NCBI GenBank assembly: GCA_963665095.1
Contig: OY762069.1
Location: forward strand, 1,152,001-1,216,000
Origin: an uncultured Desulfobacter sp.
Lineage (GTDB): Bacteria > Desulfobacterota > Desulfobacteria > Desulfobacterales > Desulfobacteraceae
DNA length: 64,000 nt
Reading direction: 5' to 3'
In this document: piece after piece, positions 1-64,000 of the stretch
Position numbering within the stretch: position 1 is the first letter of the stretch
Layout: every line of letters starts with the position of its first letter
Made by a program: the position numbers and the translations under genes
The notes under the pieces: model-generated
Seen by the model: the letters and a program-made list of their open reading frames with translations, nothing else
Told to the model about the DNA's origin: nothing
Database searches by the model: none

Positions 1-1
1 T

Positions 2-511
2 GCATCCGGAGAACAGGGGTGGGTAAATAAAAATTTTGTTGTAACAGATTTGCCTAACAGTATGGTCATTGAACAGTTAAAAAAAGAAAACAAAGCCCTT
101 GAAGAAAAAGTTGACGCATTGATGCAGACTGAAGCCCGGGACCAGAATTCAGAATCTGATACTGATGCGCGCCAGATTGTCGAAGCCCAATACCGCGAGG
201 CCGTGGACAAACTTAAAAAAGAGAACACAGAACTGGCCGGGCAACTTGAACTGTTGAAAAAACAATATGCTATCCTTAAACACGCATCAGCAGATATAGC
301 CAAGACTATCGAAGAAAACAAACGCCTGAAAGCTGAAATTTCCCGTCTGTCTGACATAGCATCCCGACAGCAGGACAGTGAGCCCGGTATTATTTACAAC
401 ACAGCCATGATCAAATGGTTTCTCACAGGTGTGGGCGTGCTTCTGTTAGGCTGGATAATCGGCCACAGCGTATCTTCCCGGCGCAAAAGCTCCGGATCAT
501 TTCTTGACTGA
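2..511 (+). CDS. SH3-domain/coiled-coil/C-terminal TM protein (TIGR04211-like), 5' end outside window
   Basis: Frame is open from base 2 (ASGEQGWVNKNFV, SH3-type GWV motif), followed by a coiled coil and a C-terminal TM segment IKWFLTGVGVLLLGWIIG. Confidence 0.75.
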   Translation, partial: ASGEQGWVNKNFVVTDLPNSMVIEQLKKENKALEEKVDALMQTEARDQNSESDTDARQIVEAQYREAVDKLKKENTELAGQLELLKKQYAILKHASADIAKTIEENKRLKAEISRLSDIASRQQDSEPGIIYNTAMIKWFLTGVGVLLLGWIIGHSVSSRRKSSGSFLD

Positions 512-550
512 CATAGAATAATCGAAGTATAAACGGCCAAACGCCCGGGG

Positions 551-1201
551 TTATCCGTCTTTCACACATAACCCGGGCAGTATCATATCCTCAATCATCT
601 GTCTGCAGGTTTCAAAATCGCATGCATCGGGCGTGAAAGAAATCGGATCATAAAACCGGATTTTCACCCTGGAAAAGGGTTTGGGCAGCATAAACCTGTC
701 CCAGGAGTTGAAAAACCAGCTATGGTCAGCCTCAACAGTAAAGGGAACAACATATGCACAGGTTTCCATTGCCATTTTCACAATACCCGGCTTAACCTTT
801 CCTATGGGGCCTCTGGGGCCGTCCAGGATATGGGCACCGAAGCCATATGTCTGAAGATGTGCGATCATTTCACCTAGGGCCTCTTTACCACCTCTGGAAG
901 ATGACCCCCGCGGCGTATGCCAGCCGGTTAGCCGGGCTACCCCTGAAATAAGTTCGCCGTCTTTGCTTTGACTGATCATCAGTCCGGGGTGATACGGGGC
1001 ATAGTTCTTAAAATGACGGATGGCGGCAAAAAACTGTTGATGCCAGGTACATAGCAGCACCCGTTTTCCGGTTTTGAGCATGTCGAGCCACTGCGTTTCA
1101 TTAATCAGTTCAAGTCTGAAGGTTAAACAATAGAACCTGGCCATATGATACGCAAACCAGATAAAGGCTTTGGAATAGATTATGAACTTAAGCTTTTTCA
1201 A
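551..1201 (-). CDS. DUF374 lysophospholipid acyltransferase family protein
   Basis: Motifs WHQQ, ISQSKDGE, RGSSSRGG, DGPRGP, SWDRF.LPKPFSR. Confidence 0.85.
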   Translation of the reverse strand: MKKLKFIIYSKAFIWFAYHMARFYCLTFRLELINETQWLDMLKTGKRVLLCTWHQQFFAAIRHFKNYAPYHPGLMISQSKDGELISGVARLTGWHTPRGSSSRGGKEALGEMIAHLQTYGFGAHILDGPRGPIGKVKPGIVKMAMETCAYVVPFTVEADHSWFFNSWDRFMLPKPFSRVKIRFYDPISFTPDACDFETCRQMIEDMILPGLCVKDG

Positions 1202-1249
1202 TACAAACAGATCCTTTATGCCCTTTGTAAAAATAAAGATACAGTAAAT

Positions 1250-2656
1250 TTATTCAACAGTACATTCATCGCTTTCTAAGGAATGGCATTCATCAAAAAA
1301 AATATGGTGCAGTGCCCGGATGGTATCATCCAGACATTTCTCCTTGACGATAAAATACAATGCAGCATCAGATGTTCCTGAAATGATCATCTCAATATTG
1401 ACATCAGCCCTGGATACGGCTGAAAAGCACTTGGCAGCAATGCCGCGATTATTGTGAAGTCCTTTGCCCACAATGGAGACAAGGGCGATATCAGTGATCG
1501 TGGACAGCTTTCGATAGGGCTGGGGATCCATATTGGCCACTGTTTCATGGGCACGGCGGATATCCTTTCGGGAAAGAATCAGGCTGATACAGGTCTGGGA
1601 TGTCACCACCGATTTTACATTGATGGCGGCCGCGCTGATGGGGGAAAGAATGCCGCCCAGAAACCCGAGTCGTGCACCTACACCAGGGGCGCTGACTTTA
1701 AGAATGGCCACGTCCCTAGTGTAGGAAACGCTTTTAATAACCGTTTTTAATACCGGCACATCCCGGGTAATGAGGCTGCCCGGCGCATCTGGATTGTAAG
1801 TATTTTTAATGGCGATATCTATGCCGGCGTTTTTTACTGGTTCCACAGTGCGCGGATGAAGAATTCCTGCTCCGGTATATGAAAGCTCTGCGGCTTCTTC
1901 ATAGGTAAGCTTAGGGATCAGTCGGCAATGGGGAATATTGTCAGGATCTGCCGTCATAAACCCTTCTGTGTCTTTCCAGATCTCCAGGATATCGGCTCCG
2001 GCCCCGACTGCAACTACAGCTGCGGAATAGTCTGATCCACCCCGGCCAAAGGTAGTGATTTCACCATGATCGCTCACTCCGTAAAACCCCGGAACAAACA
2101 ATATTTTATCTTTTGTCATATGAACATCAAGCCACGACCGTATATTGACGCCAGTCTTCTCCATTACCGCAGAGGCATCCATGAATTTGCCGTCTGTAAC
2201 AATCCCGAAATTTTCAGGCAGAACAAACTCGCTGTCACATCCTTGAGCACACAACGTTTTGGCCAGAATCATAGCGGATATCCGTTCTCCAAAAGTGGCC
2301 ACCATATCTCTCATCCGGGGTGTGGCCTCCCGGGTAAAACTGATGCCGTAATAATACCGTTCCAGTTTTGCATAAAGATCCGATAATGTCCTGGAAAGCT
2401 GCTTTTTTCGGGTACCATCCGCTATAAGTGCCTGAATGGCTGTATGGTGAAGCCCTTTAAGCCGTGTAATAATATCCGGGATATTGCTCTCTGCAGCCAA
2501 TGCCAGGTCAATGCCGGCGATCAGGATGTCTGTCACTCCATAAAAGGCAGACAGTACAAAGATATCTCCCTGGCCCCGCCGGGCAATGAGATCGATGATT
2601 ACCTTTGCGGCCGGTCCGTCTTTCAGGCATCCGCCGCCTATCTTTATCACTTTCAT
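1250..2656 (-). CDS. lysC: Aspartate kinase
   Basis: KIGG N-terminus, TFGRGGSDYSA, G.MTADP, ILHPRT, two C-terminal ACT domains. Confidence 0.9.
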   Translation of the reverse strand: MKVIKIGGGCLKDGPAAKVIIDLIARRGQGDIFVLSAFYGVTDILIAGIDLALAAESNIPDIITRLKGLHHTAIQALIADGTRKKQLSRTLSDLYAKLERYYYGISFTREATPRMRDMVATFGERISAMILAKTLCAQGCDSEFVLPENFGIVTDGKFMDASAVMEKTGVNIRSWLDVHMTKDKILFVPGFYGVSDHGEITTFGRGGSDYSAAVVAVGAGADILEIWKDTEGFMTADPDNIPHCRLIPKLTYEEAAELSYTGAGILHPRTVEPVKNAGIDIAIKNTYNPDAPGSLITRDVPVLKTVIKSVSYTRDVAILKVSAPGVGARLGFLGGILSPISAAAINVKSVVTSQTCISLILSRKDIRRAHETVANMDPQPYRKLSTITDIALVSIVGKGLHNNRGIAAKCFSAVSRADVNIEMIISGTSDAALYFIVKEKCLDDTIRALHHIFFDECHSLESDECTVE

Positions 2657-2931
2657 GGGCGCACACTACCACAGCCCCGGATACCTTGCAAGAACACATC
2701 CTTAGGGTTTTCAGTTAAAGGAGTTAGATGGTCATACGTGTTGGGACATCTGCGGCGTCTGCCTGTATAAAAAATTGGATTTTAACTAAAATTGTACATT
2801 ATTTACAAAATTTAACATTATTTAATATAATTTCACTTTTTCTCTTGACAGGGCACCAGATTTCTTTTTATCAATCAACATCTGTAGCACTGTTTCCTCT
2901 TAATTTCTCAATCAATGAAAGGAGAAGCCCC

Positions 2932-4620
2932 TTGTCAGACGCAAGCGTTTACCTTAAAAAAATATGGACGGAATCCTATGATAAAGATGTTGTTGAGCAC
3001 ATTGAATATCAGGATATTCTTGTTCCCAAGTATCTGGAACAGTCAGCCAAAGACTTTCCTGACAACCCGGCATTGATTTTTCAGGGTTATACCCTCACAT
3101 TTAAAGAATTTAACGAGATGGTGGCCAGATTTTCAACGGCCCTGAAGGCCTTTGGCATAAAAAAAGGAGACAGTGTTGCCATCCTTCTCCCCAATGTTAT
3201 CCCCTGCGTGGTGGCCTATTATGCCACATTGAGAATCGGCGGAATCGTGGTACTGAACAACCCGCTTTATGCAGACCGCGAACTTGAGCATCAGTTCACA
3301 GATTCAGACTCGAAATTCCTGATCACCCTGGACCTTCTGGCTGACCGGATGGTAAAATTGCGGGAAAAGACAAAGATTAAAACCATTGTCTATACTTCCA
3401 TTGGTGATTTCCTTCCCTTTATCAAGCGCATGCTCTTCCCGTTAGTGGCCAAAAAACAGGGGCTCGCCAAGGACGTGGCCCCGGCGGACAACCTTTATAA
3501 ATTCAAGGATGTCATTGCCAAATACGCACCTGATTACACCCAGGCAGATGTCTCCATGGATGATGTGGCCATGTTCCAGTACACCGGTGGTACCACAGGT
3601 TTGTCAAAGGGTGTCATGCTGACCCACAGAAACATCTCCTACCAGATCCAGCAGATTGAAGCATGGTTTCCGGGATTTGATAACGGCAATGAAGTTATGC
3701 TCGGCGCCCTTCCCTTTTTCCATGTATTCGGCATGTCCACGTCCATGAACTATGCCATCAGAAAAGGCTGGGCAAATGTACTGGTTCCAAAACCCCAGGC
3801 CGAGCCGCTGCTGGAGGCGATCTCCAAATTTAAAGTGACCTTTGCTCCCATGGTGCCCACCATGTACATCGGTATGCTCGACCATCCTAAAATCGATACC
3901 ACAGACCTAAGTTCTGTAAAGGGATGTTTTTCCGGATCAGCGCCCCTGCCTGTGGATGTTATTAAAAATTTCCAGGAGAAAACGGGCTCCATTATTGTGG
4001 AAGGATTCGGCATGACTGAATCCACCCCTGTAACCCATACCAACCCCTTCCACGGTAAGCGCGTGGTGGGCAGTATTGGCCTTCCCCTTTCTGACACGGT
4101 CTGCAAAATTGTAGATCTTAATGACAGGACCAAAGAGATGCCGGTGGGAGAACCCGGTGAACTTCTGATTAAAGGCCCCCAGGTGATGAAAGGATATCTG
4201 AAGCGGCCGGATGAAACCGCTAAAACCATTACCGAAGATGGATTCCTCTGTTCAGGTGACGTGGCCAAGATGGATGAAAACGGCTATTTCTACATTGTTG
4301 ACAGAATCAAGGACATGATTATTTCCGGTGGATATAATGTCTATCCCAGGGATATTGACGAAGTCCTGTTTGAGCATCCCAAAATTCTGGAAGCATGCGC
4401 CATTGGTATACCCCATCCCAAACGTGGGGAAGCGGTCAAGGCATTTGTTATCCTCAAAGATGGCGAATCCATGACCGAACAGGAAGTCATTGATTATTGC
4501 GGTACCAAACTGGCCAAATACAAACTGCCCGTGGCCGTAGAATTCCGCAATGAACTGCCTAAATCCAACGTAGGCAAAATTCTTAGAAAAGACCTTCGTG
4601 CAGAGGAAGCAAACGGCTAA
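2932..4620 (+). CDS. fadD: Long-chain-fatty-acid--CoA ligase
   Basis: QYTGGTTGLSKG AMP-binding motif, EGFGMTE, LPKSNVGKILR; TTG start at 2932 chosen after AGGAG RBS. Confidence 0.9.
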   Translation: MSDASVYLKKIWTESYDKDVVEHIEYQDILVPKYLEQSAKDFPDNPALIFQGYTLTFKEFNEMVARFSTALKAFGIKKGDSVAILLPNVIPCVVAYYATLRIGGIVVLNNPLYADRELEHQFTDSDSKFLITLDLLADRMVKLREKTKIKTIVYTSIGDFLPFIKRMLFPLVAKKQGLAKDVAPADNLYKFKDVIAKYAPDYTQADVSMDDVAMFQYTGGTTGLSKGVMLTHRNISYQIQQIEAWFPGFDNGNEVMLGALPFFHVFGMSTSMNYAIRKGWANVLVPKPQAEPLLEAISKFKVTFAPMVPTMYIGMLDHPKIDTTDLSSVKGCFSGSAPLPVDVIKNFQEKTGSIIVEGFGMTESTPVTHTNPFHGKRVVGSIGLPLSDTVCKIVDLNDRTKEMPVGEPGELLIKGPQVMKGYLKRPDETAKTITEDGFLCSGDVAKMDENGYFYIVDRIKDMIISGGYNVYPRDIDEVLFEHPKILEACAIGIPHPKRGEAVKAFVILKDGESMTEQEVIDYCGTKLAKYKLPVAVEFRNELPKSNVGKILRKDLRAEEANG

Positions 4621-4651
4621 AGTTTCGCCCATTTAATCGAAATTTATGAAT

Positions 4652-4686
4652 AAGGCCTGGTTAATTTCAACCGGGCCTTTTTTTTA
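4652..4686 (+). terminator. Rho-independent terminator
   Basis: AAGGCCTGGTT...AACCGGGCCTT hairpin followed by a T run just after the fadD stop. Confidence 0.8.
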
Positions 4687-4794
4687 TTTTCCGAGAATTA
4701 CGCCCACTTGATGCTTGCCCTATTTTTTTTTTGATAATATCTTGTTGTTTTACTTAATTGATAATTTAAAACAAACCGTACTAAGGAGCCCCCC

Positions 4795-7455
4795 ATGCCC
4801 CTACAAAGCATTCTTGACCAGATGACAATTCAGGACCAGACCTTTCACATTCATAATTTAACGCTTCTTGAGACCCGGAAAGAGGCAACCATTTCCAACC
4901 TGCCTTTCAGCGCCCGGATTTTTATTGAAAACCTGGCCCGGCATGCCGGAAACGGTATTGTGACCATGGATGATGCCATTGCAGCTGCCCGGTTTTACCA
5001 GTCCGCTTCCGGAGAAGATTGTCTGATTCCATTTTATCCGGCCCGCGTGCTGATGCAGGATTTTACAGGTGTACCTGCCGTTGTTGATTTTGCCGCCATG
5101 CGTGATGCGGTGCATAAGGCCGGACACAACCCTGAAAAAATAAATCCTCTGGTACCGGTGGATCTGGTTATTGACCATTCCATCCAGGTGGACTTTTACA
5201 GGGAAAAAAACGCTTCTGTACTCAATGCAAAAAAAGAGTACGAAAGAAATGGCGAGCGCTACAAACTGCTCAAATGGGCACAGAAAAATTTTGATAATTT
5301 CCGGGTTGTGCCGCCGGAATCTGGCATCTGCCACCAGGTGAATCTGGAATACCTGGCCCCGGTTGTGGCCACCCAGAAAACCGAAAATGGCATGGCGGCT
5401 TTTCCCGATACCCTGGTAGGCACCGATTCCCACACCACCATGATCAACGCTTTAGGCGTTCTAGGCTGGGGTGTGGGTGGTATCGAAGCAGAAGCCGTGA
5501 TGCTGGGCCAGCCCTATTACATGAACCTGCCCAGAATCGTGGGTGTTAAATTTCATGGCAAACCAGGCAAAGGCATTACATCAACAGATATCGCCCTGTT
5601 CGTCACCCAGATCCTGAGAAAAGAAAATGTGGTGGAAAAAATCGTGGAATATACCGGCGAAGGGTTAAAACATCTGACCCTGACCGACAGAGCCACCATT
5701 GCCAATATGTCCCCGGAGTATGGTGCCACTTCCGGATTTTTCCCCATTGATGAACAAACACTTGAGTATTTAAGAAAAACCAATCGAACAGATACTGCGG
5801 AACTGGTGCATGCCTACTGCACTGCCTGCGGCCTGTTCAACACCCATGACACGGATCTTGTCTTCTCCAAAACCATTGATGTGGATCTTGGGGCTATTGA
5901 AGCCAGTGTTGCAGGGCCGTCCCGGCCCCAGGACAGAATCGCCCTGACAGAGGTTAAAACGAAAACTACCCAGATTTACAACCTTGACCAACGAAAAACC
6001 GTCCAGATCAAGCCGGAAGGCACGGCAGCTGCAGAAGCGGCCCCAGCCCTGACAAACGGTTCCATCGTCATCGCCGCCATCACCTCCTGCACCAATACCT
6101 CCAACCCTTACACCATGATCGGGGCCGGCCTTGCTGCAAAAAATGCGGTTGAAAAAGGGCTGACTGTTCCCTGGTATGTCAAGACCTCCTTGTCCCCTGG
6201 ATCCCGGGTGGTTATGGATTACCTTAAGGACGCAGAACTTATACCCTATCTTGAAGCCCTTGGATTCAACAACACTGGATTTGGATGTATGACCTGCATT
6301 GGTAACAGCGGGCCTTTAGATCCTTACATCGAAACTGCCATTCGGGACAATGACCTGGATGTGGCATCTGTACTTTCCGGTAACCGTAATTTTGAGGCCC
6401 GCATCCACCAGGAAGTTAAGGGCAATTTTCTGTGTTCCCCCATTCTGGTTGTCATTTATGCCCTGGCCGGACGCATTGATATTGATTTAAAAACAGACCC
6501 TCTTGGAACGGATAAAAATGGACAGCCTGTATTCATGGCAGATATCTGGCCGGATTCCGGGCAGATCAGCCAGATTGCGGCAACCTGTGTCCGGGATCAG
6601 TTTTTCAAAGACCAGTATGCCCAGATTTTCAAGGGAGACAAATTATGGCAGGAAATTAAAGTGGATGAAAGCAAGACCTTTTCCTTTGATGCCGACTCAA
6701 CTTATATCCGTAACCCGCCGTTTTTTACTGATTTCTCCGTGGACACCCCGCCCTTGGAAGATATTGTGGATGCCCGCCCTCTTCTGGTGCTTGGAGATTC
6801 AGTCACCACTGACCATATTTCACCTGCCGGTGCCATTCCTGCAGCGTATCCTGCCGGCCAATATCTTCTGGATAACGGAGTCAAACAGTCTGAATTCAAC
6901 TCCTACGGTTCCCGAAGAGGTAACCATGAGGTCATGATGCGAGGGACCTTTGCCAATATCAGAATAACCAATAAACTGGCAGAGACCCAGGGCGGCTACA
7001 CCACGATTTTTCCTGAACAGAAAGGTGGCTATGTTTTTGATGCATCAGAAACATACAAAACAACCAACACCCAGCTGGTTGTTTTCGGTGGCAAAGAATA
7101 CGGCACAGGCTCTTCCAGGGACTGGGCAGCCAAAGGCACCTGCCTTCTCGGGGTCAGGGCCGTCATAGCCGAATCCTTTGAGCGGATTCACAGGTCCAAT
7201 CTGGTGGGCATGGGGGTGCTGCCTCTGGTTTTTTCCGAAGGTCAGAACTTTGACCAGCTTGGACTGACCGGGCAGGAGACTTTTACCATAAAAGACCTTA
7301 ACACCATAACTCCGGGGGCACCTCTTACCGTAACTGCGGAAAACAACGGTAAAACAATGACCTTTGACGTAATTGCAAAGCTGAATACAGATATAGAAAT
7401 CGAATACATAAAAAATAAGGGTATTCTACAGTACGTGCTTCGCCAGATGATTTAA
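4795..7455 (+). CDS. acnA: Aconitate hydratase A
   Basis: RVLMQDFTGVP, DSHT, AAITSCTNTSNP, GCMTCIGNSG, TTDHISPAG, GSSRDWAAKG. Confidence 0.97.
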   Translation: MPLQSILDQMTIQDQTFHIHNLTLLETRKEATISNLPFSARIFIENLARHAGNGIVTMDDAIAAARFYQSASGEDCLIPFYPARVLMQDFTGVPAVVDFAAMRDAVHKAGHNPEKINPLVPVDLVIDHSIQVDFYREKNASVLNAKKEYERNGERYKLLKWAQKNFDNFRVVPPESGICHQVNLEYLAPVVATQKTENGMAAFPDTLVGTDSHTTMINALGVLGWGVGGIEAEAVMLGQPYYMNLPRIVGVKFHGKPGKGITSTDIALFVTQILRKENVVEKIVEYTGEGLKHLTLTDRATIANMSPEYGATSGFFPIDEQTLEYLRKTNRTDTAELVHAYCTACGLFNTHDTDLVFSKTIDVDLGAIEASVAGPSRPQDRIALTEVKTKTTQIYNLDQRKTVQIKPEGTAAAEAAPALTNGSIVIAAITSCTNTSNPYTMIGAGLAAKNAVEKGLTVPWYVKTSLSPGSRVVMDYLKDAELIPYLEALGFNNTGFGCMTCIGNSGPLDPYIETAIRDNDLDVASVLSGNRNFEARIHQEVKGNFLCSPILVVIYALAGRIDIDLKTDPLGTDKNGQPVFMADIWPDSGQISQIAATCVRDQFFKDQYAQIFKGDKLWQEIKVDESKTFSFDADSTYIRNPPFFTDFSVDTPPLEDIVDARPLLVLGDSVTTDHISPAGAIPAAYPAGQYLLDNGVKQSEFNSYGSRRGNHEVMMRGTFANIRITNKLAETQGGYTTIFPEQKGGYVFDASETYKTTNTQLVVFGGKEYGTGSSRDWAAKGTCLLGVRAVIAESFERIHRSNLVGMGVLPLVFSEGQNFDQLGLTGQETFTIKDLNTITPGAPLTVTAENNGKTMTFDVIAKLNTDIEIEYIKNKGILQYVLRQMI

Positions 7456-7475
7456 ACGACCTTCCTTGTCAACAA

Positions 7476-7505
7476 CACCCCGGGTGATCACCCGGGGTGC
7501 TTTTC
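7476..7505 (+). terminator. Terminator-like perfect 24-bp palindrome
   Basis: CACCCCGGGTGATCACCCGGGGTG (7476-7499) followed by CTTTT, right after acnA. Confidence 0.75.
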
Positions 7506-8072
7506 TCTTATATCTTCTTTTATTCCAGAGCATAAGAAAAGAAAAACGTTGAAAGCAGCTACTGATATGATGTTTAATATTGCCGACAGGAATCAGGTAC
7601 TGGAATATGGATAATACCTTTCTCTTTACCGGGTCGTGAGATTAAGGTCAAATGGTATTATGACTCAAAATTATATTTGGAAAACAGCCTATGAAATGCC
7701 CCCAATGCGGATGTGACCGTTCAAAAAGTCAACAAAGAGGCTGCTGTCAATCCCTATGTCCCGGAGAAAGACCTGATTGTCACAGCTATACACCAGGCGT
7801 TGCAAAGCAAAACAGCAGACCTTTAACCGGCCCAAAGATTCTTTGAAGAAACAAGCCTTGTTTCTTTTAACACCTTCTCACAAAATATCCCTCATTATGA
7901 TCCTTATTGTTCACTGACGATGATTTACCTATTCCCTTTAAAAATCACCGGAGTAAATTAGTTTCAACTAATGAAAATTATTTATTTTCATGAATTCGAT
8001 TTATGTTATACTGGCCGGAATATTTTTAACCCGGTTACGTCAATTAACAAAAACAGTTCAGGGATTTGCATT

Positions 8073-9800
8073 ATGATGGAGATCAGTCATTACGAATTTG
8101 AGTACGGAAAGTACGGAGAAACCACAGGTATCACCATTAATCTTAGAGGGTATGACATTCTGCGATTCAATAACATCAGCAAAGGTACGGCGTTTACCCT
8201 TGATGAGCGTCGCAGACTCAAGCTGTGCGGGTATCTGCCGCCCCGGGTTAAAACCCTTGAGGAGCAGGTGGAGAACAGTCTTAATATCGTAGAAAACAAA
8301 GAGACCGACATTGAAAAATTCATTTATTTAAGAAGCCTCTACGACCGGAATGTGGTCCTTGCCCATGCCGTTATTGCATCAGATATTCCCCGGTTTCTGC
8401 CCATTATTTATACGCCCACTGTGGGGCTTGCCTGCCAGCAGTATTCCACCATGTTCAGACGGGCCAACGGTATCCATCTGTATCCTGGAAACATTGACCA
8501 GGCGGAACAGATCCTGGCCCACTATACCGACCTGGACATCAGGGTGGCTGTGGTCACTGACAACCAGGGAATTCTGGGCATTGGCGACCAGGGGGCCGGT
8601 GGCATCCCCATCTGCCTTGGCAAACTCATGCTCTACACCCAGGGCGCCGGTATTGCGCCCTGGCACTGCCTGCCCATCTCCCTTGATGTGGGTACGGATA
8701 ACATGACCCTGCTCAACGACCCCAATTATCTGGGGTGGCGCGAACGCAGGCTCAAAGGTGACGATTATGACCGGTTTGTTGATAAATTTGTCGTTGCATT
8801 TAAAAAAGTATTCCCCAATGCCCTGTGCCAGTGGGAGGACTTTTCCAAACAGACCGCTTTTTCCGTGAGGGACAAATATCTTAAAGAGGTTATCTCGTTT
8901 AATGACGATATCCAGGGAACCGGATCCATCGCTCTTGCCGGCATCCTTGCGGCCATGAAGGTTAAAAATGAAAAAATGACCGATCAGGTCTATCTGGTTA
9001 ACGGGGCAGGTGCCGGCGGCATGGGCATTGCCGAACAGATCCAGACGGAACTGATGGAACAGGGCATGGATGAGGGGGCAGCAGCTGCCAGAATTTTCAC
9101 CATGGATTCAAAGGGGGTAGTGACTTGTGACCGTGAACTCGAACCCTATAAATATAAATTTGCAAAAAAACTTGATCAGCTTTCGTGGCTGTCATCCGGC
9201 GAAGACAATACCCTGATCAATGCCATTAAAAATGAAAAAATCACGGTACTCATCGGCACCTCCGGCCAGGGCGGCTGCTTTACAAAAGAGATCGTTGAGG
9301 CCATGCATGGGAACACTGAACGTCCGGTGATACTGCCCTTAAGCAATCCCACCAGCAAGACCGAAGCCCTGCCCGCTGACATTTATGAATGGACAGATGG
9401 CAAAGCCCTGGTGGCCACAGGTTCACCGTTTGCAGACGTTACCCACAATGGCAGGTCCTTTCGCATCGGCCAGATGAATAACGCCTTTGTATTCCCAGGC
9501 ATCGGCTTAGGTATCGTGGCGTCCGGTGCCACAGAAGTACTGCCGGTGTTCTTTTCTGCCGCTGCCCATGCTGTGGCGGAATTTATCAGTGAAGGGGATA
9601 TAAAAGACGGAATTTTGTGCCCGCCGCTGGATCAGCTTCGCAGGGTTTCCCTTGAAGTGGCAAAGCAGGTGGGAGCAGAGGCCATTAAAGCAGGTGTGAC
9701 TCAAAATGATTGCGCATTTTCAGAGTTCAAGCACAATAATGATGTGACACGCCTTGGAACCCTGATTGAAAATATGTGCTGGCAGCCGGTTTATTTTTAA
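8073..9800 (+). CDS. maeA: NAD(P)-dependent malic enzyme (MaeA/SfcA large type)
   Basis: YTPTVG, ILGIGDQG, QWEDF, FNDDIQGT, GAGAGG, LSNPT, NNAFVFPG; start uncertain (8073 chosen). Confidence 0.92.
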   Translation: MMEISHYEFEYGKYGETTGITINLRGYDILRFNNISKGTAFTLDERRRLKLCGYLPPRVKTLEEQVENSLNIVENKETDIEKFIYLRSLYDRNVVLAHAVIASDIPRFLPIIYTPTVGLACQQYSTMFRRANGIHLYPGNIDQAEQILAHYTDLDIRVAVVTDNQGILGIGDQGAGGIPICLGKLMLYTQGAGIAPWHCLPISLDVGTDNMTLLNDPNYLGWRERRLKGDDYDRFVDKFVVAFKKVFPNALCQWEDFSKQTAFSVRDKYLKEVISFNDDIQGTGSIALAGILAAMKVKNEKMTDQVYLVNGAGAGGMGIAEQIQTELMEQGMDEGAAAARIFTMDSKGVVTCDRELEPYKYKFAKKLDQLSWLSSGEDNTLINAIKNEKITVLIGTSGQGGCFTKEIVEAMHGNTERPVILPLSNPTSKTEALPADIYEWTDGKALVATGSPFADVTHNGRSFRIGQMNNAFVFPGIGLGIVASGATEVLPVFFSAAAHAVAEFISEGDIKDGILCPPLDQLRRVSLEVAKQVGAEAIKAGVTQNDCAFSEFKHNNDVTRLGTLIENMCWQPVYF

Positions 9801-9815
9801 TTTGCTGAACCAATT

Positions 9816-9901
9816 GGCTTCATTTGCCGTATCTGGCAAATGAAGCCCGTGATACATTATAAACGTGATGTGCCGGAAATTTTATGATTTTCGGTACATC
9901 A
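9816..9901. terminator. Two hairpins between convergent genes
   Basis: Perfect 13-bp stem GGCTTCATTTGCC/GGCAAATGAAGCC (9816-9847) and a 13/15 stem (9866-9901). Confidence 0.65.
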
Positions 9902-9913
9902 TTACTTATAAGG

Positions 9914-10309
9914 CTACTTCATGGAAACCACAGGACAGGTGGCATTTAAAATAACAGCCTGTGCCGTTGAGCCCAACAGCAGTTTTCCCACCTTGGTTCT
10001 GTTCTTCACACCGATCAGGATCTCGTCTGCGTCTGTTTCCTTGGCAAAATTAACAAGGTCATCTCCAGGATCAATGCCGCGGATCAACAGGTGAGTTTCG
10101 CAGGCAATCTGTTTTCTGTCAAAATACGCCTTTGCAGTTTCCAGAGCAGACTCCGCCTCATTAATCAGCGTCTGGTCCTTTTCCGTACCCTCTTCCAGGA
10201 TGGTGACGATCATTACCTTTGCCTTGAAAGCCGATGCCCTTTTAATGGCCAGCTCAAGGAGGTTTTCTGCCTGGTTTGTACCGCTTTTATACCCGACTAT
10301 CAATTTCAT
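9914..10309 (-). CDS. Universal stress protein
   Basis: Single USP domain; ILIG...KVGKLLLGSTAQAVILNATCPVV. Confidence 0.92.
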   Translation of the reverse strand: MKLIVGYKSGTNQAENLLELAIKRASAFKAKVMIVTILEEGTEKDQTLINEAESALETAKAYFDRKQIACETHLLIRGIDPGDDLVNFAKETDADEILIGVKNRTKVGKLLLGSTAQAVILNATCPVVSMK

Positions 10310-10517
10310 CTGGTGTTCCTTAATTATATTATCTGGTTTCTTAAGAATACTAAATTTAAACAGTTAAACTCATTTTGCACTGATTTTTTAAGAATCTATC
10401 CTAAAATGATTTGGGCCAAAGTCGCAAGCATAAAAACACACTGTCTTGTTTCAGGCTTGACTTTCTAAAGATTTGATCCCATATAACGCAATAAACTTAT
10501 ATAAAACGGACAGTGTT

Positions 10518-11363
10518 ATGACAGCATATTTCAACGGACAATACCTGCCTAAATCCGCGATTACCATTTCTGCCGATGACCGGGGCTTTTTGTTTGCCGA
10601 CGGCCTGTATGAGGTAGTCCGTTCCTATGACGGCCGTTTGTTCAAAACGGATGAGCATATTTCCCGGCTTAACCGCGGGGCACGGTACCTGCGTTTTCCA
10701 GAGCACAATTTTTTTTATCTCAAAGAGGTGGCCGATAAGTTGCTCCGGAAAAACGAATTATTTGCAGATGCAACTATTTATTTCCAGATAACCCGGGGTG
10801 CGGCCCCCCGATCCCATAGCTTTCCAGATTCAGCCACGCCGCTGACGGTCTTTGCCGAAGCAAAATCCTTTGACCCTGAAAAAGGCAGAAAGGACAGGGA
10901 AACCGGCATTTCCGTCATTACGGTGCCAGACCTTCGATGGGCCCGGTGCGATCTGAAAACCGTGGGCCTGACCGCCAATGTGCTGGCTAACCAGCAGGCC
11001 ATGGAGAATGGCGCCAAAGAAGCCCTTTTCGTCAGGGACGGCGTAGTTCTGGAAGGTTCTCACTCCAATTTCATGGCAGTCCGGAACAACTGTCTGTTCA
11101 CAGCCCCTGCCAGCAACACTATCCTTCACGGCATTACCCGGCAGGTCATTCTGGAGATAGCCTGCGACTGCGGTGTGCCTGTCTGTCAGGAACCGATTTT
11201 TTCCCAGGAAATTGGTGACATATCAGAGGCGTTTATCTGCGGCACCACCACTGAGATCACCCCGGTAACATCCATGGACGGTCGGCCTGTGGGCAGCGGC
11301 ACCTCCGGCCCGGTTACCCGAAGACTTCAGACCGCATTCAAAGCACTCACCCGGCACGTTTAA
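10518..11363 (+). CDS. dat: D-amino-acid aminotransferase (PLP fold IV)
   Basis: DRGFLFADGLYEV, QITRGAAPRSH, RWARCDLKT, EGSHSN, ILHGITR. Confidence 0.85.
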   Translation: MTAYFNGQYLPKSAITISADDRGFLFADGLYEVVRSYDGRLFKTDEHISRLNRGARYLRFPEHNFFYLKEVADKLLRKNELFADATIYFQITRGAAPRSHSFPDSATPLTVFAEAKSFDPEKGRKDRETGISVITVPDLRWARCDLKTVGLTANVLANQQAMENGAKEALFVRDGVVLEGSHSNFMAVRNNCLFTAPASNTILHGITRQVILEIACDCGVPVCQEPIFSQEIGDISEAFICGTTTEITPVTSMDGRPVGSGTSGPVTRRLQTAFKALTRHV

Positions 11364-14134
11364 AAAGTATATCCCAAAGAGAAATGAAAGCAGCCCTTGT
11401 CCTCTCCGGGGTCCGGATCCAGCTTCCAGCCGTAGAGCAGGCTGATGGGCCCCACCGGGGTATGACGCCGCAGCCCTATACCCACACTGTTTCGGAAACC
11501 CTCCGGCACAGTCTCATCGTCCATGCGGGAGACAGCACCGCTGTCAAAAAACAGAGCAACCTCGTACCCCATCCCCAGATCGTATCTGGCTTCCACAGAA
11601 CCCAGCATCATGGTCCGCCCACCCACAGCACTGTCGCTGCTGTCATACCGGAGCATATTTTCATCAAACCCTCTCACCGTTGATGCCCCGCCCAGGAAAT
11701 AGAGCTGGTCATCAGCGATATGGGTGTTTCCTCCGTAGGGCTCCATATATCCGTACTTGCCCCGGACGGCCAGGACCAGATCATCAAAAAGAGGCAGGTA
11801 ATACCGCATCTCCAGGCCATATTTGTAAAAATCATCCACATTGGAATCAATACCCTTGTAGACATCAACAGTTGTAGATGCAAATACGCCTTTCCGTGGA
11901 TGAACAAAGGAATCTGTGGTGCGCCAGGTGAGGCCTGTGCTTATCTGACCGATATTGCGCACCCCGAAATCATCCTCTTCATCCGCCTCAAGTTCCCTGT
12001 CAACGGTGAGATACTGATCCCGGTATTCATAGCTCACCCCCAGGGAAAGGCTCAGTTTCTTTTTTCGAAAGCTGCGCAGAAAGGTCTGGGATACGCCAAA
12101 GGAACGGACACCGTAATCCTTGTTAAACTCTTCGCTTTTTTCAGTGTAGACTTTACTGGTGGAAGCAAACCGGGTGGATAGAAACCGTGGCTCTGTCAAG
12201 GATAGATCCATGCCATAGCCGATTTGACTCAGCTCAAGCCCGGCTTCTGCATTCAGATTCCGGCCCAGAAAATCCTTGTCCCCAATCCCTGTTTCCGTAT
12301 ACAGATGCCGGGAGGTGTCATACCCGCCGGCAAGTTCCATATAATAGGGTTTCTTTTCTGAGACTTCTACGATCAGGTCTGCCTCGGGTTTCCGTGTTTT
12401 AAGACCGGCACTTCTGATCCGGACCGTATCCACGGCACTCAGCCCCTGGATATTTCTGCGGCTGTCCACAACCTTTAAAACCGAAAACGGATCACCCGGA
12501 GCAATCTCCATTTCATCGGTGAGTTCCTGGTCTCTGAGCCGCAGATTTCCTGCATAAAAAATGTTGCCCACTGTGACATGAGGTCCCTGGTCCACTTGGT
12601 AGATCAGCTGCATATGGGTGTTATCCTTTGACAGGTCCGTATCCGCCGTCACCTTGACATGGGGATATCCTTTCTGGGCCACGGCCTGCTGCAGGGCAAT
12701 GGTATCATCATCAACCAGGTTTTTATCATACCATCCCCCCTGCTTAAGCGTCATAAGACCCAGGGCCCTTTCCCTGGAAACTGCCGTGAGCCCCTGAAAT
12801 TTCACCTGTTCAACCTTTGTTCGGGGTCCCTCCTTGACAATTATCTCCACAGCCACCTGTTTTTCATCCTTGTCAGGGGCGTCACTGATCTTTACCCGCT
12901 TACTGATACCGGCCTTTGTAAATCCCCTGCTGATATAAAATGCTTTAACCGCTTTCAGATCCTCTTCCAGTACCTCTTGGTCATACGCTTTTTTTTCCCG
13001 GGTAAGGATACTTTTTTGGACTTCCTTGATGGGCAGTGTATCAGCGCCGCTGATCTTCATCTCAGACACTTTATACTTGCGCCCTTCATCGATCAGTATA
13101 TTTATCTGCCGGACCTCAGGATCTTTTAAATCTGTCTTCTCTTTCCTTACTTTGGCATCTGGAAACCCTTTAGAGGCATAGCGCTTTTCAATATTCCGCA
13201 AACTTTTTTTCAGGGCAAAATTATTTTTATTCCCATCTTTTTTCAAAAGCAGATCTTTTTTCAATGACCATTTGTACAGGGCATCATTGCCCTGAAAATC
13301 AATCTCGTACAACGGTCCTTCATCAATGGTAAACACAACATCCACGTCATCGCACGCTTTGACCGGCACCTGTTCAGCGGTTACTGAAACATCGGCATAC
13401 CCTTTTTTGCGGTAGAGCTGTGTTACCTTTTTGACATCGTCTTTCATCTCCTTTTCAGTGAACCGGTTCCCCTGCCACGGCAGCAGAGATGTCCGCCAGG
13501 ACCCGGTCACAAATTTAAGCCGGGCGTTACTGGTATTGTCATTGCCCTGAAAACGGACCTCCCGGATTTGATGAAAAGGCCCTTTGTCAATATCTACCTC
13601 AACGACATAAAAGTTGCCTTCCTTCACAGCTGACATATTGACGGTTGGGGCATAAAATCCCTGCCGTTTAAAAAGATTTTCCACCCGCGCTTTCTGATCT
13701 GCCACCAGCGGTTCTTTATAAATTCCCCCAGCCTTGATGGTCATGGTATTCAGTACTTCCTGCTCAAATACCGGAAAGGCATCCCGGATGCGGATATCAC
13801 TGATCCGGCTAAACGGGGTCAGCTCAAAACTGAGTTTTATGCCCTTTTCCGTCTTTTCCGGGTCAGGCACATGGATATATTCAAAAAGCTGGGATCCTTT
13901 TAATGAGTTAACGGCTGTGTTCATCACCTCAATGGAATATGCATCGCCTGCTTTCACCGGGATAAAACTTGAGGCAATTGACTCCCAGAACGCCTGTTTT
14001 TCAGCAGGGCAGTGAACAATAATTTCAATATCTGTCACCAGGTCAGCATCACCAGCAAACACAAACCCTGGCAACCCCCAAAAAATACAGACCAGATAAA
14101 TAAAATATGCCTGTATCCCAAATCGTATCTTCAT
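11360..14134 (-). CDS. Omp85-family (BamA/TamA-like) outer-membrane protein with about 7 POTRA domains
   Basis: Signal peptide, repeated POTRA units (FxGN...GY...EGP), barrel motif LGGASTVRGF, C-terminal GYTF. Confidence 0.9.
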   Translation of the reverse strand: MKIRFGIQAYFIYLVCIFWGLPGFVFAGDADLVTDIEIIVHCPAEKQAFWESIASSFIPVKAGDAYSIEVMNTAVNSLKGSQLFEYIHVPDPEKTEKGIKLSFELTPFSRISDIRIRDAFPVFEQEVLNTMTIKAGGIYKEPLVADQKARVENLFKRQGFYAPTVNMSAVKEGNFYVVEVDIDKGPFHQIREVRFQGNDNTSNARLKFVTGSWRTSLLPWQGNRFTEKEMKDDVKKVTQLYRKKGYADVSVTAEQVPVKACDDVDVVFTIDEGPLYEIDFQGNDALYKWSLKKDLLLKKDGNKNNFALKKSLRNIEKRYASKGFPDAKVRKEKTDLKDPEVRQINILIDEGRKYKVSEMKISGADTLPIKEVQKSILTREKKAYDQEVLEEDLKAVKAFYISRGFTKAGISKRVKISDAPDKDEKQVAVEIIVKEGPRTKVEQVKFQGLTAVSRERALGLMTLKQGGWYDKNLVDDDTIALQQAVAQKGYPHVKVTADTDLSKDNTHMQLIYQVDQGPHVTVGNIFYAGNLRLRDQELTDEMEIAPGDPFSVLKVVDSRRNIQGLSAVDTVRIRSAGLKTRKPEADLIVEVSEKKPYYMELAGGYDTSRHLYTETGIGDKDFLGRNLNAEAGLELSQIGYGMDLSLTEPRFLSTRFASTSKVYTEKSEEFNKDYGVRSFGVSQTFLRSFRKKKLSLSLGVSYEYRDQYLTVDRELEADEEDDFGVRNIGQISTGLTWRTTDSFVHPRKGVFASTTVDVYKGIDSNVDDFYKYGLEMRYYLPLFDDLVLAVRGKYGYMEPYGGNTHIADDQLYFLGGASTVRGFDENMLRYDSSDSAVGGRTMMLGSVEARYDLGMGYEVALFFDSGAVSRMDDETVPEGFRNSVGIGLRRHTPVGPISLLYGWKLDPDPGEDKGCFHFSLGYTF

Positions 14135-17100
14135 CTAAACTCCAGCCTGTATTTAAGTTCTCCGCCATATTTTCCGCTGGTATCCTGGAAGCTGCTCAGC
14201 AGCAAGTGCTCCAGAAGCTTGTAATAGGTGGTGACAGTCTGAACGGTTTCACCATCACTGATATCCATGCCGTAGGAGACACTGAGCTGCCGGGACAGAT
14301 CTGCGCCTAAGCTCACATGGACACCGGTATCACCATTATCATCCTCATCCACACTGATGCTGACCTCGCTTAACCCGGTGGTTTCCCGGAGCTTCTCACT
14401 TAGGGGATCTGCCAGCACCTTGGCAATGGCTGCCGCCGATGAGGAGTCACCGTCACTGTCGCTGCCAGACCCCATCTCCTCTGTGGTTTTGCCAAAAATA
14501 ATCAGACTGATGATATCACTGTCCGTGGCATCAGGATCCGAGGTAAATTCAAAATCAAGATTGTCCGGGGTACCGGTAATGGACAGGGTAATGGTATAGG
14601 ATGAAATGGTGGTCTCACTGGTCAGTGTGATCTCCGGTTCAATTTTATACGGGTTGATAAAATCGATGGCGCCTTCGGTAATGTCGAATTCGGCCTTTTG
14701 AAAAATAATGGTGCCTTCATCCACTGCCGCCCGTCCGTCCAGGGCCGGAGCATAAGCCGTTCCCCGGACTGTCAGGTTGGGGCTGATGGACATGTTCGCA
14801 AGGTTATTGTCCACGGAAATTGCTTCTCTGCGCGTTACATAAATATTTAAGTCAATGGTTTTAAGGAATTCAGGCCCGGGTTCCCGGGTTTTGGGACGGG
14901 ATTTTTTGGTCTGATCCATGGCCAGGCTCATCAGGCTTAAATCCACGTCTTTATAATAGGTGCCCTCAAAAATATCGATGCCGCCGATGAGTGTCGACTT
15001 TTCCATGGTGCCGGCCCAGGTCATCTTGCTGTTCAGGGTCATGGTCAGGGTATCGGGAATATCCACGGGCACCTGACTGGCATTCAGGTCCAAAGTAAAT
15101 TTGTCAGGCTTGCCGTTTATGAGACCTGTGCGGCCGGTCAGCGTCAACTGCCCATCCCCAAGGCCGGCCCTGACATTTTGAATCTCTATCGATTCCGGTG
15201 TCAGAACAATACGGCCGCAGATTTTCTGCAGCGGTTCTTCCAGCGCTTCAAGATCCAGGTCCACGCTGGAAAATTCAACACTGCCCCGCAAATCAGGAGC
15301 GGTGGCCTGGCCTTTAGCGGTCAGTGAGATCAGAATCTGCCCGTCTGCGGAATTGATTCCGTCTGCCAGCGGAACAAACATTGCCACAGGGATACTGCCG
15401 CCAATCTGGGCATTCAGATCTCCTTTGATATCTCCGGCAGCTGAAAGCGTCAGCTCTCCCTGGTTCATGATCTTCACCGGAACTGAAGGGAGCTCGAATT
15501 GGCCCTGATGAAGCCTGGCCCGTGCATTTTCCATGAAGATAAGATCCTGGTCCTGGTTTGACAAAGCAAATCTGGAGATATCAACGGACGCCTCAAGTGC
15601 TGAAGGGGTGTCCAGGGGCCCGTGGATTTCGAATACCGCACCGGCATCCGCTGTCATATCCGGAGCATCCGGCAGGCTGAGATCAACCGCGTTTATGTGT
15701 CCTGATATATCCGGTGCATGCAGCTGCCCTGTGGCCATCAGCTCCAGACCTAGGCGGCCTGATGCCAGGGTTTCATCTGCAGCCGGATCAACGCCCTTAA
15801 GGTCAGTTTCCGGTATCTTGACGCGAAGATCAAGGGTATCCTTTCCCACATTGATCTGCCCTGCGATGTCCATATGGGCCTTGTTATGCTGAACCCGTGC
15901 CTGCTTAAAGGTCAGGATATTGTCGGCAAATGTCAGCTGTGCCTGGATACTGCCAAGCACATAATTCTGATATCCGGGGTTCTGCCCGGAAAAAGAGAGG
16001 GCCACCTTCGGTTGTTTCAATGTCCCGCCGCCTGTAATCCGGCCTGTAAATTTCCCTTTGGCCCCCAGATCCGGGGCCAGATCGCTGAGATCCAGTTCAT
16101 TAAAATCCAATGACAGGTCAAGCGCCTGGTCCGGTCCAAGATCCAGAGTCCCGCCGGCGTTAAGAACCCCCTGGTTCCGTTTAAGAGACAGCGATTCAAC
16201 CTCGACCAGCCTCTGATCAATCCGGGCCTTACAGGACAGGTCATCCACCAGGAATCCTTTGGCAGATAGATTTTGAGCCGCAATGCTGAGGTTCATGTCA
16301 GGTGCTGTGACAGCCCCTTGTACATCAGCATGAATTTCCACACTGCCCAGGGCTTTTTGCCCTACAAGCCCTGAGGGCACGGACAGGTCAGCCACTGAAA
16401 GATCAAGTTGGCCGGTCATTGTCATGGCCTTGGGATCAAAGCCCGGCATATCCAGTCCACCTGTTCCCGTGCCGGTCATACCAGGTCCCTCCAGGGTAAA
16501 ATCTGTCAGGGTCAGGCGTTCCTTTTCCAGTTCAACACCGGTCTTAAACTGTACCTGTGCCGGGCCTGACAGCTGGGGCAGCACCAGGTCACGCACCGCA
16601 ACATCCAGATCTGCCTTCGCAGCTATCTGCCCTGGTGTTACGCCCTGTCCCTGCACCTGTATCCGGGCGTCCAGAATTCCTTCCGGAATATTTTCTCCCG
16701 TCACCAGGGCGGACAAGGACAGATTATCCGGGCGGATATAAAAATTGTATCCAATGGTATTGAGATCTGTCATGGGATGCGTAAATCCTGTGGGAAATGC
16801 CTTTGACAAATCCACCCGGCCACCCATGGGTACGGAACCTGCCGGCAGATCAATCCGGCACGGTTCCAGGGTAATCCTCCGGTCTGCAAGGCTGACAGCG
16901 GCCTGTATTGCGGATACAGCCTGCCCGTTAATAATGCCCCGGCCAAATTCAAGGCGGATATCGGCATTGGGATTGTCTATCCCACCTTTGACAGCCAGAT
17001 GAACCCGGCCGCTTCCCTGGTACTGATCCGGGGAAAGGCCAAAAGCCCTTACAGCTGTGCCTGTATCTATATCAAGAAGAGCGGTAATATCCAGTGCCGG

Positions 17101-17928
17101 ACCTTCTGGGCCCGCAGATCCAGACAGCCCGTTAACACGCCCTGTGGCAGCAAAGGACAGGCCGGGCATCTGCGCATGGATGTCAATATCAGAAATGGTC
17201 TCTTTATCTATCCGGGCACTGGTATTCAAGGATTGAACATTGAGATCTGTTTCGCCAGACACCAGGTGTCCGCCGGACAGGGCTAATTTCACAGAAGCAC
17301 ACAATTCTGCCAGGTGAAAGCCTGCCACCTCAACGGATAAATCCGCAAGGTCGGTTTTAAATTCTGGAGACGCCACTTTGATCCGGGCATTATTCACCTG
17401 AAACAGTTCAACCCGCAGGTCAAAACTTGAAGATCCGGAATCTGACGGTGGTGTTTCTGCAGGGGCCTCGGATTCAGAAACCAGGGCAGATACAATGTCA
17501 ACCGCCCCTTTTTCGGACAGGGTAACGTCAAGCGCAGGGCTGTCAATCTGTATACGGGTCAATTCAAACCTGCGCTCGGCCAGGGCAGACCAGTTCAGAT
17601 CAACTGCCAGCAATGCGACCCGGGCCAGTTCCCTGCCGGATGCTTCCGTAAGCTTAATACCGGAAATCTGAACCCGGCCGTCCCAAATGGCCAGCTTAAG
17701 TTTTTCCCAGGACAGATTACCGGGAATTACCCGGTTCACCTGCTTCTGAATCAATGCCTGGGCAGGATCGGTCTGAATAAAAAAAATTGCACCCCAGACC
17801 AGACCGGCAACAAGGCCCAGGCCCGTTAAAAGTGTTAAGAGAAAAAGCCTGAACCAGCGTACTTTTTGGGTGGGTTCCGGGCTTCTGGAAGTTTTGTGGG
17901 GGGGGTGCAAAGCTGTGGAGGCTGTCAT
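14131..17928 (-). CDS. tamB: Translocation/assembly module TamB family protein
   Basis: N-terminal TM anchor, long beta-rich body, DUF490-like C-terminus ending ELKYRLEFR; overlaps the Omp85 gene by 4 nt. Confidence 0.85.
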   Translation of the reverse strand: MTASTALHPPHKTSRSPEPTQKVRWFRLFLLTLLTGLGLVAGLVWGAIFFIQTDPAQALIQKQVNRVIPGNLSWEKLKLAIWDGRVQISGIKLTEASGRELARVALLAVDLNWSALAERRFELTRIQIDSPALDVTLSEKGAVDIVSALVSESEAPAETPPSDSGSSSFDLRVELFQVNNARIKVASPEFKTDLADLSVEVAGFHLAELCASVKLALSGGHLVSGETDLNVQSLNTSARIDKETISDIDIHAQMPGLSFAATGRVNGLSGSAGPEGPALDITALLDIDTGTAVRAFGLSPDQYQGSGRVHLAVKGGIDNPNADIRLEFGRGIINGQAVSAIQAAVSLADRRITLEPCRIDLPAGSVPMGGRVDLSKAFPTGFTHPMTDLNTIGYNFYIRPDNLSLSALVTGENIPEGILDARIQVQGQGVTPGQIAAKADLDVAVRDLVLPQLSGPAQVQFKTGVELEKERLTLTDFTLEGPGMTGTGTGGLDMPGFDPKAMTMTGQLDLSVADLSVPSGLVGQKALGSVEIHADVQGAVTAPDMNLSIAAQNLSAKGFLVDDLSCKARIDQRLVEVESLSLKRNQGVLNAGGTLDLGPDQALDLSLDFNELDLSDLAPDLGAKGKFTGRITGGGTLKQPKVALSFSGQNPGYQNYVLGSIQAQLTFADNILTFKQARVQHNKAHMDIAGQINVGKDTLDLRVKIPETDLKGVDPAADETLASGRLGLELMATGQLHAPDISGHINAVDLSLPDAPDMTADAGAVFEIHGPLDTPSALEASVDISRFALSNQDQDLIFMENARARLHQGQFELPSVPVKIMNQGELTLSAAGDIKGDLNAQIGGSIPVAMFVPLADGINSADGQILISLTAKGQATAPDLRGSVEFSSVDLDLEALEEPLQKICGRIVLTPESIEIQNVRAGLGDGQLTLTGRTGLINGKPDKFTLDLNASQVPVDIPDTLTMTLNSKMTWAGTMEKSTLIGGIDIFEGTYYKDVDLSLMSLAMDQTKKSRPKTREPGPEFLKTIDLNIYVTRREAISVDNNLANMSISPNLTVRGTAYAPALDGRAAVDEGTIIFQKAEFDITEGAIDFINPYKIEPEITLTSETTISSYTITLSITGTPDNLDFEFTSDPDATDSDIISLIIFGKTTEEMGSGSDSDGDSSSAAAIAKVLADPLSEKLRETTGLSEVSISVDEDDNGDTGVHVSLGADLSRQLSVSYGMDISDGETVQTVTTYYKLLEHLLLSSFQDTSGKYGGELKYRLEFR

Positions 17929-18131
17929 ATGGTCTGTCAGGGGTTAAGGGTTCATTAAAAATATTTTTTAGGTTTTAGGGCAAGGCCTTACCTGTGTCAA
18001 GGCAATATTCCTTTATTTTACATAGTGTTTGCCCAGGCACGGCATAGATTTTTTTTCTGCGCTTGCACAGGCTTATTACTTTCCTTTAATATAAATTAAC
18101 TTAAAACCTGATGAAAATATTTTATACAGAA

Positions 18132-19052
18132 ATGAAAAACCCTATTTTAAATCGGTTGAGCCCCTGGATAGTTGTCTTTTTTGCACTTCTTGTGCTGACG
18201 CCTGTCTGTCAGGCAAAAAATATCCCTGATGCCAAAGAGCCCATCATGATTGCCCACCCGGAGCAGGCAGGCATGGGTCAGCCCTTTCTTGTCCGACTGA
18301 CATCTTTTCAGGCCTTTGAAAAGCTGACTGTTCAATGGATGGGACGGGTGATTATTCCCTCTGTCTCTAAATGGAACGACCATCATGTGGCCATTGCCAT
18401 GCTGGGCACAGATCTTCTCACCATCAAGCCTGGCATTCAACCGCTTATAGTGGGGGCCTGGACAGGGGGAAAAGAAACAGTCTGGCATCGGTCCGTAACC
18501 ATTGTTGCCCGGTCCTATCCCCGCCAGGACCTGACCCTGCCCTCCAGAATGGTAACCCCGCCTGCCACTGAACTTGAAAGGATCAAGGCAGAAAGGGTAC
18601 GGACCCGGAAAGCCAAAAACACCTGGTCAGACCAGCGGTTGTGGCGGCTGCCCTTTCATCGGCCCGTGGCGGGAAAAACCACAAGCGATTACGGGCTGCA
18701 GCGGTTTTTGAACGGCAAACCCAAAGACCCTCACCGGGGAATTGATTTCAGGGCGCCCACGGGAACTGCCATAGAGGCGATTGCCGACGGCAGGGTAATT
18801 CTTGCCGAACCCCATTATTACGCGGGGAATTCAATATATATAGATCACGGCAACGGGGTGATTTCTCTGTACTTTCACCTAAGCAAATTCAACGTTTCCA
18901 AGGGGGAAATGGTAAAAAGGGGACAGATGATTGGCAGGGCCGGCAGCACAGGGCGGGCAACAGGCCCCCACCTACATCTGTCTGTTTCTGTACAGGGGCA
19001 GTTGGTGGATCCGGCACCCTTGCTGGAAAAGACAACCGACCAGTTGCTTTAG
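18132..19052 (+). CDS. M23 family metallopeptidase
   Basis: HRGID, IDHGNG, YFHLS, GSTGRATGPHLH; signal peptide. Confidence 0.92.
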   Translation: MKNPILNRLSPWIVVFFALLVLTPVCQAKNIPDAKEPIMIAHPEQAGMGQPFLVRLTSFQAFEKLTVQWMGRVIIPSVSKWNDHHVAIAMLGTDLLTIKPGIQPLIVGAWTGGKETVWHRSVTIVARSYPRQDLTLPSRMVTPPATELERIKAERVRTRKAKNTWSDQRLWRLPFHRPVAGKTTSDYGLQRFLNGKPKDPHRGIDFRAPTGTAIEAIADGRVILAEPHYYAGNSIYIDHGNGVISLYFHLSKFNVSKGEMVKRGQMIGRAGSTGRATGPHLHLSVSVQGQLVDPAPLLEKTTDQLL

Positions 19053-19147
19053 TTCTTGTCCGGGAATAAAGGGTTTCATAGTCCCCCCTGCCCTCCGGTA
19101 TCCATGTCCAAAGATGCCTCGCCTATAATAAAACCTGTTTTATGGTT

Positions 19148-19594
19148 TTAATTGTAGGCGATGCGACTCTTTTCATCATTCATGGTCGGCAAAATAATTT
19201 TCTGCCATGCTTCGCTGTTCCATGTTCCCAGTTTTTCGTGCATGTTTAAATATTTTTCCGGAATAGGATGGGTCCCGTAAACAACTTCAAGACCGTACTT
19301 TGTCTGAATATAGTCATGGAATTGGGTGATATAAGGACATGGCGGATAGCCCACAATTAACCCCGTGGCCAGATGAATTATGTCAGCCCCGTTTGCTTTC
19401 ATCTCATCCACTACATATTCCACATTGCCTCCCGGGCACCCGTCGCAGCTGCTGTACCCTACAATTTCCACCGCCATGTCTTTGTATCGGCTGAATGCCC
19501 CCTCACGGTTCCTAAGGGATCTGAAGCATTTCCCCCCGCCGCATCTCCGATAGCGGTCACAGATAATAATGCCTATGTGTTTTGTTGTGTCCAT
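19148..19594 (-). CDS. CGGC-domain protein
   Basis: IGIIIC...CGGGKC, CDGCPG, IHLATG...YPPCP, GTH. Confidence 0.88.
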   Translation of the reverse strand: MDTTKHIGIIICDRYRRCGGGKCFRSLRNREGAFSRYKDMAVEIVGYSSCDGCPGGNVEYVVDEMKANGADIIHLATGLIVGYPPCPYITQFHDYIQTKYGLEVVYGTHPIPEKYLNMHEKLGTWNSEAWQKIILPTMNDEKSRIAYN

Positions 19595-19614
19595 GATCTC
19601 TCCTTGTTTAAATT

Positions 19615-20568
19615 TCAGCGGCGAAGCTGACGGGTATAAAATCTTTCCCCACCATATTCCGTAACAATTATCTGTTTTTCTTGTACCAGGGTTTCAATGG
19701 CAGAAAAATCACTTCCTGCTTTTTTTAAGTAGGCCATGACCGCATCCTCCCGCATGGGATGAACGGCCGTGATGCTCAGGATATCGTTTTTAACATCCCC
19801 TGTGACGGCAAACTGGTTTCCCTCATATCCAATCAGATATTCGGTACTGATCCCTTTTGAACTGAAAATCTGCCAGGCTCTATTTAGTGTATCTTCCACA
19901 GGCGGCCTGACACTTTTGACTGCAGGGGGACGGGTGGGGATGCTTAAGCAGGCTACCTTGGGATTGAGGCTGCTGACAAATTCAGCAGTCTTTTCCAGGC
20001 AGGCCGCGGTATCATTTCTCCCTCTGACAAGCATGGTTTCAGTAACCAGGGTACCCTGAAATTCCCCGGCAAAGGTTTTAATCCCTTTGAGCATGGTTTC
20101 AAAACAAAGGGCTCTATTCGGCCGGTCTGTCTTTCGCCATATTTGGGGGTCCAGGGTGTCTATTTTCACTGAGACCCAGTCTGCCAGACAAAGCGCCTTT
20201 CGGACATCAGGAAGCCCGAGCAAAGATGAATTGGTGATCACAGCTGTTTTAACCCCAAAACCGGAAAGGGCCGAGATCAGTTGCGCCAGATACATATCAA
20301 GGGTGGGTTCACCATCTGAAACAATGGTCAGGTAGTCAATGGGCTCATGATTCAGACGGGCTTTTGCCAGTTTTTCCCGGGTCTGGGTTAAAATCAAACC
20401 TGGATCGTAAAATGATTGCCGAAGGGGAGGCACCGGAACACCTTTGCCAAGCTGACAATAGATACAGGAATAGGTGCAGACCTTTGGGGGAATATTGTTG
20501 ATTCCCACACTTTTACCCAGTCGCCTGGAAGGCACAGGGCCGAATACCAAAGGAGGATCAGCTGTCAT
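19615..20568 (-). CDS. Radical SAM protein
   Basis: VFGPVPSRRLGKS, CTYSCIYC (CxxxCxxC), DGEPTL. Confidence 0.9.
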   Translation of the reverse strand: MTADPPLVFGPVPSRRLGKSVGINNIPPKVCTYSCIYCQLGKGVPVPPLRQSFYDPGLILTQTREKLAKARLNHEPIDYLTIVSDGEPTLDMYLAQLISALSGFGVKTAVITNSSLLGLPDVRKALCLADWVSVKIDTLDPQIWRKTDRPNRALCFETMLKGIKTFAGEFQGTLVTETMLVRGRNDTAACLEKTAEFVSSLNPKVACLSIPTRPPAVKSVRPPVEDTLNRAWQIFSSKGISTEYLIGYEGNQFAVTGDVKNDILSITAVHPMREDAVMAYLKKAGSDFSAIETLVQEKQIIVTEYGGERFYTRQLRR

Positions 20569-20709
20569 TATGGTCCCCCCTGATAGCAAATTTTTGTGGA
20601 CCTGAGTGCCCCAGACATCTCAACATTTGAAAGAAAGCTTCCCAAAAGGCATTTTTTGGGGAGGGGATATCCTGGTTATCCTCAGTAAAAATAACAATTA
20701 CACTTTTGG

Positions 20710-20724
20710 GCTTAGGCCATGCCA
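20710..20724 (-). promoter_or_regulatory. Candidate sigma54 promoter for the radical SAM-CGGC operon
   Basis: Minus strand TGGCATGGCCTAAGC is GG-N10-GC with a good -24 box and an imperfect -12 box. Confidence 0.5.
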
Positions 20725-20888
20725 GGCTGACTTCCCGGGACAACAGCGACATCATTTTCTCCTGTTTTAAACTTAAAAAATATAGCATAGATAACAGCAA
20801 GTTCAGTACCAACAAACGCATAAATAAAAAACAGGAAATAAATTCAGTTAGTTGACCCAATAATATTGTTCGAATAAAACGCTTCGGC

Positions 20889-20994
20889 ATTGCAAAAATG
20901 CACCGCTCAAATATGGCAAAAAATAAGAAAAGACTGCAACGGCAGTATTTCCAGCCATAAGTATTAAGGCACAGGGAAAACGCAGATTTGCAAT
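20889..20994. promoter_or_regulatory. Candidate enhancer-binding-protein sites (OrpR-type)
   Basis: ATTGCA-aaaa-TGCACC (20889-20904) and AACGCA-gatt-TGCAAT (20979-20994), matching motifs near the sigma54 regulator at 43.5-45.2 kb. Confidence 0.5.
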
Positions 20995-21266
20995 CCATTG
21001 AGGTGCTCTGTCATCTGAGTCGGACAGAAAACCTAATGTTCCTGACACGGCATCACAACTTTTCCGGACCATAATATTCCAAATCTTTATGAGCAGGCAT
21101 CGCCCTTGAAAAGCCAATGAGATTTTTTTAAAAGCCAATCAAAACCTTGCGCTCCCCCCTAAGGACAGTTTAAAATCTTTTGAAATATTTCAAAGTCATC
21201 GTCCGGTATAAACAGGTCTTGTATGCATTTTCAGCGTCTTTAAAAAAAAGAGTGGGGAAAGCGTCT

Positions 21267-21700
21267 ATGCCACAAATTAAAAAATATCGCCAATCGGTAA
21301 AAACGCCGATTGTTGCCAGGCTGTTTCTGTCTCTGTGCATCGGATTGTTTTTACTGACTGGTGTAACATGGATGATGTATCCGCAGGTGAAAAGATTGCC
21401 AGCATCAACCCTTTCTTTCCAGGAAAGGGTGATCAGGCGGAACAGGTAGTAACCTTGCCGGGATATAGAGGGGATGGGATACGGTTAACCTACATCTATG
21501 AGGCCCTTTTTTTACAAAAAACAAAAACTGGTAGCATTCTTTTTCCCTGCAGCGATGCCCAAAGTTTGATGGAAATTTTAAAAAGCGTATCTGGTCCTGC
21601 ACCCTGCCCCCCTCCTGACACAAGGACAACGGTCTTTGCATACTTGACAAACACGCCGCATCCAGCGTATTTGCTCTGGCAGTTTAGAAATTGTTTATAA
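21267..21700 (+). pseudogene. Hypothetical membrane-anchored protein, apparently frameshifted
   Basis: Signal/TM N-terminus (MPQIKK...LLTGVTW) in one frame continues as DDVSAGEK... in another; one extra G near 21370 would join them. Confidence 0.45.
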
Positions 21701-21720
21701 CAGAACAGCTGGAACAAATT

Positions 21721-22596
21721 ATGAATTTACACCACTGGTGGCTGGCCATCCGCCCCAAAACACTTCCTGCAGCAGCCTGCCCTGTCATTGTGGGTGCGGC
21801 CTGTGCGGCATCAGACCACCTTTTTTCTGCTGTAATGTTTGCAGCAGCACTGGCAGGGGCTTTATTGATCCAGATTTCTGTTAATCTGGCCAATGACTAT
21901 TTTGATTTTAAGCATCACATTGACACGCCGGACCGGAAAGGACCGGTACGCATGACCCAGAGCGGCATGATCCCGGCATCTACCGTGAAAAATGCCTTTA
22001 TACTGACCCTGCTGCTGGCCCTGGCTTTAGGGGCCTGGCTGATCATCCAGGGCGGCCCTGTGATTTTGTATATTGTTATCGCCTCTATTCTCGGGGTGAT
22101 CTGTTACAGTGCAGGCCCCTACCCCATTGCGTCAAACGGGCTTGGGGAGGTGTTTGTGTTTATCTTTTTCGGGCCTGTGGCAGTGCTTGGCACCTATTAT
22201 CTTATGGCCGGACATGTGACTTTGTCTGTCTGCATCGCATCCATCCCTGTGGGACTGATGGTTACGGCAATTATTGTTGTCAACAATCTTCGGGACATAG
22301 AGACCGATGCAAAGGCTGGCAAGCGGACGCTGGCTGTGATTCTAGGTCCCTGGCGAACCAAAGTGGAATTTACCCTCCTGGTTTTAGTCGCCTTTTTAAT
22401 CCCCTGCCTGATGTTTGCCACAAGGCAATGGTCCTGGCTCATCCTTTTGCCCCTGGCAGTTTTCTGGAAATGCCCTGCCCTTTTTAAAACCATATTTGAA
22501 AAAAAAGGCACCGTGCTCAACATGGCCCTGGCTGACACGGCAAAGCTTTCCTTGTTTTTCTGCCTGCTTTTTTCCCTGGGCCTGATATTACAATAA
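21721..22596 (+). CDS. menA: 1,4-dihydroxy-2-naphthoate polyprenyltransferase
   Basis: AIRPKTLPAA, NLANDYFD, VNNLRDIETDAKAGKRTLAV. Confidence 0.93.
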   Translation: MNLHHWWLAIRPKTLPAAACPVIVGAACAASDHLFSAVMFAAALAGALLIQISVNLANDYFDFKHHIDTPDRKGPVRMTQSGMIPASTVKNAFILTLLLALALGAWLIIQGGPVILYIVIASILGVICYSAGPYPIASNGLGEVFVFIFFGPVAVLGTYYLMAGHVTLSVCIASIPVGLMVTAIIVVNNLRDIETDAKAGKRTLAVILGPWRTKVEFTLLVLVAFLIPCLMFATRQWSWLILLPLAVFWKCPALFKTIFEKKGTVLNMALADTAKLSLFFCLLFSLGLILQ

Positions 22597-22744
22597 ATTT
22601 GTAAAGACACCTATTAACATGCTTTTTCATGAGACATCTGGATTCTTCTTGTACACCTGACAGGGTTCTGGTATTTGTAATGTTTTCAAAACGACCAAGG
22701 CATCAGGAAGGGCCTGATGCCAATTTAATAGAAAGGAAGAAAAA

Positions 22745-23497
22745 ATGATAAAAAAAATGGTTGGGCTCACTTTAGTGGCAGCCATGCTTGCAGGTCTGTG
22801 CCTGACGTCAGCCGATGCAAAAGATGTTTACATTAACGGTATTGATTTTGGATTTCCTCCCTTTGGGTATGTGGACAAAGCAGGAAAACCCGCAGGCTTT
22901 GATGTGGAATGTGTGAACTGGATTGCCAAGGAGATGGGCTTTGACGTCAAACACCAGCCCATGGACTGGGACGGAATTATCCCGGCACTCAATGCAAAAA
23001 AGATTGATTTCATCGCCTCCGGTATGGGTGCCACTGAACCCAGAATGAAAATTGTCAACTTCACCATGCCCTATTACGAAGTCAGCCAGGTGCTTCTGGT
23101 CATGAAGGACCAGAAAACGGATTTTAACACGCTTCTGACTACGGGTAAAAAGATCGGTTCCCAGCGCGGCACCACCAGCTCCAGACGACTTCAGGAGCTT
23201 CTTGCCACCGGCAAATACAAGTTTGAAATTGTGGAATACGATTCAACAGATCTCAGCCTGGAAGATCTTAAGATCGGCCGCATTGACGGATCCAGCATGG
23301 ACTCGTCCATTGCCTATGAAGTCAGCAAAGGCCAGCCGTATAAAATTTCCGGCACCTTTGATGTACCCACTGAAAAGTACGCCTATGCCGTGCGCAAGGG
23401 GGATGACAAGCTGTTGAACCTGCTGAACGAAGGCCTGAAAAAACTCATGGCAGATCCCCAGTGGGAAGTATTGAAAAACAAGTACGACATTCATTAA
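22745..23497 (+). CDS. Polar amino-acid ABC transporter substrate-binding protein
   Basis: Signal peptide, FPPF, GFDVE, WDGIIPAL..KKID, QRGTT. Confidence 0.92.
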   Translation: MIKKMVGLTLVAAMLAGLCLTSADAKDVYINGIDFGFPPFGYVDKAGKPAGFDVECVNWIAKEMGFDVKHQPMDWDGIIPALNAKKIDFIASGMGATEPRMKIVNFTMPYYEVSQVLLVMKDQKTDFNTLLTTGKKIGSQRGTTSSRRLQELLATGKYKFEIVEYDSTDLSLEDLKIGRIDGSSMDSSIAYEVSKGQPYKISGTFDVPTEKYAYAVRKGDDKLLNLLNEGLKKLMADPQWEVLKNKYDIH

Positions 23498-23504
23498 TAC
23501 CCGT

Positions 23505-23541
23505 GAACAGGCGCAAGGGATTTTCTTCCCTTCGCCTGTTC
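23505..23541 (+). other. Intercistronic stem-loop after the binding-protein gene
   Basis: GAACAGGCGCAAGGGA...TCCCTTCGCCTGTTC. Confidence 0.55.
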
Positions 23542-23562
23542 TGCCCCATGAATTTTTAAGCC

Positions 23563-24264
23563 ATGACTGAAGTGATCACATTTTTTTTATCCATCACCGA
23601 GTCCCTGCCCTATGTGTTTTCAGGGCTTTGGATTACTGTGGTTCTCATCCTAGGCGCCATGGCCGTGGGTCTTGTGATCGGCATTCCCTTTTCAGTGATC
23701 CGTGTGTATGGCCATCCCGTTGCCCGAAAAATTGTGGCAGTCTATGTCTGGTTTTTCAGGGGCGTGCCCGTTCTTGTACTTTTTTACCTTTTTTATTTCG
23801 GGCTTCTGGCCTGGCTGGATCAGATGCCGGCCCTTGATTTCCTGCCCCTTGGCAACGCCTTTTTCGCAGCGATTTTCGTGCTGGGCATGACCACCGGGGC
23901 CTACCAGACCCAGATTTTTAAAGGCGCGATCCTGGCCCTGCCCCAGGGTCAGCTTAAAGCGGCACGGTCATTGGGGATGACTGATTTTCAGGCCATCTTC
24001 TCCATTATCCTGCCCCAGGCCTTACGGTTTTCCATTCCAGCCTGGTCCAATGAATACTCCATTGTACTCAAAGACTCTGCCCTGGCCTATGTGATCGGAG
24101 TGGCGGAACTGATGTCCAGAACCCGGTCCGTTGCGGCCCTGACCCATAAACCCCTGCCCTTTACCCTGTTTGCCGGCCTGATTTTCTTCATATTGACCTG
24201 GGTTGGGGTGACAGCGTTGACGCGCTTGGAACAGAAAGTGAGAATCAAGGGATATACCCAGTGA
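23563..24264 (+). CDS. Amino-acid ABC transporter permease
   Basis: FRGVPVLV, EAA-like loop GQLKAARSLGM, IILPQA, LKDSAL. Confidence 0.92.
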   Translation: MTEVITFFLSITESLPYVFSGLWITVVLILGAMAVGLVIGIPFSVIRVYGHPVARKIVAVYVWFFRGVPVLVLFYLFYFGLLAWLDQMPALDFLPLGNAFFAAIFVLGMTTGAYQTQIFKGAILALPQGQLKAARSLGMTDFQAIFSIILPQALRFSIPAWSNEYSIVLKDSALAYVIGVAELMSRTRSVAALTHKPLPFTLFAGLIFFILTWVGVTALTRLEQKVRIKGYTQ

Positions 24265-24286
24265 TGCTCACCAAGGATGCATACCT

Positions 24287-25048
24287 ATGACACAGCCAGT
24301 TGTTCTGGAAGCCCTGGGCATCGTCAAGGAACTTGGGGGGAATACCGTCCTGAACCAGGTGGATCTGACCCTTTCCAGGGGAGATCTGAAAGTACTGATC
24401 GGGCCCTCCGGATCCGGAAAATCCACCTTGTTGCAATGTCTGAATCTTTTACACATTCCAGAAGCCGGCACCCTTCTCCTGGATGGCAGTGACGTCAATT
24501 TCAACAAGAAATCAGACCTGTATGCACTGCGCCAGAAGGTGGGGATGATCTTCCAGGATTTTAACCTGTTTGACCACCTCTCTGCCCGGCAGAATGTTGG
24601 GATCGCTCTTAGAAAGGTGAAAAAACAGACCAAAAAACAAGCTGATGACAGGGCCTGCCAGGAACTTGCCCGGGTGGGGCTGGCCGATAAAATGGACCTT
24701 TATCCGGCCCAGCTTTCCGGCGGGCAGAAGCAGCGGGTGTCCATTGCAAGGGCGCTTGCCATGGATCCGGAGGTCCTGTTGCTGGATGAACCCACCTCTG
24801 CCCTGGATCCTGAACTGATCAGTGAGGTGCTGGTGGTAATCCGGGACCTGGCAAAGGCAGGCATGACCATGCTTATGGCCACCCATCAAATCTCTTTTTC
24901 CGCCAGCCTGGCCCATGAATTTGTGTTCATGGAGAACGGGCAGATTACCGAACAGGGAAAGCCTTCGGACCTGCTGGCTGAAAGCAGCGCATCCCGGACC
25001 CGGGACTTCTGTGCCAAAATATCAGAGCTCACCGGAGCAGAAGCGTGA
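24287..25048 (+). CDS. Amino-acid ABC transporter ATP-binding protein
   Basis: GPSGSGKST, LSGGQKQR, LLDEPTSALDP. Confidence 0.94.
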   Translation: MTQPVVLEALGIVKELGGNTVLNQVDLTLSRGDLKVLIGPSGSGKSTLLQCLNLLHIPEAGTLLLDGSDVNFNKKSDLYALRQKVGMIFQDFNLFDHLSARQNVGIALRKVKKQTKKQADDRACQELARVGLADKMDLYPAQLSGGQKQRVSIARALAMDPEVLLLDEPTSALDPELISEVLVVIRDLAKAGMTMLMATHQISFSASLAHEFVFMENGQITEQGKPSDLLAESSASRTRDFCAKISELTGAEA

Positions 25049-25737
25049 ACGACTTCTTCCCCTTTATCATGGAGCAGGTGATTCCCGGGCTGAACACAGG
25101 ACTTTGGGTGAGCATCCGCCTGATTGTCCCTTCAGCCCTGATCGGTCTTGTGATTGGCGTAGTCACCGGCACCTTGAGAATTTACGCACCGCTTCCTGTA
25201 AAACGGCTTTGCGATTTTTATGTGGCCGTATTCCGGGGCACCCCTTTGGTAGTGCAGCTCTACTTCTGGTACTTTGCCCTGCCCTACACCAGCTTTGGAG
25301 GCTTTCGCATTGTCATGTCTGCCATGACCTGTGCCATTGTGGGATTCTCCCTGTGTTCCGGTGCCTATCATTCCGAATACATCCGCGGCGGGCTTCTGTC
25401 CATTAAAACCGGCCAGCTGAAAGCGGCCCAGTCCCTTGGCATGACACCCTTTGAATCGGTAAAAAGCATTGTCCTGCCCCAAGCGTTCAGACACTCTTTT
25501 GCCGGATGCTGCAATGAAATCATCTACCTGATCAAGTACTCGTCTCTGGCCTCCATCATCACCATCAACGAGATGACCGGTATTGGCAGAGGCATAGCCA
25601 AGGCCACGTTCAGAAATGTGGAAACCTTCCTGGTGGTGGGGGTCTATTACCTGATGCTTGTCACCATTGCCAGCGCTATCCTGAATTATGTGGAACGGCG
25701 CATGGAAATCCCGGGTTTCGAGCGGCAGGCCCGGTAA
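25045..25737 (+). CDS. Amino-acid ABC transporter permease
   Basis: FRGTPLVVQL, SEYIRGG, VLPQAF, IKYSSL. Confidence 0.92.
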   Translation: MNDFFPFIMEQVIPGLNTGLWVSIRLIVPSALIGLVIGVVTGTLRIYAPLPVKRLCDFYVAVFRGTPLVVQLYFWYFALPYTSFGGFRIVMSAMTCAIVGFSLCSGAYHSEYIRGGLLSIKTGQLKAAQSLGMTPFESVKSIVLPQAFRHSFAGCCNEIIYLIKYSSLASIITINEMTGIGRGIAKATFRNVETFLVVGVYYLMLVTIASAILNYVERRMEIPGFERQAR

Positions 25738-25753
25738 ACCGGCCCTTAAGACG

Positions 25754-27214
25754 TCAAGCTGTTTCCACCCGGTTTCTGCCGTTATTTTTGGCCTTGTACA
25801 ACGCCTGATCAGCCCGTTGCAGCAGCGTTTCATTTTCTTCACCGACCTGCCACTGCGCAACACCAAGACTGATCTTTACTGAAATGGGCTCATCGTCATG
25901 ATATACGGTTTTGTCTTGAATGGTTTCCCGCAGCTGTTCTGCAAGAACAACACCATTTTTAAGCGTGCAACCCTTTAACAGCACCAGAAATTCCTCTCCG
26001 CCCCAGCGGCAAAGACAATCAGCTTCACGGATTTCCTCCCGCGTGGTGTTAGCGACATCTATCAAAACGGCGTCTCCGGCAAGGTGTCCATATCGATCAT
26101 TAATTTTTTTGAAATGGTCAATATCAAATAAAATTATTGTAATGGGCCGGTTATTTCTTTCCGCGTCGCGAAGTGCCTGATTAAATATAATATCAAACAC
26201 ATGGCGGTTTGTCAGTTGGGTGAGTTTGTCGGTTGTTGCCAATTTGACAAGCTCGCTTTGGTAAATATTTACCGTTGAGTATACCGCAGCAATAATGACG
26301 CCGCCAATTAGGAGTGTAATTAAGCAATTTTTAATCAGGAGCATGAAAAGATTATGACGATTTGCGCCTTTTAAGGATTGTTCAACAAATAAATAAAGCC
26401 CGATTTCTGGAATAAATCTGGTATTAAGCAGGAAGGTGTCATGATCCCGCTGATAGGAAATGGTGACAGGGTCAGTGTTTTTGGGACTGAGTTCAATGTG
26501 TTTGAGGCCGTCTACCTCTTTTGTATTTTTGAATGGCGGCCTAGTGATTCTGTTGGCAAGGATGACTTCATGCTGTTGATTGACGAAGTATATCTTCCTT
26601 TGATACCGTTTTGCATAATCATCAAAAAGATCCTGGATATTTTTAACGGTAACCCCGCTGCCAGCCACACCAAGCACCTTTCCATCATAATCAAATACCT
26701 TGTAATTTATAAATATGGTAAAACTGTCCTTGTTTGCATTATCAATTCCCAGGTTAATATCATATTCTTTTTCCATGGCTTTAACCTTGAAATACCAGGC
26801 ATCCCTTGGATTCTCTTCCGATATAGTGGTAAAAATACCTGTTGGATGATAATAGGCTCGGGTTCTGTCCGAGGCAAAAAAGCAGGTCACGGTATGAAAT
26901 TTTTCCTGAATGGTTTTCAGATATTTGGTAATCAGGGAGGTATTATGCTCCCCTTTGATAACCCAGTCTTTCAAATAGGTATCATTCGCCATCAAAGAAG
27001 AAATAAGCACCAGCTCGACAATATTTTTTCTTACCTCCGAATAGATATTGTCCCCGGTCAGAGGCAGAATATTTTCTGAAAGATCTTTTTTGTATAAATC
27101 TGACGTAGTGTAATAGCTGACAAAACCGGTGGCAATAAATCCGACCAAAAGCAGTATGCCGATAAGCGAAATAAGTTGTTTTTTATTGGCTAAATTAACA
27201 CCTGTATTTTTCAT
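25754..27214 (-). CDS. Cache-sensor diguanylate cyclase
   Basis: Two TMs around a Cache-like domain (PRDAWYF); DKLTQL.NR, DIDHFK, RWGGEEF. Confidence 0.92.
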   Translation of the reverse strand: MKNTGVNLANKKQLISLIGILLLVGFIATGFVSYYTTSDLYKKDLSENILPLTGDNIYSEVRKNIVELVLISSLMANDTYLKDWVIKGEHNTSLITKYLKTIQEKFHTVTCFFASDRTRAYYHPTGIFTTISEENPRDAWYFKVKAMEKEYDINLGIDNANKDSFTIFINYKVFDYDGKVLGVAGSGVTVKNIQDLFDDYAKRYQRKIYFVNQQHEVILANRITRPPFKNTKEVDGLKHIELSPKNTDPVTISYQRDHDTFLLNTRFIPEIGLYLFVEQSLKGANRHNLFMLLIKNCLITLLIGGVIIAAVYSTVNIYQSELVKLATTDKLTQLTNRHVFDIIFNQALRDAERNNRPITIILFDIDHFKKINDRYGHLAGDAVLIDVANTTREEIREADCLCRWGGEEFLVLLKGCTLKNGVVLAEQLRETIQDKTVYHDDEPISVKISLGVAQWQVGEENETLLQRADQALYKAKNNGRNRVETA

Positions 27215-27736
27215 GTTTCGCTCCTGTTCACCATTCTAAAAAATCCTGTTGCCCAGGATTAAGGCACTGCATTCAGCTTTTTCTGATTCCAGGATATATT
27301 ACAATAGAGCGTAGCCTTATACCCTTCATAATAAGCCAAAAGGAAACTTGGGGCAACCTTATCCTTCTCTATGGAGGGCCAATTCATAGGACAGACAGTC
27401 CGTTTTTCATACAGAATGTTTTTTCTATTGACGACTGCTTTTTTTGCATCCTGTAAATCAAGCTGACACTGTTTTATGAAAAATGGGCTTAACCATCTGT
27501 TTTGTATTTACTTGAAAATGATCATGAGTCACATCCACCCTCATTTTTCAAGCATTTCAGCGGCAATGTTTTTTTACCACACCATAGACTTTGGATTTTT
27601 CTTCTGGTCCCATACTTGCAGACTTATCTTAGATCGTTTTTCTCAATGAAGTATGGGTAATAAATGTTAACCGGTATCGATACACCATAATTTTCAAAAT
27701 TTTTTTAAGAATTATTAGAACAGGAGAAACAAAGGC

Positions 27737-29689
27737 ATGTCACGTCATGTTCAACTTGGAACAAAAATCAGCACCGGATTTGGTATTGTCCTGGTATTGC
27801 TGCTGGTGGCCGCAGCCGCAGGTTTTAACGGACTGTCAAAAGTCGTCAGGGAGATGACCGATGCCATTGACACCGGAAATCTGACCATAACGATGTACGA
27901 GTCACGCCAGCAGGAAAAGAACTTTATCATCAGAGGTGATACATCTTATATAAAGGCTGTTCTCACACAATCAGATCTGCTCAAAAAAGAGATTAATACT
28001 ATCAAAACCCGCTCAACTGATCCCGAAATCCACAGGCATCTGGACGACATGGCCGACATGGCTGATAAATACCGGCAGGCATTTGAAACCTATGTCAGCC
28101 TTGAAAACAGCGTCAAGGAAGCGGATACAGCCATGGTAGCATCGGCACGGCAGATGGAAGCTGCAGCCAATATCATTCTTGAAACTGACCGGGCAGAATT
28201 GGAACGTCTGATGACCCTGAATGCAGACTCCGTGCAGATCTTGACCGTAATGAAAGCCGCTGAGAACGCCGAAACCATCATCCGGAAGGTATTGCAATGC
28301 CGCCGCCATGAAAAAAATTTTCTGATCCGTAAAGAGGAATCCTACTTTATAAGAGTTAACGGTATCATTGATGACATTGCTGCCATGGGAAAGGAGAGCA
28401 CACAGATCTTACAAGCTGCAGATGGATACCGCCAGGCCTTTTCAAAATTGAAAACACTGAAAGACTCACAAAACGAAATTAACGGTACAATGGTAACATG
28501 CGCCCGTAAAATACAGGAAATTGTCAAGGCATCCCAGGCCGGCCAGCAGAAGAAAACAGACCGCCAAATTGTTAATGCAAAGAGGTTGATCATCGGGGTC
28601 ACGCTTCTGGCATTTGCCCTAGGTATCGGAACAGCCATTTTTATCAAGAGAAGTGTGTTTTCCCAGCTTGGCAGCGATCCAGCAGAAATTGCCGATATAA
28701 CCAACAATATTGCCAACGGAAACCTGGCAGTTATTTTTGATCCTGCGAAAAGTAAAGGTGTATATAAGGACATGAAGCATATGGCTGAGAACCTGTCCCA
28801 TATGCTCAGGGATATTACCAACGGTGTGCAGACCCTGACAGCCTCTTCAACCGAGTTGTCTGCCATATCGGAACAGATCTCTGCAAATTCTGAACATACG
28901 GCAGAGCGGTCCAATAATGTCTCGGCCTCTGCCGAAGAGATGGCTGCCAATATGAATTCTGTTGCAGCAGCCACAGAGCAGACCACCGTAAGTATCCAGA
29001 TGGTTGTGGCCGCTGCCGAAGAGATGTCGGCCACCATAAATGAAATCGCCGGAAACACGGCCAAAGGCAGTGGCACAACTTCCAGGGCGGTTGAAACAGC
29101 CAAAGAGGTTTCTTTAAAGGTGGATGAACTCGGAAAGGCCGCATCGGAAATAAACAAGGTGACAGAGACCATTGCCGATATATCCGAGCAGACCAACCTG
29201 CTTGCCCTGAATGCAACCATTGAGGCGGCAAGGGCGGGTGAGGCCGGCAAGGGGTTTGCCGTTGTGGCAGGGGAAATCAAGGCGCTTGCCCAGCAGACAG
29301 CCGAGGCAACAAGCGAAATAAGCCACAAAATTTCAGGGATTCAGGCAACAACCAATGAATCCGTTGCCGCCATTGAATCCATTGTGGACATCATTAATGA
29401 AGTAAATGACATCGTAACAGCAGTGGCCGCGGCCATTGAAGAGCAGGCGGCCACAACCAGGGAGATAGCCAATAATGTGGCCCAGGCATCCCAGGGTGTC
29501 CAGGAGGTTAATGAAAATGTAAACCAGACATCTGCTGTGGCTGGTGAGGTGACAAAGGATATTGCCCAGGTCAGCAATGCAACTGAAGAGATGAATCAGG
29601 GCAGCAGACAGATTTATACCAGTGCCCACGAACTGTCCAGACTGGCGGAAAACTTAAATGCCATGGTGGGCCAGTTCAAACTATCCTGA
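27737..29689 (+). CDS. Methyl-accepting chemotaxis protein (HBM-like sensor)
   Basis: Two TMs, repeated Rxx[31 protein letters not shown]. Confidence 0.95.
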
Positions 29690-29767
29690 TTCAAACACGT
29701 TACAGTGCCTGGCAAAGCCTAAGCCCCAACTTCAACCAGGCTCTGTAACGCATCTCATCAATAAAGA

Positions 29768-31369
29768 TCAGGACTTGCCGCAGCGAAGGACTTTTCCGGA
29801 TTCCGCCTTGGTATATTTTCCGGATTCCATGGCAATTATTCCGTTTACAATAACCAGGTCAATGCCAAGGGGCGGCCGATCCGGCTGGTCAAAACTTGAC
29901 TGATCACAGATCCGGTCCATATCCACCAGGATCAGATCCGCATCCATACCGGTACGAATAATCCCCTTGGTACCAAGGCCCATGCGCTGGGCCGGGAATC
30001 CGCTCATCTTCCTTACAGCGTCTTCAAGGCGCAGAACTTTCTCTTTTTTGACAAAGGTATCAAGAATCTTGGGAAAAGTGCCATAGGTTCGTGGATGGAC
30101 TTTGGCGCCCGGTGCCCCCGGAATGGTATCAGATGCCACAAACACGGCCGGGTGCCGGAGCACGGTGGCCACATCCTTTGACGACATAACACAGAACCCG
30201 CAAGTGTCTTCGCCCGGATTTGACAGGATCAGATCAAAGGCGGTTTCAAGTGGCGGTTTCCCATGGATAACAGCAGCCCTAGCCAGGTTTTTTCCCTCAT
30301 ACTGAGGGGTCTTGGGAAAATAAAGCAGTATCACACCATCTGCTCCGCCGCTGTTTCGGTACATATTGTCAAATTCTTCAGACAATTCAATTTCTTCAAT
30401 AATCCGTGGTTTCAGTTCCGGATCTGCCAGACGTTTGGCCATGGCCTCAAATCCGCCCTCATGGACCCAGCCTGGCAAAATGCTGCGCAGCATGGTGCTG
30501 GAAACATCATAGGGATACTGGTTGGCTGTTACATCAATTCCCTGGTGCCGGGCGGCATCAATAAGTTCAAGGCTTTGTTCCACCAGACCGAAATTTTTGC
30601 TGCCGCAGACCTTGTGATGGGAAATCACCACAGGAATATTGTTTTTACGCCCCACGTCAATGGTCTCAGCCACGCTTGCCAGAAGCTCGCCGGCCTCGTT
30701 GCGCATATGACTTTCATACACGCCTCTGGTGGCACTTAAACCTGCGGCAATGCCGGAAATCTCCCGGTCCCCGGCCCAGACACCAGGGGGATAGATCAAA
30801 CCCGAGGTGAGTCCGGCTGCACCCTGATCCCTGCATTGCCGCAACTCCCGGGCCATGGTGCGAATATCATCATCTGTTACCTTGCGGTTATCAAATCCCA
30901 TTTGTGAAATACGCAGGGTACCGTGTCCGATAAAACTGAATACATTTACCCCAAGCGCTTGTTTCCCAAGATGGTCAAGCCATTGTCCAAAACTGCGCCA
31001 GGACCAGTCAGACTGGACACCGGCTTTGGCAAAGCCCAGGTACAGGTCCAGTTCCCCCGCATATTTATCCGTCACCGGGGCCGCTGAAAATCCGCACTGA
31101 CCAATTCCCACCGTGGTTACTCCCTGGGCCAGTTTATAGGCAAGGTCCGGGGTGCCAAGCAGCTGAAAATCACAATGGGTGTGGGTGTCTATGAACCCGG
31201 GCATGAGATACCGGCCTGCCCCGTTAATCACCCGGGACGCGTCTGTGCCGGATAGCAGATTTCCTGCCAAAACGATTTTTCCATCTTTGATCCCCACATC
31301 TGCCTGGAACCAGGCAGAGCCTGTGCCATCAACAATCCTGGCGGCTTGAATAACAATGTCAAATGTCAT
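29768..31369 (-). CDS. N-acyl-D-amino-acid deacylase (D-aminoacylase)
   Basis: PGFIDTHTH, GQCG, SGLIYPPG, SHMRNE, SHHK, HPRTYGTFP. Confidence 0.9.
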   Translation of the reverse strand: MTFDIVIQAARIVDGTGSAWFQADVGIKDGKIVLAGNLLSGTDASRVINGAGRYLMPGFIDTHTHCDFQLLGTPDLAYKLAQGVTTVGIGQCGFSAAPVTDKYAGELDLYLGFAKAGVQSDWSWRSFGQWLDHLGKQALGVNVFSFIGHGTLRISQMGFDNRKVTDDDIRTMARELRQCRDQGAAGLTSGLIYPPGVWAGDREISGIAAGLSATRGVYESHMRNEAGELLASVAETIDVGRKNNIPVVISHHKVCGSKNFGLVEQSLELIDAARHQGIDVTANQYPYDVSSTMLRSILPGWVHEGGFEAMAKRLADPELKPRIIEEIELSEEFDNMYRNSGGADGVILLYFPKTPQYEGKNLARAAVIHGKPPLETAFDLILSNPGEDTCGFCVMSSKDVATVLRHPAVFVASDTIPGAPGAKVHPRTYGTFPKILDTFVKKEKVLRLEDAVRKMSGFPAQRMGLGTKGIIRTGMDADLILVDMDRICDQSSFDQPDRPPLGIDLVIVNGIIAMESGKYTKAESGKVLRCGKS

Positions 31370-31664
31370 TATTTCTGCTCCTGATACAGTTATGAATACT
31401 GTTTCTACGCCATGAAATTTGATTTGGCAACGCTTTTCCCGGCGGTTAAAAATACGTTTCATATAAAATTTTCTTGACTAAACAAGTTTTATTATTCATA
31501 GATTTTATCCAGTTACGAAACCGCAGATCGCAATAATTTCAAGTTACGAATTCATTTTTTTATTAAAACAGACACAGGCAGCTAGGATGTGTCTGTGCCA
31601 GTACTCGAACTTGAATGTCGCCCTTTAATCCCCCGTTATTAACGAATAAAAAAGAGCTTACATT

Positions 31665-33734
31665 ATGCGCTTTCACTTCAAGACCGCTCTTATCTTAAGC
31701 AGTCTGGCAATTATCGGACTATTATCGGGAACTATTTTATTTGCGCAGTGGATAGTCGGACAAAAAGCTGCGGATAAAGTAGCATCCAATGTTTTTAATA
31801 CAACAGCTGCCAAAATCCAGGAACAGGTAAGCAATCTTATGGATGTTCCCATGAAAATTTCCGGGATAATCGCCCATTCCGAAGCGGTTGCCCCACCTGG
31901 TGACGGAGGGCTGAGTGAACCGGTTCGGAACCAGATTTTCAAGGCTCTGGAGGAATACCCGTCCATATATTCTATATATATCGGCCATGGGGATGGCAGC
32001 TTCTACCAGATTATCGCCGCAAAAGGGGATAATGCAGTTTTAGGAAAACACAATGCTTTGGAAGGCACCCAGTGGATCGTGCGAACCATTTACACCGATG
32101 TTTCAGGCAAGCGTACCCAGAGCTGGTCTTTCCTTGACAGTCGAAAACAACTTTTGAATGCACGAATAGAAGCGGCGCCTGAATACGATCCCAGGAAACG
32201 TCCCTGGTATGGGGCCGCTGTATCTTCCGGCAAAGCCGTCCTCTCGGATGTTTATATGTTCAACTCGCTGCAAAAACCCGGTATCACGGCATCCCATGCC
32301 CTGATGAAAGGTCCAGGCGTGGTAGGTGTTGATATGACATTATCCGATTTAAGTCAGTTTGTATCTGATCAGGAGATGTCGGAGAATAACGTTGTGTGTA
32401 TTTTTGACAACAAAAATCGCATTATTGCCTTGCCAAATACGTTTAAAGGTGTGCCGTTGCTCAGTGATGTTTCCAAGGTTCCGTCCGACGCGGTTCAATC
32501 CCTGTTTGACGATTAAAAGAAAAGCGACTTTTACGCTGTCAGCCGTAAACTGCTTCAGGACGGCCCTGAATTCAGCATCGGAATAGCAGCACCAAAGTCC
32601 GATTTCACCCACACCTATCGCGATATGCAGCAAAAAATTTTCTTCATCATCCTTGCCAGCCTGGTTGTCTTTGTTCCTTTAATGTTTTTCTTCAGCCAGC
32701 GTCTTGCCAGGCGGGTCAAATATCTGGCACAGGATGCAAAAAAAATCAAAAACAGGGATTTCAGCCATCCTGAAAGAGATAAAACAAAAATTATTGAGCT
32801 CTGGGTTCTTGAGCAGAGCTTTTACGATATGCGTGATGCGCTATTTGCCGCAGAGCAGCTGCGTCTGAAACAGCTTAAAGAACATAACGAGATGGAACAA
32901 TATATCCAGGAATTTCAGGCATCCATGGAAACTGTTCTCCAGGGACTGGACAGTGCGGACAGCGCTATGAAAGAGACATCGTTGGAAATGCAGACCATTG
33001 CCCAGCATACCAAACAGAAATCATCTTCTGTATCCACCTCTTTTGAAGTCACTTCCAGCAATGTTGAAACAGTGGCAGGTGCGGCTGAGAAATTGTCCAA
33101 CTCAATAGCTGAAATTGCAGCCCAGGTATCGGAAGCAACCGAATCTACAACAAAAGCCGTGAACGGTGCCAATGACACATCGGAAAAAATCCGTATCCTG
33201 GAAGACAATGTGTCCCAGATTACCCGGCAGGTTTACATGATTAATGACATCGCAGAGCAAACCAATATACTGGCGCTGAATGCAACAGTGGAAGCGGCAC
33301 GTGCCGGCGAGGCCGGAAAGGGTTTCGCCGTTGTTGCAGGTGAGGTCAAAACACTTGCCAGCCAGACTTCCCAGGCCACTGAAGAAATTTCCAGGCAGAT
33401 CGACACCATTCAAACCTCAACAAATGCATCGGTGCAGGCCATTAGTGGCGTTTCCAGCACCATTGAAGAGGTGCAGGCCATTTCCTCGGCCATTGCCACG
33501 GCCATGGAGCACCAGCGTACTACCACGGCTGAAATCGCCAGAAATGCAGAGCAGGCTGCATCAGAGACCCAGAATGTCTCAACGGAAATCCAGCATCTTC
33601 AGGAAACCGCAGAGCGGTCTGAAACTGCATCAAATGAGATAGATACGGCTGCCCGTAACCTTTCCTCCCTGGGTGAGACGCTGCGGAATACCTTGGTAAA
33701 GTTTCTTTCCCAGGTAAATGCCTCACAGGATTAA
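31665..33734 (+). pseudogene. dCache-HAMP methyl-accepting chemotaxis protein interrupted by one in-frame TAA
   Basis: ORFs 31665-32516 and 32625-33734 share a frame; after TAA 32514-32516 the frame continues KKSDFY...[10 protein letters not shown]...MQQK; YDPRKRPWY and MCP signalling motifs are present. Confidence 0.85.
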
Positions 33735-34363
33735 TCTGTATCGAAAAATTTCTTCCCCTTACAGAACAGATATTGGTGAATAACAATATTGTTGCCATTC
33801 ATGGTTTGGCTTTCCATTGTTTTTTCCTTCAGCATTTTCCATTGGGACAGCAACCGGTTAAAATGGCCTGGGCTGTGATGGCGAAAAATGGCATTCCCGG
33901 AAGAAAAACAGCCAAAAATATCAAGTTGTTTCTGTTCATACCGTTTCTGGTAATTTGGATTGTCCCCTGTTTCATAATCGCTGATATAAAGACAGGTTCC
34001 CTCATGGGAGAGGGAATCAATCAATTCAGCCAGCTCTTCCTGTTCTTTTTCGGAGGGACAGGAGGTAAAAACGGCAAAACAGAATATCAGGCCAAAGGAT
34101 TTTTTCATAAGCAAGGCAGGGTCATTTACATAGTGCGCCCCTGGATTTTCACCTAAAGCCCGATCTAGCAGGACGGCACTGGGGTCATAGCTGAAAATGT
34201 CTGAAAAGCCGGCATTTAATAGCACAGGAGTCAGGCGACCATAGCCGCATCCCAGATCAAGAACAGGTTTCTGCCTGTCAACGCCTGCGATCCACCTTAA
34301 ACAGACAGGATGCGTAAATGTTTTTCCAGCCCCTTCATTATTCCAGTACTCTGTATTTTTCAT
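33731..34363 (-). CDS. Class I SAM-dependent methyltransferase
   Basis: [10 protein letters not shown] motif I. Confidence 0.85.
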
Positions 34364-34413
34364 ATTGCGCCTTCGTAACCGGTCAGAATCAAAAGGTTCA
34401 GGATGGGCACCGA

Positions 34414-35526
34414 TTAACAGGTATACATTTCAATCCGGTTCCGTCCTGCGCTTTTCGCTTTATACAAGGCCTTGTCTGCCTGGGACAGAATCAGGTCAAC
34501 GTCCTTATTTTCCGGATTAACGGCGGTAATCCCGATGCTCACCGTGACGGCCTGGCCGGTTCCCGGGTGCAGGATGGCTGCATGCTTAAGATTCTCCTGA
34601 ATCTGTTCTGCAATATTTACCGCGCCGTTCATGTCAGTATATCCCAGAACAACAAGGAACTCCTCTCCACCGTATCTGAAGACCCAGTCTGTATTTCGAC
34701 AGACTGATTCTTTCAGAATAGAGGAAACGCTTTTCAGGCACTGATCTCCCTGAAGATGGCCGCCGGTATCGTTAAATGATTTAAAATAGTCTATGTCTAT
34801 CATCAACACACAAAAGGGGCGGGATGTCCGGTTATACACACTGATAAACCTTGCGATTTCATCCCTCATATGGCTTCGGTTATACAGTCCGGTCAGGCTG
34901 TCGGTCATTGACAGCTTTTCAAGCATTATCCGGCGCTTCTGATTGTCAGACCGCTCTTTCTCATAGGCTTTTTCAAATGTGGTCAAAAGCAGGGCCGCAA
35001 AAGCCAGCACCACAGGGACATTAATAATCCAGTCCAGCAACTGCTGCCCAGGGCTCATTGTCTTGAACAAAGAGGGATGACAATAAAAAAGCCAGATCAG
35101 ACAAAGGGCCAGAAAGATCTGGCACAGATTCAAAAAAATACGCTCCCGTCCCGAAGTCAGCGTATTGACCATAATCAGAGCCAGAAAGGAATAAGTAATA
35201 CTTGGTGACACCAGTCCGGAACTGGCCAGCCAGCCCACCGGCAAAATAATCAGCGAAAGAAAATAGATCCCGATGCGGTACAATACAATGGCAGAAAGTG
35301 TATTTCTCACACCCATCACGATCAGTGCCGAATTAAACAGTGCAACAAAAATCCATTTATAATTATAGGAAGCGTTTAATCCTGACAGGATATTGGTCAT
35401 CACCGTAAAAAGTGACATGCCTGTCAAAAAAATCATGTAATAGAAAAAGATTTTATGTTTGACATCTTTTGTATTGGTAAACCAGGTTTTCAGTTGTTCT
35501 AAATGGTCAATGATCATATTCGACAT
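34414..35526 (-). CDS. Multi-TM diguanylate cyclase
   Basis: Several TMs; DSLTGLYNR, DIDYFK, RYGGEEF. Confidence 0.92.
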   Translation of the reverse strand: MSNMIIDHLEQLKTWFTNTKDVKHKIFFYYMIFLTGMSLFTVMTNILSGLNASYNYKWIFVALFNSALIVMGVRNTLSAIVLYRIGIYFLSLIILPVGWLASSGLVSPSITYSFLALIMVNTLTSGRERIFLNLCQIFLALCLIWLFYCHPSLFKTMSPGQQLLDWIINVPVVLAFAALLLTTFEKAYEKERSDNQKRRIMLEKLSMTDSLTGLYNRSHMRDEIARFISVYNRTSRPFCVLMIDIDYFKSFNDTGGHLQGDQCLKSVSSILKESVCRNTDWVFRYGGEEFLVVLGYTDMNGAVNIAEQIQENLKHAAILHPGTGQAVTVSIGITAVNPENKDVDLILSQADKALYKAKSAGRNRIEMYTC

Positions 35527-35634
35527 GTCACCTGTGAGTTTATAATATTTTCAAGTGCTGCAATATATACTATTGGGCAAAGGCATGTTTCAATGATATA
35601 TATCGTTTTTTGATTGTAACAGGAAATTATCCGC

Positions 35635-36549
35635 ATGCTCCCGTTTTTTAAACAGGCACTGAAAAACACCTCCCTTCCGGACAAGGCAGCCCCCTTGCTG
35701 ATGATGGGAGCCGCGCTGCTTTTCACCATAATGTCAACCATTGTAAAATTGATGCCCCAGGGATATACAGCCTGGCACTTAGGCTTTGTCAGATTCATGG
35801 GCGGCCTGGTAATACTGGTCTCTTACTCCCTTTCAAGGAAAGAGAATCCGTTTAAAGGCAATAACATTCCACTGCTGATCATCAGAGGCTTTACCGGAAC
35901 CATCGCCTTTCTGGCGGCCATTACAGCCATCCGGGCACTGCCGCTGTCAACCGCCTGTGTGCTTTTTTATGCCTACCCTGTATTTGCAGCCCTTTTTGGT
36001 GTATTTCTTTATAGGGAGCATATCTCACCAGCCCAGCTTGCCTGTATTGTCATCATGATCCTGGGCGTGATCATATTATATAAGTTTGGCTTTACCGGCA
36101 GCGCCTATGGTCTGATTGTATCTGTGATAGCATCCGTCTTTGCGGGGTTGACCGCCACCCTGATCCGGGCACTAAAAATATACAACGGGGTAGCTGTCAT
36201 ATATTTATACTTCTGTGCCACAGGTGCCGCTGTGACACTGATCCCCTGTCTCATGAATCCGATTATCCCGGGCACGGTGCTTGAGTGGGCCATGCTGGCA
36301 GCCATTGCCCTGTTGTCCCTGGCAGCCCAGCTTATGATGAATTACGGGTTCCACTTCTGTGCGGGATTTGAAGGCGGGGTATACATGTCAACGGAAACTG
36401 TGTTTACTGCCGTAATCGGCATCTGTTTTCTCAATGATCCCGCCTCCTGGAATTTCTGGACCGGCGGCCTTCTGATTCTTGGATCGGGCCTGGCTTTAAA
36501 CCGTATCTCCCAGCAACATCTAAAAACAGATAAAGGACATACGCCATGA
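35635..36549 (+). CDS. DMT/EamA family transporter
   Basis: About 10 hydrophobic segments with EamA-repeat pattern. Confidence 0.85.
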   Translation: MLPFFKQALKNTSLPDKAAPLLMMGAALLFTIMSTIVKLMPQGYTAWHLGFVRFMGGLVILVSYSLSRKENPFKGNNIPLLIIRGFTGTIAFLAAITAIRALPLSTACVLFYAYPVFAALFGVFLYREHISPAQLACIVIMILGVIILYKFGFTGSAYGLIVSVIASVFAGLTATLIRALKIYNGVAVIYLYFCATGAAVTLIPCLMNPIIPGTVLEWAMLAAIALLSLAAQLMMNYGFHFCAGFEGGVYMSTETVFTAVIGICFLNDPASWNFWTGGLLILGSGLALNRISQQHLKTDKGHTP

Positions 36550-36896
36550 TCACATCATATACCTTCGGACAGATGGCCATTGGCCCGGATATTTACACCG
36601 CCGATCTGATTATTTGCCCGGACAGAGAAATCCTGCCCAACTGGCGCAGAAAACAGGGCCATATACTGGAACTTGCGGATTTAACATCTCTACTGAAAAA
36701 AAAGCCGGAAGTGATCATTGCCGGCACAGGCGTCAATGACCGCATGAGGATGGCACCCGGTCTGAGTCGTACGCTTTCCAATATATGCATTGAGCTTCAG
36801 CCCCTGGCAACGGACAAGGCGGTGGCGTTGTTTAACACCATGATTGTAAAGACCCCGGACAAGGCTGTCAGTGCCTGTTTTCACCTGACATGCTGA
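36546..36896 (+). CDS. Mth938-like (DUF498) protein
   Basis: MITSYTFG, WRRKQGH, IIAGTG, C-terminal FHLTC. Confidence 0.85.
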   Translation: MITSYTFGQMAIGPDIYTADLIICPDREILPNWRRKQGHILELADLTSLLKKKPEVIIAGTGVNDRMRMAPGLSRTLSNICIELQPLATDKAVALFNTMIVKTPDKAVSACFHLTC

Positions 36897-36933
36897 TCCC
36901 GGGCTCAAATAAGTATCAGGGCATCTAAGACAT

Positions 36934-37470
36934 ATGTCTTTTGAAAATCCCAATCAAGATCGGTTCCGTTTCTGCCCGGCATGTGGCATCCAGCGCCTTG
37001 AACCCGACGGCATAAAATCCTTCAGGTGCCGGCAGTGTGGTTTTAATTTCTTTATCAACTGTGCTGCCGCTGCCATGGCTATCATTTTAGATGATCAGGA
37101 CAGGATTTTAGTTACCTTGCGGGCAAGGGATCCCGGGAAAGGTACTCTGGATCTTCCCGGAGGATTTGCCGAACCAGGGGAGAGCATCATTCAAAGCCTT
37201 GTCAGGGAAGTCAAAGAAGAGCTCAATCTGGACATTTTCGATCTACAGTTTTTCTGTTCATCTGCAAATACCTATTCTTATCATTCGGTGGTATATCCAG
37301 TTACAGACATGGCCTTTACCTGCAGCGTCAACGATTTTTCTCATATTGCCCCCATGGACGATGTGGCGGCATTTCAATTCATTCCGGTCCGTGACCTTGA
37401 TACCCGGAAATTTGGCATGGGATCAGCCCGAAAGGTGCTTGAACGGTTCAAAGAGACCCATCTGTCCTGA
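36934..37470 (+). CDS. NUDIX hydrolase with N-terminal zinc ribbon
   Basis: FCPACG...CRQCG; LPGGFAEPGES....LVREVKEELN. Confidence 0.9.
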   Translation: MSFENPNQDRFRFCPACGIQRLEPDGIKSFRCRQCGFNFFINCAAAAMAIILDDQDRILVTLRARDPGKGTLDLPGGFAEPGESIIQSLVREVKEELNLDIFDLQFFCSSANTYSYHSVVYPVTDMAFTCSVNDFSHIAPMDDVAAFQFIPVRDLDTRKFGMGSARKVLERFKETHLS

Positions 37471-37573
37471 CAATATTATCATTGGATTAGAAAAATATAA
37501 AAAACTGACAGCTGTAAAGAGAGGAAAAGCGAACCATATTGCTAATTAAGCCGATTTGTGGTTTAAACTTGAC

Positions 37574-39724
37574 ATGAAAAAAAGATATTATCGTTCCGGG
37601 AAAAAAAATTCCGAAACCAGAACCTCCCGTCCTACACACTACCCTGAACTGACCCCCGGGGCAGACAAGACATTAAAAAAAATTTTCAGCCGGATCGGTG
37701 TTCCTGAAAAAACCCCGTTCGCCCCGGATCCCTTCCAGCTAGAAGCGCTTGAAGCTATTAATGTGTCAGACTGCCTTGTCACAGCCCCCACAGGTGCCGG
37801 CAAAACCTGGATTGCCGAACAGGCTACCAGTAGCGTGCTTGAGAACAATGGAAAGGTCTGGTATGCCACCCCGCTTAAAGCGTTGACCAACTCTATCCAT
37901 GCCGGTTTTTCAAAAATATTCGGCAAGGAAAGGGTGGGTATTCTCACCGGGGACATCAAGGAGAATACCAGCGCTGCCATTATTATCGGCACCACTGAAA
38001 TTTTGCGCAACCAGCTCTATGATGCCATGTACACAGGCAAAGACCTGAACTGTGATCTGATTATTCTGGATGAGGCCCACTATTTAGGGGATGCTGAGCG
38101 CGGTGTGGTCTGGGAAGAGATCATGATCTATCTGCCGGTGCGCATTCCTTTGCTGCTGCTATCCGCCACCATTGGAAATCCGGACCAGATTGCAGGCTGG
38201 CTGACCGCCATCCGGGGCAAGGCATGCAAAGTGGTGGAAAACTATAACCGGCCGGTGCCTCTCTTTCCTTTATTTTTCCATCCGTCAGGGACCTTATACC
38301 CGTTACTTGAAAAACCGGATAAAAACCGGCAGCGGACACGCCTTCACAAAAAAGTATATGAATTCAACCAGTCCCACAAAAAACCGATGCTGGCGCCCAC
38401 CGGCAAACTGCCAAGGTTTGCAGATATCCTCAAGGTCATGGCCCATTTTGACCTGTTGCCGGCCATATTTTTTCTGAAATCCCGGGCTGAATGTGACCAG
38501 GCTGTAAAATTATGCGACAGCAGCCTGATCAGCAAATCACCTGAAAGAAAACAGGCCCTGATGGACCGGCTGGTGCAGCTCACAAGTAACAATCCCCATC
38601 TGTCAGCCCATCCCCAGCGCCAGTACCTGGAAGAAACCGCTACTGCAGCCCATCACTCCGGCCATCTGCCTGCCTGGAAGGTGGTGGTGGAAACCCTGAT
38701 GGCTGAAGGGCTGCTGGACGCCATGTTTGCCACCTCCACGGTGGCTGCCGGCGTTAATTTCCCGGCACGGTCCGTGGTGATCCTCAATTCAGACCGGTTT
38801 AACGGCAAGGATTTTTTATCCCTCACCCCCAGCGAATTTCAGCAGATGGCCGGCCGGGCCGGTCGAAGGGGTATGGACAACATCGGATTTGCCACAGTAC
38901 TGCCAGGTAAATACATGGATGTCTCCCTGGTGGGTAAGCTGGTCAGTGCCCCGCCCCTGAACGTGGAATCCCAGATCAGAATTGATTTTTCCATGGTGCT
39001 CAACCTGTTGCTCTCCCACACCCCGGAACAGGTGCGTACGCTTCTGGAGCACTCCTTTGCCTCCTATCTGATTGCTACGGGTTCGGACACCGGAAAAAGC
39101 GGGAGAAAAGCCAGAAAAAAATTCGGCAATGACCTGGAATATCTGTGGCTCGATTTTACAGAGCACATGGACTTTTTAATCCAGGAGGGCTTTGTCACCC
39201 CGGAAGGCGCAACGCCCTGTGCCTTGACAGATGACGGCATATGGGCATCCAAGCTACGTATTGACTCGCCGCTGCTGGTGGCCCAGGGGTTGAGAGACAG
39301 CCTGTTGCCGGAAAGAGATCCGGCCCTTCTGGCGGCCATGATGGCATCCTTTGTCAATGAAAAGGAGTTCAAGGATGATATGCTGTTTCAGGCAGCACTG
39401 TCCAAACGGCTTAAGGATGCGTTCCTGAATCTGCGAAGAGGCCTTAAGCCCTTTGCCATTCAAATGCTCAAGTCCGGTTTTGCCGCTCCCAACCTCTTTA
39501 TCCAGCCGGCTTTTCTGGTCTATTCCTGGGCCCATGATGCCCCCTGGGATGAACTGATGCGCAAATCCGATTTTGCAGAAGGGGATTTTGCCCGCCTGAT
39601 TCTAAGAACAGCTGAAAATCTGCGCCAGATGACCCATCTGGATCAGGATTTCCCTGAGATTGCCCGGACTGCGAAAGAGGCCATTGATATGATACTTAAA
39701 GAGCCTGTGGCCACAGAATTTTAA
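37574..39724 (+). CDS. Ski2-like (HelY-type) DEAH-box helicase
   Basis: APTGAGKT, PLKALTN, TGD, TTEILRN, DEAH, LSAT, QMAGRAGRRG, DSHCT-like C-terminus (EGDFARLILRT). Confidence 0.9.
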   Translation: MKKRYYRSGKKNSETRTSRPTHYPELTPGADKTLKKIFSRIGVPEKTPFAPDPFQLEALEAINVSDCLVTAPTGAGKTWIAEQATSSVLENNGKVWYATPLKALTNSIHAGFSKIFGKERVGILTGDIKENTSAAIIIGTTEILRNQLYDAMYTGKDLNCDLIILDEAHYLGDAERGVVWEEIMIYLPVRIPLLLLSATIGNPDQIAGWLTAIRGKACKVVENYNRPVPLFPLFFHPSGTLYPLLEKPDKNRQRTRLHKKVYEFNQSHKKPMLAPTGKLPRFADILKVMAHFDLLPAIFFLKSRAECDQAVKLCDSSLISKSPERKQALMDRLVQLTSNNPHLSAHPQRQYLEETATAAHHSGHLPAWKVVVETLMAEGLLDAMFATSTVAAGVNFPARSVVILNSDRFNGKDFLSLTPSEFQQMAGRAGRRGMDNIGFATVLPGKYMDVSLVGKLVSAPPLNVESQIRIDFSMVLNLLLSHTPEQVRTLLEHSFASYLIATGSDTGKSGRKARKKFGNDLEYLWLDFTEHMDFLIQEGFVTPEGATPCALTDDGIWASKLRIDSPLLVAQGLRDSLLPERDPALLAAMMASFVNEKEFKDDMLFQAALSKRLKDAFLNLRRGLKPFAIQMLKSGFAAPNLFIQPAFLVYSWAHDAPWDELMRKSDFAEGDFARLILRTAENLRQMTHLDQDFPEIARTAKEAIDMILKEPVATEF

Positions 39725-39744
39725 CTATAAAGGAGAAACTATAA

Positions 39745-40128
39745 ATGACACCTGTTATTGCAAAAAATGCCCCGGCTGCTGTGGGGCCCTATTCCCATGC
39801 TGTTACTCACAACGGGATGGTCTACTGTTCAGGCCAGATATCCTTAGATCCCGGCACCGGCCAGATGGTGGGGACATCCATTGAGGAACAGACCCGGCAG
39901 GTCATGGCCAACCTTGACACCGTGCTCAAAGCGTGCGGGTCAGGCCTTACATCCATTGTAAAAACAACGGTATTCCTGGCCTCCATGGCGGATTTTATTG
40001 CCATGAACCAGGTGTACGAAGCAGCGCTTGAGGGCCATAAACCAGCCCGGTCTGCCTTTGAGGTGGGCCGCCTTCCCAAGGATGCCCTGGTGGAAATCGA
40101 GTGCATCGCTGTCCAGGACAACGCATAA
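39745..40128 (+). CDS. ridA: RidA family reactive-imine deaminase
   Basis: [34 protein letters not shown]. Confidence 0.92.
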
Positions 40129-40144
40129 GAACAAAGGAGCCTCC

Positions 40145-41827
<1,683 letters not shown>

Positions 41828-41857
41828 ATAAGATTAAAACACATTTAAGTGTCATAC

Positions 41858-41895
41858 TCCCGGCAGGGACAAGAAAGCCCTGCCGGGACTTTTTT
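41858..41895 (+). terminator. Rho-independent terminator
   Basis: TCCCGGCAGGG/CCCTGCCGGGA stem followed by a T run after ettA. Confidence 0.8.
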
Positions 41896-41907
41896 AATGG
41901 AACGATT

Positions 41908-42810
41908 ATGCCTGATATCAGGAAAAAACATCTGACCGCTCACACCCGGGGACTGTTTCTGATTCATGGGGCTGTATTTCTGTTCGGTTTTGCCGGACTT
42001 TTTGCCAAATTTCTGGACTGCAGCTCCTTGTGGCTGGTTTTTGGCCGGACGGTTTTTGCAAGCCTTACCCTGGTGGTCTGGGCCATGGCAGGCAGTCGTG
42101 TCAGCCTTGGGGTAAAAAATGCAAAGGATCTTTTTTTCTTCGTTCTCCAGGGAATTTTACTGGCCATTCACTGGCTCACCTTTTTCACATCCATTCAGGT
42201 TTCTTCCGTGGCAATCGGGCTTGTCACCTTCTCAAGCTTTCCCTTATTTGTGACCTTTATGGAGCCACTTTTTTTCAAGGAACCCTTTAAACAGGCAGAC
42301 CTGCTGACTGCGGCAGCTGTATTTGGGGGTATCGTACTGGTGGTTCCGGATATGGATCTGAACAATCAGGTAACCCTGGGAAGTATTTACGGTCTGTTAT
42401 CCGGTTTTACCTTTGCAGTCTTAGGTCTTGTAAACCGAAGAAACGCCAGAAACTGCCACCCCATCTGTGCAGCCTTTTATCAGAATCTGTTTGCCGCACT
42501 CTGCCTTGTGTTTCCTGTGGCGTTTACCTCTGCGGTGCTTCCTTCCATCGGGGATATTGTACTGCTTGGGGTCCTCGGCGTTGTGTTTACCGCGCTGGCC
42601 CACGGATGCTTTATCAGCGGGCTGACCATAATCCGGGTGCAGACAGCATCTGTGATTGCAGGCATGGAGCCTGTTTACGGAATTGTATTCGCCTTTATTC
42701 TGCTTAAAGAAGTTCCGAGCCTCTCCACACTTGCCGGCGGGGCTTTGATCATTGGCGCCGTGCTCTGTGCAGGAATTTTCAGCAAAATAAAAAGCAACCC
42801 GCCTGCTTAA
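41908..42810 (+). CDS. DMT/EamA family transporter
   Basis: Hydrophobic; HWLTFF.SIQ, FMEP, MEPVYG. Confidence 0.88.
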   Translation: MPDIRKKHLTAHTRGLFLIHGAVFLFGFAGLFAKFLDCSSLWLVFGRTVFASLTLVVWAMAGSRVSLGVKNAKDLFFFVLQGILLAIHWLTFFTSIQVSSVAIGLVTFSSFPLFVTFMEPLFFKEPFKQADLLTAAAVFGGIVLVVPDMDLNNQVTLGSIYGLLSGFTFAVLGLVNRRNARNCHPICAAFYQNLFAALCLVFPVAFTSAVLPSIGDIVLLGVLGVVFTALAHGCFISGLTIIRVQTASVIAGMEPVYGIVFAFILLKEVPSLSTLAGGALIIGAVLCAGIFSKIKSNPPA

Positions 42811-42950
42811 TTCAAAAAACCCGGGACGACTTCTTCAATCGTCACCGGGTTAAAATCTATATAAAAACGTTAAATGAAATTTATAATAAATTCATTAATC
42901 AGGATGTACTAAATGGGCATCTACCAGTCGATTTTTTATTCCAGACCTGC

Positions 42951-43319
42951 CTAAACATTCTGGTCAAATAAAAATCCGGCAAGATCACTCATTTTGTCCT
43001 GCAGAGCAAGCATCTCGTCTGATGGAAACTGGCGAATCAGTTCTTCCGATTCCTTGTCAAAAATTTTGACAACAATCTCATTATTCTCTTCGTGAACTGA
43101 AAAGCTTAACTTGGTCTGAATGGTTTCGCTCATTTCCTGAAAAGATTCCACCATTTCCCTGACCTCTTCGGTACTCATCTGCTGGTCGCTGGCTGAACTG
43201 GCGGTCTCCTGAACTTCCTTTGTTTCTGCTTTTTCCACACTCTGAAGCTTATCAACAGAAATCAAAGGTGTTCTTTCCTGGACATCCTGTACGCTTTGTA
43301 AAGTTGCCGTCATGCTCAT
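42951..43319 (-). CDS. flaG: Flagellar protein FlaG
   Basis: LSFSVHEENNEIVVKIFD.ES.ELIRQFPSDE...GFLFD. Confidence 0.9.
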   Translation of the reverse strand: MSMTATLQSVQDVQERTPLISVDKLQSVEKAETKEVQETASSASDQQMSTEEVREMVESFQEMSETIQTKLSFSVHEENNEIVVKIFDKESEELIRQFPSDEMLALQDKMSDLAGFLFDQNV

Positions 43320-43395
43320 CTTCTCTCTCCCGTCTTAAAAAACTGCCGCATGAAAAGGCAGGCATTTTCTTTATTAAATAAAATCCTTACAATAC

Positions 43396-43422
43396 ATTTC
43401 GGCTAAAACGGCAAATTCTTTA
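43396..43422 (-). promoter_or_regulatory. Sigma28 (FliA) promoter of flaG
   Basis: Minus strand TAAA-N15-GCCGAAAT versus consensus TAAA-N15-GCCGATAA. Confidence 0.75.
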
Positions 43423-43492
43423 GAAATAATTGAAAAATTCGCTTACACTTTTTAACACAGCAATAAAAATAAAGGCAAGGTATGACTGATAA

Positions 43493-43766
43493 GTTGCATA
43501 TTTGAAACCTGAATCAATTGATATGTCAGGAAAGGATATTGCATAATTGCGGATGGTATTAAACAACACGCATCCGTTTTTAAGAACGGCCCCGGACACT
43601 AAAAATTAATAACACCCTAATTTTAAAATATTAAACCATGACTCCATAGCCCATTCATACTCTATTTACAAAAATAATTCACCCAAATCACATACAGGTT
43701 TCAGGGTTGCAGTCATGCATTCATTAAACAGAAACCCAAGGGATGAATAGTTTGCAAAAACGCGCC
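43493..43766. promoter_or_regulatory. Candidate autoregulatory sites of the sigma54 activator
   Basis: GTTGCA-tatt-TGAAAC (43493-43508), GTTGCA-gtca-TGCATT (43706-43721), TTTGCA-aaaa-CGCGCC (43751-43766). Confidence 0.5.
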
Positions 43767-43808
43767 TGATATGGTTTAACTATGGTCAAATTTTTTAAGG
43801 ACTCGGAT

Positions 43809-45152
43809 ATGAATAATGAGACCTGCGTAAATGCGCTGACCAATGACACCACAAAAATTATTCTGGACTCCATTTCAGACGGTGTATTTACCATTGATTA
43901 TAACTGGGAAATCACCTCTTTTAACAGAGCGGCCGAAGAGATCACCGGTATCAGCCGAAGGGATGCCATAGGCCGTCACTGCTGGGATGTTTTTCGCTCC
44001 AACATGTGTGAACAGGGATGTGCCCTGAAAAAAACCATGGAAGAGGGAAAACCCTTTGTGTCCAGTTCAGGCTATATCATCAACAACCATCAGAAAAAGA
44101 TTCCCATCACCGCATCCACCTCCCTGCTCATAGATAAAGACGAAAATGTGCTGGGCGGGGTTGAAATTTTCCGGGACCATTCTGTGGAGGAAGCCCTTCG
44201 AAAAGAAATTTCCGGAGGCGTTCAGGTCGGAGATATGGTGAGTAACTCCAGCGCCATGAAAAATATTTTCAACATCCTTCCCCAAATTTCCGAAAGCGAT
44301 TCATCTGTCCTGATTGAAGGGGAGACCGGTACGGGAAAAGAACTGATGGCAAAGGCCATCCACAACACTAGTTTTAGAAAGGACCACCCGTTTATTGCCG
44401 TCAACTGCGGGGCATTACCTGACACATTGCTGGAATCGGAACTATTCGGATATAAAAAAGGCGCCTTTACCCATGCTGTGAAAGATAAGCCAGGACATTT
44501 TGCCCTGGCCGAAAAGGGCACCATCTTTCTGGATGAAATTGCCGATACCAGCCCTGCATTCCAGGTCAGACTGCTCAGGGTGCTTCAGGAACATGAGTAT
44601 ACCCCTTTAGGGGGCATTGCCAAAGAGCGGGCCAATGTAAGAATCATTGCTGCGACCAATAAAAATCTGACAACCATGGTGGAAAGCAATGAGTTTCGTC
44701 AGGACCTTTATTACCGCATCAATGTCATCCGAATATCCCTGCCCCCTTTACGTCAGCGCATGGAAGACATTCCATACCTGGTGGATACCTTTATTTCCAG
44801 GCTGAATCTGCGCCAGAACAAACAGATTCAGGATGTGGCACCCAATGTGCTTGCCGCATTTATGGCACATGATTTTCCGGGCAACATCAGGGAGCTTGAA
44901 AATATTATAGAACATGCATTTGTGCTGTGCAGCAAGGGTGTCATTACCTTGGAACATCTGCCCCCGGCATTCGCCGCAGCAGCCGGCACCAGCCCTGATG
45001 CTGACACAGACCCGGTCACTGCTGCCCAGATTAAAATGATCACCGATGCCCTGAATCGAAACAACAATAACAGAAATGCCGCTGCCAGGGACTTAGGCAT
45101 ACATAAGAGCACCTTGTTCAGGCGGATAAAAAAGCTTGGACTCCAGCTGTAA
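43809..45152 (+). CDS. PAS-domain sigma54-dependent Fis-family activator (OrpR-like)
   Basis: PAS domain with CX8CX3C (CWDVFRSNMCEQGC), GETGTGKE, ESELFG..KGAFT, PGNIREL, C-terminal HTH. Confidence 0.9.
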   Translation: MNNETCVNALTNDTTKIILDSISDGVFTIDYNWEITSFNRAAEEITGISRRDAIGRHCWDVFRSNMCEQGCALKKTMEEGKPFVSSSGYIINNHQKKIPITASTSLLIDKDENVLGGVEIFRDHSVEEALRKEISGGVQVGDMVSNSSAMKNIFNILPQISESDSSVLIEGETGTGKELMAKAIHNTSFRKDHPFIAVNCGALPDTLLESELFGYKKGAFTHAVKDKPGHFALAEKGTIFLDEIADTSPAFQVRLLRVLQEHEYTPLGGIAKERANVRIIAATNKNLTTMVESNEFRQDLYYRINVIRISLPPLRQRMEDIPYLVDTFISRLNLRQNKQIQDVAPNVLAAFMAHDFPGNIRELENIIEHAFVLCSKGVITLEHLPPAFAAAAGTSPDADTDPVTAAQIKMITDALNRNNNNRNAAARDLGIHKSTLFRRIKKLGLQL

Positions 45153-45186
45153 TACAATTACTCATGCAACTCCAGTACACGAAGAG

Positions 45187-45313
45187 GTCTCATTTTTGCA
45201 ACAACCCAAAGCAGACAAAACCGGCCCGGACACCTGTGCTTCAGGCAGACGATCATCCCAGAAAGGCTTTTCAGCCACGGAATTTAAATGTCTGTGCCGG
45301 CACAGGCCTTGCA
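45187..45313 (+). promoter_or_regulatory. Activator site plus sigma54 promoter
   Basis: GTCTCA-tttt-TGCAAC (45187-45202), about 100 bp upstream of CGGCACAGGCCTTGCA (GG 45299-45300, N10, GC 45311-45312). Confidence 0.75.
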
Positions 45314-45412
45314 TTTTGTTCATTAAAACCATTATGGAAAGGAACTGTTATCTATTAACAAGCTTGAAAAACCAGGCAAAGCAGGTATTAACAGTTTCAG
45401 GAGGAGACGATC

Positions 45413-45772
45413 ATGAAAATTGCGATCACTACATGGGGCAATCGGGTTTCTCCGGTATTTGATGCGGCCAGAACCCTATTAATAGCAAATATTGAGAATA
45501 ACGGTGTTGATAATAGAAAATATGAATCCTTTCAGCCAGATGACATTCCTGGCCTTGCAGCACTTTTAAACCGGGAACAAGTGACAACCCTTGTCTGCGG
45601 TGCCATCTCTGAAAATCCTGCTGACAGAATTGTTGAAAATAAAATCCGCCTGTTTTCTTTTGTGACCGGAAACACCATGGATGTTCTTAACTGCCTGGCC
45701 CGGAACAATGGCATTGAACCGGATTTTATGATGCCCGGATGCAGAGAAGTTCAGGACAACACTCTGTCCTGA
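45413..45772 (+). CDS. NifB/NifX-family (FeMo-cofactor-binding-like) protein
   Basis: MKIAIT...RVSPVFDAA, LVCGAIS, FVTG, MPGC. Confidence 0.85.
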   Translation: MKIAITTWGNRVSPVFDAARTLLIANIENNGVDNRKYESFQPDDIPGLAALLNREQVTTLVCGAISENPADRIVENKIRLFSFVTGNTMDVLNCLARNNGIEPDFMMPGCREVQDNTLS

Positions 45773-45825
45773 GCCTCCTTCCGGGTTACAAAAAAGGCAT
45801 ATTTCCACAAACCACCCGCCACCAT

Positions 45826-46698
45826 TTATTTCCTGCGCATCATACCCATATATATGGCAACCAGCACCACCCCTACCCCTGTCCACCCCATAAAACCGGT
45901 CTCGCGGTTAAAAAATATCACATCCCAGACAAAGGATAATGCGGGCTGAAGCAGCAGAATCAGACCGGCTCTGGACGTGTCCACCCGGGGGAGATAATGG
46001 GAAATAATGACCCAGGCCAGCCCCTGGGATAAAAGCCCTAAACCTGCCAGAGATAAAAAAGAGGCAAGGGTTGGAATGACAAAACTGTGACCGGTCACAA
46101 GGGCTACTGCCCCCACAACACCTGAGCAGACCCCAGTCATAACCACCTGGTACAGGAACATCGGCCCCTCTTTGCTTGTGTTTACGTACCGCATCAATAG
46201 AAGAAAACCACTATAGCTTAAAGCAGTAACCACCCCCAGACCCAGGCCGATCAGATATTGGGGCGTTAACCGGGCCTTATCCAGACCAATAATCATATAC
46301 AAACCACACATGGCCAGAACCAGAGCCATAACGTAGGTGATGCCAAGTTTTTCCCTGAACAGCAGGGCGCCTGCCAAGGCCAGAATAAATACCTGCATAT
46401 TTCCCAGAATGGTGGCAAGCCCGGGCCCTACATATTCAATGCAAAAATGCCAGCTGATCAGATCTGCGGCAAAAAAAAGGCCACAGCCGGCTGCCAAGAG
46501 GCAGGGTCGCAAGGTTGCCTGGTTAAATTCTTTTCTGATACCACAGGGCACAGCCACGAAAAGACATCCGAAAAAAACACGGTAAAAAGCGGATATCATG
46601 GGGTTCACCTGGGACAGCATCACAAAAACACTTGAGAAACTGATGATCACAGCTCCCAGGAAAATACCGGATGCCGGGCGGGTACAGCGTATATTCAT
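45826..46698 (-). CDS. DMT/EamA family transporter
   Basis: Hydrophobic; SAFYR, DLISWH, GPGLATILGN.Q, LLLQP. Confidence 0.88.
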   Translation of the reverse strand: MNIRCTRPASGIFLGAVIISFSSVFVMLSQVNPMISAFYRVFFGCLFVAVPCGIRKEFNQATLRPCLLAAGCGLFFAADLISWHFCIEYVGPGLATILGNMQVFILALAGALLFREKLGITYVMALVLAMCGLYMIIGLDKARLTPQYLIGLGLGVVTALSYSGFLLLMRYVNTSKEGPMFLYQVVMTGVCSGVVGAVALVTGHSFVIPTLASFLSLAGLGLLSQGLAWVIISHYLPRVDTSRAGLILLLQPALSFVWDVIFFNRETGFMGWTGVGVVLVAIYMGMMRRK

Positions 46699-46880
46699 GA
46701 AAATTTAATCTCCTTTATGGTATCACAGGCTAATAGAGTGTGGACATGTCCAGGTCAAGAAAAAAAACTCTTTTTCCAAAGTCATTTACACATGCAGCTG
46801 TTTGGGGTATGGGAAAAATCAGTTCCACAGGATATGAATCAGGTAATAAAAAAAACAAAAGCCCGTAACAAGGACAAGGT

Positions 46881-47453
46881 ATGCTCGCAGATCTGATTAA
46901 AAAACACCGGGAATTGCACACACGAAACATCAGCCTGACCACAGTCCCCCACGACAATGACTTTGTTGTTGTGCATGGTGAGCTTAGGGATGAACGTTAT
47001 GTTCCAATCATTGACATTTTTGGGGCGGAGATACCACCCGGCACGATTCACCATATTACAGCCACCCTTTTAATAGCCCAGAATCCATTGCGGATCATCC
47101 AGGCAGAAGCAGCTATGCCCATTGTACCCACGGGTCTTTGCCCCGGCACATTAGAGCATGTGTCCGGCCTTACCGGCCTTAACATTGCCCATGGTTTCTC
47201 CCAGAAGATAAGATCTATTATCGGGGGCAGTGACGGATGTGCCCATCTATGCACACTGCTCACCACCATGGGCACCGAAATTGTCCATGGGGCAATGACC
47301 TGGAAACGACATCTTGACAAAATTCAGGAACACCTGGCTCCGCTGCCTCAGGAAAGCCCGGACCTGCTTGTGGATTCCTGCCGGATTTGGAAAAAAGATG
47401 GTTCAAGGCATAAAGCCCTGCTTGAAGCCATGGAAAAACGCGGCGTATCCTGA
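46881..47453 (+). CDS. DUF2889-family protein
   Basis: HTRNI, GELRD, IHH, CP, GF...GG..GCAHL, DSC. Confidence 0.75.
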   Translation: MLADLIKKHRELHTRNISLTTVPHDNDFVVVHGELRDERYVPIIDIFGAEIPPGTIHHITATLLIAQNPLRIIQAEAAMPIVPTGLCPGTLEHVSGLTGLNIAHGFSQKIRSIIGGSDGCAHLCTLLTTMGTEIVHGAMTWKRHLDKIQEHLAPLPQESPDLLVDSCRIWKKDGSRHKALLEAMEKRGVS

Positions 47454-47506
47454 CACTGCCGGTTCGGACAGTTTAAGAGTTCAAAATGCACAGGGTTGCC
47501 ATTCAA

Positions 47507-47812
47507 TCAGGGTATCCATAAATATCTGTCCAGATCAATACAGCCGGATCCAGACAAATAAACCCCTTCAGATTCAAGCATTGCCCTTTGCAGTTCATAC
47601 CCTCTGCCCTCGGGCAGACTGATACGTCCGGAGGCACTGACCACCCGGTGCCAGGGCAGTTCATATTTTTCCGACATGGCGTGCAGAACGCGTGCAACCT
47701 GACGGGCGGCCTGCGGATTCCCGGCCAGGGCTGCCACCCTGCCGTAAGAAAGGATCTTTCCCGGCGGGATCGTCTGAATCACATCAATAATTTGCTGGGT
47801 AAAAGCATGCAT
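47507..47812 (-). CDS. Alkyltransferase-like (ATL/YbaZ-type) MGMT-family protein
   Basis: IPPGKILSYG.VA..AG.P.AARQV; PWHRV has W in place of the catalytic Cys. Confidence 0.9.
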   Translation of the reverse strand: MHAFTQQIIDVIQTIPPGKILSYGRVAALAGNPQAARQVARVLHAMSEKYELPWHRVVSASGRISLPEGRGYELQRAMLESEGVYLSGSGCIDLDRYLWIP

Positions 47813-47923
47813 AATAACTTGACACTTTGCCATGAACCTGTTGAGATTTCAACTATCCGGTTGGTTCTACCTGTATTGTCCAAACCTGCCGCAGGTGCTT
47901 GATATGTAAAAAACGGTGCGTTA

Positions 47924-49909
47924 TTGGTGATAAAAAATAAAATTATAAGTTATTTGTTTTATTTCAGTCGGTTCTTTACCGGGAATAATAGAAACGATGG
48001 ACATGGCTCTATTTTTTTTTCTCCCGGCATCCTGATGGTGTTAGTCTGCGTATTAAGCCTGCTTCCTGCCAGTGGCAGGACAGCAAATCCGCCGGCAGCG
48101 GTGAAAGGCAAAATGGACCTGACACAATGGAATTTCAGTACCCAGGGCAATGTCCGTTTAAAGGGAGAGTGGGAGTTCTACTGGCATCAACTGCTTACCC
48201 CCGATAATTTCAAAAAAATAAGTACACCGACAGATACGCGCTTCATACAAGTTCCCCGATTCTGGAATGGCATGGTGGTGGATGGGAATCCATTGACAGG
48301 TCAGGGATATGCGACACTCAGGCTTTGCGTGAATATCAGTCCGGGAACAAAAAAACTGGCGATCCGTCTTGAAGACCAGGCTACTGCCTACCGGTTGTGG
48401 ATAAATGGCCAGTGCATGCCCGGAAACGGGGTCGTGGCCAAAGGCCCTGAAACATCCAGGCCCCAGTACCTGTTACACCTTTCCAGCATTCATATCCCCT
48501 CAAACACGATTGAAATTATTTTGCAGGTCTCCAACTACGCTTTGAACCTGGGCGGCCCATACCGAGCCATTTTGCTGGGGAGTGAAGAAAAAATCCAGCG
48601 CTACCAGAACCTGTTGTGGGCATTTGATCTGATTCCTTTAGGTATGCTGCTTTCCATTGGACTGTATCATATGGCATTTTTCCTTTTGCGGAAAAAAGAG
48701 CGGTATCTGTTTTATTTTGGATCCACCTGCCTGCTGCTTGCCATCCGGATTTTCTTCTGGGGAACCCGGGGAAAATTCATCACCGTCATGTTTCCCCTTA
48801 TTCCATGGGAAATAGCACATAAATGCGACCTGCTGACCTGGTATCCGGTGGTCCCGCTGCTGCTGATGTTTTTTGCCGAACTTTTTCCTGAAGAAAGAAC
48901 GGTTAAAGCGCTTCGTTTTACCCAGGTCACCGCGGTTCTTGCCATTCTGACAGTGATAATTTTCCCGGCCAGAATTTCAAACCTCACCCTGGTACCCTAT
49001 GAAATTTTTGCCATACTCAATATTGCCTTTGTACTGCATATTTTAATTCCTGCCGTCATGAATAAAAGGAAGGACGCCCTTCTTTTTCTATCAGGCGTAT
49101 TGATCTTTTTTGCCAGTGCAATCAACGAAATTCTTGCATTGAAACTGAATAAGAAAAATAAAGCTCTGTCACGCTCCATCCAGCGTCTCCGGTACTCCTA
49201 CCGTGCCCTTAAAGATAATATCATCCTGAAAGCTGCCCTGGAAACCCAGAAGCAGCGGGAAGAAAAAGTCCGCCTGAAAGTGGAAAAGGAAGCCCTGGAA
49301 AAATTTCGCTATCAATTAAATCCCCATTTTCTGTTCAATGCCCTGGCATCCATCCGCGGTGCCGTAAGTGTGGATGCAGACGTGGCAAGGGATATGGTGA
49401 CCCGCCTGTCCGAATATTGCCGTTTGACACTGGACCAGGGCAAAAAAGAGTCCGTAACCATCCGTGAAAGCATTGAGATCAATAAATTGTACCTGGAAAT
49501 GGAGGGGCTTCGCCTGGGGGATTATTTAACGGTTTCCATCAGCGCCCCCTCCGATATCCTGAACAGGAAAATTCCCACCAACCTGCTCCAGCCTTTGGTG
49601 GAAAATGCAGTTAAATACGGCCGCCTGACCTCCCCGGATGCGCTTTCGGTCCGGGTTATTTTTAAAGATGGTTCAAAGGGCCGGATTCTTTTGGAAGTGG
49701 CAAACACAGGGGCCTGGATGGACCCGGACAGTCCAGATCATCCGGATACCACCGGGATCGGACTTGAAAATATACAGCAGCAGCTGAGCCGGCTCTATCC
49801 GGACGACCATTGTTTCTCCACCCGGGAAGAGAACGGCTGGGTCAAGGTATTTATAGGGATGCCCACAAGCATGGCATCTGTTTTTCAGCAGCGGAAGGAA
49901 GGGGTATGA
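47924..49909 (+). CDS. 7TM-DISM LytS-type sensor histidine kinase
   Basis: LKGEWEFYW, GYATLRL, multiple TMs, QLNPHFLFNAL, LQPLVENAVKYG, TGIGLEN; start uncertain. Confidence 0.88.
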   Translation: MVIKNKIISYLFYFSRFFTGNNRNDGHGSIFFSPGILMVLVCVLSLLPASGRTANPPAAVKGKMDLTQWNFSTQGNVRLKGEWEFYWHQLLTPDNFKKISTPTDTRFIQVPRFWNGMVVDGNPLTGQGYATLRLCVNISPGTKKLAIRLEDQATAYRLWINGQCMPGNGVVAKGPETSRPQYLLHLSSIHIPSNTIEIILQVSNYALNLGGPYRAILLGSEEKIQRYQNLLWAFDLIPLGMLLSIGLYHMAFFLLRKKERYLFYFGSTCLLLAIRIFFWGTRGKFITVMFPLIPWEIAHKCDLLTWYPVVPLLLMFFAELFPEERTVKALRFTQVTAVLAILTVIIFPARISNLTLVPYEIFAILNIAFVLHILIPAVMNKRKDALLFLSGVLIFFASAINEILALKLNKKNKALSRSIQRLRYSYRALKDNIILKAALETQKQREEKVRLKVEKEALEKFRYQLNPHFLFNALASIRGAVSVDADVARDMVTRLSEYCRLTLDQGKKESVTIRESIEINKLYLEMEGLRLGDYLTVSISAPSDILNRKIPTNLLQPLVENAVKYGRLTSPDALSVRVIFKDGSKGRILLEVANTGAWMDPDSPDHPDTTGIGLENIQQQLSRLYPDDHCFSTREENGWVKVFIGMPTSMASVFQQRKEGV

Positions 49910-50679
49910 AAGCTGTAATTATTGATGATGAGCGCTTTGTCCGGGAAGATTTAAAAAGAATGCTTGATAAACATCCTGATATCGAAATCATTGGGGAGGC
50001 AGGCACAGTACCAGCGGCTCGAACCCTTCTTAAAGCATCTGAACCTGACGTTGTTTTTCTGGATATCCAGCTTGTTGGCGGTTCCGGATTTGACCTTGTT
50101 GAGGTAATTCCCCTTTATTCAAACATCATATTTTTTACGGCCCACGATGAATTCGCGGTCCGGGCATTTGACGTCAATGCGCTGGACTATCTTTTAAAGC
50201 CCGTTGATGAAACAAGGCTTAGCACCGCCATTGACCGTTTGAGGCGCACCGGGATAAAATAGCCCATTAGACCTGCTGCAAAAAAAGCCTTTCTGGAAAA
50301 AGACAAAATTCTGATCCAGTCTGACAGGCAACAGCGTTTTATTCATGTCAGGGATATTATGGTGGTGGTATCCATTGGAGGGAATTATACCAGGGTGCAT
50401 TTGACTGACAACAGCAGGCCGACTGTGCGCAGGACAATGAAAGAGTGGGCTGACATGTTACCCGGAGACCTGTTTTTTCAAATCCATCGATCCAGCATCA
50501 TTAATCTTAATTTTCTTGAATCTGTCGACCAGAATGACGGCAAGACCATGAAAGTCCGGATGATCGGTATGAAAAAAGCCCTTCTGGTAAGCCGACGGTC
50601 CTCCCCGAGTTTAAAAAAATGTATAAATAAAATAAACGGGAAAAATAATCCCGGCATTTTCCGCCGGATACCGATGTAA
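49906..50679 (+). pseudogene. LytTR response regulator interrupted by one in-frame TAG
   Basis: Receiver domain (IIDDE, FLDIQ, FTAH, DYLLKP) and LytTR domain (GNYT, FFQIHRSSIIN, VSRR) share a frame; TAG at 50260-50262 lies in the linker. Confidence 0.85.
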
Positions 50680-50695
50680 TATGGATTCAGTTTTT
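50623..50695 (+). repeat. 73-bp direct repeat, copy 1
   Basis: Ungapped 63/73 match (manual count) to 52403-52475. Confidence 0.9.
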
Positions 50696-50749
50696 TATTC
50701 TTTCATCATGATACATGGGGTATCCGATCAAAAGGATACTGATTCAGAC

Positions 50750-51970
50750 TCATTCCAATGCGGCCTGCTCAATTATTTGAATTGTGTTTGCCAGTGATTG
50801 TTCGGTTTGAATGGAACGTGAAACTGCTTTCGTCCTCATTTGTATATCAGCGTTAGATAAACAAAAAGTTAGAGCTTGAATTAGGGTTTTGGGACTTATT
50901 CTGGATCGCCAAATAGGCTTTGCTCCCAATCCTGATATAAAAATTCTATGTCCGTGATAATACTGGTCCAAGATATGTGGGACTATAATCTGGGGCCTTC
51001 CGGACCGTGTTGCAGCTGCTGTTGTTCCAGCACCACCATGATGAATGATTGCCGCTGTTCGGGGAAACAGGTATTCATGGGGATAATTTTTTATAAAAAA
51101 TACATCTTTTGAATATGATACATCATTTGATTCCGGCCAAAGTTGTGAAATGATGAATCTTTTGTCTAAGAGTCTGGCTACTTTGACAAAAAGGGGGATA
51201 TGCCTGGCCTGATCCTTTGGTGGCATACTGCCGAATCCGGCATAAATTGGAGGAGAATCCGAAATCAGGAAATCTTCAAGTTCAGGATAATCAGGTTTGG
51301 GCATATGAAGGTGCATATACCCGGTCTGGATAGGTTTCAGGGGAACATCAGCCGGGATTTCAGCAACCTGGGGATCACAGGCAACAATAGGATTGTGTCC
51401 CAGTACATGAAGCCACAAGTTACTTAAAGGTTTTAATTTAAATTGTTTCCGGTATCGATTTACAAGGCGTTCTGTATTAAAACGATCACCCAATGAGGCC
51501 AGTTGCCATGATAGACGGTTGCACCACCCAGGCAAAGTCTGGGTTTTGAAAACTGGAAACGGATGAAAGGAAGAAGGAAATAATTGCGGTGTAAATGCTA
51601 CATACCGATATTGAAGATCCAAGGCCTCTGCAATCGAGGAAAGCGCAAACATCAAAGAAGAGCCAACTACCAGATCTGCTCCTTTTATTATATCAGGCAG
51701 CATTTCGAACTGGGTACGGATTTCATTGCGCACATAATTTACAAATTTTACCGCGCTGGGGATACTGAGCGCAGTATCAATGGAATCCAGAAATTGGGTG
51801 ACATCGCAACCAAGCCCCTGATAAGGGCAACCTAGTTCCTTTGCCCATTCCATTCTTTCTGGAGGCCCGACAAGTAAAACCTCGTGGCCTTTTTTTCTTA
51901 ATCCAAGTGTCAGGGCGACCATTGGCTGAACATCCCCCCGAGTCCCTGAAGTACCAAGTACGATTTTCAT
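50750..51970 (-). CDS. GT-B glycosyltransferase (GT1, sterol/GtfB-like)
   Basis: GTRGDVQP, YAGFGSM, HHGGAGTT, PHILDQ. Confidence 0.9.
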   Translation of the reverse strand: MKIVLGTSGTRGDVQPMVALTLGLRKKGHEVLLVGPPERMEWAKELGCPYQGLGCDVTQFLDSIDTALSIPSAVKFVNYVRNEIRTQFEMLPDIIKGADLVVGSSLMFALSSIAEALDLQYRYVAFTPQLFPSSFHPFPVFKTQTLPGWCNRLSWQLASLGDRFNTERLVNRYRKQFKLKPLSNLWLHVLGHNPIVACDPQVAEIPADVPLKPIQTGYMHLHMPKPDYPELEDFLISDSPPIYAGFGSMPPKDQARHIPLFVKVARLLDKRFIISQLWPESNDVSYSKDVFFIKNYPHEYLFPRTAAIIHHGGAGTTAAATRSGRPQIIVPHILDQYYHGHRIFISGLGAKPIWRSRISPKTLIQALTFCLSNADIQMRTKAVSRSIQTEQSLANTIQIIEQAALE

Positions 51971-52026
51971 TTTTATTATTTTATAGGGTTATAATTTGCT
52001 GTTTTTTGGAGCATATCCTTGTAACC

Positions 52027-52252
52027 ATGATGGTTGAAATATATGCCGACCGGGTGGAGATCTCAAGCCCGGGCCTTCCCATTATTCCTGTTGAACGGTT
52101 TATTGACGGGTATCAGTCGCGTAACGGGCAGCTTGCAGACCTGATGTGGCGCTTTGGGATTTGTGAAAAAAAATTCCGGGATTGACCGTGTCATTGAAAG
52201 AGCAGATCTGCTTCAACTGCCGGCACCTGATTTTTTAAGTGAATACAAATAA
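52027..52252 (+). pseudogene. Internal remnant of an AlbA_2/HATPase_c_4 (RecG C-terminal-like) ATP-binding protein
   Basis: VEIYADRVEISSPG...SRN..LADLM.RFGICE, then a frameshift in an A-run to GIDRVI...QLPAPDF; both ends missing. Confidence 0.7.
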
Positions 52253-52357
52253 TGGGCACTGATATGGATAACATATTGATTTTAAGTGTTTTTAAAAAAT
52301 AGCCGACGAGTACAGCCAGCCGCCCTATAATATGGATGTCGGTATCCCGGAACAGTC

Positions 52358-52400
52358 CAGCGTAGAAACCCTGGTCCTCAGGACCAGGGTTTCTACGCTG
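52358..52400. repeat. Perfect 43-bp palindrome (REP-like, GTAG type)
   Basis: CAGCGTAGAAACCCTGGTCCT-C-AGGACCAGGGTTTCTACGCTG, 21-bp arms. Confidence 0.85.
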
Positions 52401-52402
52401 AA

Positions 52403-52475
52403 ATAAAGAAAATACACGGAATAAATAATCCTGGCATTTTCCACCGGGTACCGATGTAACATGGGTTAAGTTTTT
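52403..52475 (+). repeat. 73-bp direct repeat, copy 2
   Basis: Ungapped 63/73 match (manual count) to 50623-50695. Confidence 0.9.
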
Positions 52476-52594
52476 ATGTTTTTAGAGAGAGTTAAAAAGC
52501 ACTTTTCTGTCAGTTCAGTCCTGAACCCGACACCCTGTATGAACAATATCTTTTCTGGTGCCAGGCAATCATACCCGGCATGCCCACCGGCTAT

Positions 52595-52739
52595 TTACTC
52601 CTGGCCTGAAAAAAAACGGACAGTGTTGTCAACCAGCATGGTGTTGATTTGTTCATCTGTTATGGCCACTTTTTTAACTCAGGTACAATATCTTTTCAAT
52701 TTTTTTGGCCGTTGGCGGGATTTCCGGTAAGGTAGGTTT
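52595..52739 (-). pseudogene. Degraded C-terminal remnant resembling a phosphotriesterase-related protein
   Basis: Across frameshifts reads KDIVPELKK/ITDEQINTMLVDNTVRFFSGQE*, similar to the PTE-family C-terminal helix pattern (recognition from memory). Confidence 0.45.
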
Positions 52740-52794
52740 AAAATCAGCTTAAAATCAGAATTTTTAAATTTGTTTCAAGGCAGATTAATACCGT

Positions 52795-54060
52795 TTATTT
52801 TCCCATCCATGGCGGCAGCAGTATCTGGCCTGTTGCAATGCGTTTGGGATAAACCACCACCCGTTTGCCCGCCTGCCACTGGAGAATGGAGCCCACAGCC
52901 CCCTTTTCAGGATCATCAGCCGGGATTACCTGGTGGGACTGGGGATTAAATCTGAGCCGGCCATAGACGCCCATGAGGTCCATGGTCTCCAGGGCCTGAA
53001 TTACTTTGTCCGTATCAAGGGTCCCTGCCCTTTCAACGGCATCCTTGAGCGCATAAACCGCCATATAAGAGGAAGATGCGCCAAAACACTCGGGTGGCAC
53101 ACCCCATTTTTGTTCATAGGCATGGTAAAATTTCATGGTCCACGCAGTGGCGTTTGAAGGGGCATTACCGGCATTCACCACATTGCACAGGGTATACTCG
53201 CCCTTGCCGTCTGTGGTCTTCCAGAATCCAGGCTCTTCTGCAGCCGCCAGTGTGGAACCAAAAGGCAGGGCCGGAATCTTAAGATCATACCATTGACTGA
53301 GCAAAAGGGCACTTTCGGGCATGTCCATCCAGATGTTGATGATCTGGGCACCTGTCGATATGGCCTGGAGCAGGGCCGTGGAAAAATCCGTGGTGCCGGC
53401 AGGAAAAATCCGGGTGCCTGTCACCATAAACCCTTTGCTGCCCACTGCCTTTTCCATCACCTTGGCAGCCCCCCTGGCATGCGACACGTCCTGGGCAATA
53501 ATAAATACTTTTGACAGGCCGTATCTGGTTTTAAGATCGGCAAAAGCGGCCATGATCTCTCTTATGAGATTAACCGCCTCTCCGTGAATTCTGAAACAAT
53601 ACTTGAATCTGTCATAGTTGGATTTCACCTTTTTATGGTACTTGGGAGTAAGGACCCCGGAGGACACAATGGAAATTTTTTTGTATTTTGAAAAAATGTC
53701 CATGACTGACAGGGCTGCTTCAGACCGGTTTGGACCGCCCACGATGAAATCCGCATTTTTGTTAACAATGAGACTCTCCACAGCCATACGAACATTATGG
53801 AGCGGGACGCCCGGTTTTAGATCCCGGGTATCAACCACCTCTGCAGAAAAGAGGCGTTTTTCACCGCCCACAGACACCCCGCCAGCATCATTGATTTCAT
53901 CAACAGCCAGCTGAATGCCGCGCTGGGCACCCCGGCCGTAAAGATACGCTGTGGATAAAGGCACCCCTATCACAATGGGTTCAGCAGCCCTGAGAGTTTC
54001 AGTAAAAAAAACGGCCGGCAGAATAAAAAGAAAAACCGCGCACAGCCTGATACGGTTCAT
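52795..54060 (-). CDS. Branched-chain-amino-acid-type ABC substrate-binding protein (orphan)
   Basis: Signal peptide, IVIGVPLS, AVDEINDAGG, ERAGTLD, QWQ.GK. Confidence 0.88.
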   Translation of the reverse strand: MNRIRLCAVFLFILPAVFFTETLRAAEPIVIGVPLSTAYLYGRGAQRGIQLAVDEINDAGGVSVGGEKRLFSAEVVDTRDLKPGVPLHNVRMAVESLIVNKNADFIVGGPNRSEAALSVMDIFSKYKKISIVSSGVLTPKYHKKVKSNYDRFKYCFRIHGEAVNLIREIMAAFADLKTRYGLSKVFIIAQDVSHARGAAKVMEKAVGSKGFMVTGTRIFPAGTTDFSTALLQAISTGAQIINIWMDMPESALLLSQWYDLKIPALPFGSTLAAAEEPGFWKTTDGKGEYTLCNVVNAGNAPSNATAWTMKFYHAYEQKWGVPPECFGASSSYMAVYALKDAVERAGTLDTDKVIQALETMDLMGVYGRLRFNPQSHQVIPADDPEKGAVGSILQWQAGKRVVVYPKRIATGQILLPPWMGK

Positions 54061-54155
54061 GCTTATCTCCTTATAGTGAGGATGACGTGTTGAGGCGTGG
54101 TGACTTAAAATCAGAATATAAATGTAAATGGTTCTTTTACTTGTTAACAATTCCC

Positions 54156-55358
54156 CTACCCTTTAACAACACCTAAAGGATAAAATTTATGTAAAGGGGT
54201 AATCAGATCAAGTTGTGCGTCAACCACTTCATCGATGTTTTTATAGGCCTGGGGCGCTTCTCCAAGATCATACATCCCCTTGGTTTTGCCTCTTTTTACC
54301 TTGGACCACCGGTCATATACGATCCCCTGCATGGCCATGTCGCACGCGTCAGGGGTCAGACTGCGGGATGCCTGCATACGCCCCAGAACCCGTCCGGCCC
54401 CATGGGAGCAGGACATGAAAGACTCGGGATTTCCCAGCCCCTCTACAAGATAAGAGGGGGTTCCCATGGAGCCGGGAATGATGCCGATCTGGCCTTTTCC
54501 GGCCGAAGTGGCACCTTTTCTGTGGACCCAGGCATTGACCCCGAAATGGCTTTCAAGGGATGCGTAGTTGTGATGGATGTTTACCTCACCTGAGAACAGC
54601 ACATCCGGGAAAACCTCTGTTACCGCCTGTTTGAACCGGCTCATAATTCTTTTACGGTTTTCAGCCGCATAAGCCAGGGCAAAGTTCATATCCTTGATAT
54701 ACATCTGCCCTTCTGACGTGTCTGTGGGCAGAAATGCCAGATCCTTTCCTGGCGTGTCTGTCTGCCATTTTTCGTTTAAGCCCACCGCCATCTGATTATA
54801 GTAGCGGGCAATTATATTCCCAAGATGCCTTGATCCTGAATGGATCATCAGCCAGACATGGTCATCGTCTCCGGCCTGAATTTCAATGAAATGGTTTCCT
54901 CCGCCAAGAGTGCCTAAATTTTTGGGGGCAAGTGCCCTGACATGGGAGGAGAACCATCCGCGTTTTGCATAGGCATCAATATCGTCAAGTCCTTCCCAGG
55001 CCTGAGCCTGTTTATGCGCCATTCCCTCTCCGCAGGGTACAATTTTTTTAACCAGTTCAACAATCTTCCTGATTTTTCCTTGGCTTGCATTCGCCACTGG
55101 CACAGTAGTTCTCACCGATCCCATCCCGCACCCGATATCAACACCGACTGCATTGGGGATCACAGCATCCCTGGTCGCAATTACCCCTCCAATGGGCATG
55201 CCGTATCCTACATGGCAGTCCGGCATCAGGGCCACATGGTGAAACACCACCGGATGCACTGCCAGATCTTCAGCCTGTTTGAAAGCGTCATTTTCAAGAT
55301 TCCGGCACCAGGATTTAATCGGCACTTTATAGTGATCTTCTTTTTTTATCCATTCCAT
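54156..55358 (-). CDS. rtcB: RNA ligase RtcB family protein
   Basis: MPDCHVGYG.PIG, VGVDIGCG, LGTLGGGNHFIE, HSGSR, HHN, HRKGAT, IPGSMG, SHGAGR, EAPQAYK. Confidence 0.95.
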   Translation of the reverse strand: MEWIKKEDHYKVPIKSWCRNLENDAFKQAEDLAVHPVVFHHVALMPDCHVGYGMPIGGVIATRDAVIPNAVGVDIGCGMGSVRTTVPVANASQGKIRKIVELVKKIVPCGEGMAHKQAQAWEGLDDIDAYAKRGWFSSHVRALAPKNLGTLGGGNHFIEIQAGDDDHVWLMIHSGSRHLGNIIARYYNQMAVGLNEKWQTDTPGKDLAFLPTDTSEGQMYIKDMNFALAYAAENRKRIMSRFKQAVTEVFPDVLFSGEVNIHHNYASLESHFGVNAWVHRKGATSAGKGQIGIIPGSMGTPSYLVEGLGNPESFMSCSHGAGRVLGRMQASRSLTPDACDMAMQGIVYDRWSKVKRGKTKGMYDLGEAPQAYKNIDEVVDAQLDLITPLHKFYPLGVVKG

Positions 55359-55751
55359 CTCTTATCTCCTGTGCCTGGTCCCGAACCAACGCGTTGTGGA
55401 TGCTGAAATACAGCCCTTTTAATGCCCGGAGCAATGATTTAAGACCGTTAAATAAATATTTGTCAACATATGGAATTCAATGGCGCTATAGTCACTCTTT
55501 TTTTTGTAGGTTGGCTCACCTACAAGCCATGAATGAATCTGCCTAGAGAGTACCACAAAATCTACTTACATAAAAATTAAGACTTCAACCGATTGGTAGA
55601 ATATTGTCAGCCTGATAACTGTATAAACGATATTTTTCTATATTCGGACCGTTCCTGCAAGTTTTGCCTGTATGGGGAGGCGGGAACAAAAGGCAGGACA
55701 AAAGCGGCCTTAAAGAAAAAATGTGTAATCAATTAAATTCGGAGGGGACAA

Positions 55752-57509
55752 ATGACGTTGCAAAGCTTTTACAAAGAGGTGATGGCACTCAACAAGATCC
55801 AGGACATGGCTAAACGTGAGATAGAAGCGCAAACGTTTTTTAAAAAACTCAATTCAGCTGAACTGCCCAAAACTTTCAACTGGGCCCAGGAGATCTTTGA
55901 AGATATCCATGTCAAAGAACGTGGAGACCAGCTTGCACTGATCTGGGCGGATCTGCACACAGATGAGGAAGCGCAGTATACCTACACCGAGCTTGCTCAA
56001 AATGGAAACCGCATGCTCAATTTTCTGCGAAAAAAAGGGGTGGGAAAAGGCGACAACCTCTACATGCTGACCCCCATTGTCCCAGAAACCTGGTTTGCTT
56101 CCTTTGCCGGCCTCAAAGGAGGCCTTGTCACCGTTCCCACCGCCACCACCATGACGGAACGTGAAATTCAGTTCCGGTTTGAAGCGTATCCGCCGGATGT
56201 CATCATTGCCCATGAGAGCCTCACCACCCTGGTGGACGATGCCCTGGCCAAGGCCGGATGCACGCCTAAGGCCAAAGTGATCCTGGGCCAGAAAGAGGGC
56301 TGGACCTCCTATACTCAGATTGCAGAGGAATCACCGGAAGCGGCACCTGAGACCATTAACAGCGAAGACGTTCTGTTCTGCTTTTTCACATCCGGTACCA
56401 CAGGGCTTCCCAAACGGGTGGGTCACTCTGCGGTATCCTATCCCCTGGGCCATTTATCAACGTCAGTGGCCATCGGGCTTGAGCCCGGGAACATTCACCA
56501 CAATTTAAGTGCGCCTGGATGGGCCAAATGGGCGTGGAGCAGCTTTTTCGCACCCTTGAACGTGGGCGCCACAGCCACAGGTTTTAATTTCACCGCACTG
56601 GACATTAAAAAATACATCAGCCTGGTGGCAAAGTATAAAGTCAACTCCTTTTGTGCACCGCCCACTGCCTGGCGTGCCTTTGTGGGCCTTGATCTGTCAA
56701 AATATGATCTTTCCGCCATGAAGTACTCTTTAAGCGCCGGCGAACCCCTGAACCCGGAAGTCATTGATCAGTGGCGGGAGTCCACAGGCACGGAGATCCG
56801 CGATATCTACGGACAGACCGAATCCACCTGCATGATCGGCAATCCGCCCTGGATGGAAGGCAAAATGCGCCTGGGCTCATTCGGATACCCGTCATTCATG
56901 TACGACATTATCCTGGCGGACGATGAAGGCAAAGAGGTCACAGAACCTGATGTCACCGGCCACATCGTGGTCCGGCTCTCCAACTGGCGGGCCATCGGCC
57001 TGTTCCAGGAATACATTGACAATGATGAGAAAACCAAAGAGGCGTTTAAGCATGGCCTCTATTTCACCGGAGATAAAGCCACCTTTGATAAGGATGGCTA
57101 CTGGTGGTTTGTGGGCCGGGCAGACGATGTCATCAAAACCAGTGACTACCGGGTTGGTCCCTTTGAGGTGGAAAGTACGCTCATTGAACACCCGGCCGTC
57201 ATGGAAACAGCTGTGGTTGGCGTGCCTGATCCAAAGCGTCACCAGCTGGTCAAGGCCTTTGTCATTCTGGTTCCAGGCCAGAAACCTTCAAAAGAGCTGG
57301 CCCTGGAATTGTTCCAGCACACCATTGAGGTGCTGGCCAAGTTTAAAATCCCCAGAATCATTGAATTTGTGGAAGAACTACCCAAGACCATCTCCGGAAA
57401 GATCCGGCGTATAGAACTTCGGGAAAATGAGGAGAGTAAAACCGAATCACAGACCACCGAATATTTCTATCATCAGTTTCCGGAATTAAGCTCCAAGAAA
57501 GGCAAATAG
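55752..57509 (+). CDS. Short/medium-chain acyl-CoA synthetase (AMP-forming)
   Basis: FTSGTTGLPK, GWAK, SAGEPLNP, YGQTE, TGD, LPKTISGKIRR. Confidence 0.9.
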   Translation: MTLQSFYKEVMALNKIQDMAKREIEAQTFFKKLNSAELPKTFNWAQEIFEDIHVKERGDQLALIWADLHTDEEAQYTYTELAQNGNRMLNFLRKKGVGKGDNLYMLTPIVPETWFASFAGLKGGLVTVPTATTMTEREIQFRFEAYPPDVIIAHESLTTLVDDALAKAGCTPKAKVILGQKEGWTSYTQIAEESPEAAPETINSEDVLFCFFTSGTTGLPKRVGHSAVSYPLGHLSTSVAIGLEPGNIHHNLSAPGWAKWAWSSFFAPLNVGATATGFNFTALDIKKYISLVAKYKVNSFCAPPTAWRAFVGLDLSKYDLSAMKYSLSAGEPLNPEVIDQWRESTGTEIRDIYGQTESTCMIGNPPWMEGKMRLGSFGYPSFMYDIILADDEGKEVTEPDVTGHIVVRLSNWRAIGLFQEYIDNDEKTKEAFKHGLYFTGDKATFDKDGYWWFVGRADDVIKTSDYRVGPFEVESTLIEHPAVMETAVVGVPDPKRHQLVKAFVILVPGQKPSKELALELFQHTIEVLAKFKIPRIIEFVEELPKTISGKIRRIELRENEESKTESQTTEYFYHQFPELSSKKGK

Positions 57510-57523
57510 CCATACGCAAACAG

Positions 57524-57567
57524 AACCCGCGGGCAGCAGGCTGCAACATGCCTGCTGCCCGCGGGTT
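57524..57567. terminator. Hairpin between convergent genes
   Basis: Perfect 18-bp stem AACCCGCGGGCAGCAGGC/GCCTGCTGCCCGCGGGTT. Confidence 0.75.
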
Positions 57568-58279
57568 ATTTAATGTAACTGTCAATAATCTGCTGATACC
57601 GGCCGCAGGCTTTCAATTCTGACAACCCCCGGTTAAATGCATCCCTGATATGCGGATCATTAAAGATCACCTTATACGGCGTGGGGGGAAAAATTTCGTG
57701 AAAGGCAGGCAGGCGCCGGGTACTCACACCGGCAACTTTTTTCCGGTAATATTTAAAAATATTAATATCTGATACCACCACGTCAGTTCTGCCCGCATAT
57801 AACATCTTGACCTGCACGACCTGCTGATCGTGCTCTATGTAGTCTGAAAGCGATTCCATGGTCTTTTTATATTCCGGCCCCAGATACTTTGTCGCATTCT
57901 GAAACGCCACCACCCGTTTGCCGGCCAGGTCATCCAGACAATCAATAACGATATTTTGATCCTTCAGGGTGATGGCGTAATTCTGATAGGTGATGACCAC
58001 ATCGGAAAAATACCCTTTCACACCAGTGGACTCATTGACGGTGACAGCCCCGTCATATTTCTTATAGTCAACAATAACCCGGGCAAAAGGGACATATTTA
58101 AGTTCAAGGGAATATCCTTTTGCGCTCAGCGCCTCTTTTACGATATCGTGCTCCATACCGTTCCCGGTTTCATAAATGATATAAGGCGGTAAGGACAACC
58201 CTGCGACAAGCGTAACTTGCGTTGCCTGTGAAACAGATACTGAAATAAGCACGATTAATATGATTAGAAGTGGTTTCAT
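57566..58279 (-). CDS. Solute-binding protein family 3 (orphan)
   Basis: Signal peptide, LPPY, VPFAR, AFQNA, GRTDVVV.D, FNRGL. Confidence 0.85.
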   Translation of the reverse strand: MKPLLIILIVLISVSVSQATQVTLVAGLSLPPYIIYETGNGMEHDIVKEALSAKGYSLELKYVPFARVIVDYKKYDGAVTVNESTGVKGYFSDVVITYQNYAITLKDQNIVIDCLDDLAGKRVVAFQNATKYLGPEYKKTMESLSDYIEHDQQVVQVKMLYAGRTDVVVSDINIFKYYRKKVAGVSTRRLPAFHEIFPPTPYKVIFNDPHIRDAFNRGLSELKACGRYQQIIDSYIK

Positions 58280-58646
58280 ACGTATTCCCTGTTCATTTTG
58301 GATCCGGAAAGGAAGTGCCTTTTATCTTGATTCATCATAATGGCTAATGGTTAAAGTATCAATACCGGATGATGCTATCATCGAAGAATGTTATCGCAAC
58401 CTGTGACACTGTGAATGACAATTTCTAACACAACGCACCAATATTTCCCATTGATTCAAGCCGATTTTTGGGATAGAAGATGTGTAATCCTTAATGCGGG
58501 CACGAAGCCTGTGATTCAGACAAATTTTATCTGGTATCAATCCATGAAGGCTACAATGGCGATGTTTAACTGTAAGGTGGCAACACCTTTTGTTTGATTT
58601 TTAAGAGCCTCTATCATCTTTAAGGAATTGAAGGAGAAAATCAGTT

Positions 58647-59426
58647 ATGAAAAAATTAATTATTGCATCAGGCTTCCTGTTTCTGGGAGTGATTCTTTGC
58701 GCAGCAACTGTTCAGGCCCATTACGGTATGGTGATTCCTTCGGACAATATGGTTATGGAGAATGATGACCGCACTGTTCATATCACCGCCTCTTTTTCCC
58801 ATCCCTTTGAAGGGGTAGGCATGGAGCTTGTCACACCCAAAGTATTTGCTGTTAAAGCCAACGGCAAAGTTCAGGATCTCTTAGGCACCCTTGCACAGAT
58901 AAAAGTGATGGGGCACACTGCCTGGAAAACCGATTACAAATTTACAAGGCCCGGCGTTTACATGTTCTATATGGAACCCAAACCCTATTGGGAACCTGCC
59001 GAAGACTGCTTTATCATTCATTTCACCAAAACTGTTGTCACAGCGTTTGGCGATGACGAGGGCTGGGATGAAGAAATTGGACTTAAAACTGAAATCGTGC
59101 CGCTTTCCAAGCCCTTTGCCCAGTACGCCGGCAACGTGTTCCAGGGAATTGTGAAACTGGACGGCCAGCCAGTCCCCTTTGCCGAGGTAGAGGTGGAATA
59201 TTATAATGAAGACGGGAAATCTGAAGCACCTACAGATTATATGGTTACCCAGACCATCAAGGCCGATGCCAACGGCATATTTACCTATGCCGCTCCCAAA
59301 GCCGGATGGTGGGGATTTGCCGCGCTGAATGAAGCAGATTTTACCCTGAAAATCGACGGTCAGGATAAGGGTGTTGAGCTTGGCGCTGTCATCTGGGTGT
59401 TATTCGAAGACTGGAAAACCAAATAG
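58647..59426 (+). CDS. DUF4198 periplasmic protein (NikM-domain/Co-Ni uptake associated)
   Basis: Signal peptide with His right after the cleavage site (AHYGMVIPS), [27 protein letters not shown]; first gene of the cbiM operon. Confidence 0.85.
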
Positions 59427-59541
59427 TGTCTGAACGGCTTGATAGGTTGCTTTAACAAATTGCAATCCTCTCATACTGAAAGTATGCGCCGGTTGCAATT
59501 TGTCCTACGCCCTGCAGCTGGGTACCTTTTCGTCCAAACAC
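59426..59541. mobile_element. MITE-like nested-hairpin intergenic element
   Basis: Imperfect termini GTGTCTGAACG/CGTCCAAACAC (9/11); inner perfect stems ACAAATTGCAA/TTGCAATTTGT and CATACT-gaa-AGTATG. Confidence 0.5.
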
Positions 59542-59629
59542 ACCACCCTGGAAAGTAAAATTTTTATTGTGCGCTAAGGGTCTGATGGAAATTTTCCTGT
59601 CAGGCCCTATGGCGAACTAAGAAGGTGTT

Positions 59630-60274
59630 ATGCATATTTCCGAAGGCATTCTTTCTGCGCCGGTTTTGGGTACCGGAATGGCGCTGGCAGTGGCCGGGAC
59701 CGCCATTGGTCTAAAAACCCTTAAAGAGGACAAAATTCCCCAGGCAGCCATTCTGTCTGCGGCATTTTTTGTGGCCTCCCTGATCCATGTGCCCATCGGG
59801 CCTTCGTCCACGCATCTGATCCTTAACGGCATCCTTGGCCTGATGCTTGGCTGGGCCGCTTTCCCTTGCATACTCATTGCCCTGCTGCTGCAGGGTGTGC
59901 TGTTTCAATTCGGAGGCATCACCACCTTAGGTGTTAATACAGTCAATGTTGCCCTGCCTGCGGTACTGTGTTACTACGTGTTTGCACGGTTTATCCACAG
60001 ACAGGGGGCTGCGGCCTTTATTGCCGCCTTTACCTGTGGATTTTTAAGTGTATTTCTAACTGCCATCCTTGTGGGCGTATCCCTCATGTTTACCCAGGAA
60101 AGCTTTCTTGAAGTGTCTGTGGCGGTTGTTGTGGCCCATATTCCAGTGATGATCATTGAAGGATTTGTGACAGGATTCTGCGTCAGCTTTCTTAAAAAAG
60201 TTCAGCCGGAACTTCTGCCCCAGTGGCATGGTGTAAAAGGGCATACTGTCAAAGAGTCAGGGACCGTTTCCTGA
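59630..60274 (+). CDS. cbiM: Co/Ni ECF transporter S component
   Basis: N-terminal MHISEG metal-binding motif, HLILNG, LQGVLFQFGGITTLGVN, IEG. Confidence 0.93.
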   Translation: MHISEGILSAPVLGTGMALAVAGTAIGLKTLKEDKIPQAAILSAAFFVASLIHVPIGPSSTHLILNGILGLMLGWAAFPCILIALLLQGVLFQFGGITTLGVNTVNVALPAVLCYYVFARFIHRQGAAAFIAAFTCGFLSVFLTAILVGVSLMFTQESFLEVSVAVVVAHIPVMIIEGFVTGFCVSFLKKVQPELLPQWHGVKGHTVKESGTVS

Positions 60275-60316
60275 TATTTTATCTCCTTATCTCTTAATTT
60301 TAAATGGTTACCTATA

Positions 60317-60955
60317 ATGAGACGAAAATTATATTTATTGGTATTTTCATGCTGTATGATGCTTTGTCTTCTTTTCACCGGCACGGCCCTGGCTCACAAA
60401 GTCACAGTATTTGCCTGGGTGGAAGGCAATGTGATTTACGGGGAAAGCAAGTTCAGCGGTGGTAAAAAGGCCCGGAATGCGGACGTCATTGTCTGGGATG
60501 AAAGCGGCAGGGAGCTGATGCGGACCAAGACTGACGACAATGGGGAATTTTCATTTCCCGTACCCCAGAAAACCGCCATGCGTATTGAACTTCTTGCGGG
60601 CATGGGACACAAGGCGGACTGGACTATTCCCCTGGAAGATGTCAAGGACGTGGATATTGCAGAATCTGTGGCAAATGAGCCCCCCCCTTCGGCCTCAACA
60701 GATACGGCTGACCAGGAAAAAACACAGGCGGCAGTGCCCCGGGCATCTGTTCCTGCCGGCATAAACCAGGCCCAGCTTGAGGCTATTGTGGAGAAGGCCG
60801 TATCAAGCGCTTTAAGCAAAAAAATTTCCCCGCTGACAAAAATGGTGGCGGATCTGAAGCAGGATGGGCCCACCGTGAATGACATCATGGGCGGCATCGG
60901 CTACATTTTCGGACTGATGGGTGTGGCCATGTACTTTAAATCAAAAAAAAGATAA
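60317..60955 (+). CDS. CbiL/NikL-like auxiliary component
   Basis: Signal peptide, AHKVTVFAW, TDDNGEFSF, AGMGH, C-terminal TM GGIGYIFGL; lies between cbiM and cbiQ. Confidence 0.75.
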   Translation: MRRKLYLLVFSCCMMLCLLFTGTALAHKVTVFAWVEGNVIYGESKFSGGKKARNADVIVWDESGRELMRTKTDDNGEFSFPVPQKTAMRIELLAGMGHKADWTIPLEDVKDVDIAESVANEPPPSASTDTADQEKTQAAVPRASVPAGINQAQLEAIVEKAVSSALSKKISPLTKMVADLKQDGPTVNDIMGGIGYIFGLMGVAMYFKSKKR

Positions 60956-60971
60956 AAACGGCCAGGGTATC

Positions 60972-61730
60972 ATGATTGAAGAGCCCTTTGCTGCAGGCAG
61001 TTCCTTTATCCACAGGCTTGATCCCCGGTGCCGGGTGATGGTGGCGACCCTTTTGTGCTTTGTGGTTGCCTTGAGCCAAAAGCTGCCCACGCTCTGGGCG
61101 GGCCTTGGACTGGCAATTCTTCTGGTGGTCCTGGCCTGGCTCAATCCCGGGCAGGTGATCCGGCGGATACTGGTTATCTGGACTTTTCTTTTGTTTTTAT
61201 GGGCCATTCTGCCCTTTACCTATAAGGGCGACGTGGTCTTTCAAATCGGCGGGTTCGGCATGACCCGGCAGGGTATTGATCTCTGCATTGCCATCAGCCT
61301 GAAGTCAAATACCATTCTCCTTGTTTTTATTGCGCTTGTCACCACCATGGATTTCAGCACCCTGGGATATGTGCTTAATTTTTTCCACATGCCGGAAAAG
61401 CTGGTCCATCTGCTGCTGTTAACCTACCGGTATATCTTTGTGATTGATCAGGAGTACCGGCGGCTGATCCGGGCAGCCCGGCTCAGAAGCTTTGAGCCGA
61501 AAACCAACCTGCACACCTACCAGACCTATGCCTATCTTTGCGGGATGCTCTTTGTTCGGGCCTCGGCAAGGGCCCAGCGCGTTTACAACGCCATGAAATG
61601 CCGGGGCTTTTCAGGCCGGTTTCACTGCCTGCGGGAATTCAGTCTGGACCGGACAGACATTGTCTGGACAGTCATCGCTCTTACAGCGGTAACAGGCCTG
61701 GTCATTATGGAGGTAACACCCATTCTATGA
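60972..61730 (+). CDS. cbiQ: ECF transporter T component
   Basis: HRLDPR, TYRYI, ARLR, AMKCRGF. Confidence 0.92.
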   Translation: MIEEPFAAGSSFIHRLDPRCRVMVATLLCFVVALSQKLPTLWAGLGLAILLVVLAWLNPGQVIRRILVIWTFLLFLWAILPFTYKGDVVFQIGGFGMTRQGIDLCIAISLKSNTILLVFIALVTTMDFSTLGYVLNFFHMPEKLVHLLLLTYRYIFVIDQEYRRLIRAARLRSFEPKTNLHTYQTYAYLCGMLFVRASARAQRVYNAMKCRGFSGRFHCLREFSLDRTDIVWTVIALTAVTGLVIMEVTPIL

Positions 61731-62443
61731 TACAAAACACGTCAATACTGCACCTGGAAAACGTAAGCTTCAGCTACCCTGGACGCGGCCGGGTACTCAA
61801 TAATGTCTGCCTGACCGTCAATAGGGGGGACCGCATCGGCCTGGTCGGCCCCAACGGCAGCGGGAAAACCACATTGTTTCACATCATCATGGGTCTTTTA
61901 AAGCCCACCTCCGGCACCATTGAATTTTTCGGCGCCCCGGTTAAGACAGATAAGGATTTCAGGCAGGTTTACAAAAAAGTAGGATTGCTGTTCCAGGATT
62001 CCGATGACCAGCTTTTCAGCCCAACAGTGATAGAAGATGTGGCCTTTGGCCCGCTGAATCTGGGGAAATCAAAATCTGATGCAGGGAATATTGCAAGAAT
62101 GACCCTGGACCGGCTGGGCATTGGGGATTTTGCCCAGCGGATCACCCACAAGCTCTCGGGTGGGGAGAAGCGACTGGTGGCCCTGGCAGCCGTACTTTCC
62201 ATGAAACCGGAGCTGGTGCTGCTGGACGAACCCAGCACCGGTCTGGATGAAAAAACAAAAGAAATTCTGGTGGATGTGTTGAACCGTCTGGAACTATCCT
62301 ATATCCTGATCTCACATGAAAGTGATTTCATGTCCCGGATTGTGAACACCATATATACGATGGAGGATGGTACCCCCCAGAAGGACACTCATATCCATCA
62401 ATACAAACATACGCACCCAAACCCGATGCAACATCATGAGTAG
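61727..62443 (+). CDS. cbiO: ECF transporter ATPase with His-rich tail
   Basis: GPNGSGKTT, FQDSDDQLFSPTV.EDVAFGP, LSGGEKR, LLDEP. Confidence 0.92.
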   Translation: MIQNTSILHLENVSFSYPGRGRVLNNVCLTVNRGDRIGLVGPNGSGKTTLFHIIMGLLKPTSGTIEFFGAPVKTDKDFRQVYKKVGLLFQDSDDQLFSPTVIEDVAFGPLNLGKSKSDAGNIARMTLDRLGIGDFAQRITHKLSGGEKRLVALAAVLSMKPELVLLDEPSTGLDEKTKEILVDVLNRLELSYILISHESDFMSRIVNTIYTMEDGTPQKDTHIHQYKHTHPNPMQHHE

Positions 62444-62446
62444 CCT

Positions 62447-63373
62447 ATGCATGACATAAATTTTTTTCACGAACATGAGCTCAAAGAGCATGACTTTTTA
62501 GGCTGCTGCAAGGACTGCCAGAGGAGCCTGGCCATTATTAAGCCATTAATTCTGGGCTTTGCCGATAATATCGGACACTACTCCTATGAGCAGCTTTCAG
62601 AACTTCCGCCCGAAGAGCTGTATCGGCTCTATCAACTCCTGGATGATCTCGCCCACATGGATGCAGGGCCGCATCTTGCCGGCATGCTGCTGGAGGAAAA
62701 AGAGATCCGAGAAGTACTGCTCCTGATCCGCTCATACTACACGGCTTTTTTCAGCATTCACGAACGGCACCTGGCAAAGGAGCTCTTGGCAAGCCCGGAT
62801 CCCTGGAAGCAGATTGAAACCTTTCCTTTGTATCCCCGGTACGAAGCCCTGGTGAAAAACCAGATTCAGGCCATGCATATATCCAGTGAAAAACGACTGG
62901 CGTTTTTAGGTTCCGGTCCCGTACCCCTGACCCTGATTCTTCTGAACCGCTTTTTTAATATTCCGTCGGTGGGTATTGACAGTGATGGAGAAACTGTAGC
63001 GATTTCCAGGAAAATCATTGGCCATCTGGGCCTTGAAAATGACATCGACATTGTCCAGGGAGATGATGCCACTCTCGGGGATCTGGCCTGGGATGTGGTC
63101 CTGGTGGCGGCTCTTGCCGAACCAAAGGCACGGATTTTCTCCCAGCTGCGCAACATCCTGGCCATACGGGGCCCGGCCCCGGTGGTGTTCCGCACCTATA
63201 CAGGTATGAGAGCAGTACTGTACAAGCCAGTTCAGCCTGAAGATATCAAAGGGTTTAAAATTGTCCAGGCGATTCAGCCCACAGGCCGGGTTAATAACAC
63301 CACGGTTTTCATGCAGCTCCAGGAAAACAAACCCCATAAATTCTTAAGCAAACCTGAATTCGATGACTCCTGA
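62447..63373 (+). CDS. Nicotianamine synthase family protein (copy 1)
   Basis: PW..IETFPLYPRYE.L, AFLGSGPVPLT, DVVLVAALAEPK, RTYTGMRAVLY.PV, VNNT are NAS-family motifs. Confidence 0.9.
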   Translation: MHDINFFHEHELKEHDFLGCCKDCQRSLAIIKPLILGFADNIGHYSYEQLSELPPEELYRLYQLLDDLAHMDAGPHLAGMLLEEKEIREVLLLIRSYYTAFFSIHERHLAKELLASPDPWKQIETFPLYPRYEALVKNQIQAMHISSEKRLAFLGSGPVPLTLILLNRFFNIPSVGIDSDGETVAISRKIIGHLGLENDIDIVQGDDATLGDLAWDVVLVAALAEPKARIFSQLRNILAIRGPAPVVFRTYTGMRAVLYKPVQPEDIKGFKIVQAIQPTGRVNNTTVFMQLQENKPHKFLSKPEFDDS

Positions 63374-64000
63374 CCAGATCAAAAAAGAATTTCTTGAAAT
63401 CTATGACACCCTGGCCCCCATAACGGTCCAGGATGTTCTTGAGGGCAGGCACCAGGAGGCATACCCCTGTTTTGACCGGCTTGACCAGATGGCGGTCATA
63501 AATATGGACGACCATACAGCCGAACGTCTGCGCACCAATGCCGAACTCTTTCCGGTACTTGAGCATATCTCCCGGCTGAAACGGACCAACGGCCTTCGCC
63601 TGGAGATCCGCAATGCAAAAATCGTTATTAATTCAGCCACCCCCTGGGAAACCGTCAAACAGTTTGTGTACTACCCCAACTATCTGGAACTTGCCCGCAT
63701 GGAGTACACCGGCGGCCATCTTTCTCCCGGAGACAGGGTAGTTTTTTTAGGCTCCGGCCCCATGCCGCTGACCCTGATCTGCCTTTGCACCCGGTATAAC
63801 ATTATAGGCATCGGTATTGAACAGTTCAAAGAGTACGCCCAGTTATCACGCCAGCTGATCCAGGCCCTGGATCTGAGCAACAAAATCCAGATCATTCAAG
63901 GCAACCACTTCTGCCTTCCCCTGTCCGATCCCTGTAAGCTTATTATGATCGGCGCAGACGCCCTGCCCAAAGATGAAATATTTGCCCATCTGTCAGCCAG
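63363..64000 (+). CDS. Nicotianamine synthase family protein (copy 2), truncated by window end
   Basis: Manual translation from ATG 63363 is open to the window end: MTPDQIKKEF...GLRLE...PWETVKQFVYYPNYLELARME...RVVFLGSGPMPLT...PKDEIF; absent from the ORF track. Confidence 0.9.
   Translation, partial: MTPDQIKKEFLEIYDTLAPITVQDVLEGRHQEAYPCFDRLDQMAVINMDDHTAERLRTNAELFPVLEHISRLKRTNGLRLEIRNAKIVINSATPWETVKQFVYYPNYLELARMEYTGGHLSPGDRVVFLGSGPMPLTLICLCTRYNIIGIGIEQFKEYAQLSRQLIQALDLSNKIQIIQGNHFCLPLSDPCKLIMIGADALPKDEIFAHLSA

What the first reader, a model, noticed from the sequence alone, without database searches (positions are those of the whole stretch)
58647..64000. Co/Ni ECF transporter operon ending in two tandem nicotianamine-synthase-family genes: candidate new metallophore system
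Seen: DUF4198, cbiM, cbiL-like, cbiQ and cbiO are followed on the same strand by NAS1 (3-nt gap after the cbiO stop) and NAS2 (ATG 63363 overlaps the NAS1 end by 11 nt), implying one translationally coupled operon. Both proteins carry the F.YY/YP.Y and FLGSGP.PLT motifs of the NAS family. Established: NAS enzymes transfer aminobutyryl groups from SAM to make nicotianamine (plants), thermonicotianamine (Methanothermobacter MtNAS) or, as CntL with CntM/CntK, staphylopine and pseudopaline, whose complexes enter through ABC or TonB systems. CbiMNQO-type ECF transporters bind the ion through the N-terminal Met-His of the S component. From memory, NAS1 resembles archaeal MtNAS more than CntL (VAALAEPK, RTYTGMRA.LY, VNNT). 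Inference: this anaerobe makes a nicotianamine-like chelator to acquire or buffer Ni/Co where sulfide precipitates them. No cntK or cntM is visible, but the window cuts the operon.
Basis: partly seen in the sequence, partly recalled or inferred. Interest (0 to 1): 0.9.

Follow-up and report, generated by a model that had tools for sequence, protein, structure and literature searches.

The report
Twin nicotianamine synthases in nickel operon
A sulfate-reducing bacterium ends its nickel-type transporter operon with two different nicotianamine-synthase genes that stay paired across many relatives, often with a third enzyme, and likely make an undescribed small nickel-binding molecule that would help anaerobes obtain this metal in sulfide-rich sediment.

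Summary
The unit is nikK-nikM-nikL-nikQ-nikO-NAS1-NAS2; it ends 184 nt past the window, with no cntK, cntM or exporter. Both NAS proteins pass the Pfam cut-off, keep the catalytic Glu/Tyr and match archaeal MtNAS far better than CntL. The conserved element is the NAS1-NAS2 pair, not the transporter link: nikM is in 112 of 151 family genomes, NAS in 16. The paralogues differ at chamber positions, and NAS1 carries a conserved His/Cys-rich N-terminus. A PLP enzyme (D-threonine-aldolase fold) follows the pair in 36 of 72 loci and was never found without it; in this genome it sits elsewhere, before a methyltransferase/TonB-receptor/Nik-type ABC unit. That unit and the nikK operon carry a GAA-hairpin leader also found before [FeFe]-hydrogenase genes; NikR was not found and no B12 riboswitch precedes the operon. 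In archaeal contigs NAS2-type genes flank cfbA and nikKLMQO. All this favours nickel. Product, export and expression are untested.

The parts
58496..58512 (+). Leader hairpin P1 with ACGAA loop
   Evidence: paired in 97.6% of cells over 7 aligned nikK leaders but with no change on both sides
58540..58552 (+). Leader hairpin P2 with ATGAA loop (short, one mismatch in the stem)
   Evidence: CCAnGAAGG core invariant in 16 leaders of this genome
58574..58603 (+). Terminator-like hairpin plus T-rich tail in the nikK leader
   Evidence: L001 2575-2590; consensus match only, the scan found 11 such sites vs 7.7 in shuffles
58647..59426 (+). nikK (DUF4198), exported accessory subunit
   Evidence: PF10670 E 7e-63
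59630..60274 (+). nikM/cbiM ECF substrate-binding S component, starts Met-His; only CbiM-family gene in the genome
   Evidence: PF01891, NF004905
60317..60955 (+). nikL accessory subunit
   Evidence: NF058648 190.6 bits over cut-off 100
60972..61730 (+). nikQ/cbiQ ECF T component
   Evidence: PF02361, TIGR02454
61727..62443 (+). nikO/cbiO ECF ATPase with His-rich C-terminal tail
   Evidence: PF00005; tail seen in translation
62447..63373 (+). NAS1, MtNAS-type nicotianamine-synthase family protein, 308 aa; catalytic E106/Y132
   Evidence: PF03059; 3FPE E 5e-44; model rmsd 1.9 A to 3FPE; invariant columns
62447..62518 (+). NAS1 N-terminal His/Glu-rich plus CCxxC extension (residues 1-24), candidate metal-binding site
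   Evidence: CCxxC in 67 of 72 NAS1 sequences, 0 of 99 NAS2; absent from the methanogen NAS rows; low pLDDT 53-64 for residues 1-20
63363..64000 (+). NAS2, second NAS paralogue, 273 aa, continues to window position 64184 (genome C1:1216184); catalytic E81/Y107, basic chamber residue K73 and RIYEKGLRR motif
   Evidence: model rmsd 1.9 A to 3FPE

Best explanation
NAS1 and NAS2 are two divergent nicotianamine-synthase-family proteins encoded at the end of a NikKMLQO-type transporter operon, and they likely act in sequence to transfer aminobutyrate groups from SAM onto an amino acid, making a thermonicotianamine-like chelator that would be released to scavenge nickel. Steps. Shown: family, fold and catalytic Glu/Tyr in both; fixed order and tight coupling; different chamber residues (position 73 of MtNAS is Tyr in NAS1, Lys in NAS2; RTYTGMRAxLY vs RIYEKGLRRLxD). 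Inferred: NAS1, with the MtNAS-like pocket, makes the first C-N bond on a glutamate-like acceptor, and NAS2, with a more basic pocket, takes a more anionic acceptor such as the NAS1 product. Inferred: the linked PLP enzyme supplies or epimerises an amino-acid unit, filling the place that the racemase CntK has in staphylopine synthesis; it is optional, since two fairly complete genomes keep the pair without it. Inferred: the Ni-chelate returns through the TonB receptor and Nik/Opp-type ABC system encoded behind the PLP gene (C1:610131-618464), while NikKMLQO takes free Ni. Inferred: the GAA-hairpin leader switches both units on when nickel is short, in place of NikR, and the His/Cys-rich N-terminus of NAS1 binds metal and may throttle SAM use. 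The exporter is unidentified.
For: Family and fold. Catalytic residues E81/Y107 are named in PMC10491745 (section read) and are kept in all 23 NAS1/NAS2 rows. Pair conservation: a NAS1 gene is directly upstream of NAS2 in 61 of 69 loci with room; pairwise identities of NAS1 and NAS2 correlate over 45 pairs (Spearman 0.79; kin included). PLP enzyme: directly downstream in 36 of 72 loci; 12 of 151 family genomes, all among the 16 NAS-positive; 17 of 401 class genomes, all among the 23 positive (samples overlap). Importer link: PLP-MTase-TBDR-SBP order in G000 and G112; MTase-SBP-ABC genes directly precede NAS1-NAS2 in L132 with the SBP 54% identical; SBP in 6 of 16 NAS-positive vs 3 of 135 negative genomes, MTase 11 of 16 vs 7 of 135; best NCBIfam hits are nickel ABC models, below cut-off. 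Nickel: NikK/NikL mark Ni uptake (PMC2667541, passages); no B12 riboswitch here, 14 elsewhere; NikR not found while the control rang in 5 genomes; the same leader precedes a unit with an [FeFe]-hydrogenase large subunit and a hydF unit, paralleling the NikR site before hydAB in PMC545781 (passages); archaeal contigs L172, L173, L175 hold two NAS2-type genes around cfbA (NF033198 153 bits, cut-off 120, tested on L172) beside nikK-L-M(-Q-O). 19 of 32 loci of 8 kb or more have a metal-uptake-type neighbour vs 13.5% of random 14-kb windows of G000.
Against: No activity, product or expression data. No exporter recurs beside the pair. 13 of 32 long loci show none of the metal-uptake neighbours searched. 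The SBP orthologue is missing from 10 of 16 NAS-positive genomes. A strict P2 leader lies within 500 nt upstream of NAS1 in only 5 of 60 loci. In the nikK leader P2 is weak, does not form in the minimum-energy fold and does not overlap the terminator-like hairpin (z -1.16); P1 shows no two-sided covariation. The leader set includes many TonB/FecCD units that could serve iron or other metals. A few NikKMLQO systems are cobalt-linked. The pair is decaying in G082 and G124. Kin inflate every co-occurrence count.
Confidence: 0.5

Rival explanations
1. The same chemistry, but the product stays in the cytoplasm as a nickel buffer or carrier that accepts ion from NikKMLQO and hands it to nickel-enzyme maturation, as nicotianamine does inside plants and fungi.
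For: No conserved exporter; co-encoding with an ECF transporter whose S component binds the ion itself (established knowledge, recalled); archaeal homologues flank the cytoplasmic nickel chelatase gene cfbA; RcnA/NicO-family genes lie near the pair in L037, L065, L106.
Against: TonB receptors, TonB/ExbBD and a nickel-type ABC binding protein recur near or with the pair; importer genes also occur in genomes lacking NAS, as expected for a shared secreted compound.
Confidence: 0.22
2. The pair makes a chelator, but mainly for cobalt, iron or zinc, or for several metals, and the link to nik genes is one lineage's regulatory convenience.
For: NCBIfam names the S component cobalt transporter CbiM; direct nik adjacency is confined largely to two genera; DtxR-family, FecCD, chelatase-subunit and TonB genes are neighbours elsewhere; known NAS-derived metallophores are broad-spectrum (PMC7438024, passage).
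Against: Separate nik links outside those genera (L105, L106, L144) and in archaea with cfbA; no B12 riboswitch; an iron-rich [FeFe]-hydrogenase under the same leader fits nickel shortage, not iron shortage (inference).
Confidence: 0.15
3. The enzymes transfer aminocarboxypropyl groups to something other than a chelator precursor (a cofactor, polyamine-like compound or macromolecule), or one paralogue is a non-productive regulatory partner of the other.
For: ACP transferases with non-metallophore products exist (PMC10491745); 13 of 32 long loci lack metal neighbours; NAS2 departs from MtNAS at chamber positions.
Against: Both paralogues keep the catalytic pair; whole-chain fold matches MtNAS at 1.9 A; metal-uptake context recurs in bacteria and archaea.
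Confidence: 0.1
4. They are ordinary methyltransferases, as several database labels say, and the adjacency is incidental.
For: Some homologues are labelled 'methyltransferase'; the C-terminal domain is a Rossmann methyltransferase fold.
Against: Only PF03059 hits in Pfam; MtNAS ranks first at E 2e-22 and 2.5e-20, the best methyltransferases at 6e-8 and 3e-9 with TM-scores under 0.5.
Confidence: 0.03

Closest known systems
MtNAS, thermonicotianamine synthase of Methanothermobacter thermautotrophicus (PDB 3FPE, 3FPG, 3FPJ, 3O31; PF03059)
   Same: Best sequence and structure match of both proteins; E81/Y107 kept; NAS1 shares VAALAEPK, RTYTGMRAxLY, VNNT and Tyr73; both group with a Methanosphaera NAS (SH-like 100).
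   Different: MtNAS is described as one enzyme doing both transfers onto glutamate. Here two paralogues about 32% identical are kept in fixed order; NAS2 has Lys73 and RIYEKGLRRLxD; NAS1 has a His/CCxxC N-terminal extension; a PLP enzyme and a nickel-uptake context are added.
Cnt opine metallophore systems (staphylopine, pseudopaline, yersinopine, bacillopaline: CntK, CntL, CntM, exporter, importer)
   Same: NAS-fold enzyme in a metal-uptake setting, a possible racemase-like partner, TonB receptor and Nik/Opp ABC import genes.
   Different: CntL model scores 34.8 and 24.9 bits against a cut-off of 350; CntL structures match at 3.9-8.8 A; no cntM or cntK beside the pair; no recurring MFS/EamA exporter; two NAS genes instead of one.
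Plant and fungal nicotianamine synthases
   Same: Family, fold and catalytic Glu/Tyr (AtNAS1 E77/Y106).
   Different: The Glu at AtNAS1 position 73, needed for nicotianamine synthesis, corresponds by spacing to Phe in NAS1 and Gly in NAS2; the VGMD motif is absent.
NikKMLQO nickel ECF transporter (PMC545781; PMC2667541)
   Same: Same five genes in the order nikKMLQO listed for Desulfovibrio desulfuricans.
   Different: No NikR found in the genome and no NikR box within two mismatches upstream; a GAA-hairpin leader instead; two NAS genes appended.
Fold-type III PLP enzymes: D-threonine aldolase (4V15, 7DIB), 3-hydroxy-D-aspartate aldolase BhcC (6QKB), D-threo-3-hydroxyaspartate dehydratase (3WQC), D-serine dehydratase (3ANU)
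   Same: The third gene has PF01168 plus PF14031 and the HxKTHK lysine motif.
   Different: Distant (E 1e-33 to 1e-17; BhcC model 133 bits vs cut-off 690); the C-terminal His-x-Asp/Cys positions recalled as metal ligands read Asn and Ala here; own conserved motifs YLGHLYG, SAKQLL, RLHEEHGW.

Membership tests
Nicotianamine synthase family (PF03059) | Profile score above curated cut-off | tested here: met
   100.9 and 92.6 bits vs 27.1
Nicotianamine synthase family (PF03059) | Catalytic Glu and Tyr (MtNAS E81, Y107) | tested here: met
   NAS1 E106/Y132, NAS2 E81/Y107
Nicotianamine synthase family (PF03059) | Helical N-domain plus Rossmann domain as in MtNAS | tested here: met
   Models pLDDT 89.6 and 93.0; rmsd 1.9 A, TM 0.91 of target
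Nicotianamine synthase family (PF03059) | Transfers aminocarboxypropyl from SAM, releasing MTA | not testable with these tools
   Needs an enzyme assay
Thermonicotianamine synthase (MtNAS type) | Groups with methanogen NAS | tested here: met
   FastTree branch support 100 for NAS1+NAS2+Methanosphaera row; MtNAS itself and true CntL were not in the tree
Thermonicotianamine synthase (MtNAS type) | Glutamate acceptor, two rounds by one enzyme | tested here: inconclusive
   NAS1 pocket motifs match, NAS2 motifs differ; substrate cannot be read from sequence
Plant/fungal nicotianamine synthase | Glu at AtNAS1 position 73 and VGMD motif | tested here: not met
   Phe/Gly and ALAE/DALP instead; position mapped by spacing from the catalytic Glu, AtNAS1 not aligned
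Cnt opine metallophore system | CntL equivalog | tested here: not met
   NF033601 34.8 and 24.9 bits vs 350
Cnt opine metallophore system | CntM opine dehydrogenase clustered with the NAS gene | tested here: not met
   None next to the pair in G000 or among the neighbours scanned; genome search for PF10100 blank but its control was silent; one PF02317 gene lies 1 Mb away in another context
Cnt opine metallophore system | Dedicated MFS or EamA exporter in the cluster | tested here: not met
   No recurring exporter
NikKMLQO nickel ECF transporter | M, Q, O core with K and L in place of N | tested here: met
   definition
NikKMLQO nickel ECF transporter | NikR control (typical, not universal) | tested here: not met
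   No PF08753 match, control rang in 5 of 14; no box within 2 mismatches
NikKMLQO nickel ECF transporter | Transports Ni(II) | not testable with these tools
   Needs uptake assay
CbiMNQO cobalt ECF transporter | CbiN and a B12 riboswitch or B12 gene context | tested here: not met
   No CbiN hit among the operon proteins; no Rfam match in the window; 14 cobalamin riboswitches elsewhere
D-threonine aldolase / D-serine dehydratase family (third gene) | PF01168 + PF14031 with PLP lysine | tested here: met
D-threonine aldolase / D-serine dehydratase family (third gene) | His plus Asp/Cys metal ligands near the C-terminus (role recalled) | tested here: not met
   PSHVD/PNHA aligned to PVNMA
ANTAR dual-hairpin leader | Hexaloops with A1 and G4 (recalled) and an ANTAR protein | tested here: not met
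   Loops are 4-5 nt ending GAA; ANTAR search blank with silent control, so that half is inconclusive

The most novel reading that the evidence does not exclude
Sulfate-reducing bacteria, and in a variant form methanotroph/methanogen-type archaea, make a dedicated secreted nickelophore by a two-NAS relay with a PLP-dependent stereochemical step, auto-regulate it through a metal-binding N-terminus on NAS1, retrieve it through a TonB receptor and Nik-type ABC system, and control the whole set with an uncatalogued nickel-responsive RNA attenuator instead of NikR.
Probability: 0.25. Interest if true: 0.88.

Novelty: new variant of a known kind. Interest (0 to 1): 0.7.

Why it matters
Sulfate reducers and methane-cycling archaea need much nickel for hydrogenases, CO dehydrogenase and coenzyme F430 while living where sulfide removes it; how they get it is open. 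The physiological role of archaeal-type NAS has lacked a genetic context. This cassette gives one: two or three soluble enzymes that can be expressed and assayed, a candidate binding protein, a candidate metal-sensing tail, and a leader that predicts the inducing metal. A positive result would add a third architecture to NAS-based metallophores beside plant nicotianamine and the Cnt opines, in strict anaerobes.

Tried and rejected
Rfam: no match in the window at gathering score; only chance snoRNA hits on the leader. NikR box scan: none at the operon. PF10100 and ANTAR genome searches were blank with silent controls, so they prove nothing. The one PF02317 gene was rejected as cntM on context. 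G093's weak NAS hit (E 2.8e-4, under cut-off) was dropped from NAS-positive counts. Eight or so of the 30 intergenic P2 matches lie in a repeated mobile element and others lack a terminator; I kept 15 by eye. Complex prediction for a NAS1-NAS2 heterodimer was not available, so that question is open. No RNA holder listed. Atlas search gave nothing for the NAS1 N-terminus and only the family name for the PLP enzyme. No row of 51 scanned tree members reached the CntL cut-off, so the tree does not place CntL. A model-based IQ-TREE run did not finish; trees are FastTree only. Literature: searches listed no paper on NAS genes in sulfate reducers (111 showed 40 of 1,309 papers, none with 'nicotianamine synthase'); term look-ups in PMC11247825, PMC10617489, PMC3087415, PMC7438024 and bioRxiv 10.1101/641969 found none either. 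The Laffont and Arnoux 2020 review of cntL gene neighbourhoods is not held and may mention such clusters. 'NiCo-AnGGAG' was not found in the main text of PMC5737381 and its supplement could not be read, so the leader's relation to that motif is unchecked.

Full report
OBSERVATION. Pfam and NCBIfam give DUF4198, CbiM, NikL family, CbiQ, ABC ATPase and two NAS proteins. The 3-nt gap and the 11-nt overlap are exact. The genome is one contig, so I read past the edge: NAS2 is 273 aa, ends at window position 64184, and is followed on the other strand by a NrfD/Fe-S/molybdopterin/cytochrome c cluster. There is no cntK, cntM or exporter in the unit. GC3 of the seven genes (0.51-0.66) is near the genome median of 0.56. 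Homologues are named by the sources as Desulfobacter, Desulfospira, Desulfonema and Desulfosarcina.

THE TRANSPORTER. K and L without N define NikKMLQO, which PMC545781 and PMC2667541 (passages) assign to nickel, with a few cobalt-linked exceptions. It is the only CbiM-family gene here. The genome has 14 cobalamin riboswitches, none at this operon. NikR was not found while the control rang. nikM occurs in 112 of 151 sampled family genomes, NAS above cut-off in 16 of 151 and 7 of 401 phylum genomes. The NAS pair is therefore an add-on, and the transporter does not need it.

THE ENZYMES. Both match MtNAS best by sequence (E 5e-44, 5e-29) and by predicted fold (rmsd 1.9 A; CntL 3.9-8.8 A). The catalytic Glu and Tyr (PMC10491745 section read; PMC10248798 passages) are kept. 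They are about 32% identical to each other and form separate clades (SH-like 98 each) inside a branch that also holds a Methanosphaera NAS (100; FastTree, 162 rows, no MtNAS or true CntL row). They differ where PMC10248798 places chamber-lining residues: at MtNAS positions 73 and 77 NAS1 has Tyr and Phe, NAS2 Lys and Gly; the acceptor-side motif is RTYTGMRAxLY in NAS1 and RIYEKGLRRLxD in NAS2. Neither has the plant Glu73. NAS1 begins with M-H-D-I-N-x-x-H-E-H-E-L-x-x-H-D-F-L-G-C-C-K-D-C; CCxxC is in 67 of 72 distinct NAS1 sequences and 0 of 99 NAS2 (many are kin), and the methanogen rows lack it. The model leaves residues 1-20 at low confidence. Metal binding by this tail is an inference.

WHAT IS CONSERVED. 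Among 15 NAS-positive relatives, nik genes lie directly upstream in 8 (five full operons, two nikKML, one nikO at a contig start), all in two genera; one more has them about 7 kb away; four long regions and two short contigs show none. In 86 further loci (the best 80 of 177 metagenome matches, plus 6 phylum loci) NAS1 is directly upstream of NAS2 in 61 of 69 with room, and a 370-aa PLP enzyme directly downstream in 36 of 72. A 4-nt overlap joins NAS1 and NAS2 in 16 of 34 locus rows (some rows repeat a genome). The PLP enzyme (PF01168 + PF14031) was found in 12 of 151 family and 17 of 401 class genomes, every one NAS-positive (against 13, 81); four NAS-positive family genomes lack it (G076, G132, the decayed G082, the incomplete G030). 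Fisher tests are extreme but kin are not independent.

THE SECOND LOCUS. In this genome the PLP orthologue (58% identical to a NAS-linked copy) lies at C1:618801-619958, followed on the same strand by a class I methyltransferase, a TonB-dependent receptor, a family-5 binding protein, two ATPases and two permeases. Best NCBIfam hits are nickel ABC models, under their cut-offs (SBP 269 vs 600; permease 342 vs 350). G112 has the same order; G076 and G099 have the unit without the PLP gene. In L132 the methyltransferase, SBP and ABC genes run directly into NAS1-NAS2, and the methyltransferase family is beside the pair in five loci. Against a strict link, the SBP is in only 6 of 16 NAS-positive genomes and in 3 negative ones.

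REGULATION. Aligning upstream regions showed two small hairpins with loops ending in GAA in 8 of 8 nikK leaders. The core CCAnGAAGG occurs 30 times between genes of this genome against 17, 9 and 8 for three permuted loops. Fifteen copies, chosen by eye, form the 5' arm of a terminator-like hairpin. Twelve of their 15 downstream units encode TonB receptors, metal-type ABC systems or ExbB; the others start with FmdE, DUF3842, and aspA-hydF; one unit holds an [FeFe]-hydrogenase large subunit. PMC545781 reports a NikR site before Fe-only hydrogenase genes in Desulfovibrio, so the set reads as a nickel-shortage regulon (inference). The second locus carries a clear copy. The nikK copy is a weaker variant: P2 is imperfect, the terminator-like hairpin is separate, and P1 shows no two-sided covariation. 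Four earlier notes of this scan describe the same leader on other DNA and also read it as nickel-linked; I had found it before that look-up, and they are not independent proof.

ARCHAEAL PARALLEL. Contigs L172, L173 and L175 carry two NAS2-type genes on either side of a small chelatase gene, next to divergent nikK(-L-M-Q-O) genes; L174 has nikQ, nikO, two NAS2-type genes and a nikK-like gene. On L172 the chelatase passes the F430 CfbA cut-off and the contig encodes aRF1. These proteins form their own clade within the NAS2 side (97). This is a second, phylogenetically separate tie to nickel, and it also supports the cytoplasmic rival.

MECHANISM. Shown: two intact NAS-fold enzymes with different pockets, kept together, with a dependent PLP partner and a recurring metal-uptake context (19 of 32 long loci vs 13.5% background; 13 of 32 have none). 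Inferred: sequential aminobutyrate transfer giving a polycarboxylate amine chelator; a racemase- or epimerase-like role for the PLP enzyme, which lacks the residues recalled as metal ligands of aldolases and dehydratases of its fold; recovery through TonB receptor and ABC; induction by nickel shortage. I put 0.5 on the secreted nickel scavenger, 0.22 on an internal nickel buffer, 0.15 on another metal, 0.10 on a non-chelator product or regulatory paralogue, 0.03 on plain methyltransferases. Together about 0.87 for a chelator pathway and 0.72 for nickel.

NOVELTY. It is a member of the NAS family and works most like MtNAS in chemistry and like Cnt systems in context, but fails the Cnt membership tests and the plant-NAS residue test. 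Eight literature searches listed no description; the main review of cntL neighbourhoods (Laffont and Arnoux 2020, cited, not held) could contain a mention. The scan's own index had no look-alike of NAS1 and other NAS cassettes only. Verdict: new variant of a known kind; interest 0.7.

Noticed in passing
window 59461-59541: An 81-bp dispersed repeat sits between nikK and nikM; 22 other hits of 73-81% identity in the genome.
   Followed up: partly
window 62380-62440: NikO ends in a His-rich tail (HIHQYKHTHPNPMQHHE), a possible metal-binding segment.
   Followed up: no
L089 (G000:C1:3015553-3018530): GAA leader before an unknown 281-aa ORF and [FeFe]-hydrogenase large and small subunit-like genes, then a TonB receptor.
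   Followed up: partly
L090 (G000:C1:3518768-3526300): GAA leader before aspA-hydF followed by a NiFe-hydrogenase-like large subunit, a radical SAM protein and NifH/NifD-like genes, an odd mix.
   Followed up: no
L097 (G000:C1:2125564-2126112): DUF3842 gene has its own GAA leader, and DUF3842 neighbours the NAS pair in 9 of 86 loci; earlier notes suggest it reads the leader.
   Followed up: partly
L032 and L033 (G012, G028): nikK-nikM-nikL run straight into NAS1-NAS2-PLP with no nikQ or nikO; both genomes have a second nikM elsewhere.
   Followed up: no
L172:6312-8795, L173, L175, L176: Archaeal contigs with two NAS2-type genes flanking a cfbA-like gene; NikK/NikL-type subunits in archaea, which PMC2667541 did not detect.
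   Followed up: partly
L110, L128, L140, L152, L155: An APC-family amino-acid permease recurs near the pair in 5 loci, a candidate exporter or precursor importer.
   Followed up: no
P0271: A 2670-aa protein with two NAS domains and an MFS domain, from a single contig; could be a mis-called eukaryotic gene or a fusion.
   Followed up: no
G000:C1:547347-548159: A second nikK-like gene (39% identical) lies after feoB and before an ABC-type unit.
   Followed up: no
L146: Order reversed to NAS2-NAS1, followed by FmdE.
   Followed up: no
G000:C1:646501, 1625707, 2929010 and others: A repeated element beside reverse-transcriptase-like ORFs contains the same CCACGAAGG word and inflates naive motif counts.
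   Followed up: no
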